IMG/VR virus record: IMGVR_UViG_3300030618_000005
Strand: one strand, 5' to 3'
Source of the DNA: a virus
Lineage: Duplodnaviria; Heunggongvirae; Uroviricota; Caudoviricetes
Length of the DNA: 14,764 nucleotides
The position numbers and the translations under genes were made by a program. Of this stretch, positions 1 to 14,764 are shown in pieces. How positions within the stretch are numbered: position 1 is the first letter of the stretch; each line of letters opens with the position of its first letter. Below the pieces are notes generated by a model. The model was not told the DNA's origin. It searched no databases and worked only from the letters and a program-made list of their open reading frames with translations.

Positions 1-177
1 GAGCCAGTTCTCCGCCTGTTCCTTCGTACAGACCTGACCGGGGTAGACATCCTGCCCAGTGTGGCCGTACCCAATGCTCCAGACCTTACCTTGGTCCTGA
101 TACGCTACGAGCTTCAGTGCCTCGCGTCGTTCTGTTGCGTACAACCCCTGAGGGTCGTAGGTCATTCTAATGTTCAT
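1..177 (-). CDS. Phage lysozyme/endolysin, GH24 (T4-lysozyme-like muramidase), N-terminal 59 codons; runs off the left edge
   Basis: Not in ORF track. Manual translation from ATG at 177 (AAAGGAG RBS upstream): MNIRMTYDPQGLYATERREALKLVAYQDQGKVWSIGYGHTGQDVYPGQVCTKEQAENWL, matching the GH24 pattern E-x8-D-x5-T/S and W(T/S)IGYGHT; no stop before position 1. Confidence 0.9.
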   Translation of the reverse strand, partial: MNIRMTYDPQGLYATERREALKLVAYQDQGKVWSIGYGHTGQDVYPGQVCTKEQAENWL

Positions 178-189
178 GATTCTCCTTTA

Positions 190-420
190 CTACGCCGTCT
201 CCATCTTCACGATCCGGCTCGTCCGTATAAGGCGCGTGCCGAACTCAAGGCCGGGTGACAGCAGCGTCAGGGTACCGTCCTCTATGGAGTACTCGTCGAA
301 CGTACCGTGTATCGTGCGCAGACTCTCAGAGTGCGAGGCCTCCTTCAGCCGGTGCCACGTCTTCGCTTCTTCGTTGATCGTGTAGACCGATCCGTTCTCT
401 GTAGTGAGTGTGAATGTCAT
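190..420 (-). CDS. Hypothetical phage protein, 76 aa
   Basis: ATGA overlap with the upstream gene's stop (417-420); ends TAG TAA directly before the lysozyme RBS. Confidence 0.8.
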   Translation of the reverse strand: MTFTLTTENGSVYTINEEAKTWHRLKEASHSESLRTIHGTFDEYSIEDGTLTLLSPGLEFGTRLIRTSRIVKMETA

Positions 421-695
421 GCGATCTCCAGTTCGAACGAGAATGGCTTAGGTGTGGTGCCGGGGAACTTGGCGTCATGTGTTGCGATCCACGCGATTGC
501 GGAGCTGGGAAGGTTGTATGACTTGCCCTTTTTCAGTCCCGTGCTCTCACCGTAATCTCCGATGTAGATTGTCTTGTAGTCTACGAGAACGTAGGCGTTA
601 TCACCTAGGGCCTCCGTGACTGCCAGAGCAATGGGACAGTAACCCATAGAGGTGTCGCCCGCGTCGATGTGCTTCTGCGTGATGTTGAACGTCAT
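417..695 (-). CDS. Hypothetical phage protein, 92 aa (start revised from 764 to 695)
   Basis: AGAAAGAGG purine tract just before ATG 695; this start removes the overlap with the upstream gene; begins MTFNITQKHIDAG...CPIALA. Confidence 0.75.
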   Translation of the reverse strand: MTFNITQKHIDAGDTSMGYCPIALAVTEALGDNAYVLVDYKTIYIGDYGESTGLKKGKSYNLPSSAIAWIATHDAKFPGTTPKPFSFELEIA

Positions 696-723
696 TTGAC
701 CTCTTTCTCTATGCCAGCGAACG

Positions 724-1398
724 CTATGAGGACGCCTCGTGGTTGGGATCGTTCGTCGCCGCAACCTTCTCTTCAGGGGTGCAGTAGCAAACGCCGTCGT
801 TGTACTGACGCCACGGGCAGAGAGTGTCCTTGACCCAGAAGCCCCAGCTCCGTTCCTTCACACCAGTCTTGACAAGCGTCCACGCCTGCCCACCCTTTTC
901 AAGGATGACACGGTGCTTCCACGTTGCCGGTCGGCGGAGGATGCTCAAGGCAGGGTAGAACTTGCGCTCTCGCCAGTCGCCTTCATCAGGCCCCCACGAT
1001 GGGTAACGGGTCTCACCGATCTCCCAGTCCTTGTCGTCCTTCGCGTCCCACGGTGTCTCCTCCCAGTACCCTTTGGTCAGGATGAGACTGGTGAACGGCC
1101 ACGGATGGTCGTGCATGTGTGGGTCTTCGTCCCCGCGATAGAACTTGTGCAGGTAGAGGCGCGGTACCAGTTTGTTGTCCTCGGTGGGACCGGTGCGCGG
1201 GTAGATATAGAACCGTCTCAGGTAGATGTCGGTCGTGCCATCGCGGAAGATGTCAACGTACTTGAACATCTTCACGAGGAAGAACTCCGGGCCTTCTTGG
1301 TACCAGCGCCGAAAGAAGTCTCGGACGGTCAGTATCGAATACGCCGCCACGAAAGAGAACGCCAAGTAAACGAGCGCCGTCCAGATGAAGACTAGCAT
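724..1398 (-). CDS. Cupin-fold (HxH) putative metalloprotein with N-terminal transmembrane helix, 224 aa
   Basis: LHKFYRGDEDPHMHDHPWPFTSLILTKGYWEE and later HRV and WGF fit cupin metal-binding motifs; residues 1-24 are hydrophobic. Confidence 0.7.
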   Translation of the reverse strand: MLVFIWTALVYLAFSFVAAYSILTVRDFFRRWYQEGPEFFLVKMFKYVDIFRDGTTDIYLRRFYIYPRTGPTEDNKLVPRLYLHKFYRGDEDPHMHDHPWPFTSLILTKGYWEETPWDAKDDKDWEIGETRYPSWGPDEGDWRERKFYPALSILRRPATWKHRVILEKGGQAWTLVKTGVKERSWGFWVKDTLCPWRQYNDGVCYCTPEEKVAATNDPNHEASS

Positions 1399-1697
1399 CG
1401 AGGGTAACCATCCGTGCTATGGATGCTCTGCTCAGCAAGGCAAGCTTCCACTCTTCCGAGTGTCGCCTTCAATGCTTCAGCCAGCAACTCCATCACGCCT
1501 TTATCGCGGCGGCAGAAGTTCTCCACGCGACCGTTGATGACGCTCCCGTAAGTCTTGCCCTTGTGGGCTTCGAGCAGAGCTACGTCGTAGTTGTCGTTTA
1601 CCATGTCACCGGTTGTGTCATTGGCGATATGGATCAGTCCCAGCTTGTACGGCTGTGCTCCGTTACCGGGGATCATGTTGATGGCTACTTCGACCAT
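1392..1697 (-). CDS. Hypothetical phage protein, 101 aa
   Basis: GGAGG RBS before ATG 1697; 7-nt overlap with the next gene. Confidence 0.8.
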   Translation of the reverse strand: MVEVAINMIPGNGAQPYKLGLIHIANDTTGDMVNDNYDVALLEAHKGKTYGSVINGRVENFCRRDKGVMELLAEALKATLGRVEACLAEQSIHSTDGYPRC

Positions 1698-1709
1698 TAC
1701 GCCTCCGTG

Positions 1710-1943
1710 TTACCTAATCTGTTCCTCACCGTTGTCACAGTGATAGATCGTTTGATCCGCAGTCCACCCTCCGCCCTTGGCGGTGTAGACGTACTGACCA
1801 GCCTTGGTGCCGACCGATACGCAGTGGTGATCGGTGGCGTACTTCTGCCACTGCTGGTTCTCATAGACCACCGCGAACAGAGCAAATGCCAAGATTGCGA
1901 TGGACCCAAAGACCACTAGAAACTTCTGTGCTGCATAACTCAT
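1710..1943 (-). CDS. Small single-pass membrane protein, 77 aa
   Basis: Hydrophobic segment FLVVFGSIAILAFALFAVVY, then a domain with two Cys; ATGA coupling at 1940-1943. Confidence 0.8.
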   Translation of the reverse strand: MSYAAQKFLVVFGSIAILAFALFAVVYENQQWQKYATDHHCVSVGTKAGQYVYTAKGGGWTADQTIYHCDNGEEQIR

Positions 1944-2092
1944 ACCGCCTCCGGGTCAGAATAGTAGTGAGTGCCCGGATTCCCATCAGCGTCCATGTCC
2001 CCATAGCAGGGGTCTTCACTGTAGCACGCGATGCAGTCTCCGCATAGTTCGCAGAATACCTCACCGCATTTGATGGTTACCGGTTCACTCAT
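1940..2092 (-). CDS. Small Cys-rich putative metal-binding protein, 50 aa
   Basis: Below ORF-track cutoff. MSEPVTIKCGEVFCELCGDCIACYSEDPCYGDMDADGNPGTHYYSDPEAV*; ATGA overlaps at both ends (2089-2092 with the recA stop, 1940-1943 with the next start), exactly filling the gap. Confidence 0.85.
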   Translation of the reverse strand: MSEPVTIKCGEVFCELCGDCIACYSEDPCYGDMDADGNPGTHYYSDPEAV

Positions 2093-3225
2093 TGCGCGTC
2101 TGCTTCCTGCTGGGCCTGTATAGCCTTAGCAATTTCCTTCTTGATCTTCTCCACTGTATCAGGATTGTCCCGAAGTGTCAACACCGTTTTGTCGAGACCC
2201 TGACCTAGCTGCTCTCCGTTGAAGCTCAGCCAGCTCGTACCAGTGATGACGCCGCAGTCCTTGGCAAATTTTACCATGTCTGCGAACTTGTCGATACCCT
2301 TACCGTAGATGAGGTTCACTTCAGTCTGGCGGAACGGCGCACCGGCTTTATTCTTCACGGCTTTGATCTTGGTCTTTACACCGATCTCCACGCCGCCGCT
2401 CGTGATCTTTGACCCATCCCCACCCAGACGACGAACGTCGAGGCGTACAGAGGCGTAGAAGGGCAACGCCTTGCCTCCTGTAGTGGTCTCAGGACTGCCG
2501 AACATCACACCGATCTTCTCACGAATCTGGTTGATGAAGATGATGGTCACGTTGTTACGAGCGCACGCGCCCCGCAGCTTACGCATAGCCTGTGACATCA
2601 GTCGGGCCTGTAGGCCCATGTGACTGTCGCCCATCTCACCATCAAGCTCAGCCTGAGGTGTGAGCGCGGCCACTGAGTCTACCACGACGATATCAACCGC
2701 TCCAGATAGCGCAAGTGCTTCCGCAGTTTCGAGAGCCTGTTCCCCTGAGTCGGGCTGAGAGACCATGAGTTCTTTGACGTTGACTCCCAACGCCTGAGCG
2801 TAGTTCGGATCGAGAGCGTGCTCCGCATCCACGAACGCTGCAATTCCCCCCTGTGCTTGTACATCGGCAATGATCTCCAGAGTGATGGTAGTCTTACCGG
2901 CTGACGGAGGCCCGAAGATTTCGATGATGCGGCCCTTAGGTACGCCGCCGCACCCGATGACTCCGTAGTCCACCGACATCATGCCGGTAGAGAAGCTGGG
3001 CATTGGTACACCCAGCTTTTTGTCTAGGCGCACGAGAGACGTGGTGACCTTGTTCTCATCCGTGCTGAACTGCTTGTTGAGTGTTACCGCTACTGCGTCC
3101 AGCATGGCGAAGCGTTCCTTCTTGCTTAGCCCCTTAGCTGCCGCTGGCGGTGGTACCGAAGAGGTCGCCTTGGGTGACGGTTTCGCCGTGCCTAATACTC
3201 CCTTCAGTTGGTTGAGTGCTCCCAT
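2089..3225 (-). CDS. recA: RecA recombinase (bacterial type), 378 aa
   Basis: GRIIEIFGPPSAGKTT (Walker A), FVDAEHALDP, VVDSVAAL (Walker B), NQIREKIGVMFGSPETTTGG (L2), VKNK; colinear with E. coli RecA at offset 39; ~30-aa Pro/Ala/Lys N-terminal extension; no acidic C-tail. Confidence 0.98.
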   Translation of the reverse strand: MGALNQLKGVLGTAKPSPKATSSVPPPAAAKGLSKKERFAMLDAVAVTLNKQFSTDENKVTTSLVRLDKKLGVPMPSFSTGMMSVDYGVIGCGGVPKGRIIEIFGPPSAGKTTITLEIIADVQAQGGIAAFVDAEHALDPNYAQALGVNVKELMVSQPDSGEQALETAEALALSGAVDIVVVDSVAALTPQAELDGEMGDSHMGLQARLMSQAMRKLRGACARNNVTIIFINQIREKIGVMFGSPETTTGGKALPFYASVRLDVRRLGGDGSKITSGGVEIGVKTKIKAVKNKAGAPFRQTEVNLIYGKGIDKFADMVKFAKDCGVITGTSWLSFNGEQLGQGLDKTVLTLRDNPDTVEKIKKEIAKAIQAQQEADAQ

Positions 3226-3577
3226 TGTTCTTTTCCTTTGCCTCCAGTGCCATCTTCAGCTTGGCCACACTGCCCATGAACCGAAGGAACCTCTGGAGAA
3301 ACTTCCTGCCCTTGAGCGCGATAATCATATCGTCGCCGCCCTTGGCGTGTGCATCCTCGACGGCTTGGGTAAACTCACCATGCACGTTGAAGAACGCGAA
3401 CCAGCAAGCCTCGCAGTTCGAGTGACGCGGCTCTCGCTGAGCGATGAACTTGTGCCCACACATCGGAACAGTCTGATGCTTGTGGGTGAAGTTCTTCAGG
3501 TTGAGCTTCCCGGCCTCGGCCCGCGTGTACTGCTTCGGCGTGGGGATGAACCGTACCTCCTCAGGAGCTTCAGTCAT
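3134..3577 (-). CDS. Hypothetical protein with CGH...CxxC putative Zn site, 147 aa (start revised from 3691 to 3577)
   Basis: GGAGG before ATG 3577; 8-nt overlap with the upstream gene; MCGHKF...NCEACW; C-terminal tail overlaps the first 92 nt of recA. Confidence 0.75.
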   Translation of the reverse strand: MTEAPEEVRFIPTPKQYTRAEAGKLNLKNFTHKHQTVPMCGHKFIAQREPRHSNCEACWFAFFNVHGEFTQAVEDAHAKGGDDMIIALKGRKFLQRFLRFMGSVAKLKMALEAKEKNNGSTQPTEGSIRHGETVTQGDLFGTTASGS

Positions 3578-3773
3578 TGCCCAGAGCCTCCTCCGCGAAG
3601 ATAGCGTTACGCTCCCGCTGGAGTAACACAGGGTCAGTAAGCCCGAACTTCTGCTCCAGAGCAAACTTCTCTGGGTTGGTGATGTCTTCACCGTTGATCT
3701 CGTACCGGAGCTGCCTGCGAAGCTCAGAGACTAAGGGCTGGTTGTCCTGCTCGACTAGTGTTGCTGCTGCCAT
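3570..3773 (-). CDS. Hypothetical protein, 67 aa
   Basis: AGAGG RBS before ATG 3773; fits the operon packing. Confidence 0.7.
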   Translation of the reverse strand: MAAATLVEQDNQPLVSELRRQLRYEINGEDITNPEKFALEQKFGLTDPVLLQRERNAIFAEEALGND

Positions 3774-4272
3774 TGCGTTTCATCCTCTCTTGTGCGCGAA
3801 CCGACTCTCGTCGGACGCCGTTGAAGTACTTTGAGACGGGTGAGATTTTGCGGAGACGGAAAAGCTTTCCGACCTTCTGCTCAATTCTCATGCGCTCCTT
3901 CGGGGTGAAGACGTTGCCGTACTCGGAGATGTAGGTATCAGTGAACCTAACCTGTTCGTCCTTCGTAAGCACATCCGTGATGCATCTGTCAACGTCGCAG
4001 TAGAAGTCCTGAACATTAGGCTGGCCCGGTGTCTTTGTGGCCTTGCCCATGTCGAACTCGTTGTTGGCTACTCGGATCGAGCTGCGCCGTTGAAGCTTCT
4101 GGTAGTTGCCTAGTGACGGCTCAAGCGCATAGGGATCACCCATGACATCATCAAATGCGTTCTTGTTGAACCGAAACTCCTCGTTGTACTTCTCAATTCC
4201 TGACTGCTTTGGTCGCTCGTCCCTTGCTGCCACTACGTCCTTTCGTCTTCTTTTTGCGGGGTGTAATCCCAC
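3724..4272 (-). CDS. Hypothetical protein, up to 182 aa; start uncertain
   Basis: Only long ORF filling the gap between endonuclease VII and the 67-aa gene; GTG start with weak RBS, overlapping the endonuclease tail by 80 nt. Confidence 0.65.
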   Translation of the reverse strand: MGLHPAKRRRKDVVAARDERPKQSGIEKYNEEFRFNKNAFDDVMGDPYALEPSLGNYQKLQRRSSIRVANNEFDMGKATKTPGQPNVQDFYCDVDRCITDVLTKDEQVRFTDTYISEYGNVFTPKERMRIEQKVGKLFRLRKISPVSKYFNGVRRESVRAQERMKRNGSSNTSRAGQPALSL

Positions 4273-4630
4273 ACAGCTTGTTTCGTTTATCCGATCCTAC
4301 TCGGCCCGGATGACTATGCCTTGGCGTACCCAGTACGGCGGTGGCCGGTGGCGATGTCACATACTCAGCAGCGGAGCGAACCAACACATCATCGTCTTGG
4401 AACTTGCCCAGCTTCTTGTTGCACAACCAGCATAGGAGTCCTCGGATCAACCCGGTCTTGTGATCGTGATCGACCGCGAAGCCCTTGCTGAAGTCTGATT
4501 CAGGGCGGCGGCACATGGCACACTTCCCGCCCTGATGATTCCAGATTCGTTTGTACTCTGCCAGAGTGATGCAGTAGTGCTTCTGGAGGTAGGTATCCTT
4601 CGCCCTCTCTCGGGCAGTGTACGCTTTCAT
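4193..4630 (-). CDS. T4 endonuclease VII-like nuclease (Holliday junction resolvase/recombination endonuclease family), 145 aa
   Basis: YCITLAEY...QGGKCAMC...VDHDHKTGLIRGLLCWLCNKKLG is the endo VII Zn/His-Me signature; TAATG coupling to the primase-helicase stop. Confidence 0.92.
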   Translation of the reverse strand: MKAYTARERAKDTYLQKHYCITLAEYKRIWNHQGGKCAMCRRPESDFSKGFAVDHDHKTGLIRGLLCWLCNKKLGKFQDDDVLVRSAAEYVTSPPATAVLGTPRHSHPGRVGSDKRNKLCGITPRKKKTKGRSGSKGRATKAVRN

Positions 4631-6654
4631 TAGAAGACCACATCTCCCATCGGTACTTCGCCGGTATAGTCCTTCTTGAGGACGATGCCCAGATTAGCCA
4701 ACTGGTTTTCGTGACCCACGTTCTTGTTGGAGTCAGCCTTCATCTTTGCGATCTGGCCCTCGTTCTTCTCCATAAACGTACTGGTCTCCCCGTTGACGTG
4801 AAGCGTACAGTAGCCGCCACTCGAATAGCGTGATAGAGGCACGCCAGTAAGAACATCCTCACCGAAGGCAGCTTCCTGTTCCACATATCCGATCTTCTCG
4901 AAGTCGTCTGCACTAAGCTCTCCCAGCTTCGTACGGTGAAGGGTGATCGTGCAGTCGCAGTCCTTTGCGATCTGAGACGAACCATCCGTGTTATCCGATG
5001 AGACGATTGCCCCGGCCTTGATGCGGTTCGGCTGGAGAATGCGTACCAGCTTCACACCGTAGTCCTTGGCGATCTGACTCGTGATCTTCGATATCTGCGA
5101 GAGGTGCTGCGTTCTGTTGTCGTAGGGCGTTGAGTCTGCCAGACGATGAATGTTGTCGATACAAATCCACTTCGCACCATAGCGGCGGATCACGTCACGG
5201 ATCAGACCGTAGATGTCCTCGACCGACTTGTACTTGGGATAGCAGAAGTACAGATCACCCTCACGTGCTGCTGTGATAGCCTGTACAGTTGACCTCGCTT
5301 CCATGAAGGCGGCCTTGAGAGCTTCACCCTCTTCCACCGACTTCGGAATGTTGTCAGCTACCTGCCCAAGATAAGAGACCCACTTGCGTGCCATACGAGC
5401 GCGAGTCATCTCCAAGCAGATAAAAACCCCGTCCTCGCCGTATGCTGAAACCATGTGGTCCATCAGATTCAAGGCGAACGTAGTCTTTCCGATCTTCTCC
5501 GGTGCTAGGATATCGATCACGTCCCCATCTTCGAACCCTACCAGCTTGTTCAGCGATGGCCATTGCGTCTTGTACTTTGGCTCTAATGTTGTCTTCCCCT
5601 CAAGTTCGTCGTAGAACTCCTGCATGGAGTCTTTAGAGGACGCTACACCGGCCACGTCGAAGAGCTGAGCTTCTTCCTTCAGCTTCTCGAATGCCTCAGG
5701 CGTTCCTCCGCCTTGTGTGAACCACTCGTTCAGGTCTTTGCCATTTCGCTGCTCACCCTTTTCGGTCGTAACCTGAAAGTCCGGCAGAATAATCTTCCAG
5801 CACTTCTCGATTCCAATGCGATTAGCGAGTTCCTGCGCAGCCTTCTGGCCCACCGCATCTTTGTCGTAGCAGACATAAACCTTGTCCAGTCTGTCGAGGG
5901 AATCGATCCACTCGGCCTTCTTGAAGTTTGCACCCGGCACGCCGCAGATGTTCTTTACGCCGTGGTCAATCGCGCAGATTACGTCCGGCTCACCCTCTAC
6001 GAACGTCGCCTCAGTGAGATTCTGATCGTTGAGGATTTCACCATTGTACAACGGAACCGGCCATCCTGTTGGCGAACTGAACGCCTTGGGTACCAAGTTC
6101 TCAGACAGTGGCATCGTCGGCAGCGTTCGATAGTGGCAGAACACTGTGTTGCCGTTGACCATGTACGGGTACACGAGCGCCCGCACTTCACCTACACCTC
6201 GGAAGAACCTCTTCTCCACAAGGCCCAGCTTCATCTTCCCGATAACGTCCATCGAGAAGCCACGACCGTTGACCAGATAGTCCAGAGCAGCTTCGTCGGC
6301 CAGCAGTGCTTCGTGGCACGCTTCCGTATCCGGCAGCTCCTCTTGCTTCTTATTCTCCCCAGAACTACCCGAGTCCCTGCGGCTCTCGATGTTCGCCTGT
6401 ACGATTCCTAAATGCTGCTTCAGTGTGTAAAGGTTACCACCCTTGCCACAGTGTACGCACCCATGCAGACCGTCCCTGTTTGTCTGCCCACTCCCGGCCC
6501 CATGAATCTCCATGCCTAAATGGAACCCGTCCTTCTTGCAATACGGGCATCTCTCGATTTCGATCTTGGGACTAGATACTTCTCTGTACTTCCAACCCTG
6601 ACTGACCACAAGCTGCATCGCCTGTGAGCCAGTGAACGCTTCCGGTATCTTCAC
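4630..6654 (-). CDS. Bifunctional DNA primase-helicase (Zn finger + TOPRIM + DnaB-like SF4 helicase; T7 gp4/Twinkle architecture), 674 aa
   Basis: CPYC...CVHC Zn finger; FVEGEPD and YDKDAVG TOPRIM motifs; APEKIGKT, CLEM, ICIDNIH, ILQPNR and GSSQIAKDCD SF4 motifs; GTG start with AGGAG RBS. Confidence 0.95.
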   Translation of the reverse strand: MKIPEAFTGSQAMQLVVSQGWKYREVSSPKIEIERCPYCKKDGFHLGMEIHGAGSGQTNRDGLHGCVHCGKGGNLYTLKQHLGIVQANIESRRDSGSSGENKKQEELPDTEACHEALLADEAALDYLVNGRGFSMDVIGKMKLGLVEKRFFRGVGEVRALVYPYMVNGNTVFCHYRTLPTMPLSENLVPKAFSSPTGWPVPLYNGEILNDQNLTEATFVEGEPDVICAIDHGVKNICGVPGANFKKAEWIDSLDRLDKVYVCYDKDAVGQKAAQELANRIGIEKCWKIILPDFQVTTEKGEQRNGKDLNEWFTQGGGTPEAFEKLKEEAQLFDVAGVASSKDSMQEFYDELEGKTTLEPKYKTQWPSLNKLVGFEDGDVIDILAPEKIGKTTFALNLMDHMVSAYGEDGVFICLEMTRARMARKWVSYLGQVADNIPKSVEEGEALKAAFMEARSTVQAITAAREGDLYFCYPKYKSVEDIYGLIRDVIRRYGAKWICIDNIHRLADSTPYDNRTQHLSQISKITSQIAKDYGVKLVRILQPNRIKAGAIVSSDNTDGSSQIAKDCDCTITLHRTKLGELSADDFEKIGYVEQEAAFGEDVLTGVPLSRYSSGGYCTLHVNGETSTFMEKNEGQIAKMKADSNKNVGHENQLANLGIVLKKDYTGEVPMGDVVF

Positions 6655-6672
6655 TCAACTCCTGTATATATT

Positions 6673-6691
6673 CACCCACGCCTTACGGGTG
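6673..6691 (-). promoter_or_regulatory. Stem-loop in the 5' UTR of the primase-helicase gene
   Basis: Minus strand CACCCGT-AAGGC-GTGGGTG: 5 Watson-Crick + 2 G-U pairs (wobble pairs form only on the minus strand), ending 8 nt upstream of AGGAG. Confidence 0.5.
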
Positions 6692-6716
6692 TTTACTTCC
6701 AATGACTTATGAACCT

Positions 6717-6745
6717 AGTGTAACACTAAAGCTTTAGGTTGTCAA
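6717..6745 (-). promoter_or_regulatory. Sigma70-type promoter for the primase-helicase operon
   Basis: Minus strand TTGACA-17 nt-TACACT, with TG at the extended -10 position; the -35 overlaps the upstream gene's stop codon; AT-rich intergenic gap. Confidence 0.85.
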
Positions 6746-7824
6746 CCGTTGTCATCGCGGAACTTACGGCCATTCTTCTTGTACGACGGGATGCACTTGT
6801 CTTTGTGTTGTTTCTTCTCGAAGGCCATCCGCTTCTGCACGGCCTTCTCCACGTTGGAGTCGAAGTTCTCGGTCATCTCCCGCATCGCCTCAGCAGCGTA
6901 CGCGATACATATATCCCGTAGGTCGTGACCTTGGATCACCGTCTTCTTGATGCCCCCGGCCTTCCAGAGCCAGTTGGCCACGTCCTCCAACTGTCCTTCG
7001 GAGTGCTCTAATATCTTCGGCTTCTTGTTGTAGAGGTACATCTCGTCGTGAAACATACCGTAATCTAGGTCGCTCATTGTCAAGGACTTACCATAGCCCA
7101 GACCGAACATCACGGACTTGTGTATGTCCTTTGTCAGCGGTGGCTTCCCTGAGGTCGTCTTCCCGAACCCCACCACGTCGTCCATGATGAGATGCTTGTA
7201 CTTGCCTGCATTCGGTCCTTGATTCATCAGCACGATGGGAGCGTTGTCTTTCAGTGCCGCCATCTTCGCAGCCCCATTAGGGTCCGTCTCGATAACCAGC
7301 GTGACCACTTCGGTGAATTTCTGGCACTTGGACGGGCAGTAAGAATAATCCTTAGTGGACGCTGTGGCACAACAGATGCCCCCGGTCACCTTTCCATCTT
7401 CGTGGGTCAAAATCTGAGTGTGCCTGCCCTTAGTGTGGCCGCAGATACACATCCGGGCAAGGTCTTGCTCCCAAGACAGGGCCTTAGGCTCAAAGGTCAT
7501 AGAAGCGTCTGTGGGGAAAGGGATAGTGGTAACCCCCGTCTCAGGGTCAACGACGCCTTGTACCCCCTCTGGAGCCTCAGGAAACGGCATCTCAGGTACA
7601 TCTATCTCAACCGGTAAGCCAGTACCCAAGTCAATCTCGGCGCAGGGGTTCAGCATTAGCTCCTGCTTCTTGGAGAAGCCGGGGCAAGAACACTGGCCGA
7701 GGGGCAGGTTTTCATCGGCGTCATGGTGAAGGTGTCCGCACTTGGAGTCGAAGTGGACCTTATACAGGTGACCGCAGTGCTCACAAAGGTCGTAGAGGCT
7801 CGTAGCCGGGTTACTGACACTCAT
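6742..7824 (-). CDS. Uncharacterised protein, 360 aa (start revised from 7896 to 7824): two CxxCGH/CxCGH...H...C...C Zn-like modules, a Pro-rich linker and a cluster of enzyme-like motifs
   Basis: CEHCGHLYKVH...C...CSCPGF and CICGHTKGRH...CC...CPSKCQKF; AGGGG before ATG 7824, 14-nt overlap with the upstream gene. Confidence 0.8.
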   Translation of the reverse strand: MSVSNPATSLYDLCEHCGHLYKVHFDSKCGHLHHDADENLPLGQCSCPGFSKKQELMLNPCAEIDLGTGLPVEIDVPEMPFPEAPEGVQGVVDPETGVTTIPFPTDASMTFEPKALSWEQDLARMCICGHTKGRHTQILTHEDGKVTGGICCATASTKDYSYCPSKCQKFTEVVTLVIETDPNGAAKMAALKDNAPIVLMNQGPNAGKYKHLIMDDVVGFGKTTSGKPPLTKDIHKSVMFGLGYGKSLTMSDLDYGMFHDEMYLYNKKPKILEHSEGQLEDVANWLWKAGGIKKTVIQGHDLRDICIAYAAEAMREMTENFDSNVEKAVQKRMAFEKKQHKDKCIPSYKKNGRKFRDDNG

Positions 7825-8005
7825 TGATAAACCCCTGAGGAACGCAGACAAGATCGCTGTCTCGGGCAGCCTGCAAGATCGTCTTGGCGCGGGCAATCCA
7901 GTTACCGCGCTCTACCAGCAGCTCTTTGAGTTCTTCGATGTATTGGCAGTCGGTGCTACCGGCCTGACGGTCGGCGGGGGCGGTCGTACACGATACGTTG
8001 TTCAT
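7811..8005 (-). CDS. Hypothetical protein, 64 aa
   Basis: Strong AAAGGAG RBS before ATG 8005. Confidence 0.8.
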   Translation of the reverse strand: MNNVSCTTAPADRQAGSTDCQYIEELKELLVERGNWIARAKTILQAARDSDLVCVPQGFINECQ

Positions 8006-8010
8006 GTGAC

Positions 8011-8027
8011 TCCTTTGCAGGTTAGTG
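8011..8027 (-). repeat. 17-bp direct repeat, copy 1 (CACTAACCTGCAAAGGA), containing the RBS of the 64-aa gene
   Basis: Identical to 9814-9830; 5 nt from the ATG in both copies. Confidence 0.9.
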
Positions 8028-8032
8028 TATCA
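8024..8032 (-). promoter_or_regulatory. Possible extended -10 promoter (TGnTACACT)
   Basis: TGATACACT; shares GTGWTACACTA with the primase promoter; no good -35. Confidence 0.45.
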
Positions 8033-8038
8033 CAGTTG

Positions 8039-8365
8039 TTAGTGAGTCACCGCGATGTAGTAATCACTGGCGTGGTATTTGTTCGGGTCGTCTCTCTTCA
8101 AACCCTCTAAGGACTTACGCTGTTTGGCAATGATGCGATCCTTCCACTTGCGGATGGACTCAGGGTTGAAGCCTTCTCCAAAGTCCTTCTCATTCTCGAT
8201 CTTGTTGATGTACTCCTGAGCGCCTTCATCGTAAGTGTTTCGACGCTGCCAGATGTAACCCGTAGGTGCAGGATGGTTGACAAGCTCGGCGGCCTTGTAC
8301 CTGATGGGGACTTCTTTGCCATCGGTGTCTACCGCGAAATTGGCGATGCTCTCAGCTTTACTCAT
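8039..8365 (-). CDS. Hypothetical protein, 108 aa (start revised from 8485 to 8365)
   Basis: AGAAAGG RBS between the tRNA CCA end and ATG 8365; the longer ORF-track version runs through the tRNA. Confidence 0.75.
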   Translation of the reverse strand: MSKAESIANFAVDTDGKEVPIRYKAAELVNHPAPTGYIWQRRNTYDEGAQEYINKIENEKDFGEGFNPESIRKWKDRIIAKQRKSLEGLKRDDPNKYHASDYYIAVTH

Positions 8366-8379
8366 AGGAACCTTTCTAA

Positions 8380-8454
8380 TGGCGGGCCGACTTCGACTCG
8401 AACGAAGAAGTTCTGCTTTGGAGGCAGACAGTTTACCAATTAGCTTATCAGCCC
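8380..8454 (-). tRNA. trnW: tRNA-Trp (anticodon CCA), 75 nt with encoded 3' CCA
   Basis: GGGCTGA TA AGCT AATTGGTA AACT G TCTGC CTCCAAA GCAGA ACTT CTTCG TTCGAGT CGAAG TCGGCCC G CCA: 7-bp acceptor stem (one G-U), 5-bp anticodon stem, TTCGA T-loop, G discriminator; one C12-A23 mismatch in the D-stem. Confidence 0.95.
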
Positions 8455-8523
8455 ATCGAGCCTGCGGGGTGCAGTCTTCATCCATTCTGTATAAGGCTTA
8501 TTGACTGCTACCCCGAGGACGAT
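8455..8523 (-). ncRNA. Putative structured RNA: long imperfect hairpin abutting the tRNA 5' end
   Basis: ATCG/CGAT, CCT/AGG, CGGGGT/ACCCCG and GCAGTC/GACTGC pair in nested order (19 bp) around a 26-nt loop. Confidence 0.55.
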
Positions 8524-8527
8524 CTCG

Positions 8528-9808
8528 TTACTTAGAGTCACCCTCTAAGAAAGTGTTCGACACGATTTTTAGCATCGCTCGGCCCAGTCCTCGAACCGTG
8601 CGCTCCTTGGTGGCCTTGATGACGACACCCTCGCGGATGTGGTTAGCACGGTAGACCCATGAAGGTCCATCCACCAGCGTCATGATCTTGTCTTTGTTGT
8701 ACGGCCCAAGGTACAGGAGGGGTGCCATCTCGATGCCGGGGTACGACAGCAGAGAGAAGCTAAAGGAACCGTAGTCCATCCACTCGCGTTGCGGGGTCAG
8801 GATGTCGAAGGCAAAGAACCGAACCTCACCCTCCACAGCATCGTCCTTCGGCCCGTACGGGAAGTTCTTCTGGGTAGGTGTCACCTCTCCGTAGATTGCA
8901 TGGCCGGGGTGCTCAAGCAGCCAGCGCGTCAGGTCTTCGTTCTGTTTGAGAACCTTGTGCCAGACGGTCGAACCGTTGTCGGCCTTCCACTGGTTACGGG
9001 AACCCACGAAGATTTCACCATCGATGGCGATGAACCGCGCATTCGATCCGTGGACCTTCTCAGTAACAACTACCTGCTCGTTCTCCTCGAACGTGTTCGG
9101 GTAGTTCTTGAAGCCCTCCACGTCGAAGACGGGGATGCTGAACGACACGTCTTTGGTCGTCTCACGCAACGAGCGCCCAGCGATGATACGCTTGATGAGA
9201 TGGAACCAGCCACGGAGAGTACGTGGGTACCGGAACTTTCGGCGCGGTGAGTTGGCACTCGACGCCTTGGCTCCCTGTGTGTTCTCGACGACATCGGGAT
9301 CGTAGTGTGTCACACCGATGATGTCGGAGATGTCCAGACCCGGTGCGTTCCAGAAAGGATCGACCGCGCCGGTCGCGCCGTCCGTCAGCTCAGTGAAGTC
9401 AGTGAGAGGAAGCAAGAGACCTTCGCTCCACTCCTTGCGGAACTTGCGTACCGTGATACGCCGTCTGTTCTCAGGCACCGTACCGTCGAGGCCGACGTAC
9501 GCTTCCCAGATGAACTTGAACGCCTCGGTTTGGGGCACGATGGAGTCTGGCTGGATGTAGACGCCCAGATCACCCGGATGGAACTGACCCTTACGCACGA
9601 CGACTTGGAAGCCATCGATCTGAACGAGGGAGAGGGAGTCGGCATTGGTGTGGGGCAGGAGGGCTTCGATCTTCACGATCTTGGCCTGATGGTTGGCCTT
9701 CTTCGGCTCGGGGATGTCGCGGCGGTCAAGGATAGTGTTGTACCCGAGAATGGTATTGGATGCACCTTCTCCAAGTACGGCGTCGAGGTCAGACTGGTTC
9801 GTAATCAT
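8528..9808 (-). CDS. ATP-dependent RNA ligase with N-terminal OB-fold (DRB0094/Rnl5 type), 426 aa (start revised from 9874 to 9808)
   Basis: OB domain PHTNADSLSLVQIDGFQVVVRKGQFHPGDLGVYIQPDS; nucleotidyltransferase motifs TEKVHGSN (I), IYGEV (III), FFAFDI (IIIa), REGVVIK (IV), MLKIVS (V); AAAGGA RBS 5 nt before ATG 9808. Confidence 0.92.
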   Translation of the reverse strand: MITNQSDLDAVLGEGASNTILGYNTILDRRDIPEPKKANHQAKIVKIEALLPHTNADSLSLVQIDGFQVVVRKGQFHPGDLGVYIQPDSIVPQTEAFKFIWEAYVGLDGTVPENRRRITVRKFRKEWSEGLLLPLTDFTELTDGATGAVDPFWNAPGLDISDIIGVTHYDPDVVENTQGAKASSANSPRRKFRYPRTLRGWFHLIKRIIAGRSLRETTKDVSFSIPVFDVEGFKNYPNTFEENEQVVVTEKVHGSNARFIAIDGEIFVGSRNQWKADNGSTVWHKVLKQNEDLTRWLLEHPGHAIYGEVTPTQKNFPYGPKDDAVEGEVRFFAFDILTPQREWMDYGSFSFSLLSYPGIEMAPLLYLGPYNKDKIMTLVDGPSWVYRANHIREGVVIKATKERTVRGLGRAMLKIVSNTFLEGDSK

Positions 9809-9813
9809 GGGCG

Positions 9814-9830
9814 TCCTTTGCAGGTTAGTG
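9814..9830 (-). repeat. 17-bp direct repeat, copy 2, containing the upstream gene's CAC TAA end and the RNA ligase RBS
   Basis: Identical to 8011-8027; the copies are 1803 bp apart. Confidence 0.9.
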
Positions 9831-10142
9831 GATCGTGGGGTTCTTAGGGCCGTGAAACATATCGTAGCCCACATCGGTGATGAGGAACATCTTGATGCCG
9901 CGCCCAGTCTTGAGCTTCGATATCGCTACGTCCTCTGCGTACTTGTTCGTGATGTCTTTGATGAATCCAAGCTTGACTAGATCGTCGCACTGTCCGAGTA
10001 CTTTTGTCAAGCGATCTTTTGTCTCTTGGTCATCCTCAGGGTTAGGCTCGACGGCAATCTTGATCGGACTCTTCCCGTTAGCAAGACTGCCCATCGCGTC
10101 GTTCTGTTCTTTCGAGAGTTCGTAAATCTTGGGCTTTGACAC
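9825..10142 (-). CDS. Hypothetical protein, possible winged-helix DNA-binding fold, 105 aa
   Basis: TAGTG coupling to the helicase stop; LVKLGFI...FLITDVG resembles the helix-wing end of winged-helix proteins (fold call is weak). Confidence 0.7.
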   Translation of the reverse strand: MSKPKIYELSKEQNDAMGSLANGKSPIKIAVEPNPEDDQETKDRLTKVLGQCDDLVKLGFIKDITNKYAEDVAISKLKTGRGIKMFLITDVGYDMFHGPKNPTIH

Positions 10143-11791
10143 TACTTTCTCGCTTTGGCCAGTCCAATCAGGCGGGAGGCCGCGCCGTTAGTTAGGTCGT
10201 GCGGTATAGCCCTTCCGGGGTAGTACCGCTTGATGGCTTTCTTCTGAGGCTCGGTCGCGGGCCTGTCGTGCCACCCGGCCTTTTGCTTCAGGAGATTCAA
10301 CGCTTCAGGTATCTTATCGTCAATGAGCTTGTCTGCGGCACGGAAGGCTTCCTCCATTGTGTCGCGCTCACCACGGTAACGCAATCCCTTTATATCACCG
10401 ATGACCTCCCACTTGTCAAGTAGATTCTGATCGATGGTGACTTTATCTTTCTGCCAGTACTCACCCGGCAGCTTCAGGATGTACCCACCTGTGGGTGACG
10501 TGTACCACGTAAGCTCTGAGTTGGTCTGCACCTCCTCAGGGAACTTCACTTCAAACAGGTTGACAGACTCGATATGAGATGTTATGGAGTCGATGTCTAC
10601 GAGCTTCGAGAAGTCGATCTGTGGATAGTCCTTCGCCGCCTCTTCCAATTGCCGTGCGGCCCATAGCACACCTCTGCCCTTTAGGTCAAGTGTGGTGGAG
10701 AGACCGAGAAGTGTCGGTAGGGTGAGAAGCGAGTTCTTCGCCGTCGAGTCAACCACGTCAATGACGATGCAATCGGTCTTCCCGATAAATAGTCTCGTCC
10801 CTCGACCGACCATTTGACAGTAGAGTACTCCCGATTTTGTGGGTCGAGCGAGTAGAATGCAGCCAATCGCCGGGTCGTCGTACCCCTCCGTGAGCACGCC
10901 ACAGTTGAGAAGGATTGTGGTCTCGCCACTCTGGTGCCTAGCGATCTTAGCCTTTCTCTCCGGGTCATCCCCCCAGATAGCTTCAGCCTTGACTCCATAG
11001 TATTTGAACATCGCCACCAAATCCAAGGCGTGCTGGATGTCAGCAGTGAAACCAATTGTCCTACGGTTTTGACCGTGGTCGAGCCATGCCTTGACGACGA
11101 GTTGATTTCGCTCGGGGTTGTTGATGATGGCTGCGAGAGAGCTGGCAGAGTAATCGCCATTGGAAGACTTGGCTTCTGAGAGGCTTGTGTTCGTCTTGAT
11201 TCGGATGCCATGAGGCTCGACGAGATAGCCCTCTTCAACCGCCCTGCGTAGGGAATACTCGTAAATAATTCGCTTGAAAATCTCTGCGAGAGCTTTGCCG
11301 TCAGCCCTCTGAGGAGTCGCGGTAACTCCAAGATGGAGTTTATGTGTATCAGGACGAAGAACATCAGCAAGAGAATAAACTGTCCGATAAGTGTCAGATG
11401 TTGCATGGTGTGCCTCGTCCGTGATGATCTTGTCGATGTTGTGCCAAGGGAACCGTTCCCCTCGGACAGAGTTCTTGTTGCCCAGTGTAGCGACCGATCC
11501 GACGATCACGTCAGCATTCACGTCGCCTATGTCGCCCGCCATCTCTTTCGTAACGGTAAGGTGTGGGTTCACCTCTTTGATCTTCTTGATGCCCTGATCG
11601 ATCAGCTCTTCGCGGTGCGCCAGCACAAGCATCTGGCCGGGGAGACGCGAACGAAATACGTCAGGGATGCCAGCGAAGGTCTGCGTCTTACCAGTCCCGG
11701 TCGCCGCACTGATGAGTTGTAAGTGAATCCCAGCATCGTAAGCCTTGATGCTGGCCTCGTGCATCTCAGATTGGTATGGTCGGTACGGCAT
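10142..11791 (-). CDS. Superfamily 2 DExH helicase (RadD/Irc3/ResIII-like), 549 aa
   Basis: AATGTGKT (I), DEAHH (II), TATP (III), LTEGYDDP (V), QMVGRGTR (VI); C-terminal PATEPQ...LTNGAASRLI tail. Confidence 0.95.
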   Translation of the reverse strand: MPYRPYQSEMHEASIKAYDAGIHLQLISAATGTGKTQTFAGIPDVFRSRLPGQMLVLAHREELIDQGIKKIKEVNPHLTVTKEMAGDIGDVNADVIVGSVATLGNKNSVRGERFPWHNIDKIITDEAHHATSDTYRTVYSLADVLRPDTHKLHLGVTATPQRADGKALAEIFKRIIYEYSLRRAVEEGYLVEPHGIRIKTNTSLSEAKSSNGDYSASSLAAIINNPERNQLVVKAWLDHGQNRRTIGFTADIQHALDLVAMFKYYGVKAEAIWGDDPERKAKIARHQSGETTILLNCGVLTEGYDDPAIGCILLARPTKSGVLYCQMVGRGTRLFIGKTDCIVIDVVDSTAKNSLLTLPTLLGLSTTLDLKGRGVLWAARQLEEAAKDYPQIDFSKLVDIDSITSHIESVNLFEVKFPEEVQTNSELTWYTSPTGGYILKLPGEYWQKDKVTIDQNLLDKWEVIGDIKGLRYRGERDTMEEAFRAADKLIDDKIPEALNLLKQKAGWHDRPATEPQKKAIKRYYPGRAIPHDLTNGAASRLIGLAKARK

Positions 11792-12089
11792 TTACTCCGG
11801 TGTTCTTCGCGTCCTCAAAGACGAGCCAGACAGTGCTGTTCCTGTTCTTCGGAACTGCGGTACCCACGTACGTGTAGCCTTGGGGTTCCTTCGCACCGGC
11901 TGCGACGACCATGAAGTGTCTCTCTTCAAGGTCTATCCGGTCCTTCTGCTTCTCCATGTCGAGGAGAGTGTGCAGGAGCACGGAGCGCGGGTTATTCTCT
12001 CGCGTCAGAGTTGGGACTGCTCCCTTGGTTAGTAGAACGGTTGTCCTTCGGTCCACGGGGAGAGTTGTATCCCAGTACTGTCGATTCAT
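11766..12089 (-). CDS. Hypothetical phage protein, 107 aa
   Basis: Fills the gap between the HNH and helicase genes; C-terminal YVGT...VWLVFE resembles a common phage beta-rich family (recalled, unverified). Confidence 0.75.
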   Translation of the reverse strand: MNRQYWDTTLPVDRRTTVLLTKGAVPTLTRENNPRSVLLHTLLDMEKQKDRIDLEERHFMVVAAGAKEPQGYTYVGTAVPKNRNSTVWLVFEDAKNTGVNAVPTIPI

Positions 12090-12099
12090 TAGTCATTAC

Positions 12100-12372
12100 C
12101 TACCATGTTGGTTTCCATCCTTTACGCCTGATGAATTGTACCTCGGGCCTCGGGCCTGCGTCAAGTATCGTCCACTCGATGTCGAGGAAGCCGTCATGGT
12201 GAGCGCGGTGGCAGCCCGCACAGAGCGTCAGCAGGTTCCATAGATCGTCCGGGCCGCCGTGGGACTGGTAGATCAAATGATGCGGGTGGAGGCCGTTTCT
12301 GCTATTGCAGTGACGACACTTCCACCCGTCTCTTTGAAAGCAAGCTATTGATATGCGTCTAGGTAGTGGCAC
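12100..12372 (-). CDS. HNH endonuclease, 90 aa
   Basis: RDGWKCRHC...HHLIYQSHGGPDDLWNLLTLCAGCHRAHH is the HNH plus CxxC Zn signature. Confidence 0.93.
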   Translation of the reverse strand: MPLPRRISIACFQRDGWKCRHCNSRNGLHPHHLIYQSHGGPDDLWNLLTLCAGCHRAHHDGFLDIEWTILDAGPRPEVQFIRRKGWKPTW

Positions 12373-12751
12373 GTGTAGTGTATCCTACCAACCGGCCAGT
12401 GTTCTTCTCGACCTGCACAGCACGGTCATCGTACAGCTCAAGCATCCCATAGTCTTTCGTGCAAGTGACTTCGAGCGTGTACCCGATGTGTAGGGCACAC
12501 CACTCCTCGATAGCCTTGCGTGCGCGGCGGGCGTCTAGGTTGCGCTTGTGGAACTCTTTCTCGCTCACGTTGTCGGTGAGAGAGGGAGCGTACACGCGGG
12601 CCGTCATGATCTTTACCTGAAACCCGAACCTCAACCATGACTTGACACGCTCAACCATCAGTGGTATAGGTTCACCGATGTGTGTAGGACTAACAAACGT
12701 CTCATAGCGTGCCAAGGTGCCGTCCAAGTCTACCCCAATCCAAGGTCTCAT
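12359..12751 (-). CDS. HAD-superfamily phosphatase (capless, PNKP 3'-phosphatase-like), 130 aa
   Basis: WIGVDLDGTLA (motif I DxDGT), MTAR (II), TK (III), YDD (IV); TAATG coupling. Confidence 0.88.
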   Translation of the reverse strand: MRPWIGVDLDGTLARYETFVSPTHIGEPIPLMVERVKSWLRFGFQVKIMTARVYAPSLTDNVSEKEFHKRNLDARRARKAIEEWCALHIGYTLEVTCTKDYGMLELYDDRAVQVEKNTGRLVGYTTRATT

Positions 12752-13389
12752 TACAGTTTTGCCTCCAAGATACCTTCCGGTACCTGTTGAATCGCCAACT
12801 CGACTTTCTCCGGTCCTGTGAAGAGTAACGTGGCCACTTGTACATCCGGGTGAGTCGGTTCGAAAGGATGAACGTACTCCTCGTTAGGGAACAGCTCATC
12901 GACCCTCTGCTTGAACCCAGCGGTGTGAAGGAGATGGTATTTGTAGATGTCACTCGAAAGATTTTGCACAATCTTGCGATCTAGCTTCTGTACGAACTCA
13001 TTGCCGGGGATGACCTTGCTGCGTGCGTCTTCCAGCTCAGTGCGTAGTTCGCACAACCGGGCCGTATCGATTACGTTCTGGCGCTTCCAGTCTCTCAGCT
13101 CTTGCCGCAGGCGGCCTGAATCCGAGTCCCACATATCGTAGACGTTCTCTACCTTGCGCTCATAGGCATCCTGCCGTACGAGGTAGCCTTCGTACACTCC
13201 ACCGAAGGAGGCCAGCGCAACCGCTATCGCCGCGATTGTGATAGGGTGACTGCCCGTGTAATTAGTCAGGAGCACCATAGGCACGCCGAGTCCTACTAGG
13301 CCCAACAATGTGTGTGTGATCTGATCCCTAAGCTCATCCGAAGGATGGAGCCTTATCAAACGTGTCTTCAATTCCTGAATCAACTTCAT
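12751..13389 (-). CDS. Membrane protein with two predicted TM helices and a coiled coil, 212 aa (start 13389; alternative 13404)
   Basis: LLGLVGLGVPMVLL and ITIAAIAVALASFGGVY hydrophobic segments; GAGGA RBS before ATG 13389. Confidence 0.75.
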   Translation of the reverse strand: MKLIQELKTRLIRLHPSDELRDQITHTLLGLVGLGVPMVLLTNYTGSHPITIAAIAVALASFGGVYEGYLVRQDAYERKVENVYDMWDSDSGRLRQELRDWKRQNVIDTARLCELRTELEDARSKVIPGNEFVQKLDRKIVQNLSSDIYKYHLLHTAGFKQRVDELFPNEEYVHPFEPTHPDVQVATLLFTGPEKVELAIQQVPEGILEAKL

Positions 13390-14101
13390 TTTGTTCTTCC
13401 TCATCTGCTACGCCCAGCAGCAACGCATGTTGGTTGGCGGGGTCATTCAGGTAGTCGGCGGCCATCTTCTCCGCAGCAGACCCATCTGAGATGTCGTAAC
13501 TCATGCCCTCGTCGTCCTTACCAGCGGACCCGGCATTTGCCTTCACTAAATCCAACGCGGGCTTCCATGTGTTGTCGAAAGCACTGCGCGTCATCTGAAG
13601 ATTGACCCACGTCAGGTCGTTGGCACCAACGAACCCTTTGAGAGTTCGCACGTGTCGCTTCAGGTCTTCAAGATCGATGTAGTCCCCTGTGGCTTCATCC
13701 TTCACCATAAAAGCTTTGATGAACTCCGTCATAGGGGTGTGAGCGTTGGTCACCGGGTTCACGTAATCGACAGCCGGGTCGAGAGATGTGATCTCTCGCA
13801 GCCGTGCGATGCCCAGTGGCTCGTACTCGATACGCGGTATGCCCATCACGTTCATGATCTTCGCCATGCGCGTTAGGTACTGGACCTTGCGAGGCTTGAT
13901 CTTCAGAGTCTTAGTGAACTCCTGAAACGTGTTGAACGGTGCGTAGAAGCCCTTCGACTCGATCTTGGCACAAAGCTCAGCAATGTCGAAGTTGCTTGTG
14001 TTGACGCTATTGATGACCTTCTCTAAGGCGGCCCGTGTTGCAGCCGCCTCTCCTGCCACTACTGCCCCGACGATTACTGTAGGAGCCAAAGGCTTGCTCA
14101 T
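13334..14101 (-). CDS. Hypothetical protein, possibly DNA-binding, with acidic C-tail, 255 aa
   Basis: ATGA coupling at 14098-14101; basic helical segment (LKIKPRKVQYLTRMAK) is HTH-like; acidic end DEEEQNEVDSGIED. Confidence 0.8.
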   Translation of the reverse strand: MSKPLAPTVIVGAVVAGEAAATRAALEKVINSVNTSNFDIAELCAKIESKGFYAPFNTFQEFTKTLKIKPRKVQYLTRMAKIMNVMGIPRIEYEPLGIARLREITSLDPAVDYVNPVTNAHTPMTEFIKAFMVKDEATGDYIDLEDLKRHVRTLKGFVGANDLTWVNLQMTRSAFDNTWKPALDLVKANAGSAGKDDEGMSYDISDGSAAEKMAADYLNDPANQHALLLGVADEEEQNEVDSGIEDTFDKAPSFG

Positions 14102-14385
14102 TTGACCTTCTTCGTTACCTTCTTGCGTACCGGCTTCGGCTTAGCGAACGTCAGTTCTAACGTTGCTTCCAAGTCTTGCAGCGCAGCTATTGCGCGTTTG
14201 ATCTTTGCCAGCCCGGACTTCTTGTAGAAGTACCATGTGATCTTGTCCTCGCAGTCAGCCAGTTGCATCATGCCGTAAGGATCACGAGAGCCTTCTATGA
14301 CCTTGTAGTTGATCGTAGAGTCACAGTGCAACGGATCAAGGTACGTGGATGAAGCTGCTACTAGTTTGCGAGTACGAGTCGCCAT
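14098..14385 (-). CDS. Hypothetical protein with Lys-rich C-tail, 95 aa
   Basis: AAAGGGA RBS; ends KPKPVRKKVTKKVK. Confidence 0.8.
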   Translation of the reverse strand: MATRTRKLVAASSTYLDPLHCDSTINYKVIEGSRDPYGMMQLADCEDKITWYFYKKSGLAKIKRAIAALQDLEATLELTFAKPKPVRKKVTKKVK

Positions 14386-14387
14386 AG

Positions 14388-14764
14388 TTATCCCTTTACT
14401 GGAAGCACCACTGGTTTGAGTTGGCGGGACTGGGAGGTAGCAGCACCAGAAACAGAACCCTGAGGTTGCGCCGTCGCCGCCTGTTCCTGCGCAGCTCTCA
14501 TCGCCTCGAACGCTCTGATCTTATCCTCAGTCTCCTTACGGTGAATGAGGAATGCAATCTGATCCCAATTGTTCTGATACGGGATGGCCTTGTCGTCGAT
14601 GTAGAAGTCCGCGCTCGGCTTGCCTTTGGACCCATCGTCGATGTGATCGAACGGGATGTCGTTGGCCTTCAGGAAGTCAACCATCGCCTTCACTTGCTTA
14701 CGCTCAAGCACTGGCTGCGCCGGGTCTCCGCCATAGATGTCGTAGTCCCAGTGGCAGCTACGGC
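14388..14764 (-). CDS. Second HAD-superfamily phosphatase, C-terminal part; start lies beyond the right edge
   Basis: Frame stays open past the ORF-track GTG to the window end (...RSCHWDYDIYGGDPAQPVLE...); GKPSADFYIDDKA matches HAD motifs III/IV; motif I is not visible. Confidence 0.7.
   Translation of the reverse strand, partial: RSCHWDYDIYGGDPAQPVLERKQVKAMVDFLKANDIPFDHIDDGSKGKPSADFYIDDKAIPYQNNWDQIAFLIHRKETEDKIRAFEAMRAAQEQAATAQPQGSVSGAATSQSRQLKPVVLPVKG

Follow-up and report, generated by a model that had tools for sequence, protein, structure and literature searches.

A repeated stop/Shine-Dalgarno junction as a candidate start-associated element and gene-swap seam in a soil phage genome

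Why does a phage genome carry the same 17 nucleotides at both ends of a block that holds an RNA ligase, a hairpin, a tRNA-Trp gene and a 108-aa open reading frame (ORF)? The block lies in the 14,764-nucleotide stretch of viral DNA analysed here (hereafter the window, meaning the whole stretch), which is part of a 96.7-kb phage genome. The preliminary description had proposed an exchangeable anti-defence cassette bounded by the repeats. Our analysis leads to a different reading, to which we give a probability of about 55%: the repeat is a start-associated junction element, made of a stop codon and a Shine-Dalgarno sequence, that doubles as a marker of mosaic breakpoints. The two copies do not bound an autonomous cassette of 1.8 kb; the Rnl5-type ligase and the tRNA-Trp between them form an old pair passed on by vertical inheritance, embedded in an operon running from the helicase towards the primase.

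A sequence scan found CACTAACCTGCAAAGGA exactly twice in the window, on the minus strand and 1803 bp apart, each copy 5 nt from an ATG as first described (ligase ATG, 9808-9806; p64 ATG, 8005-8003). Two such matches occurred in 0 of 200 dinucleotide shuffles, even at three allowed mismatches. Both copies are bridged by Logan contigs of independent runs, so that the repeat arrangement is not an assembly artefact. Pfam, folding, ARAGORN and Rfam likewise bore out the contents of the block, i.e. the ligase, the hairpin, the tRNA-Trp and the 108-aa ORF (Table 1).

Table 1 Features of the repeat-bounded block and its surroundings, in window coordinates
Feature	Position	Strand	Remarks
Superfamily-2 DNA helicase	10142..11791	-	upstream anchor for finding relatives
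p105	9825..10142	-	conserved small protein; no Pfam or PHROG family
Left motif copy	9814..9830 (9830-9814)	-	CAC TAA, p105 last codon and stop; AAAGGA, ligase Shine-Dalgarno
RNA ligase, Rnl5-type (Naegleria NgrRnl-like), 426 aa	8528..9808	-	Pfam, phrog_968, PDB
Long hairpin	8455..8527	-	from ligase stop to tRNA position +1; no U-tract
tRNA-Trp(CCA)	8380..8454	-	ARAGORN; Rfam 52 bits; CCA end encoded; operon-embedded
p108 (108-aa ORF)	8039..8365	-	rare phage family; conserved N-terminal 45 residues and DYYIAV motif
Partial copy CACTAAC	8038..8044	-	7 nt; p108 last codon and stop
Right motif copy	8011..8027 (8027-8011)	-	non-coding here; precedes the 64-aa ORF (p64)
p64 (64-aa ORF)	7811..8005	-	small Cys-containing protein
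p384	6742..7896	-	called as 360 aa in public contigs
Primase/helicase (Toprim + DnaB_C)	4630..6654	-	downstream anchor of variable slot

The CAC TAA of the left copy, which the preliminary description had assigned to the stop of the upstream gene, is indeed the end of p105. The two copies share a longer register than the 17-mer, with 20 of 21 nt matching (GAT[C/A] plus the 17-mer) and 26 of 30 when the ATG is included; it reaches 9834 (GATC) at the left copy and 8031 (GATA) at the right one. The Shine-Dalgarno sequence forms a sharp end to this identity, and the 5-nt spacers that follow differ at three of five positions. The 15-nt core, CTAACCTGCAAAGGA, recurs a third time 20 kb off, at genome position 14702, where it stands 7 nt ahead of the ATG of an unrelated gene, that of a basic 105-aa protein at genome position 14724. 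Hence all three copies lie on the gene strand, contain AAAGGA and are placed 5, 5 and 7 nt from an ATG. As to the earlier caveat that the 17-mer might precede many genes, and so be simply a regulatory motif, the family numbers three copies genome-wide, one of them a further core copy before an unrelated gene, and the next best site matches at only 11 of 17 positions. The genome contains other repeated ribosome-site leaders, two motifs of about 17-24 nt with three copies each at 5.4-9.3 kb.

These positions suggest an element in which the stop of the upstream gene (TAA) would be joined to the Shine-Dalgarno sequence of the next gene (AAAGGA), 5-7 nt ahead of its ATG. A shared translation-initiation leader kept intact by selection, similar to the start-associated sequences of Cluster K mycobacteriophages, is the most likely role that we predict for it. 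The motif regions showed no significant RNA structure, their folding being no better than that of shuffled sequence. A function as promoter was ruled out, given the position 5-7 nt ahead of start codons and the lack of any promoter pattern; a pattern search at and near both copies gave neither promoter nor terminator.

Relatives were sought in IMG/VR with the helicase. A single-sequence search gave nothing and an alignment-based search succeeded, while megablast against GenBank phages returned no match. One relative, L174, is 88-91% identical to the window, with amino-acid identities of 94.5% for the helicase, 91% for the ligase and 97% for the primase. The 15-nt core is intact in L174 ahead of both the ligase and p64, in this one relative of intermediate distance, which agrees with the earlier view of the repeat as a conserved gene-junction sequence. 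At the third-codon identity between the two phages (0.786), neutral evolution would leave two intact 15-mers with a chance of about 7e-4; other intergenic DNA is also well conserved relative to L174, for example the stretch ahead of the primase. Around the motif, L174 differs by 7 additional nt in the ligase spacer and by replacement of the hairpin spacer and of the p108 slot. In addition, divergence is fast in a segment that starts with p64 and also includes p384 (80-82% and 59.5% identical in L174, respectively), flanked by replication genes at 94-97%. The motif is absent from more distant relatives, at 65-70% helicase identity.

Comparison with L174 also shows where genes have been exchanged. 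Homology stops at the 3' end of the tRNA and restarts 5 nt ahead of the right motif copy. The sole swap seen is that of the slot at window positions 8033-8377, occupied by p108 here and by an unrelated 67-aa ORF in L174, the latter having no homologue in the window phage's own genome. In L174, the TAA of the right motif copy is the stop of this 67-aa ORF. The right copy is therefore a replacement breakpoint in this comparison, and the left copy is not. Identical copies at gene boundaries would provide recombination with short stretches of homology, and in this way the element would mark mosaic breakpoints; one small-gene slot, which extends from the tRNA to the right copy, has been swapped. 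The earlier proposal of module exchange thus survives at one end, where the right copy is a breakpoint, but the repeat-bounded block is not the unit that moves.

The ligase side of the block has a different history. The p105-ligase junction is orthologous in L174, L170 and L171, which include relatives at 65-70% helicase identity, and in L171 similarity continues through the junction up to the ligase ATG. The 3' end of p105 is orthologous also in L169 and L039, and p105 stands directly downstream of the helicase, or after one to three small ORFs, in ligase-less relatives as well. Five lineages (the window, L174, L170, L171 and L173) carry the ligase and tRNA-Trp between helicase and primase, the tRNA-Trp orthologues adjoining the ligase in L174 and L170 and following it after one ORF in L171 and L173. 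As a whole, the helicase-primase interval is a slot that varies among relatives, some having the ligase there, some lacking it and some having it relocated. To that extent the site is exchangeable, as had been suggested, but the p105-ligase junction is orthologous and the ligase and tRNA-Trp are kept together. The one close relative without the ligase, L168, shows an imprecise deletion that left a 47-nt remnant of the ligase 3' end, and no repeat flanking the ligase was found in any other relative examined.

Several features bear on how the block is expressed. A pattern search inside it detected no sigma-70-like promoter and no intrinsic terminator; promoter-like sites on the minus strand lie at 12164-12135 and 6745-6717. 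Because the block is devoid of such patterns, the tRNA is probably cut out of a polycistronic operon transcript; in that case the ligase mRNA would have the hairpin as its 3' cap. The hairpin is stable (-29.7 kcal/mol, z -4.5), and at the same place L174 has a non-homologous but equally stable one (-41.5 kcal/mol, z -4.5). In an Rfam search of the block the tRNA was the sole match, so that the hairpin belongs to no Rfam family. The T-stem of the tRNA-Trp shows compensatory changes relative to L174. GC content is 0.51-0.60 over the block and its flanks, leaving no compositional trace of recent import. We infer the translational role, the recombination role and the processing of the transcript, whereas the copies with their positions and conservation, the swap and the synteny are direct observations.

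The ligase itself matches PF21189 (1.2e-16, residues 42-135) and PF09414 (7.2e-22, residues 244-416 of 426), corresponding to an N-terminal OB domain followed by a C-terminal nucleotidyltransferase, and the C-terminal add-on domain is absent. Its closest PDB relatives are the NgrRnl entries 5COT and 6VT4 (E about 1e-13). The KVHG (motif I), YGEV and REGVVIK sequences align with KLDG, QGEI and REGLVFK of NgrRnl, in a stretch that scores weakly. Hence domain order, the lysine motif and motifs IV and V are as in the Rnl5 family (NgrRnl, Deinococcus DraRnl), whereas the phage protein has about 50 extra interdomain residues and overall similarity is low. NgrRnl of Naegleria gruberi seals nicks in duplex RNA; to our knowledge, no biological role has been established for phage Rnl5-type ligases. 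The block ligase does not belong to PF09511, i.e. it is not Rnl1-type, and the comparison with the T4 RNA ligase drawn in the preliminary description does not apply to it. The phage does have an Rnl1-type ligase, elsewhere in the genome (28117-29322), as a core gene of the clade. For end healing, the genome was searched for a kinase (PF13671) and for PNK3P (PF08645), and neither family gave a match. There is a weak match (E 1.6e-7) to phrog_415, annotated as polynucleotide kinase, from a 130-aa HAD-like ORF at window 12359-12751, whose single PDB match is marginal.

Among the alternatives, the one that fares best, while still improbable, is that the motif is a functionless recombination scar: the right copy would have formed once, through the joining of a segment beside a copy of the p105-end/ligase junction, and the third copy would be similarly accidental. 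On that account, the right copy persists as too little time has elapsed. In its favour, CAC TAA and the GAT upstream are coding at the left, as the 3' end of p105, and non-coding at the right; the identity also breaks off at the Shine-Dalgarno sequence, ahead of spacers that differ at three of five positions. Moreover, the last codons of p108, ACT CAC TAA C, look like a p105-type 3' end, and the partial CACTAAC stands where p108 homologues have another tail after DYYIAV, which suggests a recombination joint; p108 has no significant protein similarity to the p105 homologues. However, the right copy is preceded by 8 nt that resemble the 3' end of the L174 67-aa ORF just as well, so that its reading as a fossil p105 3' end is ambiguous and weakened. 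In addition, the core is intact at both L174 sites, although third-codon positions have diverged by about 21% and the adjacent DNA has been replaced, and all three copies belong to the same class of distance to the ATG. With a family as small as three copies, a one-off duplication followed by hitch-hiking may also explain them.

A less probable view is that the 15-mer is the operator of a small regulon, bound by a trans-acting factor, of phage or host origin, through which the ligase, p64 and the basic 105-aa protein would be regulated together. Such a factor could be a small RNA, a site-specific RNase or an RNA-binding regulator that represses or activates translation. The sequence is identical ahead of three unrelated genes and conserved in L174, and the nine conserved nucleotides ahead of its Shine-Dalgarno sequence are unable to pair with it; the same question has been raised for start-associated sequences (PMC3203893). 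Against this, the sites number only three, no candidate factor or binding partner was identified for the non-Shine-Dalgarno part, CTAACCTGC, and neither structure nor a sequence complementary to the motif was found. We regard as unlikely, too, a wider version in which the ligase, hairpin and tRNA-Trp form an RNA module of Acidobacteria-type phages, conserved and functional, for example supplying and resealing tRNA-Trp attacked by VapC-like nucleases or rejoining RNA after tRNA excision, with the 15-nt leader as regulon operator. In that version, the leader common to the ligase, p64 and the basic 105-aa protein would answer to a trans-acting controlling factor.

The cassette of the preliminary description, in which the ligase, hairpin, tRNA-Trp and p108 would move by recombination between the 17-bp repeats and counter tRNA-cutting nucleases, is also unlikely. 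Its appeal is clear. Exact direct repeats stand at both ends, and deletion between them would leave a seamless operon of p105 stop, ribosome site and p64; the phage encodes a RecA/UvsX recombinase; the ligase comes and goes across relatives; and its linkage to tRNA-Trp is conserved in five lineages. VapC toxins are documented to target tRNA-Trp(CCA) (PMC5175351), and phage tRNAs neutralise tRNA-targeting defences, namely PARIS (PMC11464382) and retron effectors (PMC11555353). Yet the left boundary is an ancestral orthologous junction, the swap relative to the close relative is confined to p108 and does not affect the block as a whole, and the loss of the ligase in L168 was imprecise, with no ligase-flanking repeats in other relatives. 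The third motif copy, elsewhere in the genome, also argues against this cassette. On the functional side, the block ligase is Rnl5-type, the Rnl1 ligase, of the type that repairs tRNA in T4, is encoded apart from it as a core gene, and a kinase or PNK3P end-healing enzyme was not found in the genome. Another point against the cassette is the tRNA anticodon loop, CUCCAAA, the usual one of bacterial tRNA-Trp.

The part assigned to p108 in this cassette, that of a candidate cofactor, is without contextual support, because p108 homologues occur in other phages with neither ligase nor tRNA alongside. Neither p108 nor p64 has a family in Pfam or PHROGs, and protein-atlas searches with p105 and p108 yielded nothing informative.

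The empty sites and excision junctions expected of such a cassette did not appear. Every contig read from the phage's own population (at most 47, near-identical) carries the block. Over window positions 7600-10300, neither joints nor loose ends appeared in four peat-metagenome runs, covered as Logan contigs at a depth of 5-9 that would miss rare excision and carry no weight against it. Exact matches to the motif were also retrieved from 29 IMG/VR loci (15-mer) and 36 metagenome loci (17-mer); none of them is related to the phage by tblastn or blastn, and they are thus chance matches, uninformative on an empty site. Finally, a transposon with target-site duplication was ruled out, the block having no transposase or integrase (Pfam, PHROG) and no terminal inverted repeats.

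The reading of the motif as a start-associated junction element provides a concrete case in which one short stop/ribosome-site junction would serve both as a conserved expression signal and as a seam for gene swaps. It comes from a barely studied phage group of peat and tundra soils, related to Acidobacteria phages. The attractive picture of a mobile anti-defence cassette is corrected here as unsupported. What remains is an Rnl5-type ligase and a tRNA-Trp that have stayed together through substantial divergence, for which a putative anti-defence role is plausible. As phage Rnl5-type ligases have no known biological role, this linkage is a useful experimental lead.

In T4, Pnkp and Rnl1 repair tRNA-Lys cut by PrrC. 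As in T4-type tRNA repair and defence by phage tRNAs, RNA ligases and tRNA genes occur together in this phage, one ligase and one tRNA forming an adjacent co-inherited pair; unlike in T4, the adjacent ligase is not Rnl1-type and no kinase or PNK3P was recognised beyond the weak polynucleotide-kinase match of the 130-aa HAD-like ORF. The repeat arrangement recalls the PeSL cassettes of T4-type phages (Arbiol et al. 2010, PMC2839356; Comeau et al. 2014, PMC4122927). These too are regulatory intergenic repeats of a variable (hyperplastic) region, found at the edges of the indels or replacements that separate close relatives, and recombination of nearby copies would delete or circularise the intervening genes. 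However, PeSLs combine a strong sigma-70-like early promoter with a terminator stem-loop, and the motif has neither.

The start-associated sequences (SAS) of Cluster K mycobacteriophages, known from 93 sites across six genomes (Pope et al. 2011, PMC3203893), offer another comparison. The motif differs from SAS in sequence, in length (15-17 nt against 13), in number (three copies against 93 over six genomes) and in host lineage (Acidobacteria-type against Mycobacterium); it does not have the GGG...CCC symmetry, and no extended inverted-repeat partner was seen. On the other hand, both are short and asymmetric, enclose a Shine-Dalgarno core and lie close to the start codon, mostly ATG, at 3-7 nt for SAS and 5-7 nt for the motif. 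Both run in a single orientation, within the non-structural portion of the genome, sometimes include the upstream stop codon, and are conserved among related phages before unrelated genes.

The window comes from a 96,656-bp IMG/VR phage genome (GC 54%, completeness rated 100%), of which it covers positions 29466-44229 on the reverse strand. This phage abounds in peat metagenomes, and its nearest cultured relatives are Tunturi_3 and Tunturi_4, phages of Tunturiibacter (Acidobacteriota) (PMC11924767). Upstream of the helicase, a 90-aa HNH endonuclease ORF (window 12100-12372, minus strand) overlaps neighbouring genes; public contigs differ in whether this ORF is called, despite DNA at least 99.8% identical.

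Features of the window in transcription order; p105, p108, p64 and p384 are named by product length in amino acids
Feature	Window position	Strand	Remark
DUF7352 protein gene		minus	first in transcription order
SF2 helicase	10142-11791	minus	
p105	9825-10142	minus	
RNA ligase	8528-9808	minus	
Hairpin	8455-8527	minus	
tRNA-Trp(CCA)	8380-8454	minus	
p108	8039-8365	minus	
p64	7811-8005	minus	
p384	6742-7896	minus	
Primase/helicase	4630-6654	minus	
Endonuclease VII		minus	after primase/helicase
RecA/UvsX-like recombinase		minus	after endonuclease VII

As the preliminary description had reported, an exact 17-mer occurs twice on the gene strand with a spacing of 1803 bp, before the ligase (left copy, 9814-9830) and before p64 (right copy, 8011-8027). 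Five nucleotides separate the end of each copy from an ATG, and p105 ends with the CAC TAA in the left copy. The repeat is genuine and not random: no shuffle reproduced it, and independent Logan contigs bridge both copies. In register, the match reaches 20 of 21 nt when extended, and 26 of 30 nt with the ATG counted. A whole-genome scan placed a third copy of the 15-nt core, CTAACCTGCAAAGGA, at genome position 14702, after a hairpin and 7 nt before the ATG of a basic, unrelated 105-aa ORF. There is no graded motif family, the next best start-proximal match in the genome being 11/17. Occurrence before many genes genome-wide, which in the preliminary description would have spoken for a simple regulatory motif, is thus seen only weakly, with one gene beyond the pair. 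The most fitting description is a small family of junction motifs associated with start codons.

Two more families of repeated ribosome-site leaders, of three copies apiece, occur in the genome together with a promoter-like sequence that is likewise repeated; this genome thus habitually re-uses short expression signals. Both leader families, at genome 5461, 5912 and 6070 and at 8777, 9035 and 9317, lie outside the window and are exact repeats preceding successive small early genes; the leader measures 17 nt and closes with ATG in one family, and 19-24 nt closing with AAGGAG in the other. The promoter-like repeat, with TTGACA, is at 6471, 7183 and 15573. In the structural-gene half, exact 16-18-nt direct repeats (62309/78312, 65218/70656, 62381/68597, 61507/88547) exceed chance expectation (about 0.3 for 17-mers).

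Comparison with L174, a relative at 88-91% identity, shows what has moved. Amino-acid identities are 94.5% for the helicase, 94% for p105, 91% for the ligase, and 97% for both primase and RecA. Homology is lost at the ligase stop, regained just before tRNA position +1, lost again just past the tRNA and regained 5 nt before the right motif copy. Between ligase and tRNA, the spacers (window 8455-8527, L174:6097-6167) have no sequence similarity and fold into different, equally stable hairpins (z about -4.5 in both); the site and the fold have persisted through replacement of the sequence. In the tRNA, compensatory T-stem changes indicate that it is functional. In L174, the exact 17-mer follows p105, with a 7-nt insertion before the ligase ATG, and the 15-nt core with an identical 5-nt spacer precedes p64; at that second site, TAA ends a 67-aa ORF that has no relation to p108. 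The exchanged unit seen here is a single-gene slot, from the tRNA to the right motif copy, and not the segment between both copies. Given a third-codon identity of 0.786, two intact 15-mers are unlikely under neutrality (about 7e-4). Other regulatory intergenic DNA is also conserved, so that motif conservation argues for function generally rather than for a specific one.

Downstream, p64 (80% identity) and p384 (59.5%; window 6742-8005, L174:6480-7905) diverged far more than the flanking replication genes (94-97%), with a drop starting at the right motif copy that suggests homologous replacement or fast evolution. More gene-boundary indels occur within the same module: in L174, an additional 168-aa gene separates the DUF7352 gene from the helicase (L174:2345-2851), and endonuclease VII is longer (L174:10017-10664; 215 aa versus 145 aa in the window).

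Relatives at 65-70% helicase identity (L168-L173) place the ligase and the tRNA in an older context. In L170, p105 is followed by a 50-aa ORF, the ligase and tRNA-Trp, 20 nt past the ligase stop. L171 and L173 share the order p105, ligase, one ORF and tRNA-Trp; the ORF before the tRNA is HNH-like in L171, and L173 has an 84-aa ORF between p105 and ligase. This synteny argues that ligase and tRNA-Trp were inherited as a pair and did not arrive by recent insertion. The p105 3′ end is orthologous throughout the group (Ile/Thr codon, His/Asn codon, stop, then CC or GG), similarity to the window's left junction is still visible in L171, and no comparable repeat flanks the ligase in these relatives. 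Hence, the left copy is an old, native junction. L169 and L172 carry the ligase, then a homing-endonuclease-like gene, without tRNA. L168 has no ligase, and its 373-nt gap after p105 still holds 47 nt from the 3′ end of the ligase gene (83% identical) and what is left of a decayed endonuclease gene; the ligase was thus lost by imprecise deletion. A homing-endonuclease-like gene (HNH or EndoVII-type) directly follows the Rnl5 ligase at L169:9405-9813, L171:9407-9754 and L172:9307-9839, and is reduced to a remnant beside that of the ligase at L168:8271-8644; homing endonucleases may use the ligase locus as a landing site.

Searching IMG/VR by helicase alignment gave 80 loci, and those keeping the order helicase, primase, RecA differ in content between helicase and primase. 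An Rnl5-type ligase lies there in Tunturi_3, L035, L037 and L039, is absent from that interval in Tunturi_4, L036, L040-L047 and L051, and is found at another place in L048 and L058, which makes the interval a slot of variable content. Whether or not the ligase is present, a p105 homologue is kept (L041, L058). At the ligase position of L038 (11460-11864), a 134-aa ORF matches only the ligase N-terminal part (61% over 83 residues) and could represent either a shortened ligase or an isolated OB domain.

The p108 family is rare, with 45 conserved N-terminal residues and a DYYIAV motif, and its homologues in other phage contigs have no neighbouring ligase or tRNA. Instead of the usual family tail, p108 has Thr-His-stop after DYYIAV; the encoding sequence, ACT CAC TAA C, equals both a p105-type 3′ end and a partial motif copy. 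From these short matches, we infer that p108 was once joined at a p105-type junction and that recombination has used the motif as a seam on more than one occasion. The exact p64 protein is indexed in 91 collection blocks and the exact p105 protein in 52; the analysis covered the longest contigs, 23 and 24 respectively (47 reads, some contigs being in both sets). Each of them matches the window at 99.8% identity or more, with p105, ligase, p108 and p64 in order; a gap separates this population from L174, beyond which come relatives at about 70%. No empty site between the repeats was found in these reachable data (at most 47 contigs, all with the intervening segment). Overall, the mobile ligase-tRNA cassette proposed earlier is not supported: the gene swap seen is limited to the p108 slot, the left junction is old and the pair is inherited.

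Promoter-like sites are located upstream of the DUF7352/helicase genes and of the primase, and a promoter scan gave none between the motif copies. The only gene-strand terminator-like matches lie within the ligase coding sequence and the anticodon arm of the tRNA, their total not being above that of shuffled sequence. This pattern suggests that the tRNA is probably transcribed as part of the operon mRNA; were RNase P to cut at the tRNA 5′ end, the ligase mRNA would have a 3′ end capped by the hairpin. The p108 ribosome site begins a few nt past the encoded CCA.

The ligase has the Rnl5 architecture, an N-terminal OB domain followed by a nucleotidyltransferase domain with the lysine motif, and its closest solved relatives are the Naegleria NgrRnl structures. 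A T4 Rnl1-type ligase is encoded separately (genome 28117-29322), some 5 kb upstream of p105; it belongs to the clade's core genes and is kept also in phages that lack the Rnl5 gene. A search for an AAA_33 kinase or PNK3P phosphatase gave no match. A 130-aa ORF (window 12359-12751, minus strand), located between the helicase and the Rnl1-type ligase, starts with a HAD-type DxDGT motif (GVDLDGTL) and weakly matches phrog_415 ('polynucleotide kinase'); it is a possible end-healing phosphatase. The anticodon loop of the phage tRNA-Trp is CUCCAAA, which we take to be the usual bacterial one. VapC toxins target tRNA-Trp(CCA) (PMC5175351) and tRNA-targeting defences can be defeated by phage tRNAs (PMC11464382, PMC11555353), so that by analogy a counter-defence role for the ligase and tRNA-Trp is plausible. 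Their conserved pairing provides a modest new lead.

As for known systems, the motif resembles in kind the start-associated sequences of Cluster K mycobacteriophages. Like the PeSLs of T4-type phages, it also behaves as a mosaic seam; unlike PeSLs, which have a promoter and a terminator, it carries neither.
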